From the NCBI GenBank assembly GCA_963712745.1, contig CAVQJC010000020.1, positions 192,001-256,000 on the forward strand: a stretch of 64,000 nucleotides of DNA, given 5' to 3'. Made by a program: the position numbers and the translations under genes. Below, one piece after another: positions 1-64,000 of this stretch. Numbering within the stretch: the first letter of the stretch is position 1; each line of letters starts with the position of its first letter. This DNA is from an uncultured Chloroflexia bacterium. Lineage in GTDB: Bacteria; Chloroflexota; Limnocylindria; Limnocylindrales; CSP1-4. Under the pieces are notes generated by a model. It saw only the letters and a program-made list of their open reading frames with translations. It searched no databases and was not told where the DNA came from.

Positions 1-115
1 ATAGCTGCTCGAAGGCGCCCGGGTCCCGTTTGGCAGCCTCGACCGCCGGCCGGTCCGAATCGAATGGGACGACGACAGCCGCGGATTCATCACGCCCTCT
101 CCCCTTCCAAAACAC
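1..115 (-). CDS. ECF-type RNA polymerase sigma factor, N-terminal fragment (runs off window start)
   Basis: Not in the ORF track. The minus strand from GTG at 115 reads VFWKGRGRDESAAVVVPFDSDRPAVEAAKRDPGAFEQL, matching the typical ECF region-1.2 pattern D..LV.AA..D..AF..LY. A TAGACT -10 hexamer lies 6 nt upstream. Confidence 0.55.
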   Translation of the reverse strand, partial: MFWKGRGRDESAAVVVPFDSDRPAVEAAKRDPGAFEQL

Positions 116-140
116 CGGGGAAGTCTAGCCGTTACAGGGG

Positions 141-932
141 TCAGGCCGCGGCGTCCACGGCGCAGCGCACGACATCGCCGACCGTGATGGAGCTCAGCGG
201 CTGGCCCGGACCGGTGCGCACGAGCAGCGAGCCGGTCTCACGGTCGACCCCCACGGCCGTACCTACCACGGCCTCGGAACCGGTCTCGACGGTCACGCTC
301 GCGCCGGTGGTGATCTGGGCATCAGCCCAGCGGGGGGCATCGAAGGCCCCGGCCCGCAGCTCTTCGTAGAGCGGCTCCAACCTCTCCAGCCAGGCCTCCA
401 GCAGGGCATCGCGGTCGATGCGCCGGCGACCAGAGGCTTCGGACAGGCTCCACATCGAATCGGCCAGCTCCGGCGGATACTCGCCCTTGGCCCAGTCCAC
501 GTTGACGCCGAGGCCGACCACGATGGACGCGAGCCGGTCGCCCTCGAAGGCCAATTCGGCGAGCAGACCGGCGACCTTCAACAGGCGCCCGCGATGGACC
601 GCGATGATGTCGTTGGGCCACTTGAGGGCGAGCCGGTCGGCCGTGGGGCCCAGCAGCGAGGTGGCCGCGCCGAGCATGGCGATCGACGCGATGGCCGGCA
701 GGCGCCAGGCATGGGCCGCGGACAGGCCGGTCGGCCGAAAGCCGGCCGAGACCAGCAACGAGCCGCCGGGACGGTCCTGCCAGATGCGGTCCAGACGGCC
801 CCGACCATGGCTCTGCACATCGGCCACGGCCACGCAGACCTCCGCCGTGCCCTCCTCGAGCCAACCGCGCACGACGGCCTGGGTCGAGTCGACCCGCTCG
901 AATCGCTCGAGGCGGGAAACGAAACCGGGCAC
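141..932 (-). CDS. birA: Biotin--[acetyl-CoA carboxylase] ligase (class I, no HTH domain)
   Basis: Motifs VDSTQ, Q..GRGRL.R.W, LKWPND, KVAGLL, VVGLGVNV; C-terminal SH3-like domain. Confidence 0.93.
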   Translation of the reverse strand: MPGFVSRLERFERVDSTQAVVRGWLEEGTAEVCVAVADVQSHGRGRLDRIWQDRPGGSLLVSAGFRPTGLSAAHAWRLPAIASIAMLGAATSLLGPTADRLALKWPNDIIAVHRGRLLKVAGLLAELAFEGDRLASIVVGLGVNVDWAKGEYPPELADSMWSLSEASGRRRIDRDALLEAWLERLEPLYEELRAGAFDAPRWADAQITTGASVTVETGSEAVVGTAVGVDRETGSLLVRTGPGQPLSSITVGDVVRCAVDAAA

Positions 933-939
933 CGAGCCG

Positions 940-1458
940 TCAGCCAGCTGAGACCTCCTCCGCCGCCTCCACCGCCTCGGGCTCCTGCAGCCGGAAGGTG
1001 CGGTGGATGGCCTTGGCCGCGGCGTCGATCCGGTCCTCCGCGATGATGCAGGTGATGCGGATCTCGGAGGTCGAGATCATGCTGATGTTGATGCCCTCGT
1101 CGGCCAGGGCACCGAACATCTGAGCCGCGTAGCCGGGGTGATTGTGGATGCCCTCGCCCACGATGCTGACCTTGGCCACGGCGGTATCGGTCTGGACATC
1201 TTCGAAGCCGAGATCCTTGCCCAGCAACTCGAGCAGGCGCGCGGTGCGAGCCACGTTGGCGCGATCGATGGTGAACGACATGTCCGTGCTGCCGTCATGG
1301 CCGACGTTCTGGACGATCATGTCGACGTTGAGCCCCTGATCAGCCATCGGCTCGAAGATGGCCCGGGCGATGCCCGGGCGGTCGGGCACGCCGACGATGG
1401 TGACCTTGGCGACCTTGCGGTCCAGCGCCATGGCCCGGACCTTGTCTCGCAGCTCCAC
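940..1458 (-). CDS. Aspartate kinase beta subunit (in-frame internal start)
   Basis: Internal SD-like AAGAGGT followed by an in-frame GTG at codon 251, just before the ACT domains, as in alpha2beta2 aspartokinases. Confidence 0.6.
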   Translation of the reverse strand: MELRDKVRAMALDRKVAKVTIVGVPDRPGIARAIFEPMADQGLNVDMIVQNVGHDGSTDMSFTIDRANVARTARLLELLGKDLGFEDVQTDTAVAKVSIVGEGIHNHPGYAAQMFGALADEGINISMISTSEIRITCIIAEDRIDAAAKAIHRTFRLQEPEAVEAAEEVSAG

Positions 1459-2208
1459 AGCAGTTACCTCTTGGATGGTTGTGCCCGGGTGGTCGCTGAA
1501 CGTGGAGCGAACTCGGACCTTGACGGCATTGACCCAGCCCAGCTCGACGGCCCGGGTCTGCATGACCTGGGCACCCTGGTGAGCCAGCTCGAGCATCTCT
1601 TCATAGCCGATGGTGGGGATGAGCTGCGCATCGGGCACGACGCGCGGGTCGGCAGTGAAGATACCTTCGACGTCGGTGTAGATCTCGCAGGCGTCGGCAC
1701 CGAGGCGGGCAGCCAGCGCCACGGCCGTGGTGTCCGACCCACCACGCCCCAGCGTGGTCACCTCTGCGAGGTCGTAGGACTCACCGGTGGAGCCCTGGAA
1801 GCCGGCCACGATGACGACCCTTCCACGCCCGATCTCGCGGTGCAGGCGCGCAGGGTCGATATTGGCGATACGGGCGCGGCCGTGACTGCTGTCGGTGCGG
1901 ATGCCGGCCTGGGGCCCGGTCAGCGAGATGGCCTCGACACCCTCTGCATGCAGGGCCATGGCCACGAGCGTGCCACTCATGTGCTCGCCCGTCGCCAATA
2001 GCAGGTCCATCTCGCGCGGGTCGGGCTCGTCGGTGATGGCTGCGGCGAGCTCAGTGAGATGATCGGTGGTGTCGCCCATGGCGCTGACCACCACCACCAG
2101 GTCGGCGCCGTCACGACGATCGCGGGCGATGCGCCCCGCCACATGGCGGATGCGCTCGGCGTCGGCTAGCGACGAGCCGCCGTATTTCTGGACGATGAGT
2201 CGGGTCAT
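940..2208 (-). CDS. lysC: Aspartate kinase (alpha subunit, two ACT domains)
   Basis: Motifs VQKYGGSS, VVVSAMG, TLGRGGSDTTA, IYTDV.GIFTADPR; C-terminal ACT domains with ISTSEI. Confidence 0.96.
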   Translation of the reverse strand: MTRLIVQKYGGSSLADAERIRHVAGRIARDRRDGADLVVVVSAMGDTTDHLTELAAAITDEPDPREMDLLLATGEHMSGTLVAMALHAEGVEAISLTGPQAGIRTDSSHGRARIANIDPARLHREIGRGRVVIVAGFQGSTGESYDLAEVTTLGRGGSDTTAVALAARLGADACEIYTDVEGIFTADPRVVPDAQLIPTIGYEEMLELAHQGAQVMQTRAVELGWVNAVKVRVRSTFSDHPGTTIQEVTAVELRDKVRAMALDRKVAKVTIVGVPDRPGIARAIFEPMADQGLNVDMIVQNVGHDGSTDMSFTIDRANVARTARLLELLGKDLGFEDVQTDTAVAKVSIVGEGIHNHPGYAAQMFGALADEGINISMISTSEIRITCIIAEDRIDAAAKAIHRTFRLQEPEAVEAAEEVSAG

Positions 2209-2217
2209 ACGGGGAGT

Positions 2218-3219
2218 CTACGTGAGGTCGAGCGCCGAGCCCTCGGGCCGGTTGTCACCACCACCGATGACACGCGCACCGTCGGCCCGTGCCGACTGGA
2301 CCGCGGCCCGCCCGCCCAGGCCCAGCTCCTGGGCCCGTCGCTCCATGGCCGCGGCGATGGTAGCCGCGGCAGCGACGTCCTCGCTGAAGGCGATGACCGT
2401 GGGACCGGCACCCGACAGGCAGGCTCCCCGTGCACCGGCCGCCAGTGCGGCCTCGATGAGATGGGGCAGCTCGGGGTAGGCGTTCGTGCGGTAGGGCTCG
2501 TGCAGGCGGTCGACCGTGGCGGCGGCGAGCAGGTCGAATCGACCCTGGCTCAGGGCGGCGACCATCAGCGTGGCCGCTCCCACGTTGTGGACCGCATCGG
2601 CGAAGGGCACCGACTCGGGCAGGGCCGCTCGCATGGCGGCCGTGGAGAGATGCTTGTCGGGAATATAGAGTGCTGCCAGCAGCCCCTCGGGCGGGTCAAG
2701 GCGGATCGCGCGTGGGGCGCCCTCGACCTCGGTCACCACGCACAGGCCTCCATATATGGCCGCGGCGGCATTGTCAGCGTGCCCCTCGGCCAGGGTCGCC
2801 AACTCCAGGATCCGCTCGCGGCCGAGGGCACCGTCGAGCAGGGCATCGGCAGCCGTGAGGGCCGCCACCGTGGCCGAGGCCGACGAGCCCAGACCACGTG
2901 TCACCGGGATGCGGTTGTCCATGCGCACGCGCCAGGCGGCCCCGCCCGGGTCGACACCAGCATCCGCCAGCCCCTCGAGCAGGGCGCTGATGAAGCGGTT
3001 GCGGCGGCCGTTGGGCAGATGGCCGGCACCCTCGCCGCGCACCTCTACCTGGTAGACCGGTTCGCGCTCCGCCGAGAGCACCTCCAGCTCGATGAGGGTA
3101 GCCAGGTCCAGGGCCATGGCCAGCGCATCGAAGCCGGCACCAAGATTGGCGGTCGTGGCCGGGACGTCGATGGTGACCCGGCGCCCGACGAGGTCGGCGC
3201 CCGAGCGCAGTACGCTCAC
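2218..3219 (-). CDS. thrB: Homoserine kinase
   Basis: Motifs VPATTANLGAGFD, IP..RGLGSSA (GHMP family), HADN, LHEPYR, LSGAGPT. Confidence 0.96.
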   Translation of the reverse strand: MSVLRSGADLVGRRVTIDVPATTANLGAGFDALAMALDLATLIELEVLSAEREPVYQVEVRGEGAGHLPNGRRNRFISALLEGLADAGVDPGGAAWRVRMDNRIPVTRGLGSSASATVAALTAADALLDGALGRERILELATLAEGHADNAAAAIYGGLCVVTEVEGAPRAIRLDPPEGLLAALYIPDKHLSTAAMRAALPESVPFADAVHNVGAATLMVAALSQGRFDLLAAATVDRLHEPYRTNAYPELPHLIEAALAAGARGACLSGAGPTVIAFSEDVAAAATIAAAMERRAQELGLGGRAAVQSARADGARVIGGGDNRPEGSALDLT

Positions 3220-4331
3220 CAGCCGAGAGCGCGGCGCACGGCCTCGACGCTCGGCTCAGCCTCCAGCAAGGGGTCGACCAGGAGCCGCCCGGTGTCGGGA
3301 TCCTTGAGGCCGAGACCGGTGAGCACGGCCACGATGGTGGCCCCGGAGTCGATACGCCCGTCGGCCGCAGCCTTCTTCACGCCGGCCACCGAGGCGGCGC
3401 TGGCGGGCTCGCAGAAGATGCCCTCGAGGCGAGCGAGGTCGCGGTAGGCGGCAAGGATCTCGTCATCGCTGACCGCATCGATGAGACCCCCCGATTCGTC
3501 GCGCGCGGCCAGGGCCAGCTTCCCGCTGGCAGGCCGGCCGATGCGGATGGCGGTGGCGACGGTCTGGGGGTCATCGAAGTCGTGGCCCTGCACCAGCGGA
3601 GAGGCACCTTCGGCCTGGAACCCGATCATCCTGGGCGCGGTCTCGACCAGGCCGGCCTCCCGGTACTCTCGGAAGCCCTTCCAGTAGGCCGTGATGTTGC
3701 CGGCGTTGCCGACCGGGATGGCGAGGTAGTCGGGAGCCCCTCCCAGGTCCTCGCAGACCTCGAAGGCAGCTGTCTTCTGGCCCTCGAGCCGGTAGGGGTT
3801 GACCGAGTTGACCAACTCCATGGGGTGATCCGGATCAGCCTGCGCGGTCATCTCACGCACGATACGCAGGGCGTCATCGAAGTTGCCGTCGATGGCCACC
3901 ACGCGGGCGCCGGCCGCCTGGCCCTGCAACATCTTGCCGGCCGCGATCTTGCCCTTGGGCAGGACGATGACGGCCTCGATACCGGCCGCTGCCGCGTAGG
4001 CCGCGGCCGACGAGCTGGTGTTGCCGGTGGAGGCGCAGATGACGGCGCTGGCCCCCTTCTCGATGGCCTTGGCCACGGCCACCACCATGCCCCGGTCCTT
4101 GAACGAGCCGGTGGGGTTCTGGCCTTCGACCTTGAGGTATAGCTGGGGCACGCCGATGGCACGACCAAGGTTGCGCGCGTGCACGAGTGGGGTAAACCCC
4201 TCGCCCAGGCCAAGGGGCGGGGTAGCCTCGGTCAGGGGCAGGAACTCGGCGAAACGTTCCATCAGCCGCGGACGCCGACCGGTGCTCGACTGCTCCGCCT
4301 GGAGCTGATGCAGGACCTGGCTCATGCGCAC
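3216..4331 (-). CDS. thrC: Threonine synthase
   Basis: Motifs NPTGSFKDRG (PLP lysine), CASTGNTS, PVGNAGNI, EPASAA, LTG.GLKDP. Confidence 0.96.
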   Translation of the reverse strand: MRMSQVLHQLQAEQSSTGRRPRLMERFAEFLPLTEATPPLGLGEGFTPLVHARNLGRAIGVPQLYLKVEGQNPTGSFKDRGMVVAVAKAIEKGASAVICASTGNTSSSAAAYAAAAGIEAVIVLPKGKIAAGKMLQGQAAGARVVAIDGNFDDALRIVREMTAQADPDHPMELVNSVNPYRLEGQKTAAFEVCEDLGGAPDYLAIPVGNAGNITAYWKGFREYREAGLVETAPRMIGFQAEGASPLVQGHDFDDPQTVATAIRIGRPASGKLALAARDESGGLIDAVSDDEILAAYRDLARLEGIFCEPASAASVAGVKKAAADGRIDSGATIVAVLTGLGLKDPDTGRLLVDPLLEAEPSVEAVRRALGW

Positions 4332-4335
4332 GTCG

Positions 4336-5634
4336 CTAGGCGTCCGAGAGGATGGGGTACACGGTCACAGCCCGGTCGAAGATGCCCAGCCTGGCACTCA
4401 TGGCAGTCAACGACATGGGCCTGCTCACGAAGCCCTCGTCAGTGGTGGCCAGGGCCAGCTCCTTGACGGTCTCGGGGAAGCCGGCCTCACCCAGTCCCTC
4501 GACGACCACGAGCCAGCCGCGCTCACCAGCCAGGTCGTCGGTCACGTCCATCTGACCGGCCGGCGGAAGCCGGCCCCAGGTGGAACCGGCACCAGCCGCG
4601 AGGGCCAGAACGTCGGAAAGGATGGCGCTCGAGGTGGCGGGGCCGCCGGCGCCCGGGCCGGCCAAGGTGATGCGCCCGACAGGCTCGGCATCGAGCTCGA
4701 CGACGTTGGTCACGCCGCCGGTCGACCCGAGCGCGGAGCCTACCGCCACGGCCATGGGCGTGACACCCGCGCGGATACCGTCGTCGGCGCGCTCGGCCCG
4801 CGCCACCAGCTTGAGCGCCAGGCCCATCCTGGCTGCCACGCCCATGTGGCGGCGCTTGACACCGGTGATGCCTGGCTGAGCGTCGCCGCCCACCGCGGGC
4901 ACACTACGACGGAGCGCCTCTAGGTCGATCCAGCCGTCCCAGGCCAGGCGCGAGAGCAGGGTCAGCTTGTAGGCGGCGTCGAAGGCCTCAACGTCGCTGA
5001 CCGGGTCGGCCTCGGCGTAGCCACGGGCCTGGGCTTCGCGCAGGACGTCGTCGTACTCCCGTCCGTCGGAGGCCATGGTGCTGAGGATGTGGTTGGTGGT
5101 GCCGTTGAGGATGCCCCTGATCGCGTCGACGCGGTCGGCCGCCAGCTCGTCGACCAGTGGACCCAGCACGGGCACGCCGGCCAGGACCGCGGCCTCGAAG
5201 CGCAGGGCCACCCCGGCCTCGCGGGCCGCGTCCTCAAGCTCGCGGCCCCGGCGGGCGACCAGATCCTTGTTGGCCGTGACCACGCTCTTGCCCGCGGCGA
5301 ACGCAGCCAGTACGGCCTCTCCGGCCACGCCGGAGCCACCGATGAGCTCGATGACGATGTCGACATCGTCGTCCAGCAGCTCGGCGTAGTCGGTCACCTG
5401 GCGAACCGCGGGCGGGATGGTCAAGCCGCGGTCGCGTTCAAGGTCAAGGTCGGCGATGCCCACCAGCTGCGGCAGCGCATGGCCGCGGCGGGCCACCGAG
5501 GCACCCCAGGCGGGGTCCGTCAGCCTGGCGGCCACGGCGGTGCCGACCGTGCCCAGGCCGAAGAGGGCGATACGCGGGCCCGTCGAAACAGGTGCGGAGT
5601 CTGCGGTCGTCATGTCGGACGCATCATGATCCAT
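4336..5634 (-). CDS. hom: Homoserine dehydrogenase
   Basis: Motifs GLGTVG (Rossmann), VTANK, FEAAV..G.P, GILNGTTN.IL, GYAEADP..DV, GPGAG. The C-terminal ACT-like region looks degenerate. Confidence 0.94.
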   Translation of the reverse strand: MDHDASDMTTADSAPVSTGPRIALFGLGTVGTAVAARLTDPAWGASVARRGHALPQLVGIADLDLERDRGLTIPPAVRQVTDYAELLDDDVDIVIELIGGSGVAGEAVLAAFAAGKSVVTANKDLVARRGRELEDAAREAGVALRFEAAVLAGVPVLGPLVDELAADRVDAIRGILNGTTNHILSTMASDGREYDDVLREAQARGYAEADPVSDVEAFDAAYKLTLLSRLAWDGWIDLEALRRSVPAVGGDAQPGITGVKRRHMGVAARMGLALKLVARAERADDGIRAGVTPMAVAVGSALGSTGGVTNVVELDAEPVGRITLAGPGAGGPATSSAILSDVLALAAGAGSTWGRLPPAGQMDVTDDLAGERGWLVVVEGLGEAGFPETVKELALATTDEGFVSRPMSLTAMSARLGIFDRAVTVYPILSDA

Positions 5635-5723
5635 CTACCGATCGTAGCGCAGCGCTCGCCTGCTAGAGTCGAGCGTCGGCGGGATCGCTTTCCGGTCCCA
5701 CCCTTCTTCCAGGCAGCGAGCAC

Positions 5724-6755
5724 ATGACCGACACCACTACCCAGACCACCTCCAGCACCCAGCCCACGCCCGGCAGCGGCCGCGTGTTCTCCGGTGTGCA
5801 ACCCTCGGGCCTGCCGCACATCGGCAACCATCTGGGCGCCTTCTCCAACTACATCGCCATGCAGGACGGCTTTGACGCCATCTACTGCATCGTCGACTAC
5901 CACGCCTTGACCTCCACCCATGATGCGCAGCTCATCGCGCGCAACACCCATGAGATGGCCATGGGCCTGCTAGCGCTCGGGCTGGACCCCGAGCGCGCGG
6001 TGCTCTTCCGCCAGTCCGACCGGCTCGAGCACATCGAGCTGATGTGGCTGTTCGCGTCGGTCACGCCGACCGGTTGGGTCGAGCGCACGCCGTCCTTCAA
6101 GGAGAAGCGTCGCAATCAGCCCGACGACGTCAACCTGGCGCTCCTCAACTACCCCGTCCTGCAGGCGGCCGACATCGCCATCTACAAGGCCGACTACGTG
6201 CCGGTGGGCAAGGACCAGGCGGCGCACCTGGAGCTGGCGCGCGAGATCGTGCGTTCGTTCAACGGTCGCTACGGCGAGGTTTTCCCCGAGCCCCAGGCGG
6301 TCTTCAGCGAAGCACCCGTGGTCAAGGGCACCGATGGCGCCAACAAGATGTCGAAATCGCTGGGCAACGTCATCGAGATCTTCGCCGACGAGGACACCAT
6401 CCGCAGGCAGATCATGAGCATGGTCACCGACACGCAGCGCCAGCGCCGCAGCGACCCCGGCCGGCCGGAGGTCTGTAACGTGTGCCAGCTGCACCGCATC
6501 TTCAGCCCGGCCGACTACGAGGACATCTGGGAGGGAGAACGCTCGGCGCGCACCGGCTGCGTCGACACCAAGAAGTTGCTGGTCGAGCGCATGCTGGCCT
6601 ACTTTGGCCCCGCGCGCGAGCGACACGCGGAGCTGCAGGCCAAACCCGGCCTTGTGGACGAGGTCCTGGCGGCCGGGGCCGACGCCCTCGCGCCCATGGC
6701 CGCGGAGACCCTCGCCGAGTGCCACCAGCTCATGGGCCTGGCTCCGCGTCGCTGA
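5724..6755 (+). CDS. trpS: Tryptophan--tRNA ligase
   Basis: Motifs FSGVQPSG..HIGN, YPVLQAADI, VPVGKDQ..HLEL.R, KMSKS. Confidence 0.97.
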   Translation: MTDTTTQTTSSTQPTPGSGRVFSGVQPSGLPHIGNHLGAFSNYIAMQDGFDAIYCIVDYHALTSTHDAQLIARNTHEMAMGLLALGLDPERAVLFRQSDRLEHIELMWLFASVTPTGWVERTPSFKEKRRNQPDDVNLALLNYPVLQAADIAIYKADYVPVGKDQAAHLELAREIVRSFNGRYGEVFPEPQAVFSEAPVVKGTDGANKMSKSLGNVIEIFADEDTIRRQIMSMVTDTQRQRRSDPGRPEVCNVCQLHRIFSPADYEDIWEGERSARTGCVDTKKLLVERMLAYFGPARERHAELQAKPGLVDEVLAAGADALAPMAAETLAECHQLMGLAPRR

Positions 6756-6827
6756 CCTAGATGGCCTTGGTCGGCTGGCTGTGGCGGAGCATCCTCTGAG
6801 GCCGGGGCCGCGGGGTAGACTCGCGCC

Positions 6828-8096
6828 ATGATGTCCCCGCTCGTCGAGCAAGAGGGGCGCTGGATTCGCGCGCTCCTGATCCTCGCCACGCTCACCGTGG
6901 CGCTGGTCTTCGCGGGCCTGGCTGCTGATGTCGTTCGCTACTTCAGCGACATCATCCTCATCGTGGTGATGGCCTGGGTCTTCGCCTTCGTGCTCTCGCC
7001 CGCGGTCGACGGCATCAAGCGCTTCCTGCCCGCCGCGCCGCGTACGCTGGTCGTGGTCGTCGTCTACGGCCTGCTCTTCCTCGTCCTGGCCGCGCTGGGC
7101 CTCATCATCGCCACCCAGCTGGCCGGCTCCATCGTGGCCTTCACCGACGAGTTGCCGACCCTCCAGGAGCGCGTCCCCGAGATCGTGCAGCCGTGGCAGC
7201 AGCGCCTCGAGGCCGTGGGCCTGCAGGTCGATCTCGTGCTCGTGCTCGACGAGGCGCTACAGGAGATCGCGGCCTCCTCCGGCCAGTTCGTGGGTCCGCT
7301 CCAGGACATCGCCTTCGCCAGCCTGGGCATGCTGGGCAACCTCATGTTCATGATCTTCCTGTCGCTGTTCATCGTCATCGACAAGGACCGCCTGCTGGCC
7401 TTCATCAACCAGGTCACGCCGCCACGCTACGCCCCCGAGGTGCGGCTCTTCCAGACCAGCGTGGCCGCCTCCTTCGGTGGCTTCATCCGCGGCCAGGCCA
7501 TCCAGGGGCTGGTCTACGGCAGCATCGCCGCCGCTGGCAGCCTGGTGCTGGACATCGACTACGTGCCGCTGACCACCGCCCTGGTGGCCATCTTCCAGTT
7601 CATCCCCTTCTTCGGGCCCTTCCTCTCGTGGGCGCCCCCGGTGGTCGCCGCCATCCTCACCCAGCCCGACGCACTCATCCCCATCATCGCCATCATGGCG
7701 GTGGGCTGGTTCATCACCATGAACCTGGTGCAGCCGCGGGTGATGGCCAGCTCGGTGGGCATCCACCCGGTCGTCGTCCTCGTGAGCGTACTCATCGGTA
7801 TCCGCCTGCAGGGCATCGTGGGTGCCGTCTTCGCCATCCCCGTGGCCGCCGTCATCAGCGCCTTCTTCTTCCACTACCTCAACCGCTCGAAGGGCGGCCC
7901 GCGCGACGTCGCGAGCAGGGCTGCCCGCCGGCTCGAGGAGCGTGAAGGCCGGCCTGTGCGGATACCGACGCCACCGGCCGTGGGTACGCCCCCCGGCGGG
8001 GCGACGACGACACCGGCTCGCGCCGATGGCGCACCCGAGCCGGGCCGGTCGGGCCGACCCGCCAGGTCCGACGCCAGCCACGAGGAGACCGCATGA
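6828..8096 (+). CDS. AI-2E (UPF0118/PerM) family transporter
   Basis: Multiple TM helices; motifs FIRGQ, IPFFGP, NLVQPRVM..SVGIHP, G..GAVFAIP. Confidence 0.9.
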   Translation: MMSPLVEQEGRWIRALLILATLTVALVFAGLAADVVRYFSDIILIVVMAWVFAFVLSPAVDGIKRFLPAAPRTLVVVVVYGLLFLVLAALGLIIATQLAGSIVAFTDELPTLQERVPEIVQPWQQRLEAVGLQVDLVLVLDEALQEIAASSGQFVGPLQDIAFASLGMLGNLMFMIFLSLFIVIDKDRLLAFINQVTPPRYAPEVRLFQTSVAASFGGFIRGQAIQGLVYGSIAAAGSLVLDIDYVPLTTALVAIFQFIPFFGPFLSWAPPVVAAILTQPDALIPIIAIMAVGWFITMNLVQPRVMASSVGIHPVVVLVSVLIGIRLQGIVGAVFAIPVAAVISAFFFHYLNRSKGGPRDVASRAARRLEEREGRPVRIPTPPAVGTPPGGATTTPARADGAPEPGRSGRPARSDASHEETA

Positions 8097-9061
8097 ACGA
8101 CGACCAGGAGCAGACCCCCGGCGAGCTACACGACCCGCCCTCCAACCGGGCCCGCAGCGGCGCCCCGGTCGACGCCCTCACCGGCAGCTACGCCGAGCTG
8201 GCCTCGGCCGGTCGCTATATCCCCAGTGCCAGGGCTACGCCGCGCCGGGCCAGGCCGCTGGCCGAGTGGGACAGCCGCCCGCGCATCCTGGTGACCAACG
8301 ACGACGGCATCGAATCGCGCGGGTTGCTGGCGCTCAAGCAGGCGCTGGACCCCATCGGCGACGTCTACGTCATGGCCCCGGACACGAACCAGTCGGCGGT
8401 GGGCCACTCGATGACCTTCATGCGCCCCCTGCGGGTGCGCGAACGCACGCTCGACGACGGCTCGCGGGGCTGGTCAGTCGACGGCTCGCCCACCGACGCG
8501 GTCAGCCTCGCCTTCCTGGGCTACTTCGGGGTCAGCTTCGACTTGGTGGCTTCAGGCATCAACTACGGCTCCAACATCGGCGACGACATCACCTACTCGG
8601 GTACCGTCGGCGCGGCCATGGAGGCGGTACTCTCCGGCTGCCCGGCGCTCGCCATGAGCCAGGAGATCGAGGGCGAACCAGACTTCGCGCTCGCCCGACA
8701 GGTCGCCACCAAGGTCGCCCGCAACGTCTTCGAGCACGGGCTGGGCGAGGGCGAGCTGCTCAATGTCAACGTGCCCGCCGCCGACCCCTCCGAGTACGCC
8801 GGGGTCGAGCTCACGCGCATGGGCAAGCGCGTCTACCAGGACAAGTTGCTCGAGCGCCTCGATCCACGCGGCACACCCTACTACTGGTTCGGCGGTCCAC
8901 CGCCGACCGGTGTCTCCGAGCCAGGCACCGATTTCCATGCCGTGGCCACCAAGCACGTGGCCATCACGCCCATCCAGCTGGACCTCACCGCCAAGCGACT
9001 GCTGGAGCGCATCCACGCCTGGGACTGGACCCTCGATGAGGAAGGCATGTCCTCCGACTGA
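8093..9061 (+). CDS. surE: 5'/3'-nucleotidase SurE with an N-terminal extension of about 60 aa
   Basis: Motifs ILVTNDDG, APD..QSA.GHS, GSPTD.V, SGINYG.N.G.D..YSGTV.AA.E. GAGGAG RBS and ATGA overlap with the upstream gene. Confidence 0.95.
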   Translation: MNDDQEQTPGELHDPPSNRARSGAPVDALTGSYAELASAGRYIPSARATPRRARPLAEWDSRPRILVTNDDGIESRGLLALKQALDPIGDVYVMAPDTNQSAVGHSMTFMRPLRVRERTLDDGSRGWSVDGSPTDAVSLAFLGYFGVSFDLVASGINYGSNIGDDITYSGTVGAAMEAVLSGCPALAMSQEIEGEPDFALARQVATKVARNVFEHGLGEGELLNVNVPAADPSEYAGVELTRMGKRVYQDKLLERLDPRGTPYYWFGGPPPTGVSEPGTDFHAVATKHVAITPIQLDLTAKRLLERIHAWDWTLDEEGMSSD

Positions 9062-9124
9062 CGCGGCCCTTCGGCGGACGCAGACAGCCGGCGGCGCCGC
9101 GCGCGGCGGTTATCTGGCTAGTCG

Positions 9125-10740
9125 CTAGGAAGCGGCCTTCTGGTCCGCGAGCACGGCCCGTGCCGCGTTGCGCCCCGGCAGCCCGGTGACACCACCGCCG
9201 GGGTGGGCTCCCGCGCCGGCCAGGTAGAGACCATCGAGCGGCAGCCGATGGCGGGCGTAGCCGAGCAGCGGCCGCCAGGCGAACCACTGGTCGAGGCCGG
9301 GCTCGAGGTGGAACGGATGCCCGCCCGACACCCCGAAGTCGCGCTCGATATCGAGCGGCGTCAGCACTTGCCGCGCTACGACCAGCCTGCCGATGCCTGG
9401 GGCTGCGCCTTCCAGGGTCCCGATCACGAGATCGCCGAGCGCCTCGCGTTGGGTATCCCAGTCGCCATCCCGCAGCTCGTATGGGGCCGTCTGGACGAGC
9501 ACGCTCATGACGTGCCGGACGCCAGCAGCCGCGGCGCCGTCGACCAGGAGCGGGTCGACCAGGCTGGGGATGGTGGCCTCCAGCCAGGGAGCGTCGCTGA
9601 TGCGTCCGTACTTCGACGCGTCGGCGGCCAGGTCGAGGTAGCGGACCGACGGAGCCAGCACGAGACGACCGCGCAGACGCATGGCACCTTCGTCCCCGTC
9701 GAGCCCCTCGAACGTGGGCAGCTCGGCCAGGGCCAGGTTGACCTTGGCCGTGACGCCGCGGTCGCGCAGGTGGTCGACCTCCCAGCCCAGCTCCGGCCCC
9801 AGCGTCTCGGGATCGACCAGGCCGCCCAGCGTGGTGCGCGGGTCAAGTCCGCTGACCACGACGCGGCTCTGCAGCTCTTCACCGTCGGCGAGGGCCACGC
9901 CGCTCACGGTGCCGTCAGCGTCGCGTATGGCGATGACCTCAGCACCGGTGCGGATGTCCACGCCCGCCGCGCGGGCGGCCTCGGCCAGCGCCGCTGCGAG
10001 CGCGCCCGGGCCGCCCCGGGCGTAGACGGTCTCGCCGGCTGCGCCGCCGCCGCTGCCGGCCGAATTGGTGAGCATCACGGCGCTGGTGCCCCCGTGATGC
10101 GGGCCCATGGCCGTGTGGCGCAAGCCGCGCGTCGCGATGAGCGCTCGCAGCGCGTCCGACTCGAGGTTGTCCTCGAGATAGTCGGCGATGGACATGGGCA
10201 GCATGCGTGTGAACTCGCGGGCCAGCCGCGACTCGAGCCGGCGATAGCGCCAGCCGAGCTTGAGGCCACTGACGAGCACGTCGGGGTTGGCCCTCTTGGT
10301 GTCAGGCGGCGTCATCAGCAGCAGACGCCAGAGCGTGGAGGCGAGCGCCCGCACCTCGGCGTCGAATGACTCCCAGGCCGCCGCATCGGATGTGGACACG
10401 GCTTCGAGCCCGGCCGCCGTACGGGCCGCGTCGGCCCAGAGGGTGATGGGGCCGCCTTCTCCACCGACGGCCGTGACGAGGGCCGCTGGCTGCACCAGGC
10501 GCAGCCCGTGCGCGCCGAGGTCCAGATCCTCGCGACCGAGGCGGTCAGGCGGCCCACCGTGTGGGCCAGCGTGGGCACGCGCGCCGACGGCGCGATCTCC
10601 GACGTGCCCACCATGCCGCCGACGGTCTCACGACGCTCGAGCAGGAGCGTCGAGAGTCCGGCCCGGCCCAGGTACGTCGCGGCCACGAGGCCGTTGTGGC
10701 CGCCGCCGACGACGATGGCATCCCAGTCCTGCGCGCTCAT
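9125..10740 (-). CDS. Phytoene desaturase/PYROXD2-like FAD-dependent oxidoreductase, paralog B (frameshift near 10530)
   Basis: The N-terminus MSAQDWDAIVVGGGHNGLVAA (ATG 10740) is in one frame and continues as DLDLGAHGLRLVQP in ORF 9125..10495. The C-terminus has LYLAGAGAHPGGGVTG.PGRNAA. Confidence 0.85.
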
Positions 10741-12332
10741 GCCGCCACCCCCTTGCGCTTGGATCGCTCCAACACCTTCATCGCGGCGAGACGGCCGTTG
10801 GCGCCCATGATGCCGCCGCCCGGATGGGTGGACGAGCCGGAGAGCCACAGGTTCCGGACAGGCGTCTCGAAGCGGCTCCAGCCCGGCACCGGCCGGTTGA
10901 AGAAGAGCTGCTCGAGCGTCAACTCACCCTGGAAGATGTTGCCCTCGGTGAGCCCGATGTCGCGCTCCATGTCCAGTGGAGTCACCACCTGGCGATGGAG
11001 GATGATGTCGCGGATGTTGGGCGCCCGCTCGGCGATGACGTCGATGACCGCGTCGCCGAACGCCTCACGCTGGTCGTCCCAGGTGCCCTCGGCCAGCTTG
11101 TAGGGAGCCCAGTGGACGAAGCAGCTCATGACGTGCTTGCCCGGCGGCGCCATGGTGGGATCGACCAGCGTGGGGATGATCGTGTCGATGTAGGGCTTGC
11201 GGCTGAAGCGGCCGGACTTGGCGTCGTCGTAGGCCTGCTCCATGTAGTCGATCGAGGGCGAGAAGCTGATGGCCCCGCGGAGGTGCTCACCGGGTCCCGG
11301 CAGCGACGTGAACGAGGGCAGCGCGTCGAGCGCCAGGTTGACCTTGCCGCTGGAGCCCCGGAAACGGAACCGGCGGACGTCGGCCTCGAAGTCCGGTGGC
11401 AGTGTGCCCGACGGCAGCAGGCCCAGGAAGGTGCGTCGGGCGTCCGCACTGGAGAGGACATGGTCGGCCTCGATCTCTTCGCCGCTCTCGAGCACGACGC
11501 CCGTGGCGCGGCCGTCACGGACCAGGATCTCGGCCACCGGAGCCTCGGTGCGGATCTCGGCGCCGAGCGCAGCCGCGGCGCTGGCGATGGCCGCGGCCAC
11601 CCCGCCGGTGCCGCCCTTGGGGATGCCCCAGGCGCGGAAGGCACCGTCGATCTCACCCATGTAATGGTGCAGCAGCACGTAGGCGGTGCCGGGCGAGTGC
11701 ACGCCCAGGTAGGTGCCGATGATGCCCGAGGCAGACATGGTGCCCTTCAGCGGCGCAGTCTGGAACCAGCGATCGAGGAACTCGGCTGCGCTCATCGTCA
11801 TCAGCTGGATGAACGTGAGCTGCTGCCGGCGCGACAGGCCTGAGAAATCCTTGATGAGTGAGCCCAGTGCCGACGCGTCGCGTGGGTCGGGCCGGCGCGG
11901 GTCGGTCGGGGTCATGGCCAGGATGGGCTTGATGAAGCGCGCCATCTGCGCCATCAGTTGGCCGTACTCCTGGTAGGCCTCGGCGTCGGAGAGCGACCAG
12001 CGGCGCAGCTCGCGCATGGTGTGCGCGTGATCGTCGGTGCGCCAGAGATGGTCGCCGTCGACCGGCGTGAACGTGCCGTCCAGCGGCAGGATGTGCAGGC
12101 CGTGCCTGGGCAGTTGCAGGTCGCGGATGATCTCGGGTCGCAGCAGGCTGACCACGTACGAGACCACGCTGAAGCGAAAGCCCGGGAAGATCTCCTGGGT
12201 CAGCGTCGCCCCGCCCAGGATCTCGCGACGCTCGAGCACGAGCGTGCGCAGGCCACCCTTGGCCAGGTAGGCGCCGCTGATGAGGCCGTTGTGGCCGCCA
12301 CCGATGACGACCGCGTCGTAGCGTTGTGGCAC
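10737..12332 (-). CDS. Phytoene desaturase/PYROXD2-like FAD-dependent oxidoreductase, paralog A
   Basis: Motifs YDAVVIGGGHNGL, GTAYVLLHHYMGEIDG, GNIFQGEL, GSSTHPGGGIMGANG. GAGGAG RBS before GTG 12332. Confidence 0.9.
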   Translation of the reverse strand: MPQRYDAVVIGGGHNGLISGAYLAKGGLRTLVLERREILGGATLTQEIFPGFRFSVVSYVVSLLRPEIIRDLQLPRHGLHILPLDGTFTPVDGDHLWRTDDHAHTMRELRRWSLSDAEAYQEYGQLMAQMARFIKPILAMTPTDPRRPDPRDASALGSLIKDFSGLSRRQQLTFIQLMTMSAAEFLDRWFQTAPLKGTMSASGIIGTYLGVHSPGTAYVLLHHYMGEIDGAFRAWGIPKGGTGGVAAAIASAAAALGAEIRTEAPVAEILVRDGRATGVVLESGEEIEADHVLSSADARRTFLGLLPSGTLPPDFEADVRRFRFRGSSGKVNLALDALPSFTSLPGPGEHLRGAISFSPSIDYMEQAYDDAKSGRFSRKPYIDTIIPTLVDPTMAPPGKHVMSCFVHWAPYKLAEGTWDDQREAFGDAVIDVIAERAPNIRDIILHRQVVTPLDMERDIGLTEGNIFQGELTLEQLFFNRPVPGWSRFETPVRNLWLSGSSTHPGGGIMGANGRLAAMKVLERSKRKGVAA

Positions 12333-12491
12333 GTTCTCCTCGCTTGGCGCGCCTCCCCTGCCCCTCGACAGGGTCCCCACGCGCCCTCGACGACATCAGT
12401 CGGTCGCCGGAGTGTCATGTCCCATGCTACCCGCCCGGCGAGGTTGCGGGTCGGCCGGGCCAGCGCGCGACGCGACGCCTAGACTCTGCTC

Positions 12492-13685
12492 ATGTCAGTC
12501 GGATCAGCCTTTGACGAGCGCACCCTCGAGCTGAACGTCCGGCGACAGTGGCGTGAATGGTCGGGGGTGTTCAGCTCGAGCGCGTATGCGCCGCATATCG
12601 ACATCGAGTACAACGCGCTGCGCAACGCCGCGGCGCTCATCGATGTCTCGCCCCTCTTCAAGTACCGCGTGGCCGGCCCGGATGCCGATCGGCTGGTCGA
12701 TCGCGTCATCACCCGCGAGGCCATGTCCGTCAAGCCGGGTCGCGTCATCTACACGCCCTGGTGCGACAGCGAGGGCCGCGTCATCGACGACGGCACGCTC
12801 ATGCGCCACGACGACGGCTCATGGTTCTGGACCGCGGCCGAAGGCCAGCTGCGCTGGCTGCAGCTCAACTCGCGCGGGCTCGACGTCGACATCGAGGACC
12901 GCACGGACGCTCTGGCGGCGCTGGCCCTGCAGGGGCCGCTCGCGCGCGATGTGCTCGAGGCGACCGCCCAGACGTCCCTCACCGAGCTGCGCTACTTCAG
13001 CCACCGTGCGCTGACGATCGCCGGGGTCAACCTCGACGTCAGTCGCACCGGCTACACCGGCGACCTCGGCTACGAACTGTGGATCCCGGTCGAGGATGCG
13101 CTGGCGGTGTGGGACGCGCTCGTCGAGACCGGCACGGCCTACGCCTTGCGTCCGGCTGGCATCCTCGCGCTCGACGTCGCCCGCATCGAGGCCGGGCTCA
13201 TCATGGCCGGCGTCGACTACATCTCGTCCCATCACGCGCTCACGCGCGAGCAGAGCTACTCGCCCTATGAGCTGGGCCTGGGCTCGCTGGTCAAGCTGGA
13301 GAAGGAGGTCGCCTTCGTCGGCCGGAACGCGCTGCGCGCCGAGCGGGATGCGGGTGGCCCGCCCCGACGGCTGGTCGGGCTCGATCTGGACTGGGCCGAC
13401 CTCGAGCGGTTGTACGCCGCACACGGGCTGAGCCCGGCGCTGTCGGCCAACGCCTGGCGAGACGAGATCCCCATCTACGACTTCGGCCAGCAGGTCGGAC
13501 GTGCCACCAGCGGCTCGTGGAGCCTGGTGCTCAAGAAGAACCTGGCCATCGGCACGGTGGCCGCGGCCTCGGCCGAGATCGGCACAGAGCTGGAGATGGA
13601 GTGGTCCGTCGAGGGCGAGCGCGGCCGCATCGGTGCCGAGGTCATCGAGCTGCCCTTCTTCGACCCGCCCCGCAAGCGCGAGTAG
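12492..13685 (+). CDS. GcvT-like folate-binding aminomethyltransferase/demethylase
   Basis: Motifs EYNALRN.AALIDVSPLFK, G.VIDDG, LALQGP, SRTGYTGDLGYELW, RIEAGL, LPFFDP. Confidence 0.9.
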   Translation: MSVGSAFDERTLELNVRRQWREWSGVFSSSAYAPHIDIEYNALRNAAALIDVSPLFKYRVAGPDADRLVDRVITREAMSVKPGRVIYTPWCDSEGRVIDDGTLMRHDDGSWFWTAAEGQLRWLQLNSRGLDVDIEDRTDALAALALQGPLARDVLEATAQTSLTELRYFSHRALTIAGVNLDVSRTGYTGDLGYELWIPVEDALAVWDALVETGTAYALRPAGILALDVARIEAGLIMAGVDYISSHHALTREQSYSPYELGLGSLVKLEKEVAFVGRNALRAERDAGGPPRRLVGLDLDWADLERLYAAHGLSPALSANAWRDEIPIYDFGQQVGRATSGSWSLVLKKNLAIGTVAAASAEIGTELEMEWSVEGERGRIGAEVIELPFFDPPRKRE

Positions 13686-13725
13686 CCCCCAGGAAGCCGG
13701 CGACTGGTGGTGGTCGGCCGCCGTG

Positions 13726-13757
13726 GTATGATGCTCGTGCATACTGCGCCGCATACT
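13726..13757 (+). promoter_or_regulatory. Putative vapBC promoter/operator
   Basis: TGGTATGAT extended -10; inverted repeat GTATG-N9-CATAC (13726-13744) and a second GCATACT at 13751-13757, just upstream of the antitoxin ATG. Confidence 0.5.
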
Positions 13758-13768
13758 CAGGATTCGCC

Positions 13769-14017
13769 ATGACCATGGTGCGTACCACCATCACCATCCC
13801 CGAGGAAGTGCTGCGTGCCGTCGACGACCTCGCCGGTGCCGGCGGGCGCTCCGCCTGGATCGCCCAAGCCGTCGAGGCTCGCATGAAGCGCGAGCGGCTG
13901 GGCAGGGCCATCGAGGAGACCCGCGGTGCCCTCAAGGACTCGCCGTGGTGGAAGACACCCGAGGAATTGTATCGGTGGGTACGCGACCAGCGCATCGATC
14001 GCGAGGACCCTGTGTAG
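13769..14017 (+). CDS. Ribbon-helix-helix antitoxin (VapB-like)
   Basis: MTMVRTTITIPEEVLRAVDDLAG..GRSAWIAQAV is an RHH/CopG pattern. The gene abuts a PIN-domain gene. Confidence 0.85.
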   Translation: MTMVRTTITIPEEVLRAVDDLAGAGGRSAWIAQAVEARMKRERLGRAIEETRGALKDSPWWKTPEELYRWVRDQRIDREDPV

Positions 14018-14449
14018 ATGTCGGGCTACGTCCTCGACACCACGGTCATCATCGATCACGCTCGTGGCCATGCTGGAGGCCCGGAGGTCGTCGCACGTCT
14101 GTTTGCCGAGACCGGCCAGCTGTACACCTGCGACATCGTGACGACCGAGGCCCTATCGGGCGGCGATGCCCCGGAACGCGCGGCCATCACTAGGTTCCTC
14201 GATGCGCTCGAGTTCATCGCCGTCGATCCGGAGGGGGCACGCTGGGCGGGTCGCCGTCGCCGAGACCTGCAGACCGCAGGCCGACGCTGCCCGCTGGCGG
14301 ACGCGCTCATCGCCGCGACGGCCTGGCGGGTGGGGGCAACGGTCGTGACCCGCAACCCGGCTGATTTCGAGCGCTTCGGTGTGCCTGTCCTGGCCTACGG
14401 CCACCCACCGGCGGCGAGCGCGGGCACGAAGCGCGGGTCTACTTCGTAG
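14018..14449 (+). CDS. vapC: PIN-domain ribonuclease toxin (VapC-like)
   Basis: Motifs YVLDTTVIID, TE, LADALIAATA, VVTRN..DF. Confidence 0.9.
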   Translation: MSGYVLDTTVIIDHARGHAGGPEVVARLFAETGQLYTCDIVTTEALSGGDAPERAAITRFLDALEFIAVDPEGARWAGRRRRDLQTAGRRCPLADALIAATAWRVGATVVTRNPADFERFGVPVLAYGHPPAASAGTKRGSTS

Positions 14450-15165
14450 ACGTCACGGATGCGCTCGGGTGAGAGCACCTCCGCCGGCGCGCCGTCGGCC
14501 ACCAGCCGCCCCTCGTCAAGCAGCACCAGCCGCGGGAAGAAGTGGGCCGCCAGCGGCAGGTCGTGGAGCACGGCCAGCACCGTCAAGCCGTCGTCGGTCA
14601 GCCGCTCGAGCAGCGACAGCACCTCCACCTGGTGCCGCAGGTCGAGGTGGACGGTGGGCTCGTCGAGGACGATGAGCCGGCCACCCTGGGCCACGGCCAT
14701 GGCGATGAGCACGAGCTGGCGCTCGCCCATCGAAAGCTGCTGAACGTCGCGGCCACGCAGCCTGTCGATGCCCACCCGCGTGATGGCCGTCTCGACCGCG
14801 GCGCGGTCGGACGCAGCGGCGCCGGTGAAGGGATTCTCATGGGGGATGCGTCCCAGTCGAACGACCTCCTCGACGTGCATCGAGAAGGGTAGGTCCACCT
14901 GGCTGGGCACGACCGAGATGGCCCGCGCGATGGCCGAGCGCTCGATGCCGGCCAGGGGCTCGCCGTCGAGGACGACCGTGCCGCTGGTCGGCTCGGCCAG
15001 GCCGGTCAGACAGCGCAGCAGGCTCGACTTCCCTGCGCCATTGGGCCCGACCAGGCACAGCCGCTCGCCCGGCTCGATGTGCAGTTCGACGCCGGCCAGC
15101 ACGTCGGTCTGGCCATAGCGAAGGCCGAGGCCCTCGACGTCGACGCGCAGTCCCGGCGCGCTCAC
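14395..15165 (-). CDS. Cobalamin/Fe-siderophore ABC transporter ATPase (BtuD-like)
   Basis: The GTG at 15165 overlaps the permease stop (GTGA). Walker A GPNGAGKS, LSMGERQ, LDEPT.HLD, VLHDL. Confidence 0.9.
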   Translation of the reverse strand: MSAPGLRVDVEGLGLRYGQTDVLAGVELHIEPGERLCLVGPNGAGKSSLLRCLTGLAEPTSGTVVLDGEPLAGIERSAIARAISVVPSQVDLPFSMHVEEVVRLGRIPHENPFTGAAASDRAAVETAITRVGIDRLRGRDVQQLSMGERQLVLIAMAVAQGGRLIVLDEPTVHLDLRHQVEVLSLLERLTDDGLTVLAVLHDLPLAAHFFPRLVLLDEGRLVADGAPAEVLSPERIRDVYEVDPRFVPALAAGGWP

Positions 15166-16241
15166 AGCTGGTACCCCGTGCGATAGCGGCGCAGCAGGAG
15201 CACGAAGATGGGCGCGCCGATGACGGCGGTGATGATGCCCACGGGCAGCTCCCCCACCAGCCGGGCGCCGAGGTCGGCGATGACCAGGAAGGCGCCACCG
15301 AAGATGGCCGAAAGCGGGAGCACCACGCGCGCATTGGGGCCGACCACCAACCGGATGACGTGCGGCACGACCAGGCCTACGAACCCGATGAGCCCGGCCA
15401 GGGCCACCGCTGCCGCCGTGACCAGCGAGGCCAGGCCCAGCAGGATGGCGCGCTCGCGACGCACGTCGACGCCAAGGTGGAGGGCCGTGTCGTCGCCCAG
15501 CAGTAGGCCGTTGAGCGAGCGGGCTCGGGCCAGGATGAGGATGGTCCCGACGGCGATGACGGGCAGGCCGATGGCCAGGCTCTGCCAGTCCGAGCCCGAG
15601 AGGCTGCCGAGCAGGTAGAAGAAGATCTGTCGCAGCTGCGAACCTGACAGGTACATGGCCAGGGAGAGCCCGGCCGCGAGCATGGAGCCCACCGCGTAGC
15701 CGGTGAGCAGGATGGAGGTCATGGTCGAGCGTCCGCCTCCGCCAGCCACGCGGTAGACCAGCGCGATCGCCGCGAGAGCGCCGATGAAGGCGAAGATATT
15801 GACGATTCCCAGCCCGAGCCAGGCGATGTGGATGGGCAGGAGCACGCCGATGGCGGCTCCGAGGGCAGCCCCCGAAGCGGTGCCCAGGACGTAGGGATCG
15901 GCCAGCGGGTTGCGCAGCAGCCCCTGGAAGGTGACGCCCGCGATGGACAGGCCGAGACCGACCACCAGCGCGGTCAGGACCCGCGGCAGCCGCAGGGTGA
16001 GCACGATGGTCTCCGAGGAGCGGGCCCAGGTGCCGTCGACATCCCAGCCCAGCTGGCCCGCCAGGATGGCGATGGTCTCGCTGGGGGAGATCTGTACCGT
16101 GCCCAGGCCGATGCCGGCGACCACGGCCACGGCCAGGATGAGCAGCCCGATGAGGCCCAGCACGACAGGGTGTCGGCGCAGGGCCTCGAAGGAGCTGTGG
16201 CGGACCGTCGCGCCCCCGCGCGCCAGGTCCTGGGTGGTCAT
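15162..16241 (-). CDS. FecCD/BtuC family ABC permease
   Basis: Motifs LRLPRV, QGLLRNPLADPYVLG, IGFVGLVVPH, ELPVGIITA..GAP. Confidence 0.93.
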   Translation of the reverse strand: MTTQDLARGGATVRHSSFEALRRHPVVLGLIGLLILAVAVVAGIGLGTVQISPSETIAILAGQLGWDVDGTWARSSETIVLTLRLPRVLTALVVGLGLSIAGVTFQGLLRNPLADPYVLGTASGAALGAAIGVLLPIHIAWLGLGIVNIFAFIGALAAIALVYRVAGGGGRSTMTSILLTGYAVGSMLAAGLSLAMYLSGSQLRQIFFYLLGSLSGSDWQSLAIGLPVIAVGTILILARARSLNGLLLGDDTALHLGVDVRRERAILLGLASLVTAAAVALAGLIGFVGLVVPHVIRLVVGPNARVVLPLSAIFGGAFLVIADLGARLVGELPVGIITAVIGAPIFVLLLRRYRTGYQL

Positions 16242-16243
16242 GG

Positions 16244-17254
16244 TCAGGCGGCTTCACACATCGGCGGGTCGCTCGGGAAGCCGGCCAGCTCCAGCTCCGG
16301 GTGGATCGCCCGAGCCAGCGAAGCCAGGCCCTGTGCCAGACGCGGCCCTGGGCGGGTGACCGGGACGTCGTTGACTGGCACCACGTCGCCCACGGCCACG
16401 GCGGTCATGGTGTCCCAGCCGGGCCTGGTGGCGACGACGTCGGGGCAGACCCCGTAGTTGGCATCGCCCAGGACGATGATCTCAGGGTCGGCCACGATCA
16501 GCTCCTCGAGCGGGATCGACCAGGCGCCGGCGTCGGTGGTGGTGACCGGGTCACCGCCCGCCAGGACGATCATGTCGGCCAGGAAGGACTCCGGCGCAGG
16601 AGCGTAGATCTCGGGTTCGGCGCCGATCTCGTAGAACGTGCGTGGCCGATACTCGACCGCGGCCACCGCTTCCGCCACGGCTTCGAAGCCGGCCGTCATC
16701 TCGGCCACCACGGCTGCCGCCTCGTCGGGCGCACCGATGGCTTCGCCGATGAGTTCGATGTCGGCCACGACCGTGGGCACATCGGGCGCGTAGACGACGA
16801 CCACCGGGATGCCCAGGTCGCGCATCGTGGCGATGTCATCGGGATCGGTCAGGTTGTTCCCGCCGGCGAGGACGAGGTCGGGCTCGAGCGCCACCACCTG
16901 CTCCATGTTCGCACTGCTGAAGGTAGCCACCGGGGTCAGCTCCAGAGCCTCTGGCGGGTAGTCGTCCGAGTCGGTACGGCCGACCATGCGCTCTCCGGCG
17001 CCGAGGGCGTAGGCGATCTCGGTGTTGGCCGGTGAGAGGCTGATGATGCGCTGCGGCTCCGCCGCGATGGTCACCTCCGTGCCCTCGTCATCGGTGATGG
17101 TCACGGGGAAGGCGTCCTCATCAGCCTGGGCGGCCGAGCCCGATCCGGTAGCGACGGTGACCGACATGATCAGGAGCGCTCCGGCTGCAATGGTCACAAC
17201 AAAGCCCCGGCCACGCGAAGTGACGAGGGCTGGGTCGATGGTCGGCGAACGCAC
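16244..17254 (-). CDS. Cobalamin ABC transporter substrate-binding protein (BtuF-like)
   Basis: Motifs FPVTITDD.G, PQRIISLSPANTE, EPDLVLA, RPGPRL; N-terminal signal peptide; lies downstream of a cobalamin riboswitch. Confidence 0.9.
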   Translation of the reverse strand: MRSPTIDPALVTSRGRGFVVTIAAGALLIMSVTVATGSGSAAQADEDAFPVTITDDEGTEVTIAAEPQRIISLSPANTEIAYALGAGERMVGRTDSDDYPPEALELTPVATFSSANMEQVVALEPDLVLAGGNNLTDPDDIATMRDLGIPVVVVYAPDVPTVVADIELIGEAIGAPDEAAAVVAEMTAGFEAVAEAVAAVEYRPRTFYEIGAEPEIYAPAPESFLADMIVLAGGDPVTTTDAGAWSIPLEELIVADPEIIVLGDANYGVCPDVVATRPGWDTMTAVAVGDVVPVNDVPVTRPGPRLAQGLASLARAIHPELELAGFPSDPPMCEAA

Positions 17255-17287
17255 GTGCTTCCCCTTTCACTCGAAGGGCTGGCGCAC

Positions 17288-17383
17288 GATCCAGGCCACG
17301 GCGTCCGGACTTGCGGCGCGAGAGCACCGTTCACCGTAGCGGGACTGTGCCGGCTTCTCACCGGTCTTCGCGTGACCCGGATC
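17288..17383 (-). ncRNA. Cobalamin (B12) riboswitch
   Basis: Minus strand reads GAAGACCGGTGAGAAGCCGGCACAGTCCCGCTACGGTGA...AAGTCCGGA (P4 T-loop, L5, B12 box), closed by a 13-bp stem GATCCGGGTCACG/CGTGGCCTGGATC. It sits directly upstream of the btuF-like gene, with a TAGACT -10 at 17406-17411. Confidence 0.85.
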
Positions 17384-17519
17384 CCGCTGTTTGGTTGTCC
17401 TGCCGAGTCTACCGCGGTGGAGTCCGCGCGACACGCGCATAAGTGCGGGGTAAGAGCGCCCGTTGATACTGCGCTCAACCGCCTCCACCGCCGGTCATCC
17501 GCCGGAGGAAGGGCTGTCC

Positions 17520-19046
17520 ATGCGAGGACACACACGTGGATTCCCCGAGCGCACCGCGCTGCTGGCGCTGGCCGGTGCGGTGCTGGCAGCATCGCTGCCG
17601 GTGGCCGCTGCCGCCGCCGCTCCCATCGACGTGGCTGGGCTACCACCCTGCGATGGCCTCCCTAGAACGACCGAACGCGACGATGAAGTGGCGTCACCGT
17701 GGCAGGTCGTGCTGGATGAGGACGGCGTCGTGCAGGAGCATCGTCTGACACTCCGGCGCGGCGGCAGAGAGGCGGTGGTGCGAGCCGGCAGTCGCGGTTT
17801 CGCCATCCGCGTCGGTGATGGGCGACTGCTCATCGGCGACCGGGCCGAGGACGGTACCCGCTTGACCATGATCGAGATCCGGCGCAGCTGCCGCTTGTGG
17901 ACGCGGAGCTTCGACGGCCTCGTCTACCCCCACCGCGACGCGCTGGCCGGTGAACCCGTGCGGCTTGCCACCCACGAGCCTCGATCACGCCGCTTCACCG
18001 GCACGCTCCTGCTCGATGTCGAGACCGGCGCCTCCAACGGCCTCATCGACGGACAGTGCATCGAGACCTGTCTGCCCCATGACGGAGACATCTCTGCGGC
18101 CGCGCTGCAGCCGGCGGGGGCGCCGCGCCCGGTGCCGAATTTCTCTCGCGGCGGCTGGCCCAAGGACACTACCCTGCCCTTCCGCTGGAAGTCGGGTGCG
18201 GCCCCGCCATCGTGGGCCACGACGCCGCTCCTGTCGGCCGCCAACGACGCCCGGCGGACGTCGGGAGCCCGCAGCCCACGATTCGTCTATCGCTCGTCCG
18301 CTTCCAACGCGGTGGCCTACGGCGGCAACGTCCCCGGCTACTGCGGCATCAACGGCATCGCCTGCGCCGGGCGCAGCATCCCCAGCTTCTGGGGTGTGTG
18401 GCTGCGGCCCTACGGCACCGACTACGCGTGGGGCTCGCTGCGCTGGTGCCAGAAGACATCGTCGGCCCAGGGCTGCTTCGACATCCGCCGCGTGCTGCTG
18501 CATGAGCTCGGACACATCATCGGGCTGACCCACCCGTCAAGCGCCGGCTTCACCCTGGCCGGCGGCGAGTCTGTGATGCAGGCCATCACGCCCACGCGCC
18601 CCAAGCCCGGGGCTGGACGACATGCCTTCGGCCGGTGCGATGTGGCCACGCTGCAGGAGCTCTACGACACGCCGGACAACAAGACCCCCATCTCCAGCTG
18701 CAACGACGTCGCCACCATCCTGCGGCTGGACGCGACCAGGTCTTCGCTGGCGGCAGGAGAGAGCGTGACACTCCGGGCCCGGCTGGAGATCGACGACCGC
18801 TCCGCCTATCGGCAACTGCGGGGCAATCCGCTCAACGGGCGGTCGGTCAAGCTCAGGTACCGGCGTGCCGGCAGCAACGACGTCTGGAAGACCGCGTGGA
18901 TGAAGTCGACCTACTCATCGGGCAACTACGAGCTGACCATCGCGCCGGCCGCCACCTGGGAATTCAAGGCCGTGTTTCCGGCCCCGGCAGACGAGGGGCT
19001 GCGCTACAGCCGCTCGGCCACGGTGAAGGTGAAGGTGGCGGGTTGA
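17520..19046 (+). CDS. Secreted zinc metalloprotease (metzincin/matrixin-like), multi-domain
   Basis: Signal peptide; HELGHIIGLTH (HExxHxxGxxH) followed by the Met-turn ESVM; C-terminal beta-sandwich-like domain. Confidence 0.75.
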   Translation: MRGHTRGFPERTALLALAGAVLAASLPVAAAAAAPIDVAGLPPCDGLPRTTERDDEVASPWQVVLDEDGVVQEHRLTLRRGGREAVVRAGSRGFAIRVGDGRLLIGDRAEDGTRLTMIEIRRSCRLWTRSFDGLVYPHRDALAGEPVRLATHEPRSRRFTGTLLLDVETGASNGLIDGQCIETCLPHDGDISAAALQPAGAPRPVPNFSRGGWPKDTTLPFRWKSGAAPPSWATTPLLSAANDARRTSGARSPRFVYRSSASNAVAYGGNVPGYCGINGIACAGRSIPSFWGVWLRPYGTDYAWGSLRWCQKTSSAQGCFDIRRVLLHELGHIIGLTHPSSAGFTLAGGESVMQAITPTRPKPGAGRHAFGRCDVATLQELYDTPDNKTPISSCNDVATILRLDATRSSLAAGESVTLRARLEIDDRSAYRQLRGNPLNGRSVKLRYRRAGSNDVWKTAWMKSTYSSGNYELTIAPAATWEFKAVFPAPADEGLRYSRSATVKVKVAG

Positions 19047-19060
19047 GGCACCGACCCGGC

Positions 19061-19910
19061 ATGCGCCTGGTACCCCTGCTCGGCGCCATGGTCATGCTCG
19101 CGGGCATGAACGCCATCGGGGCCGATCCACGTCCCCCACGCACCGCCGCCTGAGCCGCCGACGGTCTGGCTCAAGGGCGCGTTCGGCCGGGTCGCCGGAA
19201 CCTCCCCGGCAGCCCCGGCGGTGGCCCCGCCGGACGACCGCGCACTCGACAGCTGGATGCGCGGGGCGCCGCTCGAACTCTCCACCGACCTGGCCCTCAC
19301 CGAGCCGATCGAGATCTGGGTCGTCTCCCGGCCGGCCGACGGCGAAGGGAGGGAGGAGCTCCTGTCGACGGGCGCCACGTCGTTCGACGGACCCGACCAT
19401 CCGGGGCTGAACGTAGTCACGGCCAGCGTGACGACCGAGAGCCACGGCCCGAGCCAGCATGCCTGGCTGGTCGAGACGCCCGACCGAAGCGGCGGGCCGG
19501 AGCTCCTGCTCGACATCCCGGGCCCCAGGCTCGAACTCGTCTCCGCGTCCGGTTCGGTGAGCGGTGAGCCGGGCCACGGCTGCTACGCCTACCTCTGCGT
19601 CCACGTCGGCTACCGCCCTCCGCTCGAGACGCTGGAGGTATTGCCGGTCGCCATCGGTGAGACCCTCGGGCTGCAGCTCGACGACGGTTCGGCCATGTCC
19701 GGCTGGACGGGCACGCTCGAGCCGCTCGGGACGTTCGCCACCGCTGAGCCGGCCCGGGCCGCGGCGACGTTCGGGGACGGGGCGCGCGCGGCGCCAAGAC
19801 TGGACGGACTGGAGGTGCCCGCGGCGGGCGAATGGCTGCTGGAGCTACGCGCGGACTTCGACCGCGAGCGCGGCTGGCAGTGGTTCCTCTACCGGCTCAT
19901 GGCCGAATAG
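19061..19910 (+). CDS. Secreted hypothetical protein (frameshift near 19135)
   Basis: The signal-like MRLVPLLGAMVMLAGM continues after a C-run frameshift as APPPEPPTVWLKGAFGRVAG into ORF 19221..19910. Confidence 0.6.
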
Positions 19911-19939
19911 CGGATGGGGTCGTCGGGAGCAGCGGGGCC

Positions 19940-20227
19940 TCAGGCGCCGGTGGCCTCGGCGGCCTCCTCTGCCTCGGGGAACAGCGACGTCTGCCGCTCC
20001 TCGGGCAGCATCACCCCCAGGATCTCCTGCATGGCCGCGATATGGGCACATGTCTTCCAGGACTCGAAGTAGTGGCAGGTGCACTGCCAGCCATCGGCTT
20101 CAAGGACGATCTGGTGGGAGTCGTTGTCTCCCGCGAAGGTGACGGCCAGCCGCTCCACGGTGATGCGGTCACGCTCACGCGCATAGCGGTGCGCCTTCTC
20201 GATCTTGCCGATGACGCTCGAGTGCAT
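19940..20227 (-). CDS. Small SWIM zinc-finger protein
   Basis: MHSSVIGKIEKAHRYA...WQCTCHYF....TCAH gives CxC-xn-CxH. GGGAG RBS before the ATG. Confidence 0.85.
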   Translation of the reverse strand: MHSSVIGKIEKAHRYARERDRITVERLAVTFAGDNDSHQIVLEADGWQCTCHYFESWKTCAHIAAMQEILGVMLPEERQTSLFPEAEEAAEATGA

Positions 20228-20374
20228 CGCTCCCATCCTCCCGCCCGTCGCTGTCCGCCCCGACGAGCCGTTGCCGCGACGCCGCGTCGGACCCTCGCCG
20301 GGTCCGCTCGACGGACGTCGATCCCTGTCGCCCAAGAGTAGCGACTCCGCCAAGAGGTGACAGGGGCCGAAGGT

Positions 20375-21466
20375 CTACTCCGGGTCGGCCTGATCGGCCA
20401 GTGCGAGCTGCTCCTTGATATGGGTGATGACGTCGATCGGCGAGGGGTCCACCGCGTACATGAAAGCCAGGTAGACGCTCACGTAGTCACCCAGGACGAG
20501 GGCTGAGAGCGCCTGCCCCAGCCGGCCCTCGCCGGCTGCGTCGACGAAGGTGTGCCAGATCTGTCCTGTGCCGACGACGTCGCCCATGAGCTGCGACCGC
20601 AGGCCGTCGCGCGGATGCACGAGCTCGCTGCGCAGGATCACGACCCCGAGGTGGTCGCGCAGCGATTCGGGCTGCTCGAACCCCACCACGGTGTTATGCG
20701 TCGCCTCCGGCAGCTCCTCGAAGGCCGCGCTGACCTTGGCGTTCTCGTTGAGCTGCGTCTTCCACCGGCGAGCCACCGGCGCCAGGAAGCCGGGCCCGGC
20801 TACCATCACGAAACGGTCGACCAGCGACCAGGCCAGCTGCTTGGCGGGATTGTCGGCGGAAGGCACGCCCGGCTGGCAGCGCGCGGCCATGGCCTGGCCC
20901 GCGGCGACTGCCGCAGCGATCTCGGCCTCGTCGAGCTCGAGCACACCGGCCTTCTCGAGGATGCCGGCCACGATGGCCAGCGACCATCCCATCGACGCCC
21001 GGGGAGATCCGCGGTCGGGGAATGTCGCCAAGGGCAGACGTGCTGCGGTGGCCACGTTGCGCAGGGCACCCCCGGTGCTCACGACTACGACCGGGCAACG
21101 GCGCTCGAGCGCAGCCTGCAAGGCACTCAGCGTCTCCTCGGTGGCACCGCTCTTGGAGCTGGCGATGACGAGCGTCTCAGGGCCCACCCACGCGGGCAGC
21201 TCGTAGCCACGCACGATCTGGAGGGGAACGTCGATGCGGTCGGACCAGATGCCCTTGACGAGGTCGCCCCCGATGGCCGAGCCGCCCATGCCCAGGATGG
21301 CTACCGCTGCGGGCTTGCCCCAGGGCAGCTCGAGGCCCCGGGAGATGCGCCAGCCCTCGGCGAGCTGCTCGGGCAGGGCGGCCAGCTGTCCGAGCATGCC
21401 CTCGCCGTCGGCGCGGGCCATGGCCGCAGGTTCGTCGAGGATGTTGGTGAGGTTGGACTGTTCCAT
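20375..21466 (-). CDS. Bifunctional phosphoglucose/phosphomannose isomerase (SIS family)
   Basis: Motifs GMGGSAIGG, SSKSG.TEET, RWKTQLNENAK, PE..HN, DP.PI..I..IK. Confidence 0.92.
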   Translation of the reverse strand: MEQSNLTNILDEPAAMARADGEGMLGQLAALPEQLAEGWRISRGLELPWGKPAAVAILGMGGSAIGGDLVKGIWSDRIDVPLQIVRGYELPAWVGPETLVIASSKSGATEETLSALQAALERRCPVVVVSTGGALRNVATAARLPLATFPDRGSPRASMGWSLAIVAGILEKAGVLELDEAEIAAAVAAGQAMAARCQPGVPSADNPAKQLAWSLVDRFVMVAGPGFLAPVARRWKTQLNENAKVSAAFEELPEATHNTVVGFEQPESLRDHLGVVILRSELVHPRDGLRSQLMGDVVGTGQIWHTFVDAAGEGRLGQALSALVLGDYVSVYLAFMYAVDPSPIDVITHIKEQLALADQADPE

Positions 21467-21483
21467 GTCGGCGCCGGGCGGTC

Positions 21484-22956
21484 CTAGCCGTTGACCATGT
21501 GATCACCCTCGGCGAGGAGGGCGTCGCGCAGCTCGGAGCTGCTGGCCTCGGCATATACGCGCACGAGCGGCTCGGTGCCGCTGAACCGGACCAGCAGCCA
21601 CGACCCGTCGTCGACCCAGAACTTGAAGCCGTCGCCGGTGTCCAGTGGCACAGTGCGGTCGACCGACCGACCGCCGAGTGTGGCCGGCGAGTGCTCGCTG
21701 AGCTCGACCAGCAAGCGCGCCTTCAGCGCCGGGTACGAGGCCCGGTCGGTGTGGACGTCCGTGCGCAGGTAGAAGGACGGCCCGGCCACCTCGTGCAGAT
21801 GCGCCACGGCCTCGGAGACCGTGGCCCGGCCGGCATCGCGCTCGCGGATGAAGAGGTCGAGCAGGAGCAGGTCGGCATAGATGCCGTCGCGCTCAGGCAG
21901 GTGCATGCCGAAGCCATAGCCACCCGACTCCTCTCCGCCCATCATGGCGCCGGTCTCGATCATCTTGGGCCCGACGTACTTGAAGCCGACCGGCGTCTCG
22001 TGCACCTCCACCCCATAGATCTCACCGAGGCGGAAGGCCATCGAGGTCTCGTTCACCGTCGAGACCAGCGGGGCACGTTCGCCGCGGTGCTCGAGCATGT
22101 AGTAGGCCAGCAGGCCGTAGCACTGAAGCTGGTGGATGAAGACGCCGTTCTCGTCGGCCGCGCCGGCCCGGTCGGCATCACCGTCGAGCAGCAGGCCCAG
22201 GTCGTAGCCGCCATCACGGACGCGCTCCAGGGCCTCGTCGACGTGCGGGCGGATAGGCTCGGGGTTGACCCCGCCGAACCACGGATTGCGCTCGCTGTGG
22301 ATCTCGTCGACGACGATCTCGCCGCCGGCCAGCAAGCGGCTGATCCAGCCGGCGCCAGAGCCGTAGAGCGGGTCCACGAGCACGCGCATCCTGGCCGCGC
22401 GCAGCTTGTCCAGGTCGAGCGTGCGGCGCACGAAACGCTCGTAGCCGGCGAAGGGCTGGATGTACTCCACCATGCCCGCTGCCTCGGCCTCGTCGAACGG
22501 TCGACGCGGGGGCGTGCCGGCGGCGTTGGCCACGATCGAGGCCTCGACCGCGTGCAGGATCTCCGGGCTGGCCGCGGCACCGGTGGGCGACTTGATCTTG
22601 AAGCCGTTGTCGGTCCAGGGGTTGTGAGAGGCGGTGATGACGATGGCGCCGGCCGCGCCGCGCTCGACCACTTCGTACGAGGTCAGCTGCGTGGGGATGG
22701 CCTCGGACGCCATGAGCACCCCGATGTCATGGGCCAGCAGCACCTCCGCAGCAGCGGCCGCGAAGTACTCGCTGCTGAACCGTCGGTCGTAGCCGACGAC
22801 GACGCCGTTCGCCTGCGTCCCCTGCTCGATGACCCACTCGGCGACGCCCTGGGCGCAGCGGCGAACGTTGTCGTAGGTGTACTCCTCGCCGATCCTGGCA
22901 CGCCAGCCATCGGTCCCGAAGACGATCGACGGCGCCGCAGACGGTGTTTCGGACAC
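21484..22956 (-). CDS. Phosphoglucomutase/phosphomannomutase
   Basis: Motifs FGTDGWRA, ITASHNP, DGDADR, GGEESGG, RFSGTEP. AGGAG RBS before GTG 22956. Confidence 0.94.
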   Translation of the reverse strand: MSETPSAAPSIVFGTDGWRARIGEEYTYDNVRRCAQGVAEWVIEQGTQANGVVVGYDRRFSSEYFAAAAAEVLLAHDIGVLMASEAIPTQLTSYEVVERGAAGAIVITASHNPWTDNGFKIKSPTGAAASPEILHAVEASIVANAAGTPPRRPFDEAEAAGMVEYIQPFAGYERFVRRTLDLDKLRAARMRVLVDPLYGSGAGWISRLLAGGEIVVDEIHSERNPWFGGVNPEPIRPHVDEALERVRDGGYDLGLLLDGDADRAGAADENGVFIHQLQCYGLLAYYMLEHRGERAPLVSTVNETSMAFRLGEIYGVEVHETPVGFKYVGPKMIETGAMMGGEESGGYGFGMHLPERDGIYADLLLLDLFIRERDAGRATVSEAVAHLHEVAGPSFYLRTDVHTDRASYPALKARLLVELSEHSPATLGGRSVDRTVPLDTGDGFKFWVDDGSWLLVRFSGTEPLVRVYAEASSSELRDALLAEGDHMVNG

Positions 22957-23080
22957 GGGCGTTGGCCCTCCTCTCGCCTTCCCTCCTGGATGCCCCGCGA
23001 CACGCGGCGACACGAACCCGAATGGTACCGCGGCCCGTCGCTAGACTTGCCAGTCAGGCAGGAACGAGGCAGAGGGAGCT

Positions 23081-23906
23081 GTGGCCGGCAAGACACGTCA
23101 AGGACCAGCGACGGCCGCAGGCACCCCTGCCGGCGGCGAGACCGCGCCGATCTTCATCATCGGCTCGCCTCGCTCCGGCACCACGCTGCTGCGCCTCATG
23201 CTCGACTCCCACCCGCACATCTCGTGCGGCGAGGAGACGCATTTCCTGCGTGACCTCGAGGCCATCGTTGGCCGAAACTGGGAGCTCGTCTCGACCTACG
23301 GCCTGGACCGGACCTGGTGGCTCGAGCACATCCATGACCTCTACACCGACTTTCAGGCGGCGGTGCTGCAAGGCTCGGGCAAGTCCCGCTGGGCCGAGAA
23401 GGACCCGACCTACACACTGCACCTGGACTTCATCGAGGAGCTGTTCCCCGACGCGCTCTACGTGCATCTGCTGCGCGACGGTCACGACGTCGTGGCCAGC
23501 TTCCGTGACCGCTGGGGCTACACCTCGGCAGCGCGCGCGGCGCGCACCGAATGGGCGCGCTACGTCGGCGCAGCCCGAAGGCTCGGAGCCCGACTGCCCC
23601 GAGGATCGCTTCCTCGAGCTGCGCTACGAGGAGCTGGTGGCCGATCCCGAGACCGAGGGACGGCGGCTCTTCGCGTTCCTCGGCGAGGCCTGGGACCCGG
23701 GCGTCCTCGACTTCGATCCGGCCGAGCATCGAGCCACCGATCGCTACCTCTGGTTCACGGCGCAGCGTCGCCGGTCCGGCGGCGATGACAGCACCATCTA
23801 CCGTTCGCGCGTGGGTACCGGCGGCAGCTCGCTCGACCTCGTTCTGCGCACGCTCCTGCGGCGGCGCCACGGCGACCTTTTGCGCGAGCTCGGCTACCTC
23901 GGATGA
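23081..23906 (+). CDS. PAPS-dependent sulfotransferase 1 (frameshift in the C-run near 23598)
   Basis: 5'-PSB motif IIGSPRSGTTLL, EKDP, 3'-PB motif LLRDGHDVVAS. Continues as LPEDRFLELRYEELVADP in the adjacent frame. Confidence 0.85.
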
Positions 23907-23915
23907 CCAGGCCCC

Positions 23916-25001
23916 ATGGCCGCTGACCGACCGATCCGCATCGGCTTCCTGCACGTCGGGCGCGAACGCAGCGGCCTGCGCCGTTACGGCCGAATCCTCG
24001 CGGCCGAGGCTGCCGCTCGGCCGGACCTGGAGGTCATCGAGAGCGATGCCGGAGGCCGCGGCGCCTCGTGGGCCGACCTGCGTCGGGCCGCGCGGCGCCT
24101 GAGCGATGCTGATGTCGTCCACCTGCAATGGAAGCTGGCTGACTGGGGCCCGCGCAGCGGGGGCATCCCGCGCATGGAAGTCGTGCTCCAGACGCTGCGG
24201 CGCCCGGTGGTCATCACCCTCCACGACGTCTTCGCTCGCGAAGGTGTCTGGGACCGCTTCCTATCCCCGGCGGCGCTGGGCCTGCGCCGGCTGGGCACAG
24301 CCGCGTCCAGCCTGATCGTCCACTCCGAGGAGGAGCGTGGACGGCTGCGGGGCATGGTCCCGTCGGCCAAGGTCGAGGTCGTGCCCCATTTCGTGGAGGT
24401 CCGTGACGGACTGCCCGACCGCGCAGCCGCCCGCGAGGCGCTCGGGGTCGACGGCCTGCTTGTGGTAACCCTGCTCGGCTACCTGACCAGGCGTCGCGGC
24501 CACCGGCTCGTCATCGACGCGCTGACCGAGCTGCCGTCAGAGGTCACGGCGCTCTTCGTGGGCTCACCCATCGAGGGCCGGGACCACGTCGGCCGGGCCC
24601 TCGAGGAACACGCTGCCGAGGTCGGCGTGGCCGACCGTGTGCGCTTCCTCGGCTACTTGCCAGAGCCCGAGCTCGAACAGGTGCTCGCGGCTACCGATGT
24701 CGCGCTCTGCCCCTTCGAGCGGATGTCGGCCTCTGGCGCGCTGGCCACCTGGCTCTCGGCGGGCCGGCCCATCGTGGGCAGCGACCTCGCGCCCTTCCGC
24801 GAGCTCAAGGCCATGCGTCCAGGTGCGCTCCACCTCTTCCGGCCGTACCAGGCGGGGCCGCTGGCGCGCTGCATCAGCGACACGCTGAAGGTCTCGGGCA
24901 ACGGGCGGGATCCGGACGTGGAGGCCCTGGCCCAGCGCTTGGCGACACCTCGCATCGTCGACCGCTACCTCGGTCTCTACCGGGTGGCGGCCGCGCGCTG
25001 A
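23916..25001 (+). CDS. GT-B (GT4-like) glycosyltransferase 1
   Basis: Motifs VITLHD, VVPH, LGY....RG, GYLPE.EL....ATDVALCPF, SASGAL. Confidence 0.85.
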   Translation: MAADRPIRIGFLHVGRERSGLRRYGRILAAEAAARPDLEVIESDAGGRGASWADLRRAARRLSDADVVHLQWKLADWGPRSGGIPRMEVVLQTLRRPVVITLHDVFAREGVWDRFLSPAALGLRRLGTAASSLIVHSEEERGRLRGMVPSAKVEVVPHFVEVRDGLPDRAAAREALGVDGLLVVTLLGYLTRRRGHRLVIDALTELPSEVTALFVGSPIEGRDHVGRALEEHAAEVGVADRVRFLGYLPEPELEQVLAATDVALCPFERMSASGALATWLSAGRPIVGSDLAPFRELKAMRPGALHLFRPYQAGPLARCISDTLKVSGNGRDPDVEALAQRLATPRIVDRYLGLYRVAAAR

Positions 25002-25051
25002 CGGACGCGTAGCCCCTACGGGCCGCAGCCTCCCCCTGGGCCGTAACTCCC

Positions 25052-26149
25052 CTACAGGAGGTCGCTCTTCTCCTCCTTCAGCTGGTTGACGACGGCCTTG
25101 ACGTCCTGGGCCGCGTCGGCCGCGATGACCAGGACCGCCTCCGGCGTGTCCACCACGATGACGTCCTCGAGCCCGACCGTGGCCACGGTACGCCCGCCGG
25201 CCGCATGTACCAGCACGTCCTTCCCGCCCACGTCGATGACCCGAGCGGAGCCCTCGGTGGTGATGACGGCGGCGCCGACGGCGGCGCGCTGGTCACGCAG
25301 GGCCGACCACGAGCCGAGATCGCTCCAGCCCACGGCCATGGGCACGACCGCCACCGCTGACTCGGTCGAGGCCGGTTCGAGCAGGGCGTAGTCGATAGAG
25401 GTCGCACGCAGGTCACGATAGGTCTCTTCGAGTTCCGCGCCCGGCCAGCCGGCGACCCCGCTCGGCGAGGCGCCCGCCACCCACTCGCGGATGGGTTCGT
25501 CGATGTCCGGGGAGTGGTGCTCCAGGCCGGCCACGAGCTCCGACCGGCGCCACACGAAGATGCCCGCGTTCCAGTACGCCGCCCGCGACGCGATGAGCTC
25601 CCTTGCTCGCGCCGGGTTCGGCTTCTCCTCGAAGCGTTTGACACGGAACGTGTCGCGCCCGCCGTGTACCACGGGGTCGCCGACGGCGATGACGTAGCCG
25701 TATCCGGTGGACGGCTCCGTGGGCTCGACCCCGAGGGTCACCAGGTCGCCGCCGGCGGCGCGCTCGCCGGCGGCGACCAGGGCCGAGCGGAAGCCCGCCT
25801 CGTCGGCCACGGCCTGGTCGGCCGGCAGCACCACCATGACCTCGTCGGCGGGCCGCTCGACGAGATGCGCCATCAACGCCACCGCAGCGGCGGTGTTGCG
25901 CCCGCAGGGCTCACCGATGATGTTGATGGCCGGGATCTGCGGCGCGACCTCCTGCACCAGCGGCGCGTAGCGAGCATCGGTCACGACGTAGACGTCCTCG
26001 GGCGCGATGAGCGGCTCGAGGCGGCTGACGCCGGCTCCGAGCAGGGTGCGATCGCCCTCGAGGAGCGGCAGGAACGGCTTGGGGCGACGGACTCGGCTCA
26101 GCGGCCAGAGCCGCGTCCCGCCCCCGCCGGCCATGATGACGGCGTACAT
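25052..26149 (-). CDS. manC: Mannose-1-phosphate guanylyltransferase
   Basis: Motifs IMAGGGGTRLWPLSR..PKPF, EP.GRNTA, TGYGY, F.EKP, WNAGIF, SIDYA, GWSDLGSW. Confidence 0.93.
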   Translation of the reverse strand: MYAVIMAGGGGTRLWPLSRVRRPKPFLPLLEGDRTLLGAGVSRLEPLIAPEDVYVVTDARYAPLVQEVAPQIPAINIIGEPCGRNTAAAVALMAHLVERPADEVMVVLPADQAVADEAGFRSALVAAGERAAGGDLVTLGVEPTEPSTGYGYVIAVGDPVVHGGRDTFRVKRFEEKPNPARARELIASRAAYWNAGIFVWRRSELVAGLEHHSPDIDEPIREWVAGASPSGVAGWPGAELEETYRDLRATSIDYALLEPASTESAVAVVPMAVGWSDLGSWSALRDQRAAVGAAVITTEGSARVIDVGGKDVLVHAAGGRTVATVGLEDVIVVDTPEAVLVIAADAAQDVKAVVNQLKEEKSDLL

Positions 26150-26218
26150 GACACGATTGTGCACGAGGGCGGCTATCATCCGCCGGGACCCCGGACAAGA
26201 GGCAGGAAGACGACCAGC

Positions 26219-27268
26219 GTGACCGAGAGCGTGACAGAGGAACCGAAGACCGCAGGGATGACGGAGGAGGCCGGCGGGCAGGAGCCGGCTGACACGCGAC
26301 CGCCCCGGGGCATGAACCCCAGCCTCCCGCCGGACGTGAACCCCGAGCCGCTGCCGCTGGGCTTCGCGGACTTGTGGCGCATCGCACGCAAGACGTACCG
26401 CGCGGAGCGGCGCTACTACCTCAAGCTCGACCGGCATCGCAAGATGAACAGCAAGCGGCTGTCGAGCTCGGTCCTGCCGGCCTTGAAGCGGCCCATCTTC
26501 ATCATCGGCGCGGCCCGCTCGGGCACCACTTTCCTGGGCGACTGCCTCGGCCGTCTGCCGGAGGTGACCTATCACCACGAGCCGCCGGCCACCAAGGCCG
26601 CCGGCCGCTATGTCTACGAGGGCCTGTGGAGCTATCGCCGCTCGCGCTGGTTCTTCCGCATGGTCTACAGCTGGCTGGTGCGGGTCGAACGCGACGGGGA
26701 TCTGCGCTTCTCGGAGAAGACGCCCACCAACATCTTCCTCATCCCGTTCCTGGCCAAGGCCTTCCCCGACTCGCAGTTCGTCCACATCATCCGCGACGGC
26801 CGGGACGCGGCCAGCTCCCACATGCACAAGCCCTGGCTGCGGGCCGAGGACGCGTGGTCGGGAGAGCGCGAGCCCGGCGGCTACCTGCACGGGCCCTGGC
26901 CCAGCTTCTGGGTCGAGCCGGACCGTCGCGACGACTTCCTGAGCACGAGTGACGCGCGCCGCATGGCCTGGGCCTGGCGCCGCTACACCGAGGTCGGCCT
27001 GCGCGACGGGCCGGCATTGGGGGCCGAGCGTTATCACGAGCTGCGCTACGAGGACCTCGTGCGCCGGCCTATCGACGAGGCCGAGCGCATGCTCGACTTC
27101 CTCGACATCAGGCGCAGGACATCGCGCGATGCGTTCGTCTCCGCCACGATGCGCGCGGACAATTCCTCGGTGGGCACGTGGCGCAACACCTTCTTCCCGT
27201 CGGAGATGGCCGAGATCGACGCGGAGGCCGGCGACCTGTTGCGTCGGCTCGGCTACGTCGACGACTGA
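26219..27268 (+). CDS. PAPS-dependent sulfotransferase 2
   Basis: Motifs IIGAARSGTT, EKTP, IIRDGRD...S, LRYEDL, SVGTWR. Start uncertain (GTG 26219 or ATG 26258). Confidence 0.88.
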   Translation: MTESVTEEPKTAGMTEEAGGQEPADTRPPRGMNPSLPPDVNPEPLPLGFADLWRIARKTYRAERRYYLKLDRHRKMNSKRLSSSVLPALKRPIFIIGAARSGTTFLGDCLGRLPEVTYHHEPPATKAAGRYVYEGLWSYRRSRWFFRMVYSWLVRVERDGDLRFSEKTPTNIFLIPFLAKAFPDSQFVHIIRDGRDAASSHMHKPWLRAEDAWSGEREPGGYLHGPWPSFWVEPDRRDDFLSTSDARRMAWAWRRYTEVGLRDGPALGAERYHELRYEDLVRRPIDEAERMLDFLDIRRRTSRDAFVSATMRADNSSVGTWRNTFFPSEMAEIDAEAGDLLRRLGYVDD

Positions 27269-27287
27269 CCCGAGCCAGGCGCACACG

Positions 27288-28388
27288 ATGGCCGTCGAGC
27301 TGCGTGACCTGGGCTTCCTCCACCTGGGCCGCGAGGAGAGCGGCGTGCGGCGCTACGGCCAGCTCATCGCCGACGAGGCTCGCACCCGCGCGGGCCTGAC
27401 CGTCACCGAGGTCGAGGCCGGTCGCGTCGACCAGTCCTCCGAACAGCTCGCCGCGGTAGCCGATGGCCTGGCCGACTGCGACGTGGCGCTGATGCAGTGG
27501 AACCGTCGCGGCTGGGGCAAGAACGGCCGCGCACTGCCCCGCCTGATGCGGTTCCGCCGGGCCTACAAGGGCCTGCTGGTGGTGACCATGCACGATGTCT
27601 TCGACCGTACCGGCCTCCGCCAGCGGTATCTGCAGCCCGATGCCTGGAGCCTGCGCTGGCTGGGGCGCAACGCAGATCGCATCGTGGTTCACTCCCAGAT
27701 CGAGGTCGAACGACTGCGGGGGATCGTCCCGGTCGAGAAGATGCGCGTCATCCCTCACTTCGTCGAGCGTCGCGAGCTTTCGCTGACCCCGGCTCAGGCT
27801 CGAGCCAGGCTGGGCCTCGGTGACCGCCGGCTGGTCACGCTGCTGGGTTTCGTCTACGGACGGAAGGGCCACCGCTACGCGGTCGAGGCGGTGCCCTACA
27901 TGCCCGACGACGCGGTGATGGTGTACGCGGGGGGACCGGTCGAAGGACGCACGTTCGTCCACGACCTCGCCCTCGACAAAGCCCAGGAGCTGCAGCTCGG
28001 TGACCGCTTCCGCATCACCGGCTACCTCAGCGAGGACGAGTTGGAGACCTGGATCGCCGCCACCCACCTGGCCATCCTGCCCTTCACCGACCTCTCGGCC
28101 TCGGGCTCGATGTCGTCCTGGATCTCCGCCGGCAAGCCCATGCTCGTCTCGGACCTGCCGGGCACGCGCGAGTACGCGCGCTGGGCGCCGGGTGCCCTCC
28201 ACTTCTTCGGGCCCTCCGAGCCGTGGCCGCTGGGCGCGGCCATCAGCGAGCTTCTGGCCCGACCGCTGCCCGACCCCGACCCGGGCGTGCGACAGCTGGC
28301 CCGCGAGTTGAGCATGGAGAACACGGTCGATCGCTACCTCGCTGTCGCGCGCGAGGCGCTCGCATCCCGCGGGGCTGACGGGGGCTGA
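27288..28388 (+). CDS. GT-B (GT4-like) glycosyltransferase 2
   Basis: Clear paralog of 23916..25001 (GFLH.GRE.SG.RRYG, TMHDVF, IPHFVE, LGF...RKG, SASGS). Confidence 0.85.
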   Translation: MAVELRDLGFLHLGREESGVRRYGQLIADEARTRAGLTVTEVEAGRVDQSSEQLAAVADGLADCDVALMQWNRRGWGKNGRALPRLMRFRRAYKGLLVVTMHDVFDRTGLRQRYLQPDAWSLRWLGRNADRIVVHSQIEVERLRGIVPVEKMRVIPHFVERRELSLTPAQARARLGLGDRRLVTLLGFVYGRKGHRYAVEAVPYMPDDAVMVYAGGPVEGRTFVHDLALDKAQELQLGDRFRITGYLSEDELETWIAATHLAILPFTDLSASGSMSSWISAGKPMLVSDLPGTREYARWAPGALHFFGPSEPWPLGAAISELLARPLPDPDPGVRQLARELSMENTVDRYLAVAREALASRGADGG

Positions 28389-28451
28389 CGGGATTCCGCC
28401 GGCCAGCCAGGGCCGGCGCCGACCCGGCCCGGGACGGAGGAGCCGGGCGGC

Positions 28452-29636
28452 CTACTTGATGCCGGCGTCGTCCCTGAGCTGCGCCGCCTTGTCGGTGCGC
28501 TCCCAGGGCAGGTCCAGGTCTTCGCGCCCGAAGTGGCCGTAGGCCGCAGTCTGGCGGTAGATCGGCTGCCACAGGTCGAGGGCATTGATGATGCCTGCTG
28601 GACGGAGGTCGAAGTGCTGTTCCACCAGCTTCTGGATCTCGGCGTCGGCGATGGCGCCGGTGCCGAACGACTCGACCGAGATGCTGACTGGTTCGGCGAT
28701 CCCGATACCGTAGGCCAGCTCCACCTCGAAGCGGTCGGCCAGGCCGGCTGCGACAACGTTCTTGGCCACCCAGCGGGCCGCGTACGCTGCCGAGCGGTCG
28801 ACCTTCGTCGGATCCTTGCCGCTGAAGGCCCCGCCGCCGTGCCGAGCCATCCCGCCGTATGTGTCCACGATGATCTTGCGGCCTGTGAGCCCGGCGTCGC
28901 CCATGGGCCCGCCCAGTTCGAACCAGCCAGTGGGATTGACGTGCATGATCGGATCCTGAGGGCGTAGTCCAGGCTCGATGCTGGGCAGGATCACCGTCTC
29001 CATGACGTCGGCCCGCAACTGCTCGATGCGGATATCGGGATCGTGCTGGGTTGAGACAACGACGGTGCCCACCCGCTTGGGCTGACCGTCCTCGTATTCG
29101 ACGGTGACCTGGGTCTTGCCGTCCGGTCGCAGATAGTGAAGCTGACCGCTCTTGCGCACCTCGGCGAGGCGGCGGGACATGCGGTGGGCGAGGGCGATGG
29201 GCAGGGGCATGAGCTCCGGCGTCTCGCGGCAGGCGAAGCCGAACATCATGCCTTGGTCGCCTGCCCCCAACTCCTGGCCGTCGACACCCATGGCGATGTC
29301 CGGCGATTGCTCCTTGATCGAGACGAGCGTGCCGCAGGTCAGGTAGTCGAAGCCATACTCGGCCTTGGTGTAGCCGATATCACGAACCGTGTCCCGTACG
29401 ATCGCCTGGAAGTCGACATAACCCTGGGTCGAGATCTCGCCCAGGACCATCACCAGCCCGGTAGTGGTCGCGGTCTCACAGGCGACCCGCGGCTCTGGGT
29501 ACCGGTGGGCGGCGGCGTCGGTGATGATGGCATCAAGGATGGCGTCCGAGATCTGGTCGCACATCTTGTCGGGGTGGCCCTCGGTGACCGACTCGGAAGT
29601 GAAGAGATACGGGCCCGAGTCGGTGATCCTGGTCAT
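28452..29636 (-). CDS. metK: S-adenosylmethionine synthetase
   Basis: Motifs [57 protein letters not shown]. Confidence 0.98.
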
Positions 29637-29799
29637 GAAACAGCGCTCTCCTGTGATGGGGTCCGCGAAGGTTAGCACGCGAATCAGGCTCTCTCCCGCC
29701 CCGGGCCAAGCGACCCGGTGGCCTGTGCCCCGCGGCAGGCCACTTCGGGACCGATGGCCGTGCCCAAGACCGAAAACGCGCGCGCATGCTGCAACCCAT

Positions 29800-30528
29800 A
29801 TGGTCAACCTTCCCACCTCGATCGACCCCAAGCGCGCGGCGGAATACCTTGCCGACTGGGGTTTCCTCGCCGACCCCGACCTGCCCGACCGGCCGGGGCC
29901 AGCCTTCCTGCTCGTGGCCATCCGGGCCAAGCCGACCCTGCGCCACTACGACCCTGAACTGGTCGAGTACTGGGTCACTGGCGCGCGCGGCTTCGGCGTG
30001 CGCGAGGCCATCACCTACGCCAGCCGGATGCCGCGCGAGGCGGAGTTCTCCTGGGGCCGGATCACGGTCTCCGATCGCAAGGGCGTGGCCAACAGCTACG
30101 TCTCCTTCGGCGGCACCATGCGCGCCGAGCGCATCGACGGCGAGGTCATCTGCGTCTTCGAATCGCCGGCGCCGCTGCTGCGCCGTGGCGGTCACTCACA
30201 GGGCTGGGACACCGGCTCGTACAGCGTGGGCGGGTTCTTTGGGCGCTTCCGGGCCGCTGCTGGCTACCAGCACGAGTTCGAGACGCTGGCCGCCAAGGTC
30301 GACCCGGTGACACGTTACTCGGCCTTCGTCCACGAGCTGATGGCGCGCTACCGCTCGAGCGAGTACCTGCGTGACCATTACCCCAAGCTGTGGACCATCA
30401 TGGTCGGCGAGGAGAGGCGCCTGAAGCGCGACCATCCTGTGGCCTGGGCCGAGGGCGCGGAGTTGCTCGAGTCGACCAAGCGCGTGGCCGGTGGGGGCAG
30501 CATGGCCAGGGTCTTGCGACCGTTCTGA
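29800..30528 (+). CDS. Hypothetical protein
   Basis: Long ORF with coding-like, GC3-rich codon usage from ATG 29800; no recognised motif. Confidence 0.7.
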
Positions 30529-30836
30529 CCGACCAGTGCCGCGGGTAGGCTACCCCTGCATGTCGCTGCCAGGGACCATCCGACAGAACGTAACGACGAG
30601 CCTGAGCCTTGCGCGCGACCGCGTTAGGCGCTAACCCCGGCGGATGTTGGGGACGTGGTTGCCGCAGGCAGTCGTGCTGCTGATCGTGGGTGGCATCATC
30701 CCCGGCGTGCTCGTGGACGACCTCACGCGTGGCCGCGGCGTTCGGGCGGCGCCCGCCGCCACGCTGAGCGGTGGGAGTCAGAACGGCCGGCGTCTGTGCG
30801 ACACCGGCCATCCGCGACTCAAGCGGGACCGCTCGG

Positions 30837-32171
30837 TCAGGTGCCCTGCTTCCAGGAGTTCGTGTACTCGACCTGCTCGGGGGTCATGCCCTCGATAAAG
30901 ATGCCGCGGGCCTCCAGCTTGAGCCGGGCGATCTGCGCATCGAGGTCCGCGGGCACCACGAGCACCTCGTTGGCCAGCGATTCGTGGTTGCGGGCCACGT
31001 ACTCGGCCGAGAGCGCCTGCCCCGCGAAGCTCATGTCCATGACCGCGGCCGGATGACCCTCGGCCGCACCAAGGTTGACCAGCCGGCCCTCAGCCAGCAG
31101 GTACAGCTTCTTCTCGCCGAGGTCGTACTCCCTGACGCTCTCGCGGACCTCCCGCACGTGTCCCTCGGCCAGCCGCTCGAGCGCGGCCAGCTCGAGCTCG
31201 GCGTCGAAGTGCCCGGAGTTGGCCAGCACGGCGCCGTCGGACATCACGCGGAAGTGCTCCTCGCGGAAGACGTTGAGGTTACCCGTGGCGGTGACGAAGA
31301 TCTCGCCCCACTGGGCCGACTCGCCCGCGGTCATCACCTGGTGGCCGTCCATCAGGGCCTCGATGGCGCGTACCGGATCGACTTCGACCACGGTCACTAG
31401 GGCACCCATGCCGTTGAGGCGATTGGCGATGCCGCGACCGACCCAGCCGTAGCCAGCTACGACGCAGCGGCGCCCGGCCAGAAGGTAGTTGGTCGCGCGC
31501 AGGATGCCATCGACGGTCGACTGGCCCGTGCCGTAGCGGTTATCGAAGAGGTGCTTCGTCTGAGCCTCGTTGACGGCCACGACCGGGAAGGCCAAGGCGC
31601 CATCGGCGGCCATGGCCTTGAGGCGGATGACACCGGTGGTCGTCTCCTCGGTCCCGGCAAGGACCTCGGACAGCTGTCCCGGCCGCTCCTTGTGGAGCAG
31701 CGCCACGAGGTCGCAACCGTCGTCCATGGTGATGTGCGGATGGGTGTCCGCGGCCGCGTTGAGGTGCTGGTAGTAGGTCTCATTGTCTTCGCCACGGATG
31801 GCATAGCAGCTGATGCCGTACTCCGCCACCAGGGCGGCTGCCACGTCGTCCTTCGTGGACAACGGGTTGGAGGCCACGAGCGTGACCTCGGCGCCGCCGG
31901 CCTTGAGCGTGCGCATGAGGTTGGCGGTCTCGGTGGTGACGTGCAGGCAGGCGCCGATACGCAGGCCGGCCAGCGGCTGCTCTCGCTCGAAGCGCTCGCG
32001 GATGAGACGGAGGACCGGCATCTCCCGCTCGGCCCACTCGATACGGCGAACACCTTCGTCCACGAGACCGAGGTCGGCGACATCGTGGGGCGGATAGGAC
32101 GCGGTCTGGCCAGTCATGGCGTCACCGGAGGTGGTCTGCATCGGGCGGTCGGGAGCGGGGCGTTCGGTCAT
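30837..32171 (-). CDS. ahcY: Adenosylhomocysteinase
   Basis: Motifs [64 protein letters not shown] at 32171 (alternative start 32117). Confidence 0.97.
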
Positions 32172-33040
32172 CCATTCCTCCTGAAGTCGGAAACGAGGGC
32201 CCGGATGGGCCCGACGATGCTATCCCAGAGCGACGTTTCACGGTGGATGAGCCGCTCCTCGAACTCGGTGTGCGCGTGGTAGCCCAGGGCCTCGTAGGCG
32301 GCGATCGCCGGGGGGTTGTCGGCGCGCACGTTGAGCACGACGGTCTCACACGTGCGCAGCAGGTCCGCAGTGACCGCGCTGGTGACGACCTTGGCCAGGC
32401 CCTGGCCACGGTACTCACGGTGCGTGTAGACGTTACCCACCGCGGCGACGCCCCACTGCGGGCTGATGACATGCGTGCCGGCGGCGGCCAACAGGCGGGT
32501 CCCTCGCCGCACGCCGTAGTAGAGGCCCGCGGCCACGGCCTCCTGCGGCAGGTGGGCCGTGATGCCCAGCCCATAGAGCCGGTTGAGGTGCTGCGTGTCG
32601 GCCTGGTCCAGACGAACGGCATCGCCGACGAAGGGCTTGAACGAGGCACGGTCGACGGCCATGCGCACCATCGGCGCCGGAGCGTCGGCGCGGTAGTGGT
32701 CGCGGACCGCGGACACCACCTCCGCCCTGGCCCCGAGGTAGGCGATGCGTGGACGGACGACGTCGCGCAGGATGGCGCTGACCCCAGCCGGCTCGCCCAT
32801 GGCGAACACCGGCTGCGGCGAGATGCCCTTGTACTCCATGACCACGGCCACCGGGGTGCGCTCGTGGAAGGCGATGCCGAAGTGGGTGCGGTCGAACTCG
32901 CGGTCGTCGGTATCGGCGATGGCGTAGGCAGCGAAGATGCGGTCCTGCTCCAGGAACTGGTGGAGCAGCTCACGGTCGCGCGTCGTGCGGACCTCGAGGT
33001 GGCGCCCGGCAGCCACGCCATCCCGGGTGACGGTGGCCAT
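32168..33040 (-). CDS. GNAT (FR47-like) N-acetyltransferase
   Basis: Motifs [30 protein letters not shown]. The ATG at 33040 overlaps the upstream TGA, and the stop overlaps the ahcY start. Confidence 0.85.
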
Positions 33041-34429
33041 CAGCGGGTCTCGCCGGGGTCGGCGGCGCCGTCCTCGGTGACGAGCAGGCCGATGTGTTCG
33101 AGCGGCACCACGTCCGCGGCCGGCACCAGTGCGTCCGCAGCCCGGACGGGCACATCCGCCAGGATAGGCGGTCAGCTCGCGGGCCGGCCGCAGCTCGACG
33201 GGGATGGCACGCCCATCGGGCGTGGACCGATCGCGGGTGGCGGCGAGACCGCTGACCATGACCAGCGGGCGCTCCATGCCAGGTCCACGCGATGCCGCGG
33301 CGGCCCCGGCGATGAGTCGGCTGCCGAGCAGTGCGCCGACGTCGCCGTTGGCAGCGATCCACTCGGCCGCGATCAGCACCGCGTCGACCGGCTCAGCATC
33401 GAATAGCCAGCCGACCGCAGCGTCGGGGATGATGCGGTGCTCGATACCGGCCTGCCGCAACTCCCAGCTGACCAGCCGCGCGCCGTCCATGAAGGGCCGG
33501 CCCTCGGTCACGAAGATGCGCAGCTCGCGGCCCGCGTCGCGCAGCGCTGACAGCGCCGCGAGTCCGGTGCCGACCAGGCCGCCGGCCAGCGCTCCCTGGC
33601 TGCCGTGGACGAGGATGGTCGCGGGGCGATCGGATGGCTGGGGCAGCGCTTGCGCGATGCCCGAGGCGATGGCGGCCTGCCAGCGCCCGATGTCCTCGGC
33701 GATGGCGTCTGCCTCCGCACGCAGCGACTGAGCCAATTCGACGCCGGGAACCGTCTCGTCGAGCTGGGCGACGGCTGCACGCATCCGTGCCATCGACCAA
33801 GCGGGCAGCCGGGCCGATGGGCGCGCCTCGACCAGTGCACGCTCGGTGCGCTGCAGCTCGATCTGGCGCTGCTCGGGCGGCTGCTCCGCACGCTCAAGGG
33901 CGGTCAGTGCCAGGCCGTAGGCGGCGACCTGGGCCATGAGCGGCCCGCCGCGGGCCACGCCCAGGCGCAGGTAGTAGGCGACGTCGCTTCCCCGCCTGGC
34001 CGAGACCTCCACCACCGATTCGGGGATGCTGCGCTGGTCAAGCAGCACCAGCTCGTCGACGGTCAGCCGGTAGGCACTGCGGAAGGCGTCCTCGGCGGCC
34101 GGCGCGGCGATGCTGACCACGGGAGCGCTGCTGCGGCCGGAGCGCGTGAACTCGGACGTGCGTCCCGGCGGCGGCTGGTCGAGCCCGAGCAGCTCGCTGG
34201 CGATGCTGCTGGAAGTGCGGCCGACCACGTCGGCCATGCCGGCGACCTGCCCCACGGCGGTGACCGCCTGCTTCCCGAACTGGAAGAAGAAGGCTCGCCG
34301 GGCGGGGTCGTGCATCCGCGGGCCCGGCTCACCGCTGGCGTCCGGGCTGGGGGCATGCGGCACTGCGGGCTCGTCCTGCGATGCACTGGGACCGTCATCC
34401 GGGACAGGCACCGGCGCAGCCTCGGCCAT
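33040..34429 (-). CDS. Degenerate methylthioribose-1-phosphate isomerase (MtnA)/eIF2B-alpha-like protein (frameshift near 33162)
   Basis: Motifs LLDQR.IP, EGRP..DGARL.SWEL, IAANGD, IPVELRP. After the frameshift the protein ends VPAADVVP..HIGLLVTEDG. Catalytic motifs are altered. Start uncertain (34429, 34492 or 34504). Confidence 0.75.
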
Positions 34430-34457
34430 CTCGGCGGAGCCCTGCGGGTCGGGACCC

Positions 34458-34979
34458 TCAGTACCCGATGACGCTGTTGATCCGGTAGCCATCGAGGCGG
34501 TCACGGCCTTTGAGGAAGCCGAGCTCGACCAGGAACGAGAGGCCCACGATGTCGCCCTTGAGCTGCTTCACCAGCTCGATCGTGCCCAGGACCGTGCCGC
34601 CGGTGGCGAGCAGGTCATCGACGATGAGCACGCGCTGGCCGGGCCGGATGGCGTCGCGGTGCACCTCGAGCGTGTTCGTACCGTATTCAAGCTCGTACTC
34701 GACACTGATGGTCTCTGCCGGCAGCTTGCCCAGCTTACGGACCGGCACGAAGCCGGCTCCCAGGTGCAAGGCCATCGGCGCGCTGAAGATGAAGCCGCGC
34801 GATTCCATGCCCACCACGATATCGATCTGCTCGCCCTTGAACGGCTCGTTCATGAGCTCGATGGCCTCGCGGAAGGCCTCGGGGTCGTTGAGCAGCGTGG
34901 TGATGTCGTAGAAGAGGATCCCGGGCTTCGGGAAGTCGGGGACTTCGCGGATCTGGGCCCGAAGCGAGTCGGCGGACAC
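34458..34979 (-). CDS. apt: Adenine phosphoribosyltransferase
   Basis: Motifs [42 protein letters not shown]. Confidence 0.97.
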
Positions 34980-35078
34980 GGCAGGATGCTCCCGTCATCA
35001 AGGTCTGTAGTGGGTGTTCTGGAGTCTAGCGCACGATGTAGCCCGCTCCACGCTGTTCAGGAAGGCGTCCAGGGCGCC

Positions 35079-36182
35079 TCAGCCGTCCGGCCGGTCGCTC
35101 ATGGGCGCCGCCGCTCGCCTCATGCCGTGCCGCCACGATCTCGGCCATGATGGCCAGTGCAGTCTCCGCCGGGTCGCGGCCCCCCAGGTCCAGCCCGATA
35201 GGTCCGCGCAGGCGCGCCACCTGCTCGGTCGAGCCCGGCTGCGTGCAACCGCTCGCGCCTTGCCCGCTGTGTCTTGCGGCTGCCGATAGCGCCGACGTAG
35301 CGGCACTCGCGACGCAGGGCTTCGGTGATGGCCGGATCGTCGAACTTGGGATCGTGCGAGAGCACGGCCACTGCGTCGCCGGGGCCCAGCTCGATCTCGT
35401 CGGCGACCTCGTCGGGCCAGCCGATGACCAATCGGTCGACGCCCGGGAAACGCTCAGGCCTGGCGAAGGCGGGGCGGCCGTCGATGACCACGGTCTCGTA
35501 GTCGAGCTCGCGTGCGATGCGTACGAGCATCACCGCCACCTCCACCGCGCCGACCATGACGATGCGTGGCCGCACCTCGAACGCCTCCAGGAAGAGCTGG
35601 CGACCGGCCAGTTCGACGACCTCCGAGACACCTCGTGAGAGCGCCGTGCGCGCCGACTCGACCAGGGCCGCATCGGAGGCGGCGTCACCCAGCGAGCCCT
35701 CCAGCCGGCCGTCCTCGTGCACCACGAGCGAGACTTCCGGCGCTGCCGCCGGTCCCAGGGCGGAGGCCCCGATGGACGTGCGCTGGCGAGCCGTCGGGCA
35801 GGGCGGTGACCACCACTCGCCCGGCGTGGCGGTCGTGTGCCGTGGCCCGGACCGCCTCGAGCGCAGCTGCTGGGACCAGCGGCTGCACCAGCACGTCGAT
35901 GGTGCCGCCACAGGCGAGGCCGACGTCCCAGGCGTCGTCGTCGCTGATGCCGAAGCGGACGACCCGCTGCTCTCCCGTTGAGGCAGCTTTCGCCATGTGC
36001 TCCGCCGTGGCGCCCTCGACGCAACCACCACTTACCGAGCCGCTGATGCGGCCGTCCGGGGCCCACAGCATGGTCGACCCTTCACGGCGCGGCGAGGAGC
36101 CGAAGGTGCGGACGACGACGGCCCGCGAGATGTCGACCCCGTCTTGGGCCCAGGCCTCCAGGGTGCCCAGCAGCTCCCTCAT
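35079..36182 (-). CDS. xdhC: XdhC/CoxI-CoxF family molybdo-hydroxylase maturation factor (several frameshifts)
   Basis: Motifs GSSPR..G, GSVSGGCVE, GLACGGTIDV; SHDPKFD, YVGAIGSRK; GPIGLDLG...PAETALAI.AEI, spread across three frames. Confidence 0.85.
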
Positions 36183-37484
36183 GCCACGACCCCCACCCGC
36201 GGCACCACCGGGATGGGCGCCGCACGATGCACCCGCGGACGCCCGTTGCGATCGGGTCGCCGGCTGCGGTGGCTGGCCATCTCCGCCAGCAGCTCGCCCA
36301 GGCGGTAGAGCGAAGCCAGGTCGTTCACGGCCACGAGGTCGTCGATGAAGGGATAGGCCGCGGCCATGCCGCCTGCGAGCGGCTGGTAGTACTCGCTACC
36401 GGCCAGCGGGTCGAGCCAGATGAGTCGATGACAGCTGCGCTGGAGGCGCGCCATCTCGTGCCGCACCAGGGCCGGGTCACCGCGGTCCCAGCCGTCGGAG
36501 ACGATGATGACGACACCGCTCGAGCGCAGCGTGCGGCGGGCCCAGTCGCGGTTGAACTGCCGGAGCGAGTCCCCGATACGGGTGCCGCCAGACCAGTCGG
36601 AGACCGCGGCCGAGACATGTTCCAGCCCGGCGTCGGGATCGCGACCGGAGAGCTCGTGGGTGACCCGTGAGAGGTGGGTGCCGAACACGAAGGCTTCCGT
36701 TCGCACCGCCGACATCCGGTGCAGGGCCATGGCGAAGCGGATGAGCAGGCGGGAATGTCGCTCCATGGAGCCGGTGATGTCGCAGATGACCGTGATCGAG
36801 CGTGGGCGCATGGCCGGACGCGCCAGAGCCACTCCATGAGGTCGCCGCCGTGCTGCAGGTTGGCCCGGAACATCTGCCGCGCCGCCACCAGGCGTCCGTG
36901 GCGGTGAAGCTCCTGCCGTCGCGCCCGGCGCATCTCCAGCCGCGGCCGCACCTGGTCCACCAGCCGCTCGGCGTCGCGCAGCTCGTCAGGGCTCATGCGG
37001 TCGAACGGCTTGTGCAGGAGGCGCTCACGCTCGCTCCATGACTCGACTCACCGGTCTCGTCGGCCAGATCGCCCCCTCCGCGTCCGCGCCGCCCTCGTCA
37101 GTATCACGCCCCCGCGACCTGCCCCAGGTCCTCCCCGCCCTCACCGGCGATCCGGGCCAGCTGCTCCTGGTCCCCTGCCCCACCCTCGACGTCGATCTCC
37201 AGGTCCAGCGGCTCGATGGCCAGCTCGTAGCGCTGCCAGAAGCGCGCGAAGACCTCGTCGTAGACCGGCACCTCGTCGCGCCGGCGCACGAAGATGGCCG
37301 CGCCGGCCGCACGTACCTGCTCGCGGTCGCCGATGTCGACGAGCGTCAATGCTCGCGAGTAGTCGATGGCGGCACCGATGTCGGTGGTGATGCCGGCGGC
37401 GCGCAGGGCGCGCGTGAACAGGAGCGCGTTCCAGAAGAACGCGCCGCCGGAGACGCCGGTCACGGACGGGCTCGGCTGGTTCAT
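36179..37484 (-). CDS. coxE: CoxE-like VWA domain protein (frameshifts near 37100 and 36830)
   Basis: N-terminal F.RALRAAG; VWA motifs CDITGSM, EAFVFGT.LSRVT, WSGGTRIG, IIVSDGWDRGD, LIWL.PL. Confidence 0.85.
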
Positions 37485-37488
37485 GGGT

Positions 37489-38393
37489 TCAGGCGGCGCC
37501 GGCCGCGGTCTCCTCGAGGTAGGCGGCGGCAGTAGCGCCACGGATGGCCTGCACGTCCTCCTCGTACTTGAGCACCACGCCCAGTGTGTCGTCGACCAGC
37601 TCGGGCGTGAGCCGGCCGGCCCCGAGGGCCAGCAGAGCTGCGGCCCAGTCGATGGTCTCGGCCACGCCCGGCACCTTGGTCAGCTCGCCGGCCCGCAGCC
37701 GCTGGACGAAGGCCACGATGGCCACGGCCAGCCGCTCGGGCGTGTCGGGCACGCGGGCCAGCACGATCTCGTACTCACGCTGGGCCGCGGGGTAGTCGAT
37801 CCAGTGGTAGAGGCAGCGGCGCTTGAGTGCGTCGTGGACCTCACGCGTGCGGTTGGAGGTCAGCACCACCCGGGGCGGCTGCTCGGCGCGCACGGTCCCG
37901 ATCTCGGGGATGGTCACCTGGAAGTCGGAGAGGATCTCCAGCAGGAAGGCCTCGAACTCCTCGTCGGCGCGGTCGATCTCGTCGATGAGCAGGACCGGCG
38001 GCTGCGCCGTCGGTCGCCTCGAGCGCCTGTAGCAGGGGGCGCTTGAGCAGGAACTCGCGGCGCGAAGATGTCGTGCGCGCGGGCGTCGTCGAGCTTGCCC
38101 TGGGCCTCGAGCAGCCGGATCTCCAGCATCTGGCGGGGATAGTTCCATTCGTAGACCGCGGTGTTGACGTCGAGGCCCTCGTAGCACTGCAGCCGGATGA
38201 GACGCGTGCCCAGCACCGCCGCGAGGACCTTGGCCAGCTCGGTCTTGCCCACGCCGGCTTCGCCCTCGAGCAGGAGCGGCCGGCCCAGGCGCAGGCCAAG
38301 GAAGACGGAGGTGACGAGCGCGCGGTCGGCGACGTAGTCGTGCTCCGTGAACGCGGCCTGCAGGCCGTCGATGGTGTCAGGGTGGTCGGGCAT
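37489..38393 (-). CDS. coxD: CoxD-like MoxR AAA+ ATPase (frameshifts near 38020-38060)
   Basis: Motifs LLEGEAGVGKTELA, RLQCYEGLD, YEWNY..Q, LLIDEIDRADEEFEAFLLE.LSDFQ, HDALKRRC. Confidence 0.9.
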
Positions 38394-38465
38394 GTGCCGA
38401 ATCTAGCGCGCCTGCGATTTGCTATCGTGCGCAGCGAACCCGACGCAGAACGCAAAGAGGAGCGC

Positions 38466-39223
38466 ATGAGCGAGCGATCCAGGAGCACCTGAGCCGCCCG
38501 AACCGCAGGACGAAGCCGTCCCCTCGCACGGGAAGCTGCGCCCGAGTCCGACGCCATCGTGCCCTACGGCGCTCGGCTCGACGAGATCGCCCAGGATCGT
38601 TTCGGCCGAACCGACTGGATCGAGCTGGCCGCCGCCGTCCTGCTGGCCCTGGCCACCATCGTCGCCGCCTGGTCGGCGTATCAGGCGACCCGCTGGGGTG
38701 GCGAGCAGGCCAAGGCGTCGCGGAGTGCGTTGTCAGCGAAGACCGACGCTGCCCAGCAGATGACCATCTTCGGGACACTCGCCCAGGTGGACGTCCAGTT
38801 GTGGACGCTCTGGCTTCAGCAGGAGGCTGACGAGAACGAAACGGGGGCCGCGTTCGTCGAGGAGCGCTTCCGCGACGAGTTCAAGCCTGCCTTCTACGCC
38901 TGGCTCGAGCTGTCGGCAGACGGCGAAGCGCCCGCCCGGGACCCCCTTCGACATGGCCGAGTACGCACCGGTCGCCGAGGCCGATGCGGCTCGTCTGAAC
39001 GCCGAGGCCGATGCGTTCGCCGAGACCTCAGCCAAGGCCAATCAGACCGGGCGACAACTTCGTGCTCGTCGCGGTGATCATGGCGTCGGTGCTGTTCTTT
39101 GCCGGCGTGGGCACGAAGCTCAAGGGCCGAGGCGTGCGCTTGATGATGCTCCTGTTCGCTGTCCTCCTGTTCCTCGGCGGCTTCTCGTTCATGCTGAGCA
39201 TGCCCCAGAACGTGGGCCTGTAG
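38466..39223 (+). CDS. Hypothetical membrane protein (several frameshifts)
   Basis: GAGGAG RBS before ATG 38466; TM segment ELAAAVLLALATIVAAWSAYQA; C-terminal TM pair DNFVLVAVIMASVLFFAG in shifted frames. Confidence 0.6.
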
Positions 39224-39241
39224 ACCCATGGAGATCGCCTG

Positions 39242-40399
39242 ATGGACGACTTCGGCTTCAACGAGATTATCTTCATCGGCGTGATCCTTTCGCGGCTGCT
39301 GGTGCCGCTGGCGATCATCCGCTTCCCGCTGCCCGCGATCGTCGCGTGCCTGATCATCGACGCGGTCGATCAGACCGTCTTCTCGGCCGTCGCGCCCGAG
39401 GCCGATCTGACCGGCTACCAGAACTACGACAAGGCGCTGGACATCTACTACCTGGTCATCGCCTACATCTCCACGCTGCGCAACTGGACCAACCGGTTCG
39501 CGCTCAGCGTGGCCCGCTTCCTGATCTACTACCGGCTCATCGGCGTGGCGCTCTTCGAGCTCACGGGCATCCGCGAGGTGTTGTTCATCTTCCCCAACAC
39601 GTTCGAGTACTTCTTCATCTTCTACGAGTCGGTGCGGCTGTTCTGGGACCCGCGCCGCATGAGCAACAAGCTCGTCGTCGGTGCCGCAGCCTTCATCTGG
39701 ATCTTCATCAAGCTGCCGCAGGAGTACTGGATCCACATCGCCCAGCTAGACCTCACGGATTTCGTGCAGGAGGACATCTTCGGCGTGGCCGCAGGCACAT
39801 CGTGGATCGACACCTTCGCGGCCAAGCCCTGGATCGTGGTCATCGCCGTGGTCGTCGTCGCCGCCTTGATCTACGCTGCCTACTGGATCATGAAGAACAA
39901 GCTTCCGCCGCGGGACCGTCCGCTCACCATCGACGCTGATGCCGAACCCGATCGCGAGGTCCCGGCCGAACGTCTCGATGCCGAGCGCGCACGCATGGCC
40001 CAGACATTCCTGCGCCCCGGCCTCTTCGAGAAGCTGGCCATGATCGGTCTCGTCTCGATCATCTTCGCCAAGGTCCTGGGGGTCGAGGCTGAGCCCCTGC
40101 AGTTGACCATCATCGTCTCGATCGTGGTCATCGCCAACGCCGGCCTGAGCACGCTGCTCGAGCGGCGCGGATTCGGCCCGACGGCAGCCCTGCGCCAGTT
40201 CGTCTTCACGGGCCTGCTGAACCTCGGCATCGTCGCGGTCCTCGGCCTCGTCTATCGGGTGGCCGGGACCCCCTTCGATCTCACGACCACGTTCTTCTAC
40301 CTGCTTGCTCATCACCTTGCTGGTGACGCTGTACGACCGCTACCGCCCCGAGTACGTGGCACGTTTCTCGCGAGGACGAGGAGCCGGGCGACCGCCTGA
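39242..40399 (+). CDS. Polytopic membrane protein with a CDP-alcohol-phosphotransferase-like Asp motif (C-terminal frameshift near 40305)
   Basis: About 10 hydrophobic segments; DAVD...DKALD; FPNTFEYFF. The natural C-terminus LITLLVTLYDRYRP lies in the next frame. Confidence 0.7.
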   Translation: MDDFGFNEIIFIGVILSRLLVPLAIIRFPLPAIVACLIIDAVDQTVFSAVAPEADLTGYQNYDKALDIYYLVIAYISTLRNWTNRFALSVARFLIYYRLIGVALFELTGIREVLFIFPNTFEYFFIFYESVRLFWDPRRMSNKLVVGAAAFIWIFIKLPQEYWIHIAQLDLTDFVQEDIFGVAAGTSWIDTFAAKPWIVVIAVVVVAALIYAAYWIMKNKLPPRDRPLTIDADAEPDREVPAERLDAERARMAQTFLRPGLFEKLAMIGLVSIIFAKVLGVEAEPLQLTIIVSIVVIANAGLSTLLERRGFGPTAALRQFVFTGLLNLGIVAVLGLVYRVAGTPFDLTTTFFYLLAHHLAGDAVRPLPPRVRGTFLARTRSRATA

Positions 40400-40427
40400 A
40401 GCTCCGGCCCCTGCCACAATCGATGGC

Positions 40428-41427
40428 GTGACCGACCCAAAGTCGACCCAGGGCAACCGGAACCGACTGAACAGGCTCCGCCGCCTGACCAGGCCGAGCC
40501 GCCCGAAGAAGGGCCGCCTCAAGCGGATGCTGCTGCCCATCCTCATGCGCTACTCGCTGTTCCGGCGCGGCATCGGCATCCAGGTCGTCTACCGCAGCAC
40601 CGGCGGCGGGCTCATCGTCGGCGGGCTCGCCTACGCCGCGCTCTTCGCGCTCATCCCCACCATCATCCTGGTCATCGCCGGCGTCTTCCTGCTCATCGAC
40701 GACCCACAGTTCCGACAGGAAGCGATCGACCTCGTCAACCGGGCGTTCCCGGCGTTCTCGGGCTTCACCGACACGGCCATCGAAGGCGCCCGGGACTTCG
40801 CCACGGCCGGTGGCCTCATCGCCCTCATCGGCTTCGCCTGGGGCGCCAGCGGTCTGTACCTCAACCTCACCCGTGCCATGGAGCGCTTCTTCCCCGGGGA
40901 GCGGGTCAGCGGCGCTCTGGCACGTGTGCTGGGCGTGCTGCTGGTCGTGCTCGTCATCGTGGGCGTGCTCGCGGCGGTGTTCGTGGCCGGCGTCCTGACC
41001 GTCGTCGCACAGTCGCTCGATCTCGACGCCGAATGGCTCATCTCGGTCATCGGCGCGATCGCTCACGCTGGCCCTCGCCACCGGCCTCGTCTACGGCATC
41101 TATCGGGTCATGCCGGCCAACCCGCCCAGCGCTCACAGCGCTCGGCTGCCCGCCGTCCTGGTCGGCATCGTCATCGCGCTCATGACACTGCTCTACAGCG
41201 TCATCTCACCGTGGCTGGTCTCGGGCTTCCAGGCGTTCGGCGTGATGGCCTCGGTGTTCGTGGCGCTGGTCTGGCTGCGCTTTGTCTTCCTGGCCATGGT
41301 CTACGGCGCGGCGATGACCCGATATCGGGACTTCGTGGCCGCCGCGACCGTCATGGGCGAAGCCGAGCCGGATGCCTTCGCGACCGGCTACGCGCTGGCC
41401 GAGGAGTTGGAGCGTGGCGCCGCGTGA
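40428..41427 (+). CDS. YihY/virulence factor BrkB family membrane protein (frameshift near 41060)
   Basis: Motifs [17 protein letters not shown].....L..AM, YRVMP, AFG...SVFVALVWL......VYGA. Confidence 0.8.
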
Positions 41428-41450
41428 GCTCGCGAGTGGCGCGCGAGCTC
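41426..41450. terminator. Hairpin between convergent yihY and mfd
   Basis: Perfect inverted repeat GAGCTCGCG-N7-CGCGAGCTC; no U-tract. Confidence 0.4.
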
Positions 41451-41503
41451 GAACGACGCAAGGCGGCCAGGCTCCGCCGGCGAGACGCGCCGCGGCAACG
41501 GGT

Positions 41504-44500
41504 TCAGACGAGGCCGGCTAGACCATCGTTCGCGGCGTCGGCCAGCCGATCGACGATCGCCCGGGTCAGCCGCCAAACACGGTCCGCATCGGCTGGGAGG
41601 GCGCACGCGAACCTGGTTGGAGGCGTACCTGACGCGGCCCTGCAGCGCCCGCAGCGGGTCATCGACCGATCGCGGCGCGAGCGCGCGCATGGTGTCGGCG
41701 CGCGACCAGTCGGGACCGAAGCGGAACACCAGCTGCCCATCCTCACGGGAGACCTGTGACAGGCCGGCCTCTTCGGCGCGGTAGCGCAGCCGCGAGACCT
41801 CCAGCAGCCGCTCGACCGGCGGCGGCAGCGCGCCGTAGCGGTCGAGCAGCTCGGCGCGGATCTCTTCGAGTCCGTCGTCGCTGACCGACCCGGCCCAGAC
41901 GCCGGTACAGCTCCAGCTTCTGGGGCTCCTCGGGCACGTAGTCGTCGGGCAGGTAGGCGTCGACGGGCAGGTCGATCTTGGCCTGCGTCCGGGCCGTGCG
42001 CGGCTCGCGACCCTCGAGTGCCGCCTTCTCCTCCTCGACCGCGTCGGCCAGCATGCGCGTGTAGAGGTCGAAGCCGACCGCCGCCATGTGACCGTGCTGC
42101 TCGCCCCGAGGATGTTGCCGGCGCCACGGATCTCGAGGTCGGAGAGCGCGATCTGGAAGCCCGCGCCCAGCTCGGAGGCGTTGAAGATGGCCTGCCAGGC
42201 GCTTGCGTGCGATGTCGGACTGAGCGCGGCCTTGCGCCGGTAGAGCAGGTAGGCGTAGGCCCGCCGTGACGAGCGGCCCACCCGACCGCGCAGCTGGTAG
42301 AGCTGGGCCAGGCCGAGGGCGTCGGCCCGGTCGATGACGATGGTGTTGGCGTTGGGGATGTCGAGGCCCGACTCGATGATGGTGGTGGACACGAGCACGT
42401 CGTAGCTCGCCGGCCGCGAAGGCGAGCATGACCTGCTCCAGCGCACCCTCCGGCATCTGCCCGTGGCCGACCACGATGCGCGCAGCTGGGCAGCAGTCGC
42501 CGCAGCTGCTCGGCCTGGGCCTCGATGGTCTCGACGCGGTTGTGCACGTAGAAGACCTGGCCGCCGCGGTCGAGCTCGCGCAGGATGGCGTCTCGCACCA
42601 GCCCGGCCGAAGCCTCGGCCACCCGCGTCTGGATGGGCAGCCGGTCCTCCGGCGGCGTCTCGATGACGCTCATGTCGCGCACGCCCACGAGCGCCAGGTT
42701 GAGCGTGCGCGGGATGGGCGTGGCCGAGAGCGTGAGCACGTGCACCTCGGTCTTGAGCTGCTTGAGGCGCTCCTTGTGGGTCACGCCGAAGCGCTGCTCC
42801 TCGTCGACCACGACCAGGCCGAGGTCCTTGAAGTGGATGTCCTTGCTAGAGCAGCCGGTGGGTGCCGATGACGATGTCGACGGTGCCGGCCTCCAGCCCC
42901 GCCAGCGTGTCCTGCTGCTGCCGCTTGGACACGAAACGGCTGAGCGAGCGCACCGTCACGGGATACGCCGCGAAACGCTGCTGGAACGTGACCAGGTGCT
43001 GGGCCGCCAGCACGGTCGTGGGCACCAGCACCGCCACCTGCGTGCCGGCCCCGATGGCCTTGAAGGCCGCCCGCATCGCGACCTCGGTCTTGCCGTAGCC
43101 CACGTCGCCCACGACCAGCCGGTCCATGGGCGTGTCGCGCTCCAGGTCGGCCTTGACGTCGACTGCCGGCGCGTAGCTGGTCGGGTGTCTCCTCGTAGGG
43201 GAAGGCGGCCTCCATCTCCGCCTGCCAGGGCGTGTCCTCGCCGAACGTGCGGCCCCGCGCCTTGGCGCGCTCCGCGTACAGCCGCAGCAGGTCGCGGGCC
43301 AGGTCGCCGACCGCCTTCCTGACCCGAGTCCGGGCGCGCTGCCACTCGCCGCCGCCCAGCCTGGAGAGCTGCGGGATGGTCACCGCCCGCGTAGCGTGAG
43401 ACCCGCTCGATCTGCTCGACCGGGACCCAGATGCGTCCCCGTTCGGCGAAGTGCAGCTCGAGGTAAGTCGCGCTCTTCGGAGCCCTTGCCCGCGGCCGGT
43501 CGGCGCACCAGGCCCTCGTAGCGGGCGACGCCGTGGTCGACATGCACGACGACGTCGCCTGGCTTCGAGCCGCTCGAGCAGGTCACGGGGCACGACCCGA
43601 CGCATGGCCCGCGGGCGGCGCACCCGCACGCTGCCGAAGAGCTCTCGATCGGTGACGAACTCGAGCCGCTCAGGGCCGCCGCTGAAGCCGCCGTTGAGGC
43701 TACGTTCGATGAGCGCCAGCCCACCGGAGGGCACCGGCTCATGCAGGTCGGGCAAGGGCGGGGCAACCTGGCCATCCTCCTCCAGGATCTCGGCCAGGCG
43801 AGCCGACTGGTCCGAGGCCAGCACCACCCGCTCACCCTCGGCACGCCAGCGACGCACGGTGGCGGCCAGGTCGCCGATGCGGGCCGGCGGCAGGACCGGT
43901 TCGTGCCAGCCGAACGGGTTGCCACCCGGAGGGGCGCCATCGGCCTCCGGTTCCCAGGTCAGCTCGAGCGTGTGCGCCTCGTGGAGCGCGGTCTTCCACT
44001 CGCGCGGCGTGGGGTAGGCCGTGGCCCAGCGCGCCGGGATCTCGCCTGCGCGCTCCAGCTCCGCCCGTCGGTCGTCCGCCTGTGACTGCAGGAAGTCCCG
44101 CCACGGTCGCGACCTCAGCGGGCTCGTCGATGAGCCAGATCGACCGACCGAGGTGATCGATGGCGGTGTGCGGGGCGAGGTAGCCACCCCACAGCTCCGC
44201 AGCGTCACCGAGCGTGCCGCTGTCGAAGCGCGCGAGGTCTTCCTGCAGTGCATCGGGCAGGCGTTCCACCGTGCGCCTCATCCGCTCCACCAGGATGTCG
44301 CGTACATCCGGGCCGAGCAGGAACTCCGAGGCGGGAAGCAGGGCCGCCGACCCCAACGGCCCCGCGCCGCGCTGGTCGGCTGGGTCGAAGGCGCGCAGCG
44401 AATCGACCTCGTCACCGAACCACTCGATGCGTACGGGCAGCGGCTGGCCTGCCGGGAACACGTCGACGATGCCGCCGCGCCGGGCGAACTCACCGCGGCC

Positions 44501-45127
44501 TCCGACCTCGGGCACGTGCTCGTAGCCCAGCTTCACGAGCGCGCCGACCACGCGGTCCATGGCCAGACGCGCGCCCTTGGTCACGGTCATCGGGTCGGCG
44601 GGGATGTCGGCCGGCCCGAGCGTTCGCTGGAAGAGCGCCTGCAGGCTGGCCACGAGGATGCGAGCAGGCCCTGCCTGTTCGGACCAGACCGCCAGCGCTG
44701 CCACGCGTGCGGCCGACTCGTCGCGCACCAGCTCGGAGCGCTCGAAGGCCAGAGCCGTCCGCGGCTCCAGCGTGACCACATGCTCAGCGCTACCGAGCCA
44801 GGCGGCCAGCTCCTCCGCCACGCGGTCGGCGATCTCCGCATCGCGTGCGATCCACACCAGCCGTTCGCCGGACGCCTCCGCCAGCGCGGCCGCGAGATAG
44901 GTCTTGGCTCCGTGGGGCATGCCCGCGTAGGTGACGTGCCGCAGCTCCTGGCCGACGCGTCCGCCGGCCGCGTTCGCGTAGCGTTCGACAAGGGAGCGCA
45001 GTTCTCCGGTCTGCGCGAGCACGCTGGTCAGCGGGGAGAGATCGGGGATCCGGTGGCGCGCAGGCCTTGGCGTAGCGTCGTCGTCGCGCCCCCGGCGCAG
45101 GCGCGAGCGCCGGATGGCGTCGGTCAC
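41504..45127 (-). CDS. mfd: Transcription-repair coupling factor (multiple frameshifts)
   Basis: Fragments in successive frames: [14 protein letters not shown]; [16 protein letters not shown]; FPYEETPDQ; [16 protein letters not shown]; [11 protein letters not shown]; [10 protein letters not shown]; [15 protein letters not shown]; DLEIRGAGN; TRCF domain. Confidence 0.93.
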
Positions 45128-45907
45128 GCCTCGTCCCGGTGACGTCCGCCAAGGATGCCCGGCAGGAGCTTGCGCCAGCCGGTCTGGGTGCGCACCACGC
45201 CTGCGGCGTCCGGCTCGGGCCTCTCCGGCTCGAGCGCCTCCGGCTGGGGCCCCTCGGGCTCGGGTCTCTCTGCTGCAGCTGCGTCAGGCCGTGGCCATCG
45301 CTCGCCTGGCGCGGCAGGCGCGTCCTCTGCGGCCAGGTCCGGCTTCCAGCCGTTCCACTCGTTGGCCACCACCTCGGGTCCCGAGCTGGCCCAGAGTCCG
45401 ACGGCATCGGCTGCAGCATCGAGGATCATGTCCAGGTGTCTCTGCTCGGCGTGCTCGAAGTCGCCGAGCACGTGCTGCACGGCGCCACCCTTGCCCGCGC
45501 CGATGCCGACCCGGAGGCGGGCGAAAGACTCGGTGCCCAGCTCGCCGATGATCGACCGCAACCCGTTGTGGCCGCCGGCGCTGCCCCTGGCCTTCATGCG
45601 CAGCCGGCCGAAGGGCAGGTCCATGTCGTCCACCACGACGAGGACCGTCCTTGAGCGGAACACGCTCGCGCGCCAGCACCTTGCGCATGGCTTCTCCAGA
45701 CGCGTTCATATAGGTCATGGGCTTGACCAGGATGAGCTCATCGTCGCCGAGCCGGCCGCGCGCCGTGGCCGCAGCGTCCTTGGTCTTGGCTCGACCGGAC
45801 GCGCCATGCCGGTCGGCCAGCCGGTCAAGCACCATCCAGCCGATGTTGTGGCGTGTCTTCTCGTAGCGCGAACCCGGGTTCCCCAGGCCCACCACGACCT
45901 TCTTCAC
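45124..45907 (-). CDS. pth: Peptidyl-tRNA hydrolase (frameshift near 45652) with a C-terminal extension
   Basis: Motifs VGLGNPG..Y..TRHNIG, KPMTYMN.SG, DDMDLPFG, GSAGGHNGLRSI, RLRVGIG. Confidence 0.93.
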
Positions 45908-45996
45908 GACGTTCCTGGTCTCCAGCGGGCATGCCGACCGGCCGCCTCCCGACCTCCGCGGGGCGCGGCCACAGGGGCGATGGTACTAGGCGGGGG

Positions 45997-46753
45997 TCAG
46001 CGAGCGCCGGCGGGAGCCCTGGAACCGTTGTCGCCGCCTGAACCCTGGGCCGAGCCGGCGTCAGTCCCGCCCGCCGTCGCAGCCTTCGTCACCCGTCGCT
46101 CAGCCATCGCGAGCACGACCCGGTAGGTGAACAGGAAGGCGACGACGGCGCTCATCACGACGTAGCCCAGGAAGACCCACGGGGCCTGCGTGTCCGAGCC
46201 GGCCATCAGGCCATGGGCGGTGGCGCCGAGGAAGACCAGGAACGAGAGGTAGTGCAGACGACGCCACCTTGGCTGGCCGATGCGCTTTCGCACGTAGAAG
46301 CTGAAGAGCACCACTATCGTGAGCCCGAGCGTGATCTGCCCGATCCCTACCCACAGCGGACGGTAGGGGCCACTGAAAGGCACGACGATCTCGAGCGGGC
46401 TGTAGGGCACGCTTCGATCGATCATCAGCACCGCCGCGTGGACCAGCGCCAGGGCCAGGCCGATAGACGAGAGATCCTGGTGCAGCGTGTACGAGACCAC
46501 GCGGTGGGTGATGCGGTCGAGGAGCTTGGTCGAGAGCAGCAAGCCGTAGACGACCGAGCCCGTAAGTGCCAGGTAGGAGAGCAGGGCGCTCGTGCGCGTG
46601 ACGTACCACGGGACCCTGTCGTACTCCTCGGCCAGCCAGCGCGAGACGGTCTCGGCAGCCGTGCCTCCGGTGCCGGCCACGACGATGGCGATGAGCAGCC
46701 AGGAACAGGGCCCAGCGGAGCCAGCGCGTGCGTGGATGCAGGCCCTCGTACAT
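45997..46753 (-). CDS. Ferric reductase-like transmembrane (heme b) protein (frameshift near 46690)
   Basis: Motifs WYVTRTS, LHQDLS, LVH, PF..PYRPLWVG.GQ, WRRLHYLSF, AHGL..GSD (four heme-ligand histidines). Confidence 0.85.
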
Positions 46754-47700
46754 CAGCGCAGCCAGCCTTCCGAGCCGGAGAGCGCGATGCACTCGCCGCT
46801 GCGAAGCAGCAGTACTGCTGCGGCCGCACCGGCCCCCGCGAGCAGGCGCAGTCCGTCCTCGGAACCGGCGATGACGGCGGCCTTGGCCAACGCCTCCGCG
46901 GTGAGCGCGTCAGAGGCGACGACGGTGGCCTGGACCAGGTCCGTCTCGGCCGGGGCAGAGGTGCGCGGATCGATGAGGTGGTGGGCCCAGCCGGTGGTGT
47001 GCTCCCAGCGGTGCACGGTCGTCCCCGAGGTGGCGATGCCGACCGTGCGCGCCATGCCCTGCGGTGCGGCCAGGACGGCCAGGTCCTCCCCGGCGCGACG
47101 CGGGTCTGCGATGGCCACGGCCCAGTCGGTGCCTTGCCCGCAGCGCAGCGCGACGTCGCCGTCGGCATCGACCATGGCTGCCGGGTAGCGCTCCAGTAGG
47201 GCCAGCGCACGGTCGGCGATCCAGCCCTTGCCCACGCCATCGGGATCGAACTCCACTTGACCTTCCCGCCGGACCCGGCCTCGCCGCCGAGCGCGATCGA
47301 GCCACCAGCGGCTGCCGGCCGTTTCGAACGTCCCCCCGTGCTCGGCGGCGAGACGGGACCCCAGCAGGGTCACGTCCACCAGGCCGTTCGTCAGCTCGCC
47401 CACGGCCTGTGCACGCATCAGCAGATCAAGGATGGTCGGCCCGACCATGGAGGTCGCCTCCCCCGCGTCTCGGTTCAGGGCGGACAGCTCCGAGCGCTGA
47501 TCGAAGCGGGTGATGCGCGAGGCCCAGCGCTCGATGCGCCGGGCCGCGAGTCGCAGGTCGCGGTCGGCGGCTTCCTCGGCACCGGCGGGTACGGTCACAC
47601 GCAGCAGGACCGATCCACCCATGGCCTCGAACCTGTAGGTCCGGTCCACGAGCGTCTGCCCGCGGAGGGTGGGCTGGGCCGGAACCGCGAGCGCGTTCAC
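46753..47700 (-). CDS. apbE: FAD:protein FMN transferase (ApbE family)
   Basis: Motifs F.AMG, TRF...SELS.LN, D..GVGKGW.AD, GD, ATSG, HHLIDPRT. Confidence 0.9.
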   Translation of the reverse strand: MNALAVPAQPTLRGQTLVDRTYRFEAMGGSVLLRVTVPAGAEEAADRDLRLAARRIERWASRITRFDQRSELSALNRDAGEATSMVGPTILDLLMRAQAVGELTNGLVDVTLLGSRLAAEHGGTFETAGSRWWLDRARRRGRVRREGQVEFDPDGVGKGWIADRALALLERYPAAMVDADGDVALRCGQGTDWAVAIADPRRAGEDLAVLAAPQGMARTVGIATSGTTVHRWEHTTGWAHHLIDPRTSAPAETDLVQATVVASDALTAEALAKAAVIAGSEDGLRLLAGAGAAAAVLLLRSGECIALSGSEGWLR

Positions 47701-48158
47701 CCGGACTGCCTCGTCCTGGTCACGACTTTCACCCTGGTCCTCTGCGCCGCCGCCGGTGCCGGTGCCGGTGCCGTGCGACGCACCACGATGCGCGGAGTGG
47801 GGGCAGCTTCGCGGATGACCTTGGCGCCCTTGGGCGCCTTCTGGCCGGGCTTCAGGCGCACGTACTTGACAGCACGCTTGGTCCTGGCCCTGGCCTTGCT
47901 GGCCTTGGCATCAGACGAGCGCACGCCCCTCGAGCCGGCGTCGGCCTCACCGGCTCCGTTGCCGGAGGTGGTCGCGACCACGTCGTCGGACGCTACCGGG
48001 AAACGGACCAGCCCGGAACCGATGACGGTCAGCGCCGCGATGGCGCCGGCACCGACCATCAGGCGGGCCGGACGCGTCGAAGGGCGGGGCCGGGCGGGGC
48101 GCGTCCTGGACGTCTCCGCGCGTGAGTCAGCAGGCCCTGGGCCCCCGGTGCCGGCCAT
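47697..48158 (-). CDS. Small single-TM basic protein ending in TRTRQSG
   Basis: The ATG at 48158 overlaps the upstream TGA, and the stop overlaps the apbE GTG. One hydrophobic helix, LMVGAGAIAALTVIGSGLV. Confidence 0.7.
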   Translation of the reverse strand: MAGTGGPGPADSRAETSRTRPARPRPSTRPARLMVGAGAIAALTVIGSGLVRFPVASDDVVATTSGNGAGEADAGSRGVRSSDAKASKARARTKRAVKYVRLKPGQKAPKGAKVIREAAPTPRIVVRRTAPAPAPAAAQRTRVKVVTRTRQSG

Positions 48159-48568
48159 CAGTCGTCGTCGCGCTCGCCTTCGTGCTCGCGGCGCTCCTTG
48201 GCGCGCTCGGCCGCCTTCTTGCGCCGCTCGGCTGCCGCTTCGCGTTCGTGCTCGCGGTCCTCGTAACGATCGTCGTCGCTCCGGACCTGCCGGACCTGGA
48301 CGACCTTCTTGCGTGACTTCGCCGGCGCGGACTGCTTGGCCTGGGCCTGCTGCTTGAGGACGACGGTCTTGGGCTTGGGAGCCGGCTTGATGTAGACCAC
48401 CTCGGGCTCGAGGTTGGGCGGGGCTGCTTCCTTGGCCGCGCTCTCGGGGGCCTTGGCAGCCACGTTCGACGGTCGTGGCGACGGCCCGAACCCTGCGGCC
48501 ACCAGGCCGACGGTCAGGACGATGGTGGCGGCCAGGCTGGCCGCGATGATGGCGAGTCGCTGGGGCAT
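48158..48568 (-). CDS. Small exported or membrane-anchored protein with an acidic, His-containing tail
   Basis: N-terminal hydrophobic helix; Pro/Ala/Lys linker; tail DDDRYEDREHERE...HEGERDDD. Confidence 0.7.
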   Translation of the reverse strand: MPQRLAIIAASLAATIVLTVGLVAAGFGPSPRPSNVAAKAPESAAKEAAPPNLEPEVVYIKPAPKPKTVVLKQQAQAKQSAPAKSRKKVVQVRQVRSDDDRYEDREHEREAAAERRKKAAERAKERREHEGERDDD

Positions 48569-48639
48569 CCGGATCTCCACTTGCGATTGCGGATACCGCC
48601 AAGTCTCCCGGTCTGGGGTTGGCAGTCCATGTGCCGCGC

Positions 48640-48667
48640 ATGAGAGTTCTCAAAGAATGCCGAGAAG
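48640..48667. promoter_or_regulatory. Putative response-regulator binding site between the divergent operons
   Basis: AT-rich island with the palindrome TGAGA-GT-TCTCA and imperfect TCT(C/T) repeats on the minus strand. Confidence 0.3.
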
Positions 48668-48699
48668 ACGTTGCGCCCCGTGCCGGCTGCCGCGACCAT

Positions 48700-49386
48700 A
48701 TGGAGGTGCGTGTACTGATCGTCGAAGACGAGGACAAGATCGCGGGGGCCATCGAGCGGGTCCTCACCGCCGAGCGCTACAGCACCGACATCGCGGCCGA
48801 CGGGGTCGCGGCGCTGGCACTGGCCGGTGACCGCGACTACGACGTCATCCTGATGGACCGGATGCTGCCCGATCTCGACGGACTGGAGGTCCTTGACCTG
48901 CTGCGATCTCGGGGCAACACCACGCCCGTGCTGATGCTTACCGCGCTCGGAAGCCTCGACCATCGCGTCGAGGGCCTGGACCACGGGGCCGACGACTACC
49001 TGCCCAAGCCCTTCGCCTTCAACGAGCTCCTGGCCCGCATCCGTGCCCTCGCCCGTCGCGCGCCGGAGAACACCGATGAGACGCTCACGGCCGGGGATCT
49101 GGTGCTCGACCCTTTGCGCATCCGCGTCTCGGTCGGCGAGCAGCACGAAGAGCTGTCGGCGCGGGAATTCGCGCTGCTGGCCTTCCTGGTACGTCACCAC
49201 GGCGAAGTCCTCACCCGCCAGCAGATCCTCGATGCGGTGTGGGGCGCCGAGCCCGATGTCTACAGCAACGTCGTCGACCTGTACGTCCACTATCTCCGTC
49301 GAAAGCTGGAAGCGTTGGGGCGGCGTGACGCACTGCGCACGGTGAGGGGCGTCGGCTACACGTTGCGTGTGGATGCCATCTCATGA
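48700..49386 (+). CDS. OmpR/PhoB family response regulator
   Basis: Motifs VLIVEDE, DRMLP, LMLTA, GADDYLPKPF, LSAREF.LL, NVVD.YV.YLRRKL, TVRGVGY. Confidence 0.95.
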   Translation: MEVRVLIVEDEDKIAGAIERVLTAERYSTDIAADGVAALALAGDRDYDVILMDRMLPDLDGLEVLDLLRSRGNTTPVLMLTALGSLDHRVEGLDHGADDYLPKPFAFNELLARIRALARRAPENTDETLTAGDLVLDPLRIRVSVGEQHEELSAREFALLAFLVRHHGEVLTRQQILDAVWGAEPDVYSNVVDLYVHYLRRKLEALGRRDALRTVRGVGYTLRVDAIS

Positions 49387-50780
49387 GGTGGTTCCGCCCG
49401 CCACGTGATCCATCGGAGGCCCTGCTGTGGCACACACGGGTCCGACTCTCAGCGCTGACGCTGGCGACGGTGGCGACGCTGGTGGTGGTCATCGGTGCCA
49501 CCACGGCCGTGGTGGCGACGGCGCTCATGCGCGAATCCATCGACCGGTCTCTCGACGCCGCCATCACCGACCCGCTGACGCTGCACGAGCTCTTCGAGGA
49601 GGAGGCACGCTGGGAGTACAGCGGACCGCTGGGGGTCGCCGACACGTTCGTGTTGATCGTCGACGACGAAGGCAACGTCTACGGCAGCACCACCGCCGCG
49701 GTGCTGAGCGATCTTCCCGACCTGGACGCGCTGCAGAACGCGTCGGAGGGTGACGACCGCCGGTCGGGTCGATACGGTGGTCGCGAGGTGCGGCTGCTGA
49801 CGACCCACTACGGCGAAGCCCAGATCGAGTTCGAGCGGGAGTACGGGGTGGGCCTGCCCGTCGAGATCGAGCGCGAGGGCAGCGACTCGGAGGAGGGTGA
49901 GCCGACCACGACGCTATATCTGCAGGCGGGTCACGACCTCTCGCTGCAGAAGGAACTGGAGCGCCAGCTCCTCGTCGCGATCGGGCTCATCGCGCTCATC
50001 GGCCTCGGCGGCTCGGTAGCGGTGACGCTCTTCGTGACCAAGCGTGCCCTTGTGCCCATCAGCGAGGCCTTCGCCACCGAGCGCCGTTTCGTGGCCGTGG
50101 CCTCGCACGAGTTGCGCACGCCCGTGTCGATCATCCGCGCCTCGGCGGAGATCCTCGACCGCGAGGGGCTGGTGGCGAAAGCCGGGGAGCCGTTGATCGA
50201 CGACATCGTGGGAGAGACCGACCGGATGGGCCGCCTCGTGGGCGACCTCATGGCGCTGGCGTCGACCGAAGCGGGGGCCATCTCGATGGACAGGCAGCCC
50301 CTGGAGCTGGAACCCTACTTCGAGGACATCCGGCGCCGTTGCGCGTCGATGGCCGAGGCGCGTGGGATCGGGCTCGAGGCCGCCACCAGGGGCCCGCTCG
50401 CGTCCGCCCGCGTAGAGGTCGATCGCGACCGCATCGACCAGCTGCTGCTCATCCTTGTCGACAATGCCATCAGGCACTCGCCGGCCGGCGGCGTCGTCCG
50501 TCTCGGGCTGACCGTCGATACCCCCGGCCGAACCGCGGTCGTCACGGTCTCCGACGACGGACCCGGCATCAGGGACGATGACCTCGAGCGCATCTTCGAG
50601 CCTTTCGAGCGGGCCGGCGGCGCTCGAGCGGACCATGACGGCGCCGGTCTGGGCCTGGCCATCGCCCGACGACTCGCGATCGGTCACGGTGGGGAACTCA
50701 GCGTCAGCAGCCAGCCCGGCCACGGCGCGACTTTCAGGCTACAGCTGCCGCTCATGCGCAACGCCGAGGGGCGGACCTAG
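49383..50780 (+). CDS. Sensor histidine kinase
   Basis: Two TM helices; H-box ASHELRTP, N-box ILVDNA, DDGPG, F.PF, GAGLGL. Confidence 0.95.
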   Translation: MRWFRPPRDPSEALLWHTRVRLSALTLATVATLVVVIGATTAVVATALMRESIDRSLDAAITDPLTLHELFEEEARWEYSGPLGVADTFVLIVDDEGNVYGSTTAAVLSDLPDLDALQNASEGDDRRSGRYGGREVRLLTTHYGEAQIEFEREYGVGLPVEIEREGSDSEEGEPTTTLYLQAGHDLSLQKELERQLLVAIGLIALIGLGGSVAVTLFVTKRALVPISEAFATERRFVAVASHELRTPVSIIRASAEILDREGLVAKAGEPLIDDIVGETDRMGRLVGDLMALASTEAGAISMDRQPLELEPYFEDIRRRCASMAEARGIGLEAATRGPLASARVEVDRDRIDQLLLILVDNAIRHSPAGGVVRLGLTVDTPGRTAVVTVSDDGPGIRDDDLERIFEPFERAGGARADHDGAGLGLAIARRLAIGHGGELSVSSQPGHGATFRLQLPLMRNAEGRT

Positions 50781-51949
50781 CGGAAGATGCGCAGGCGGCC
50801 GTCCTCGGTGCCGGCTGCGAGCACGAGCCGGCCGGCGGCGTCCGCGGTCGCGGCCACGTTGGTGCCGAGCGTTCCCTCGAGCGGCAGCAAGAGCACGGAC
50901 TCGAAACCGTCGGCGCTGCGCGCCAGGGCGGCGATGGTCGACATCTCCTGGCTGGGCACGATGACATCGAGTCGGCCGTCTCCATCGGCATCAGCCAGCA
51001 GCGCCATGTCGAGGTTGGCCGAGCCCAGCTGATGCGAGCTGTAGCCCGGTTCCGCAGCCACCAGCTCCAGGCGCCCGTCGACGAGTCGATATGCCTCCAC
51101 GGTCCCGCCGATGTGCGGTGTGCGCACGGCGATGATCTCGATCTCGCCGCCCGGACCGGTGCCGCCGACCCCCACCTGGTGCAGCCAGCGGTAGCCCTGT
51201 CCGATGGGCTCGGAACGGCCGATGGGTTCGCCGCTGGGGCCGAAGGCGGCGAGGCCGGCGCCGAGCCGAGCAGAGCTGATGGTGACCACGATCTCAGGCT
51301 CGCCGTCGCCATCGAGGTCGGCCGCGATGGGTGTCAGGCCTTCGATGACCTCGTGTTCGGCCATCTCGATGGAGGAGACGCCGCCGGCGGGGTCACGCAG
51401 CGTCACCGCGGTGGCCTCCAGACCGTCGCCCAGGACGCCGTGGTCGTAGCGGTCGGTGGGAGCGGTCAGCGCGACCTGCGTGCCATCGGGCCCCTCCACC
51501 ACGCGCGCCCCCGGGACGGGGTCGGCGAACGAGTCCGCCGCGGTCAGGGCACTGTCCACAAGGAGCCGGCCCTCGCTGGTGATCGACGCAAGCGGGGGGT
51601 CACCCCGACGCAGCGGGGGTGACTCGCTGGGGCGCACCATGGATCGTTCCCCCAGCCGGGCGACGACGTGCTCGATGGAACCGTCGTCAAGCACGACGAG
51701 CCAGGAGTCGCCTCGATCAGCGGGGTCGGGCAGCACCCACCGTGGCCTGCCCCCGAGCTCGACATCGACGACGGACTCGCCGAGTGGCCCACAACCCCCT
51801 GCGACGCGGTTGCCACTGGCACGATGGTCGGTGCGGGCCGGCGCGGCCATCGGATCGTCGGCAGATGGCAGACAGCCGTCCGCCGCTTGCGCGCCCAGCG
51901 GCAGGACCAGCAGGGGCACCGTCAGCGCAACAGCCCATCTCCTGCTCAT
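50777..51949 (-). CDS. Secreted FG-GAP/VCBS-like repeat protein
   Basis: Signal peptide ending AQA; motifs DLDGDGEPEIVV, DADGDGRLDVIV, PTDRYDHGVLGD. ATGA overlap with ybeY. Confidence 0.7.
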   Translation of the reverse strand: MSRRWAVALTVPLLVLPLGAQAADGCLPSADDPMAAPARTDHRASGNRVAGGCGPLGESVVDVELGGRPRWVLPDPADRGDSWLVVLDDGSIEHVVARLGERSMVRPSESPPLRRGDPPLASITSEGRLLVDSALTAADSFADPVPGARVVEGPDGTQVALTAPTDRYDHGVLGDGLEATAVTLRDPAGGVSSIEMAEHEVIEGLTPIAADLDGDGEPEIVVTISSARLGAGLAAFGPSGEPIGRSEPIGQGYRWLHQVGVGGTGPGGEIEIIAVRTPHIGGTVEAYRLVDGRLELVAAEPGYSSHQLGSANLDMALLADADGDGRLDVIVPSQEMSTIAALARSADGFESVLLLPLEGTLGTNVAATADAAGRLVLAAGTEDGRLRIFR

Positions 51950-52491
51950 GCGCGCCCAGCTTCCAGGAGCTGTCGTTCGAGGGCGCGCATCGCGGCCTTC
52001 TCCACGGGTTCGGCGTGGTCCCAGCCGCACAGATGCAGCGCGCCGTGCGTGATGAGCAGCCGCAGCTCGTCGGCCGGCGCCCAGCGCCTGTCGTTGGTCT
52101 GGCCGCCCATGCCGCCCGCGGCCTGCTCCATGGCTCGCTCGACCGAGACGATGACGTCGCCGAGCAGGAGCGCCTCTCCCGGCGGCCGGGGAAAGGCGTC
52201 AGGCGTCTCGCGAAGCGCTGGGTCCTGGCCCGGGTGCGGCGGGAATGCCGAGGGCGGCAGCAACGGGAAGCTGAGCACGTCGGTCGGCCCCTCCTTGCCC
52301 ATGTGCTCGGCATTGAGGGCGGCCAGCTCGGCGTCGTCGCTCAGGGTCAGGGTCACCACCGAACCGGCCGGCGCTCCGGCAGCGGCCACGGCTGCGGCCA
52401 GGACGAGTCTGCACTCCTCGGGCTCGATCAGGCGGGGCACGTCCGGGCGGACGACCACCTCCACGCTCACCGGGTCTGTGCCGGCGCTCAA
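51946..52491 (-). CDS. ybeY: rRNA maturation endoribonuclease YbeY
   Basis: Motifs LN.......PTDVLSFP, LGD..VS, HGALHLCGWDH. Confidence 0.94.
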   Translation of the reverse strand: MSAGTDPVSVEVVVRPDVPRLIEPEECRLVLAAAVAAAGAPAGSVVTLTLSDDAELAALNAEHMGKEGPTDVLSFPLLPPSAFPPHPGQDPALRETPDAFPRPPGEALLLGDVIVSVERAMEQAAGGMGGQTNDRRWAPADELRLLITHGALHLCGWDHAEPVEKAAMRALERQLLEAGRA

Positions 52492-53987
52492 GCCCCCCGC
52501 TGCTCCACGCTCCGCCGGGACTCGAGCTCGACGATCTTGTTGGTGGGATAGGCGATGCGGCGGTGGTACATGGCCAGGAGCTGCTCGATGAACGACTCGC
52601 GGATGCGGTCGAGGTCACGCAGGGTGAGGTCGCATTCGTCGAACTGGCCGTCGATGAGCCGGTCACTGATGATCTGCGAGACCATCGCGCGGATGGCCGG
52701 CTCCTCATGGCTGGCCAGCGAGCGGACCGAGGCCTCCACGCTGTCGGCCAGCATGAGGATGGCTGCCTCACGGGTCTGCGGCTTGGGTCCGGCGTGCCGG
52801 TATCGACGCGCATCGACCTTGTCCCCGGCCGCCTTGCCTGCGGCGGACTTCAGGGGTACACCTTCCTCTTCGGCCGCGATCTGCCGCGCCTTGGCGTAGA
52901 AGTAGCCCATCAGGGCGGTGCCGTGGTGCTGCGGGATGTAGCCGATGAGCACCTTGGGCAGCTTGTATTGGTAGGCGATGTCGATGCCCCGGGCCACGTG
53001 GCCGACGATCAGGGCCGCAGACTCCTCGGGTGGCAGTTGGTCGTGGATGTTCTCGCCACCAGCCTGGTTCTCGATGAAGACCAAGGGGTCGTAGAGCTTG
53101 CCCACGTCGTGATAGAGAGCGGCGACGCGCGTGACCAGCGCGTCGGCGCCGATGGCCTCGGCGGCCTGCTCCGCGAGGTTGCCCACCATCAGCGAGTGGT
53201 GATAGGTGCCGGGCGCCTCCAGCAGCAGACGGCGGAGCAGCGGCTGGGTGGGGTTGGCCAGCTCCAGCAGCTGATACGAGGTCGTGATGCCGAAAAGGCT
53301 CCCGAGCACCGCGAACGTGCCGGCGGCCGCGACGGCGGCCCCGAAGGCCGAGATGGCCGATGCCGCCAGTAGCTGGGCGAAGACCTGCAGGTCCTCGCTG
53401 CGGAAGATGATGGTGAAGGCCACCACCACCGCCACGTTGGCAGCGGTGATGCCGGCGCCTGCCTGCACGAACTGGCTCAATCGTTCGCCGCGGCCGATGA
53501 CGATGGTGCCCACGAGACCACCGAGGAGGGTGTAGGCGGCGAGGTCCATGGACCCGGTGATGACGCCGGCCATGACCGCGACCATGGCCGTGACCACGCT
53601 GGCCACACCCGAATCGAGGAGCACCGATAGCAGCAGGCCCACCGCGAACGTCGGCACCAGGAACGGCGCCACGGCGCTGTCGCCGGTGACCACCAGCAGC
53701 GTCGCCGCCGTCAGCAGGGCCAGGGCGACGAGCAGCATGGCGTTGTTGCGGTGCCACAGCCGTGAGCGGAAGCGCCACATCCAGGCCATGAGCGTGGTGA
53801 CCACTGCGATCGACAGCAGGAGCCAGCCGAAGACCGATACGAAGTCGTCGGGCGCGGCTATCGAGGTCAGGTCATCGAAGGCGAGAACGACGGTGAGTCC
53901 CGCCACGAGCAGGGTCGAGAGAAGCCCTAGGCGGACCGCGTCACGCTTGGTGAACGCGAGGATCTGGCTGCCCCGGCGTGCCAGCAT
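52488..53987 (-). CDS. 7TM-HD family phosphohydrolase (PgpH/YqfF-like cyclic-di-AMP phosphodiesterase)
   Basis: Motifs LLELANP..PLL..L...APGTYHHS, YHDVGK, FIENQ, QHHGT, GPKPQT.EAAILMLADSVEA. Confidence 0.9.
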   Translation of the reverse strand: MLARRGSQILAFTKRDAVRLGLLSTLLVAGLTVVLAFDDLTSIAAPDDFVSVFGWLLLSIAVVTTLMAWMWRFRSRLWHRNNAMLLVALALLTAATLLVVTGDSAVAPFLVPTFAVGLLLSVLLDSGVASVVTAMVAVMAGVITGSMDLAAYTLLGGLVGTIVIGRGERLSQFVQAGAGITAANVAVVVAFTIIFRSEDLQVFAQLLAASAISAFGAAVAAAGTFAVLGSLFGITTSYQLLELANPTQPLLRRLLLEAPGTYHHSLMVGNLAEQAAEAIGADALVTRVAALYHDVGKLYDPLVFIENQAGGENIHDQLPPEESAALIVGHVARGIDIAYQYKLPKVLIGYIPQHHGTALMGYFYAKARQIAAEEEGVPLKSAAGKAAGDKVDARRYRHAGPKPQTREAAILMLADSVEASVRSLASHEEPAIRAMVSQIISDRLIDGQFDECDLTLRDLDRIRESFIEQLLAMYHRRIAYPTNKIVELESRRSVEQRGA

Positions 53988-53996
53988 GTGGGAAGC

Positions 53997-54458
53997 CTAC
54001 GAGGCCGCGGCGGCCTTGGCTAGTTCCTCGTTCACCAGACCGCTGACGATCTTGCCATCGGCACGGCCCTTGACCTTGGGCATGAGCACGCCCATGACCC
54101 GGCCCATGTCGCGGGGCGAGTCGGCACCAGTGGCCGCGACGGCCTCGACCACGAGCGCGCGAAGCTCGTCCTCGCCCATCTGCTCGGGCAGATACGGGGA
54201 GAGGACGTCTATCTCTGCCTGTTCCCTGTCCGCGAGGTCGTCGCGACCGGCGTCGCGGTAGGCCGTGATGGACTCTCGGCGTGTCTTGACCTGCTTGGTC
54301 AGGACTGCCAGCGTCTCCTCGTCAGACAGGTCGTCCTGCTTCTCCTTGGCGGCGTTCTGGACAGCAGCAAGCACCATGCGCAAGGTGTCGCGTCGTTGCG
54401 CGTCACCGTCCCGCATGGCGCTCTTCATGTCAGCCTGGAGCTGTTCGGTAAGGCTCAT
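53997..54458 (-). CDS. yqeY: GatB/YqeY domain protein
   Basis: Motifs MSLTEQLQADMKSAMR, K.RRESI..Y...GR.DLA, YLP.QM, DMGRVMG, G.ADG. GAGGAGG RBS. Confidence 0.93.
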   Translation of the reverse strand: MSLTEQLQADMKSAMRDGDAQRRDTLRMVLAAVQNAAKEKQDDLSDEETLAVLTKQVKTRRESITAYRDAGRDDLADREQAEIDVLSPYLPEQMGEDELRALVVEAVAATGADSPRDMGRVMGVLMPKVKGRADGKIVSGLVNEELAKAAAAS

Positions 54459-54522
54459 GGCGGACCTCCTCTCGTTGGGCAGGTGGAGGGGGCTCGGACC
54501 TTGGGTCTTCTGAGGAGCGCGG

Positions 54523-54702
54523 CTATTCGCCGCGCGCCGCCTTCTTCCGCTTCGCTTCCTTGCGCTTTCGCTTGACGCTGGGCTTCTCGAAATGCTCGCG
54601 TCGCCGTGCTTCGGCCAGGATGCCACTCTGCTGGATCTTCTTGTTGAAGCGACGCAGGGCTGCCTCGAAGGTCTCGTTCTCACCGACTCGGACTTCAGCC
54701 AA
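54523..54702 (-). CDS. rpsU: 30S ribosomal protein S21 (absent from the ORF track)
   Basis: TTG start after GGGAGGTGA; translates to [59 protein letters not shown] (59 aa). Confidence 0.96.
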
Positions 54703-54811
54703 CTAGGAAATCACCTCCCGCTGGTCGATATCAGGCCGCACTCGACCGCCGGGACCAGGACCGACGGGGGAGCCTCGCGCGAAACGCATCCGCGCAAGCA
54801 GGCCGGCGTGG

Positions 54812-54841
54812 AGTGTACGTGAGGGCATGCAGGCCGGTCAA
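54812..54841 (-). promoter_or_regulatory. Sigma70-type promoter for rpsU-yqeY
   Basis: TTGACC-N18-TACACT on the minus strand, about 110 nt upstream of rpsU. Confidence 0.65.
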
Positions 54842-54874
54842 ACGGCTGTATGGCTCGCGTCGCAGCGTGAGGTG

Positions 54875-54907
54875 GGCCCCCACATGGTCGGGACCGTGTG
54901 GGGGGCC
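54875..54907. repeat. Strong inverted repeat/hairpin
   Basis: GGCCCCCACATGGTC-GG-GACCGTGTGGGGGGCC. Confidence 0.6.
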
Positions 54908-55209
54908 TGCAGGGCCAGCCCCTGGATAAGGCCACAGGGTCTTCGCAGTCATCGAACGATCCGGGGGCCGCACGCCGGCTAGGCGGCGACAGAGCGTAGC
55001 GGTCGATGGGACCAAGCCGGGTCTCACGCTCGCGGGCGCATTTCGGGGGCGACCGGCATGGCTGTGGCTGTCTCGAAAAGGCCCGCCGAGGCTACGCGCC
55101 TGCATTCATCGCGAAGAACCGCCCACCAGGCCAGGTCGAGGCGACAGAGTTCAGGCGAAGGTTGCCCTGTACGCTGGTCGAACACGTCTTGCTGCGTCAC
55201 ACTCGGTCC

Positions 55210-55635
55210 ATGGGCGAGAGGGACGAGACTCGGCTGTGGCACCGCTGGCTGCTGGTCGCCGGCGCCGTCATCGTGGGTGTCGGCGGCGCGCTGGTGGTGC
55301 TGGCACTCGTGGGCGTGCCGGACACGCTGATGGACGTGCTCTACCTGCCGGCTGAACCCGATGTCGCCACCGCCGACACGATCTCGTTCGCCATCGGGGT
55401 TTCCGGCTCGGTGATGGTCGGCTGGGGCGCATCGATGGTCTACGTCTACCTCGACCCGGCCACGGTCGACCGGCCGCGCGTGGCGCGCGCGTTCTTCGTG
55501 GGGGCGGTGGCCTGGTTCCTTCTCGACTCCGCGATGTCCCTCGCCCTGGGCGCGATGATCAACGTGGTGGGCAACGTGCTCTTCCTGGGGATGCTGCTGC
55601 CTCCCCTCGCCGTCCTCTCCAGCCGGAAGGGCTGA
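55210..55635 (+). CDS. Small 4-TM membrane protein
   Basis: Hydrophobic helices; GSVMVGWG, WFLLDS..S...GA..NVVGN. CACACT -10 lies 6 nt before the ATG. Confidence 0.75.
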   Translation: MGERDETRLWHRWLLVAGAVIVGVGGALVVLALVGVPDTLMDVLYLPAEPDVATADTISFAIGVSGSVMVGWGASMVYVYLDPATVDRPRVARAFFVGAVAWFLLDSAMSLALGAMINVVGNVLFLGMLLPPLAVLSSRKG

Positions 55636-56314
55636 GCAGGCCCAGCGGCGGGGGCCCCGCCAAGCGAGGGATGGCCTCGAGCGCAGCTGTCGCCCGGCCG
55701 AGGCGTCCTCCACCCTTGGCTCGGTCTTCAGCGCGATCGGCAGGCCGAGGACACTGGCGCCGACTCGAGCGAGCCTTCCTCGAGCCATCACGGCGCCAGC
55801 GTCTCGGTTCGGATGAGATCGTCGGGCAGGTCGAAGGGCGAAAGGCCGCCGAGCGACTCGGTAGCCGCTCGTGCGGATCGCTGGTCGACGTGTTCATCAT
55901 GTTCGTTCGAGGCCGCGATGGCGTCGAGACCAGGCGCGGTCACCTTCGACCACGGTCTGCCCGGCCAGCTCCCACAGCTTCTCCGTAGGCGAAGGGAACG
56001 GGTAGGGCCGGAGATCGATGCGCTCGCTGAGCCCGTCCGGGTTCCGGATGGCCCGCTGGCAGTCTACTCATCGCGGTCATCGTGGGTCAACGCCCGGTCG
56101 ATGGCGGTGATGGGCTGGGCAGGTAGTCGTCACCGTCCATCCGGCAGCCGCCGCCGTCCATCGAGAGGCGCGGGCCGCTTCTGCGCGCTCGCTGCGGGCG
56201 ACCGGCTGAGCGCGGGATCCTCCAGCGGGCCGATGGCCGGACGTGGGAGGACGACGTTTCGGGGGCCATCGGTCAGTTCCCATGAGACCTGGACGCCCAC
56301 TAGACTGCGCAGCC

Positions 56315-58024
56315 ATGAGCGACTTTCCCCACGCCTCAGATTTCGAGTCGCTGATCGGCATCCTCGATGATGCGGCCGAACGCTGGCCCTCCGATAGGGT
56401 CATGTACGGGCTGCGTACCGACCACGGCATCGAGCTGGGGTGGACGGCACGTGAGATGCAGCGGCGCTCGATGCTGGCGGCCTGGCGGCTGCGGGCGGCC
56501 GGCCTTGAGGTGGGGGACCGGCTGCTCACGTGGTCGCCTTCCACGCCGCGCCTGCCCGCCGTCTACTGGGGCGCGATGCGTGCCGGGGTCATCATCGTGC
56601 CCATCGACCTGCGCATGACCGCGAACGTGGTCCAGCGCATCGCGGACCGGGCAGAGACGACCTGGCTGGCGATCGATGAGGGCTATGATGCGCCCGATCC
56701 TGCGGAGTTCGGCCTCGAGCAGCTGCAGGCCATGAAGCTGGCCGAACTGACCTCGGATCCCGAGGTGGACTGGCCGGACGACTGGGAGGCACAGGTCCGC
56801 TCGTGGCCACAGCCCGGTCGCGACTCGCTCTTCGAGATCCACTTCACCTCGGGCACCACGGCCGCACCCAAGGGCGTCCTGCTGACGCACGGCAACTTCC
56901 TCTCCTCGATGGGCATGTTCACCGACCTCATCAAGGAGCGCCACTGGCGGACCGTCTCCATCCTGCCCCTCTCCCACCTGCTCGAGCAGATCGGGACCCT
57001 GTACACGGGGACGATGCTGGGAGCAGAAGTGATCTACGTTCGTTCGCGCAACACCCGCATCATCCTCGAGGTCATGCGCGACCTGAAGGTCAATGCCATC
57101 GTCGTCACGCCGCAGCTGCTGGAGCTCTTCTGGGGCGGCCTCATGCGCGAGGCCCGCAAGCGTGGCCGCGAGTCCCTCGTCGAGCGCGGCCGACGCATCG
57201 CCCGCCATCTCCCCTATCGGTTGCGTCGACTGATGTTCCGCCCGCTCCACGCACCGATGGGCGGTGCGCTCGAGTTGATCGTCTCTGCCGGTGCCTATCT
57301 GCCCCCGGAGCTCCAGGTGGCCTGGGAAGAGATCGGCATCCCCGTCGTGCAGGGGTACGGCTCGACGGAGGTCGGCTTCGCGGTGGCCAACGATGAGTGG
57401 CGCCACCCGCCGGGCCTCGTCGGACGGATGCACGCCGACACCAAGGTGAGGATCGACCCGGACACCGGCGAGATCCAGGTCTACGGCCCCAACGTGTCGG
57501 CCGGGTACTGGCGCGACGAGGAGAACACTCGCGCGTCGCGCACCGAAGACGACTGGTACAGGACCGGTGACACCGGCGAGTTCACCGAGTCGGGTGACCT
57601 CAGGCTGTCCGGCCGGCTGAAGAACATGATCGTCCTGCCCAACGGGCTCAACGTCTTTCCCGAGGACATCGAGGTTGCCCTGGCCGAGCACGGTCTGGCC
57701 CAGACCGTCGTGCTCGAGACGGAGCCCGGCCGCATCGAGGCGGTGGTGCTACCGCCCGGCTCGGTGCCCATCCTGCGCGCCGACCAGGAGGTGGCCAACG
57801 ACCGTGAGGCCGACGACGATCTGCGCGCGGAGATCGATGCCATCGTCAAGGCCGCCAACGGGGACCTGGGGGTGCATCAGCGCATCGCCGCCTGGCGGCT
57901 GTGGCCGGGGAGGGACTTCCCCCGCACCCACACCATGAAGATCCGCCGCAACGAGGTGCGCGAGTGGGCCGGCGGCGATGCGGTCGTGCTGCAGGTACAC
58001 GAAGCCGAGGACGACGGCGAGTAG
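56315..58024 (+). CDS. Long-chain fatty acid--CoA ligase (AMP-binding)
   Basis: Motifs FTSGTT..PKGV.LTH.N, SILPLSH, QGYGSTE, WYRTGD.G, GRLKNMIV..NG.NV.PE.IE, T.T.KI.R. Confidence 0.9.
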   Translation: MSDFPHASDFESLIGILDDAAERWPSDRVMYGLRTDHGIELGWTAREMQRRSMLAAWRLRAAGLEVGDRLLTWSPSTPRLPAVYWGAMRAGVIIVPIDLRMTANVVQRIADRAETTWLAIDEGYDAPDPAEFGLEQLQAMKLAELTSDPEVDWPDDWEAQVRSWPQPGRDSLFEIHFTSGTTAAPKGVLLTHGNFLSSMGMFTDLIKERHWRTVSILPLSHLLEQIGTLYTGTMLGAEVIYVRSRNTRIILEVMRDLKVNAIVVTPQLLELFWGGLMREARKRGRESLVERGRRIARHLPYRLRRLMFRPLHAPMGGALELIVSAGAYLPPELQVAWEEIGIPVVQGYGSTEVGFAVANDEWRHPPGLVGRMHADTKVRIDPDTGEIQVYGPNVSAGYWRDEENTRASRTEDDWYRTGDTGEFTESGDLRLSGRLKNMIVLPNGLNVFPEDIEVALAEHGLAQTVVLETEPGRIEAVVLPPGSVPILRADQEVANDREADDDLRAEIDAIVKAANGDLGVHQRIAAWRLWPGRDFPRTHTMKIRRNEVREWAGGDAVVLQVHEAEDDGE

Positions 58025-58038
58025 CGCGCAGGCGGCTC

Positions 58039-58617
58039 CTACTTCTGGACCTCGACCGGCGTGCCCACCGCGGCCATGGCGTCGAACACGGCCTCTGCTC
58101 GAGCCGGATCGTCCGAGCGGCGGCTCGACCAGTTGGTGAAGATGACCGTGTCGCCCAGGACGCTCACCGAGAACTGGGTGTCGGCCACGTAATTGGTCTG
58201 CCCGAAACCCGAGGACAGGTAGTCGGCCAGGTCCTGGCCACGGTCGATGGCCGCGCCGGTGTCCTCTGCCTGGTAGACGACGACGAACGCGTCGTCGGGA
58301 TCGGCTAGTGCAGCCCGCCGGATGACGCGCGGCAGCTGCAGGAGCGACGGCGGCTCCGACGGACGGAAGGCGGCGGCTGGGTCTTCGAGCCGCTCGCCGA
58401 GGGCGCCCACGGCCGCAGCCAGCTCGTCGAGCGTCGATGCCACCGAGGCGTCGAACGAGCGCATCGGGGTGGGTAGCGCCACCTCGTCGGACTGCACGGT
58501 GGGACGGTCGACGCTGGTGCAGGCGACCAGCGTGGCGCTGGCCGCCAGGACCAGGACCGCCGACCGTGCCAGGAGCGACGCGCGTGTGAGGCCACGCGCT
58601 CGCCGTGCCGCCGTCAA
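58039..58617 (-). CDS. Putative lipoprotein
   Basis: Basic N-region, hydrophobic stretch and lipobox LVAC; the TTG overlaps the HIT stop. Confidence 0.7.
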   Translation of the reverse strand: MTAARRARGLTRASLLARSAVLVLAASATLVACTSVDRPTVQSDEVALPTPMRSFDASVASTLDELAAAVGALGERLEDPAAAFRPSEPPSLLQLPRVIRRAALADPDDAFVVVYQAEDTGAAIDRGQDLADYLSSGFGQTNYVADTQFSVSVLGDTVIFTNWSSRRSDDPARAEAVFDAMAAVGTPVEVQK

Positions 58618-58970
58618 CCTGGCGGCCACGCCATGCGCCGCCCGCCGATGAGGTGGAAGTGCAGGTGCGGCACCGACTGGCCGCCATCGGGGCCCACGTT
58701 GGTGATCACGCGATAGCCCCGCTCGGGCAGGTCGGCCGCCTTCGCCAGCGCGGCGGCCACGTCGAAGATCCGTCCCAGCATCGCAGCGTCACTCTCGGCC
58801 AGCTCGGCCGCCGACTCCACGTGGCGGCGCGGGACGATCAACTGGTGCACCGGCGCCACCGGGTTGATGTCGTTGAAGGCCACCACCACGTCGTCCTCAT
58901 GAACGGTGTCGGACGGGATGTCGCCCGCGATGATCTTGCAGAACAGACAGGTCTCGTCGGTCACTGGCAT
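58614..58970 (-). CDS. Histidine triad (HIT/Hint) nucleotide-binding protein
   Basis: Motifs CLFCKII.G.IP, AF.DINP.AP.H, N.G..GGQSV.HLHFH..GGR...WPPG. Confidence 0.95.
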   Translation of the reverse strand: MPVTDETCLFCKIIAGDIPSDTVHEDDVVVAFNDINPVAPVHQLIVPRRHVESAAELAESDAAMLGRIFDVAAALAKAADLPERGYRVITNVGPDGGQSVPHLHFHLIGGRRMAWPPG

Positions 58971-58981
58971 CTCCCTCCCGG

Positions 58982-59467
58982 CTAGAACGTAGGTTTGCTC
59001 ATCATGAGCCACCCGATGACGCCGATGGCGGTGGCCATGCCGTAGCTGATGTACCGCTGCCGTCGAGCGCGAACACGCCAGCGCTCCTTCTCCTCTTCGG
59101 TCGAGGCCTCCTTGAGTCCCAGCAGCCGGCGAACGCCGGGCCGCTGTACGAAGAAGGCCACCGCCAGGATGAGCGCGTAGATGGTGAGCGCCAGCAGCAA
59201 CCAGGGCTGCTGGAGGAAGGCAGAGCCGAGCACCAGGAGCATGCCGATGCCGGTGATGGCCACGCCGGCACCGATGATGACCGTGCCGTGAGCTTCCAGC
59301 CAGACGAGCAAGCGGACGAAGCGGCCCGACTGCCCGCCCACCATCGGTTCGCCGTCGACACCGCGAGTGCGCATGGTGAAGGGCAGCAGGAATGCAGGCA
59401 CGAAGAGCGAGATGGCGAGGACGATGTGCGCAGTCAGTAGCACCGGGAAGAGTTCGGCCGGTATCAC
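58982..59467 (-). CDS. DUF2269-like integral membrane protein
   Basis: LLTAHIVLAI start, four TM helices, C-terminal LMMSKP; GTGA overlap with prmA. Confidence 0.7.
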   Translation of the reverse strand: MIPAELFPVLLTAHIVLAISLFVPAFLLPFTMRTRGVDGEPMVGGQSGRFVRLLVWLEAHGTVIIGAGVAITGIGMLLVLGSAFLQQPWLLLALTIYALILAVAFFVQRPGVRRLLGLKEASTEEEKERWRVRARRQRYISYGMATAIGVIGWLMMSKPTF

Positions 59468-60432
59468 GGACGGGGGCGCTCCAGGTCGAGGGCGACCCAC
59501 TCGGTCTCCTGTTCGCGGCGCACGACGCGCAGGCCGGCCGCCGCGAAAGCCCGGCGCACCTCGGGCTCGCGGTCGATGAAGATGCCCGAAGCGAGCAGGC
59601 GGCCGCCGCTGTGCGACGTGCCATCAGCGGGCCGGACGGCAGCGCTCAGGTGCGCAGCCAGCTGGACCAGGAGGCTGGCCACGAGGTTGGCGAAGACGAG
59701 GTCGAACGGACCCTCGTCGATGGGCAGGCTGCCCCCGCGCGCGTCGATGGCCACGCCGTTGCGGGCGGCGTTCTCAAGCGTCGACTCGACGGCGATGGGG
59801 TCGGTGTCGACCGCCCGTACCGAAGCGGCGCCGAGCAGCGCCGCAGCCACGCCCAGGATGCCTGAGCCTGAGCCGACGTCCAAGACCGAGGCGCCACTGA
59901 CCAGGCGCTCGTCGGCCCAGTGCTCGAGCCCGAGCAGGCATAGCCGCGTGGTGGGGTGCAGCCCGGTGCCGAAGGCCATACCCGGGTCCAGGGCGATGAT
60001 GACGTCGTCCGGCGCCGCCTCGAACTCGCGCCAGGTCGGCTTGATGACGATGCGCGAACCGAGGCGCATGACCGGGAAGTGCTCCTTCCAGGCGCTGGCC
60101 CAGTCCTCCTCGTGGACCTCACGGACCTGCAGCTGGCCGATCGGGCGCAGTTCGAAGGCGGTGAGATGGCCCAGCCGCTCTCGCGCACTCGCGATGGCGG
60201 CCTGCGCCGCGACCATGTCGATGGCCGGAAGGTAGGCGCGGATGGTCACCGGCGCGTCGGGGACGGGTGACGCCACCAGGCCTTCCCGCTCGGTCGTGAA
60301 CGGCTGCTCCACGGAGACACCCCCACCGGCATCGCGGGAGAGGATCTCGCTCACGGCCTCGGCGGCTTCGGGATCGCATGCGATCGACAGCTCGAGCCAG
60401 GTGCCGGCGGCGGATGTGCCCTCGTCGGTCAC
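59464..60432 (-). CDS. prmA: Ribosomal protein L11 methyltransferase
   Basis: Motifs EEDW...WK, LDPGMAFGTGLHPTT.LCL, VLDVGSGSGIL, ANL.A, SGI. Confidence 0.95.
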   Translation of the reverse strand: MTDEGTSAAGTWLELSIACDPEAAEAVSEILSRDAGGGVSVEQPFTTEREGLVASPVPDAPVTIRAYLPAIDMVAAQAAIASARERLGHLTAFELRPIGQLQVREVHEEDWASAWKEHFPVMRLGSRIVIKPTWREFEAAPDDVIIALDPGMAFGTGLHPTTRLCLLGLEHWADERLVSGASVLDVGSGSGILGVAAALLGAASVRAVDTDPIAVESTLENAARNGVAIDARGGSLPIDEGPFDLVFANLVASLLVQLAAHLSAAVRPADGTSHSGGRLLASGIFIDREPEVRRAFAAAGLRVVRREQETEWVALDLERPRP

Positions 60433-60464
60433 GGACGGTCGCTCCGCCGCCGCGTCAGATGCGC

Positions 60465-61634
60465 TCAGCTGATGGCGTCCTTGATGCGGTCGCCGAGCGA
60501 GCGCTTGCCGTGCCTCGTACGGGGGCCGTCGGCAGGCCTGGTCTCACCGTCGCTGCTGAGCTCGCCGGACTCCGCCGCCAGCTCTTCGAGCAGCTCGCGC
60601 TGCCGGTCGGACAGGCGCGTGGGCACCTTGATGTCAACGAGCACATGCAGGTCGCCGCGAGCGCCGGCCCGGCGCAGGTGCGGCACACCCTTGCCGCGGA
60701 GACGGATCTCGGAACCGGGCTGCGTGCCCGCCTTGACCTCGAGGATCTCCTCGCCGTCAGGGGTCACGATGGGGATGGCCGCCCCGAGCGCCGCCTGTGT
60801 CATCGACAGCGGAAGCTCCATGTACAGCTCGGTGCCGTCGCGCTTCAGCACGGGGTGCTCTTCGACATGGGTGACGACGTAGAGGTTGCCGGGAGTACCG
60901 CCTCTGGGGGCCGCCTCCCCTTCCCCGGTCAGACGGATCTGGTGGCCGTCGTCGATGCCGGCCGGGACGTTCACCCGCAGCGTGCGCGTGCGCTCCGAGC
61001 GGCCATCACCCTTGCAGGTCGGGCAAGGCTTGTCGACGACCTGTCCGCTGCCGCGGCAGCGTCCGCAGGGCGTGACGTTGACCATCTGGCCGAGCAGCGT
61101 GTTGCGCACCTCGCGAACCTCGCCGCTGCCATCGCACTGGGAGCAGGCGGTCGGTTCAGAACCCGCCTCCGCTCCCGAGCCCTCGCAGGTGGCGCAGGTG
61201 TCGAGGGAGGTGAAGGTCAGCTCCTTCTCTGCTCCGGCGATGGCCTCGTCGAACGTCAGCTGCAGGTCATAGCGGAGGTCTGCACCGGCCGGCCGACGGG
61301 TCCGGCGGGCACCACCGGCGGCAGCCCCACCGAAGAAAGCGTCGAAGATGTCACCGAAGCCCTGGAAGCCGCCGAACGGCCCGTAGCCCTCCGCCCCGGC
61401 CCCGGTGCCACCCACGCCGGCCCGGCCGAACATGTCGTACTGCTGCCGGCGCTGCGGGTCGGAGAGGACCTGGTAGGCCTCGTTGATCTCCTTGAAGCGC
61501 GCATCGGCATCAGGGTCGGTGTTGACGTCGGGGTGCCATTGCTGGGCCAGCTTGCGGAAGGAACGCTTGATCTCTTCGTCGCTGGCACCTCGCTCAAGCC
61601 CCAGGATCTGGTAGTAGTCGCGGGTCGTGGCCAT
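60465..61634 (-). CDS. dnaJ: Chaperone DnaJ
   Basis: J-domain with HPD, G/F-rich region, four CxxCxGxG zinc-finger repeats. Confidence 0.97.
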   Translation of the reverse strand: MATTRDYYQILGLERGASDEEIKRSFRKLAQQWHPDVNTDPDADARFKEINEAYQVLSDPQRRQQYDMFGRAGVGGTGAGAEGYGPFGGFQGFGDIFDAFFGGAAAGGARRTRRPAGADLRYDLQLTFDEAIAGAEKELTFTSLDTCATCEGSGAEAGSEPTACSQCDGSGEVREVRNTLLGQMVNVTPCGRCRGSGQVVDKPCPTCKGDGRSERTRTLRVNVPAGIDDGHQIRLTGEGEAAPRGGTPGNLYVVTHVEEHPVLKRDGTELYMELPLSMTQAALGAAIPIVTPDGEEILEVKAGTQPGSEIRLRGKGVPHLRRAGARGDLHVLVDIKVPTRLSDRQRELLEELAAESGELSSDGETRPADGPRTRHGKRSLGDRIKDAIS

Positions 61635-61747
61635 GCAAGGGGGGAGTATAGGGAAGGTAGGCCCGTTGGCTCTGCGACGAGCAGTCGGCCCTCGATCTCG
61701 TTCGCCAGTCCGGGAATCGACTATGCCGTGGCTGCTGCCTTCCTTGC

Positions 61748-62764
61748 TCACCTGACCGGTGCTCCCGCCTCGATGGCGTCGGTGCGGATGCAGGCGACCG
61801 CGCCCTGACCGTCGACGACCTCCAGCCGCGGGTCGACCTCGGCGCACGCGTCGATGGCCCAGGGACAGCGCGTGCGGAAGCGGCAGCCTGCCGGTGGCGA
61901 GATGGGGCTGGGGATGTCGACCTCGAGCAGCAGCGGCTCGCGTGCTCGCCCCCCGGGTTCGGCCGATGGGATGGCCGATAGGAGCGCCTTGGTGTACGGG
62001 TGTCTCGGCGAGCGGTAGAGCGAGTCTCGAGTAGCCGTCTCCACGATGCGGCCGAGGTACATCACCAGCACCTGGTGGCTCATGTACTCCACGGCTGCGA
62101 GGTCGTGAGCGATGAACAGGTAGGTCAGGCCCAGCTCGCGCTGCAGGCGGCGCAGCAGGTTCATGATCTGCGATTGCACCGAGACATCGAGCGAGGAGAC
62201 CGGCTCGTCGAGGATGATCAGCTCCGGCTCACACGCCAGCGCCCGGGCGATGCCGACGCGTTGGCGCTGGCCGCCCGACAGCTCATGGGGATAGCGGTCG
62301 GCGAAGCGGGCGCTCAGGCCGACCAGGTCCAGCAGCTCCTCGACGCGCGTCCGACGAGCACCCGATCCCCTGTGCAAGCCGTGGATCTCGAGCGGCTCGC
62401 GCACGCTGGCACCCACCGATCGGCGCGGGTTCAACGAGGCATTGGGATCCTGGAAGACCATCGTGGTCTTGGTGCGCAGTCGGCGCAGGCTGGCGCGGCT
62501 GAAGTCGACCTCCTCGCCGTCGAGTCGGACGCGTCCGCCCGTCGGCCGCACCAGGCCCAGCAGGGACAGTCCGATGGTGGACTTGCCGCTGCCCGACTCA
62601 CCCACCAACCCCAGGGTCTGACCGCACTCGATGGTGAACGAGACGCCGTCCACCGCGCGCACGAAGGCCTGCGTCCGGCCCAACGACCCCCCGCCGACGG
62701 GGAAGTGGACCTGCAGATCGATGGCCTCCAGCAGCAGGGTGCCGGAACCGGGCACGCTCGTCAT
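61748..62764 (-). CDS. Oligopeptide/dipeptide ABC transporter ATPase (OppF/DppF-like)
   Basis: Motifs GESGSGKST, FQDP..SLNPR, YPHELSGGQRQR, DEPVSSLDVS, HPYT.ALL, C-terminal GCRFRTRC. Confidence 0.92.
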   Translation of the reverse strand: MTSVPGSGTLLLEAIDLQVHFPVGGGSLGRTQAFVRAVDGVSFTIECGQTLGLVGESGSGKSTIGLSLLGLVRPTGGRVRLDGEEVDFSRASLRRLRTKTTMVFQDPNASLNPRRSVGASVREPLEIHGLHRGSGARRTRVEELLDLVGLSARFADRYPHELSGGQRQRVGIARALACEPELIILDEPVSSLDVSVQSQIMNLLRRLQRELGLTYLFIAHDLAAVEYMSHQVLVMYLGRIVETATRDSLYRSPRHPYTKALLSAIPSAEPGGRAREPLLLEVDIPSPISPPAGCRFRTRCPWAIDACAEVDPRLEVVDGQGAVACIRTDAIEAGAPVR

Positions 62765-62849
62765 GCTGCGCCCCCTCCCGGCTCCCGCGCTGGGATCGAG
62801 TAGAACGAGCGCACGAAGTGGCCGGGAGCGACTTTCGGCGTTCAATCTA

Positions 62850-63761
62850 GTGACGTACTCGATCGTCGCGCGCGACCCCCGCAGCGGAGAGATCGGTGTT
62901 GCCGTCGCCACCGCCTGGCCCGGTGCAGGCGCGGTCGTGCCCTGGCTGGAACCAGGCGTGGGCGCCGTGGCCACGCAGTCGTTCACCAACATCGACCTGG
63001 GGCCCCGCGGCCTGGCCCTGCTCCGCGGCGGGCGCCCCGCCCCGGACGCATTGACCGAGCTCCTCAGGGCCGACCGGGGCCGGGACATGCGCCAGGTCGG
63101 ACTGGTCGACGCGACCGGACGCTCGGCGGCTCATACGGGGGATCGCTGCGTGGCCGAGGCGGGCCACGTCTGCGCAGCGGGGGTCAGCGTCCAGGCCAAC
63201 ATGCTCGAACGCGCAGATGTCTGGCTGGCCATGCTGGATACGTTCGGTCGTGCCCGCGGCGACCTGGCCGACCGGCTCGCGGCCACGCTTCACGCCGCTG
63301 AACAGGTCGGCGGTGACATCCGCGGCAGCCGGTCGGCGGCATTGCTGGTCGCGCCCGGCGCAGCCACGGAGCAACCGTGGGCTCGCCGCTTCGACCTGCG
63401 CGTGGAGGCGGCCGACCGGCCGCTCGAGGTAATCGGCCGCTTTCTGCGAGTCGCCCGCGCATACGAGGCTCTGGCGTCCGCCAGCGAGGCAGCAGAGGCG
63501 GGTGAACTCGCGGCCGCGCTCGAATACACCTCGGCGGCCCATGAGCTGGCACCGGACGAGGCCCAAGTCGGCTACTGGCACGCCCTGGCCCTGGTCGCGA
63601 ATGGGAGGCCGGACGAGGCCGGGCCCCTGCTGGATGCCGCGCTGGACTCCGAACCTCGACTCGCGGAGTTCGGGCGCCGCTTCACCGAGGCCGGCCATGG
63701 CGGAGCGCTGGCCTCGGCCATGGCCGCGGTGCGTCGGCGGACCCCACCCGCGCGCGAGTAG
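62850..63761 (+). CDS. DUF1028 (Ntn-hydrolase-like) protein with a C-terminal TPR-like region
   Basis: Motifs TYSIVARD..SGE.GVAV, GVGAVATQS, RQ...VD..G..AAHTG..C, GGDIRG..SAALLV, DLRV. Confidence 0.85.
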   Translation: MTYSIVARDPRSGEIGVAVATAWPGAGAVVPWLEPGVGAVATQSFTNIDLGPRGLALLRGGRPAPDALTELLRADRGRDMRQVGLVDATGRSAAHTGDRCVAEAGHVCAAGVSVQANMLERADVWLAMLDTFGRARGDLADRLAATLHAAEQVGGDIRGSRSAALLVAPGAATEQPWARRFDLRVEAADRPLEVIGRFLRVARAYEALASASEAAEAGELAAALEYTSAAHELAPDEAQVGYWHALALVANGRPDEAGPLLDAALDSEPRLAEFGRRFTEAGHGGALASAMAAVRRRTPPARE

Positions 63762-63816
63762 CCTCCCCACGCTCGGACCCACGGCGCCGGAAGGAGAGCC
63801 GTATGCTCGAGCCGAG

Positions 63817-64000
63817 ATGGACTCGATCACGGTTTCCGCTGCCGCGGCGCGTCGCTTCCTCGTGCAGCGCCACCTCCTCGCGCCGGCGCGTTCGCAGCCG
63901 CCCGGGCTCGACGGCGTGCGCGCGGTCTTCGACCGCCTGGGCTCGATCCAGTTCGACCCGCTGGCGGTGGCCGGCCGCAACCACGACCTCGTGCTCCACG
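63817..64000 (+). CDS. YcaQ/DUF1006 winged-helix DNA crosslink-repair family protein, N-terminal fragment
   Basis: MDSITVSAAAARRFLV...RLGSIQFDPLAVAGRNHDLVLH contains the QxD motif; the ORF runs off the window end. Confidence 0.8.
   Translation, partial: MDSITVSAAAARRFLVQRHLLAPARSQPPGLDGVRAVFDRLGSIQFDPLAVAGRNHDLVLH

Follow-up and report, generated by a model that had tools for sequence, protein, structure and literature searches.

A conserved MtnA-like protein with altered pocket residues in a SAM-cycle gene cluster of Limnocylindria: a candidate binding or adaptor protein

What does a protein with the fold of methylthioribose-1-phosphate isomerase (MtnA) do in a SAM-cycle gene cluster when the motifs of its active site have been replaced? 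The question is raised by a 64,000-nucleotide stretch of DNA from an uncultured Chloroflexia bacterium (the window), in which the gene for such a protein lies between apt and a gene for a GNAT acetyltransferase. A first-pass annotation placed apt, the MtnA-like gene, the GNAT gene and ahcY in this order on one strand, with metK 1.2 kb beyond ahcY, and profile matches confirm the arrangement. The features are listed by position in the window.

34458..34979, minus strand: apt, adenine phosphoribosyltransferase of 173 aa, which opens the cluster (NF002636, 235.7 bits against a cut-off of 125; TIGR01090, 227.4 against 185.85; PF00156)
33040..34504, minus strand: MtnA-like gene, termed RR-helix pseudo-MtnA (PF01008, 98.8 bits)
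34181..34312, minus strand: conserved N-terminal helix motif, residues 65-108, HDPARRAFFFQFGKQAVTAVGQVAGMADVVGR...LLGL (alignment of relatives)
33043..34072, minus strand: MtnA/eIF2B-fold core, residues about 145 to end (alignment to T. maritima and B. subtilis MtnA; orthologue model)
33165..33165, no strand: one extra base in the window assembly (missing from contigs of other runs)
32168..33040, minus strand: GNAT acetyltransferase, 290 aa (PF08445, 44.2 bits, and PF00583, 39.7 bits, both above cut-off)
30837..32171, minus strand: ahcY, S-adenosylhomocysteine hydrolase, 444 aa (TIGR00936, 601.8 bits against a cut-off of 497.6; PF05221, PF00670)
about 28452..29636, minus strand: metK, SAM synthetase, closing the apt-GNAT-ahcY-metK cluster that occurs class-wide (three S-AdoMet_synt domains; start taken from the ORF translation)

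The gene boundaries need one correction. An ATGA overlap joins the GNAT stop to the ahcY start (32171-32168), as first described. The TGATG overlap between the MtnA-like stop (TGA, 33042-33040) and the GNAT start (ATG, 33040-33038) also exists, but only in a frame shifted relative to the assembled ORF. As assembled, the MtnA-like gene is not the separate gene that had been reported: it continues into the GNAT gene as one ORF of 778 aa (32168-34504). Both the genuine C-terminus of the MtnA-like protein (LADVPVRAADALVPAADVVPLEHIGLLVTEDG...) and the TGATG overlap belong to a different frame, which is open from 33171. The corrected gene, for which GTG 34504, ATG 34492 and ATG 34430 are candidate starts, runs from 34504 at most to about 33166 and resumes in the +1 frame at 33162, ending with the TGA. 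A one-nucleotide insertion at 33165 shifts the frame and thereby produces the apparent MtnA-like/GNAT fusion. This base is missing from the contigs of runs X1, X2 and X4, all three of the other public runs that span the position, and in relatives the gene crosses the same point as a continuous single frame of about 455-530 aa.

The shifted frame could be taken at face value, either as a pseudogene in decay or as a true 778-aa MtnA-GNAT protein, and a congener (L009) has an 899-aa open frame that likewise continues into the GNAT. However, in addition to the missing base, the linker of the supposed fusion is Arg-rich out-of-frame text, whereas the shifted frame yields the conserved C-terminus, and dN/dS of the MtnA-like gene is far below 1. 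Other genes are split as well, XdhC in the window and loci L021, L022, L025 and L026 in related assemblies, a pattern consistent with assembly indels. We consider decay or true fusion highly improbable.

The MtnA scaffold and the substituted motifs quoted in the first-pass annotation are all present in the window, where we find LLDQR, ARGGP, VHGSQG, TEGRPFMDGARLVSWEL, AAEW and ANGDVGALLGS. The protein has the two-domain fold of PF01008, and an AF2 model of an orthologue (P0003) matches B. subtilis MtnA (2yvk_A) with an E-value of 3e-27 and a TM score of 0.86 normalised to the target. Scored without its last ~40 residues, owing to the frameshift, the window protein stays below the MtnA equivalog cut-offs (TIGR00512, 160.9 against 279; NF004326, 174.5 against 271) and at 47.1 bits against 314.1 for the ribose-1,5-bisphosphate (R15P) isomerase profile TIGR00511, so that no NCBIfam cut-off for MtnA or R15P isomerase is reached.

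Pocket positions were assigned by aligning the protein with the MtnA of T. maritima and of B. subtilis, and were tallied over 121 MtnA-like proteins. In the window protein, they are as follows.

33604-33602, minus strand: Gly301, catalytic Cys position
33364-33362, minus strand: Glu of Glu381-Trp382, Asp-Arg position
Ala391-Leu392, minus strand: Asn-Lys position
Arg185 and Arg228, minus strand: retained Arg
Asp340, minus strand: Gln position

The catalytic Cys of HCNxG, replaced in the window by HGSQG, is Gly in 121/121 proteins; orthologues do not retain it, and the change is not a private decay. The replacement of GADR by AAEW is equally real, but the claim that it removes the catalytic Asp holds only in part, since an acid is kept as Glu381: of the 121 proteins, 109 have Glu at this position and 12 have Asp, and the Arg that follows it has become Trp in 115. 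The change of ANKIGT to GALLGS with loss of its Lys extends to 116/121 proteins (Leu in 68, Val in 48), and the Asn of the same motif is Ala in 104. The change of VRGAP to ARGGP is likewise general, with RGG in place of RGA in all 121. The Gln of RPxxQG gives way to Asp in 100 proteins and to Glu in the other 21, and the two pocket Arg persist (Arg185 in 120, Arg228 in 118). When the residue roles given for R15P isomerase in the available part of PMC5789824 (Arg22, Arg65, Gln166, Lys215, Asp204, Asn214 and Cys135) are mapped onto these tallies, a ligand of the phosphate (Lys) and one of the sugar (Asn) have been lost. That the replacement residues of the pocket hardly vary within the window's family is also compatible with a new catalytic activity.

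The full-length form of the protein occurs in 80 of 91 genomes of the window's family (f1, Limnocylindria) and in no other family among the 301 Chloroflexota searched. Its setting is stable: the order apt, MtnA-like, GNAT, ahcY is held in 22 of 24 congeners and in 30/30 loci of further genera. The fold core evolves at a dN/dS of 0.15-0.37, well away from 1. A canonical mtnA does exist elsewhere in some relatives (L030, L031, L072 and L073), where an MtnA with HCNxG, GADR and NGDTANKIGT coexists with the MtnA-like protein. Judged by these comparisons, the MtnA-like protein is a genuine, conserved, non-canonical protein under purifying selection.

A homologue occupies the same site, between apt and the GNAT gene, in 5/5 genomes of the sister family (f2, Ca. 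Limnocylindrus). Its hhalign probability is 88.9, and its AF2 model matches MtnA structures with an E-value of 9e-15. This homologue has kept the same N-terminal helix and the same fold, and all of its pocket motifs are gone. A quick tree did not settle whether the two types are sisters. The MtnA-like gene may date from an insertion in the order's ancestor, followed by loss in one genus.

The N-terminal helix is the other conserved element of the protein. We found the RRAFF helix in ~95 of the 121 MtnA-like proteins, the remainder being N-terminally truncated calls, and the D, RR, A, FF and A of its motif are invariant over 71 sequences. Two poorly conserved stretches, predicted to be disordered, flank the motif. 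The AF2 model of P0003 places the helix at residues 60-90 with a pLDDT of 75-82, and dN/dS of the segment is 0.06-0.26.

The helix motif suggests one alternative function. RRAFF in f1, and RRSFLR or RRDFLR in f2, agree with the Tat-type consensus RRxFLK, and TatC is encoded in 60/60 f1 relatives and 5/5 f2 genomes, though it was not found in the window's own genome (84.55% complete). The MtnA-like protein might thus leave the cytoplasm, either exported or tethered to the membrane, with RRxF(F/L) as a twin-arginine signal that is cleaved or stays on as an anchor. In that case the inactive MtnA fold would have its role, for instance that of a binding protein, beyond the cytoplasm, and the gene's position in the operon would be a relic of its history. 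The position of the motif at residues 9-19 of the f2 homologue and a Pro/Ala-rich linker after it fit this idea, as do language-model neighbours from clusters with TAT_signal, UCR_Fe-S_N and Fe_hyd_SSU, which at 0.76-0.85 fall under the 0.9 mark and are a lead only. However, the uncharged stretch past the motif is short, with a median length of 13 residues against 19-31 in the clearest Tat-like N-termini of the genome, and Lys, Asp and Arg occur within the putative h-region in f1, f2 and a third paralogue. The f1 motif lies at a median residue of 43.5 in the proteins as called, and the longest window frame has it at residue 69, starts being gene calls; the alignment shows that most orthologues lack a start codon within ~7 residues upstream of it. 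Conservation of the segment exceeds that of the remaining protein, an uncommon feature in signal peptides, and an NCBIfam search with it gave no match at E-values up to 10. Finally, the MtnA-like gene is translationally coupled to genes of cytoplasmic enzymes. Export or tethering thus seems unlikely to us.

Alternatively, the MtnA-like protein may be a re-tooled enzyme in which Glu381 is the sole base and the substrate has changed, possibly to a ribose derivative released when SAH or adenosine is broken down, in a step that feeds or follows the GNAT. Triose-phosphate isomerase provides an example of Glu as a base. An acid is kept, the pocket residues of the new form (His-Gly, Glu/Asp-Trp, Asp/Glu340, Arg185 and Arg228) are invariant or nearly so, the protein is under purifying selection, and ~60 of the 80 f1 genomes that carry it have no second match of canonical type. 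Against this, Asn and Lys, ligands of the sugar and the phosphate, have been lost, and in the homologous R15P isomerase a Cys-to-Ser change stops turnover and a Cys-to-Ala change abolishes substrate binding, as stated in the part of PMC5789824 available. Moreover, the f2 homologue is conserved at the same locus without the pocket residues, so a function shared by f1 and f2 cannot be catalysis by Glu381. The window's own genome (84.55% complete) has no MTA phosphorylase above cut-off and no MTR kinase, and therefore no evident source of MTR-1-P. We regard an enzyme of this kind as quite improbable.

The best reading of these comparisons is that the MtnA-like protein is a non-isomerase binding or adaptor protein. 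We give a probability of roughly 50% to the specific proposal that it is a lineage-specific MtnA paralogue that no longer isomerises and acts by binding in the SAM-cycle cluster. As such, it would be an accessory or adaptor of the apt-GNAT-ahcY-metK cluster through binding rather than catalysis. Its likeliest partner would be the GNAT, whose start codon its gene overlaps, and the RR helix on its disordered tether could be the docking element. The half-kept pocket of the f1 type (two Arg, Glu and a new Asp) would be in the same state as that of eIF2B-alpha, and a sugar-phosphate-like or related metabolite probably still binds there, so that the protein would respond to a ligand. The more specific earlier proposal, in which the protein senses MTR-1-P, controls the GNAT and so directs acetylation of AhcY, finds no support here: the window's genome shows no evident supply of MTR-1-P, the f1 pocket has lost Lys and Asn and has Asp or Glu for Gln, the f2 homologue lacks the pocket altogether, and the GNAT occurs elsewhere in the class without the MtnA-like gene.

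The GNAT is itself a fixture of the class, present in 120/121 genomes. It combines a conserved N-terminal domain with a C-terminal GNAT domain, and the best 120 of its 3545 homologues are 289-290 aa long; its best solved relative, 3ec4 (E-value 6e-9), is annotated only as "putative". In one genus (g6), 5/5 loci read apt-GNAT-ahcY with no MtnA-like gene, and so do families f3 and f4, as apt-GNAT-ahcY(-metK). Family f5 has three other genes between apt and the GNAT gene and again no MtnA-like gene, and ahcY adjoins metK in f3, f4 and f5. Since the GNAT persists in place without the MtnA-like protein in these four groups, any partnership between the two must be dispensable.

Beyond the binding reading, we can tentatively imagine that bacteria evolved, on their own, an equivalent of the regulatory subunits of eIF2B. 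By this analogy, an MtnA isomerase would have arrived at the Cys-to-Gly and Asp-to-Glu pocket of eIF2B-alpha and become a non-catalytic, metabolite-responsive adaptor. It would dock through its RR helix onto the GNAT or AhcY, making acetylation or SAH hydrolysis depend on how much of a ribose-phosphate or SAM-cycle metabolite is present, and the Limnocylindrus form would be the end state, a pure scaffold with no pocket. The eIF2B/MtnA fold is a textbook case of an enzyme turned regulatory subunit and, to our knowledge, has so far been known as such only from eukaryotes. The same transition appears to have occurred in bacteria and to have left its intermediate and final forms side by side: canonical enzyme, half-kept pocket and no pocket. 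One defined locus in a SAM-cycle cluster thus offers a tractable system for how pseudoenzymes acquire function, and it draws attention to the GNAT, which, though uncharacterised, belongs to the core genes of an entire class of Chloroflexota that abounds in soil and fresh water. There is also a practical consequence for annotation. JGI names the MtnA-like proteins "methylthioribose-1-phosphate isomerase", which would wrongly assign a step of methionine salvage to the genomes that carry them.

Among known systems, MtnA (M1Pi; B. subtilis 2YVK, T. maritima 1T9K) is close in structure, with the two-domain fold in common (TM 0.86-0.90 normalised to the target), 25-28% identity, the shared scaffolds LLDQR, ExRPxxxGARLxxWEL and AANGD, and both Arg that bind the 1-phosphate. 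MtnA lacks the ~140-residue N-terminal extension with the RRAFF helix, and in the pocket its Cys has given way to Gly, its Asp to Glu, the next Arg to Trp and its Gln to Asp/Glu, with the Asn-Lys pair lost. R15P isomerase (PH0208, Tk-R15Pi) has the same fold, and its catalytic Cys is missing from the MtnA-like protein.

The analogy with eIF2B, already drawn in the first-pass annotation, is closer than first stated. According to the parts of the two sources available, eIF2B-alpha also has a small residue in place of the Cys (Ala in human, Gly in S. pombe; PMC5789824) and holds its sugar phosphate through Glu198 and Asn208 (PMC8187479). The spacing of Ala129-Glu198-Asn208 in eIF2B-alpha equals that of Cys135-Asp204-Asn214 in R15P isomerase, which suggests positional equivalence, and by this spacing the Gly and Glu of the MtnA-like protein would correspond to the Ala/Gly and Glu198 of eIF2B-alpha. 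The two proteins share a fold family, and in both a small residue has replaced the Cys and the acid is Glu. In eIF2B-alpha an ancestral catalytic site is reused for binding, a likeness that we propose for the MtnA-like protein from the state of its pocket. However, eIF2B-alpha lacks the Arg pair for the 1-phosphate, which the MtnA-like protein keeps, and its Asn208 has no counterpart Asn there. eIF2B-alpha is eukaryotic and partners eIF2B gamma/epsilon and eIF2, whereas the MtnA-like protein is of independent bacterial origin, carries an N-terminal RR helix and has apt, GNAT and ahcY as its genomic partners. We know of no bacteria with eIF2 or the catalytic subunits of eIF2B. At most, then, the MtnA-like protein may work like the eIF2B regulatory subunits, and it is not a member of their family.

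A further parallel lies in mycobacterial and actinobacterial protein acetyltransferases, to which cAMP- or amino-acid-binding sensor domains are fused. The common idea is a ligand-binding module beside a GNAT that sets GNAT activity. In those systems the two form one protein, whereas here they are separate genes, and in most of the class the GNAT stands without the module.

Within PF01008, the MtnA-like protein is a new, conserved and family-restricted variant, and it is most likely a bacterial pseudo-isomerase. The observation made in the first-pass annotation is real and beyond chance, with two corrections: the gene carries a frameshift in this assembly, and its catalytic Asp is replaced by Glu, so that the acid is retained. 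The gene belongs to a row of five minus-strand genes (apt, the MtnA-like frame, GNAT, ahcY and metK), in which apt, ahcY and metK are ordinary, with NCBIfam or Pfam scores well above cut-off.

34458-34979, minus strand: apt
32168-33040, minus strand: GNAT, 290 aa
30837-32171, minus strand: ahcY
about 28452-29636, minus strand: metK, 1.2 kb beyond ahcY

The GNAT stop and the ahcY start share an ATGA overlap. An Rfam scan of 27000-37000 (E up to 1) returned no riboswitch and no other family, and a promoter and terminator scan gave nothing exceeding shuffled expectation. The ahcY-metK gap (29637-30836) is 1.2 kb in the window and 15-40 nt at loci L083, L084, L085 and L086 from f3, f4 and f5, three other families of the class; the f4 locus L081 is unlike these, with a gap of about 1.25 kb. 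The window's gap contains a 354-aa plus-strand ORF (29464-30528), without a Pfam or NCBIfam match, that may be spurious or an insertion.

As assembled, the MtnA-like frame has no stop and continues into GNAT as one 778-aa ORF, in which the 40 residues preceding the GNAT ATG are Arg-rich and look out of frame. The +1 frame, open from 33171, encodes LADVPVRAADALVPAADVVPLEHIGLLVTEDG..., its TGA stop overlapping the start codon of GNAT (TGATG); this C-terminus is the one in frame in all relatives. When Logan contigs of four public sequencing runs were compared over 32900-33500, the base at 33165 was missing in all three runs that cover the site (X1, X2 and X4; X3 leaves it uncovered). This marks the frameshift as either an assembly error or a private change, and the real MtnA-like gene is a separate one, translationally coupled to GNAT. 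An XdhC/CoxI-type accessory gene in the window (35120-36182, minus strand) is likewise split into two overlapping ORFs, in what looks like another frameshift of the assembly.

35685-36182, minus strand: XdhC_CoxI N-terminal domain
35120-36031, minus strand: partial XdhC_CoxI plus XdhC_C

Among congeners, L009 (genome G011) has an 899-aa open frame running from the MtnA-like gene into GNAT, and the MtnA-like, GNAT or apt genes of L021, L022, L025, L026 and L005 lie in pieces. These fused and broken frames are most simply explained as assembly indel errors, to which the split XdhC gene of the window also points.

Most of the motif changes described from the window are borne out when the protein is aligned with MtnA of T. 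maritima and B. subtilis: HCNxG has become VHGSQG, with Gly301 in the place of the Cys, ANKIGT has become GALLGS and VRGAP has become ARGGP, on a scaffold that retains LLDQR, TEGRPFMDGARLVSWEL and AANGD. The replacement of GADR by AAEW is also present, but the acid said to be lost is there as Glu381. In NCBIfam the protein scores far under every MtnA and R15P-isomerase cut-off. Much the same pocket recurs in its best 120 database homologues, whose source names point to Candidatus Limnocylindrales (Chloroflexota).

Pocket positions in the window's protein and its best 120 database homologues (n = 121)
Catalytic Cys: Gly in 121/121
Catalytic Asp: Glu, 109; Asp, 12
Arg following the acid: Trp, 115
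ANK motif, Asn: Ala, 104
ANK motif, Lys: Leu, 68; Val, 48
RGA motif, Ala: Gly, 121/121
RPxxQG motif, Gln: Asp, 100; Glu, 21
Arg185 and Arg228 (1-phosphate arginines): retained in 120 and 118

Over seven pairs of loci, dN/dS (Nei-Gojobori) is 0.15-0.37 for the MtnA-like core, 0.11-0.32 for GNAT, 0.08-0.14 for apt and 0.07-0.15 for ahcY.

All full-length members carry an extra N-terminal part of about 140 residues that is absent from MtnA. It begins with a stretch of poor conservation (dN/dS 0.3-1.2), some of which overlaps apt; next comes a highly conserved segment (dN/dS 0.06-0.26) of the form (H/V)DxxRRAFFxxFG(K/R)QAVxxxGQVAGMAxxxxR...LLGL, and then a Pro/Ala-rich linker. Within the RRAFF segment, 71 sequences share D, RR, A, FF and A without exception. 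The AlphaFold2 model of P0003, an intact orthologue of the window's type (71 sequences, mean pLDDT 80.8), has a helix at 60-90 (pLDDT 75-82), disorder at 1-58 and 91-131, and a confident core at 138-475; its closest structural match is B. subtilis M1Pi (2yvk_A, E 3e-27, TM 0.86). The N-terminal segment matched no NCBIfam family (E up to 10), and an Atlas look-up with it gave only sub-threshold neighbours. The RR helix is not a common module in its own genome, where the extended motif pattern found the MtnA-like gene, one out-of-context frame and nothing more.

The gene order seen in the window proved to be conserved. The MtnA-like gene occurs in each of 24 genomes sampled from the genus, with apt upstream and GNAT downstream in 22; in the remaining two a contig end falls inside the gene. 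The order apt, MtnA-like, GNAT also holds in 30/30 loci from many genera of the window's family, f1, and ahcY follows in 28; at one locus, L058 (genome G233), about 500 nt beyond GNAT hold no ahcY match. Private decay, which the first-pass annotation had set against its own reading, is ruled out by the Gly at the Cys position in 121/121 proteins, the dN/dS of the core and this conserved order. With profile A1, built from the MtnA-like alignment, the full-length form was found in 80/91 sampled f1 genomes and in 0/11 genomes of genus g6, with second, shorter matches of canonical type in about 19 of the 80. Across 301 Chloroflexota (including unpublished genomes G475, G379 and G548), full-length matches were confined to f1; the others are of canonical type and start at profile position 104 or later. 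As to a canonical mtnA elsewhere, the MtnA-like gene is the sole PF01008 gene in its own genome (84.55% complete), and canonical MtnA (HCNxG, GADR or GCDR, NGDTANKIGT) is also present in some relatives (L030, L031, L072 and L073). A literature search, mainly at the level of abstracts, turned up neither the cluster nor any bacterial MtnA paralogue that lacks the Cys.

GNAT is far more widespread, being single-copy in 120/121 genomes of the class with all five families represented, a tally that takes in unpublished genomes G123, G132, G103, G127, G141 and G147; beyond the two tallies, no result draws on unpublished genomes. In f3 and f4 the order is apt-GNAT-ahcY-metK, with apt directly beside GNAT, and g6 has apt-GNAT-ahcY in 5/5 loci. 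In f5, a HAD-type hydrolase gene and two additional GNAT genes separate apt from the conserved GNAT (L084 4887-8436, minus strand, genome G052). The apt-GNAT junction seems prone to gene insertion.

The sister family f2 (Ca. Limnocylindrus), with a genome size of about 1.1 Mb, has a 406-aa ORF between apt and GNAT that overlaps the GNAT start, begins with MAKRPASDRRSFLRS... and has no Pfam match. It occurs in 5/5 f2 genomes, has 64 database homologues and aligns to A1 with an hhalign probability of 88.9 over 329 columns. In its AlphaFold2 model (pLDDT 73.1), a disordered linker separates an N-terminal helix from a core whose best structural matches are MtnA (6a34_A, E 9e-15; 1t9k, TMt 0.70). 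None of the pocket motifs survives: RGGP has become APGP, HGxxG SGPGLG, TEGRP AAGP and AEW SDS. Profile searches failed to detect this type (0/16 with the protein query P0002, 0/12 with A1) and it was recognised solely by reading the locus, so equally divergent forms may exist in other genomes. At one f2 locus (L082 4768-7193, plus strand, genome G025), two genes come after GNAT in place of ahcY, one for a sugar-nucleotidyl transferase (PF00483) and the other for a phosphoglucomutase/phosphomannomutase.

A third, lone paralogue lies away from the cluster (L068 2792-4219, plus strand, contig C24 of genome G080), beside a class-III aminotransferase gene and an enolase-superfamily gene and opposite a gene for an ABC transporter. 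Its ARRAFLRSF helix, at the N-terminus, is followed by a linker and by a degenerate PF01008 core that retains GADQ but neither the His (LTLGSSG) nor even the first Arg (VFGAP). In a quick tree, the canonical, f1-type, f2-type and third-paralogue sequences each form one group, and the order of branching is not resolved. An RR helix joined to a dead MtnA fold, directly upstream of GNAT, is an architecture of the order; parsimony places its insertion in the common ancestor of f1 and f2, with a loss in g6.

With a probability of about 0.5, we read the protein as a non-catalytic accessory to the SAM-cycle cluster that in f1 probably responds to a ligand and whose likeliest partner is GNAT; both ligand and partner are putative. 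The invariance of the new pocket residues in f1 suggests that something is still bound there. That f2 has lost the whole pocket yet kept the fold, the helix and the locus argues for an order-wide function at the protein level, as a scaffold or adaptor. GNAT is favored as partner because the start/stop overlap is conserved in f1 and f2. A complex prediction for residues 56-481 of P0003 (A1) with GNAT (alignment A2) scored 0.01 against a mark of 0.32 and speaks neither for nor against contact.

The first-pass annotation had hypothesized a sensor of MTR-1-P or a related ligand that may control GNAT, for example in the acetylation of AhcY. Against this specific model, the genome encodes an MTA/SAH nucleosidase (114 bits) but no MTA phosphorylase above cut-off and no MTR kinase, which leaves MTR-1-P without an evident source, a point weakened by the genome's 84.55% completeness; moreover, in most of the class GNAT exists without the MtnA-like protein. 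Alternatively, the RRxF(F/L) segment could be a Tat export signal. It fits the Tat consensus, the motif is truly N-terminal in f2, and TatC is found in relatives, though none was detected in the window's own genome (84.55% complete). We consider export improbable from the sequence: with a median of 13 residues, the uncharged stretch falls short of the 19-31 found in clear Tat-like signals of the genome, charged residues lie inside the RR segment, the f1 motif is tens of residues away from any predicted start, and the segment is conserved more strongly than the rest of the protein.

An accessory, non-catalytic role has a parallel in the same fold. Gly301 and Glu381 of the window's protein are spaced like the catalytic Cys160 and Asp240 of B. 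subtilis MtnA. In the homologous R15P isomerase, Arg22, Arg65, Gln166 and Lys215 hold the 1-phosphate, Asp204, Asn214 and Lys215 hold the sugar, and Cys135 and Asp204 are catalytic, with C135S inactive and C135A without substrate binding; the Cys position is Ala in human and Gly in S. pombe eIF2B-alpha (PMC5789824). Human eIF2B-alpha binds a sugar phosphate in the ancestral catalytic site, with Ala129, Glu198 and Asn208 among the ligands (PMC8187479). The 129-198-208 spacing equals the 135-204-214 spacing of R15P isomerase, from which we infer that eIF2B-alpha has undergone Cys-to-Ala and Asp-to-Glu replacement. Judged by its residues, the window's protein is unlikely to have isomerase activity. 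Since its Gly and Glu keep the spacing of the MtnA catalytic pair, its pocket is in the eIF2B-alpha state.
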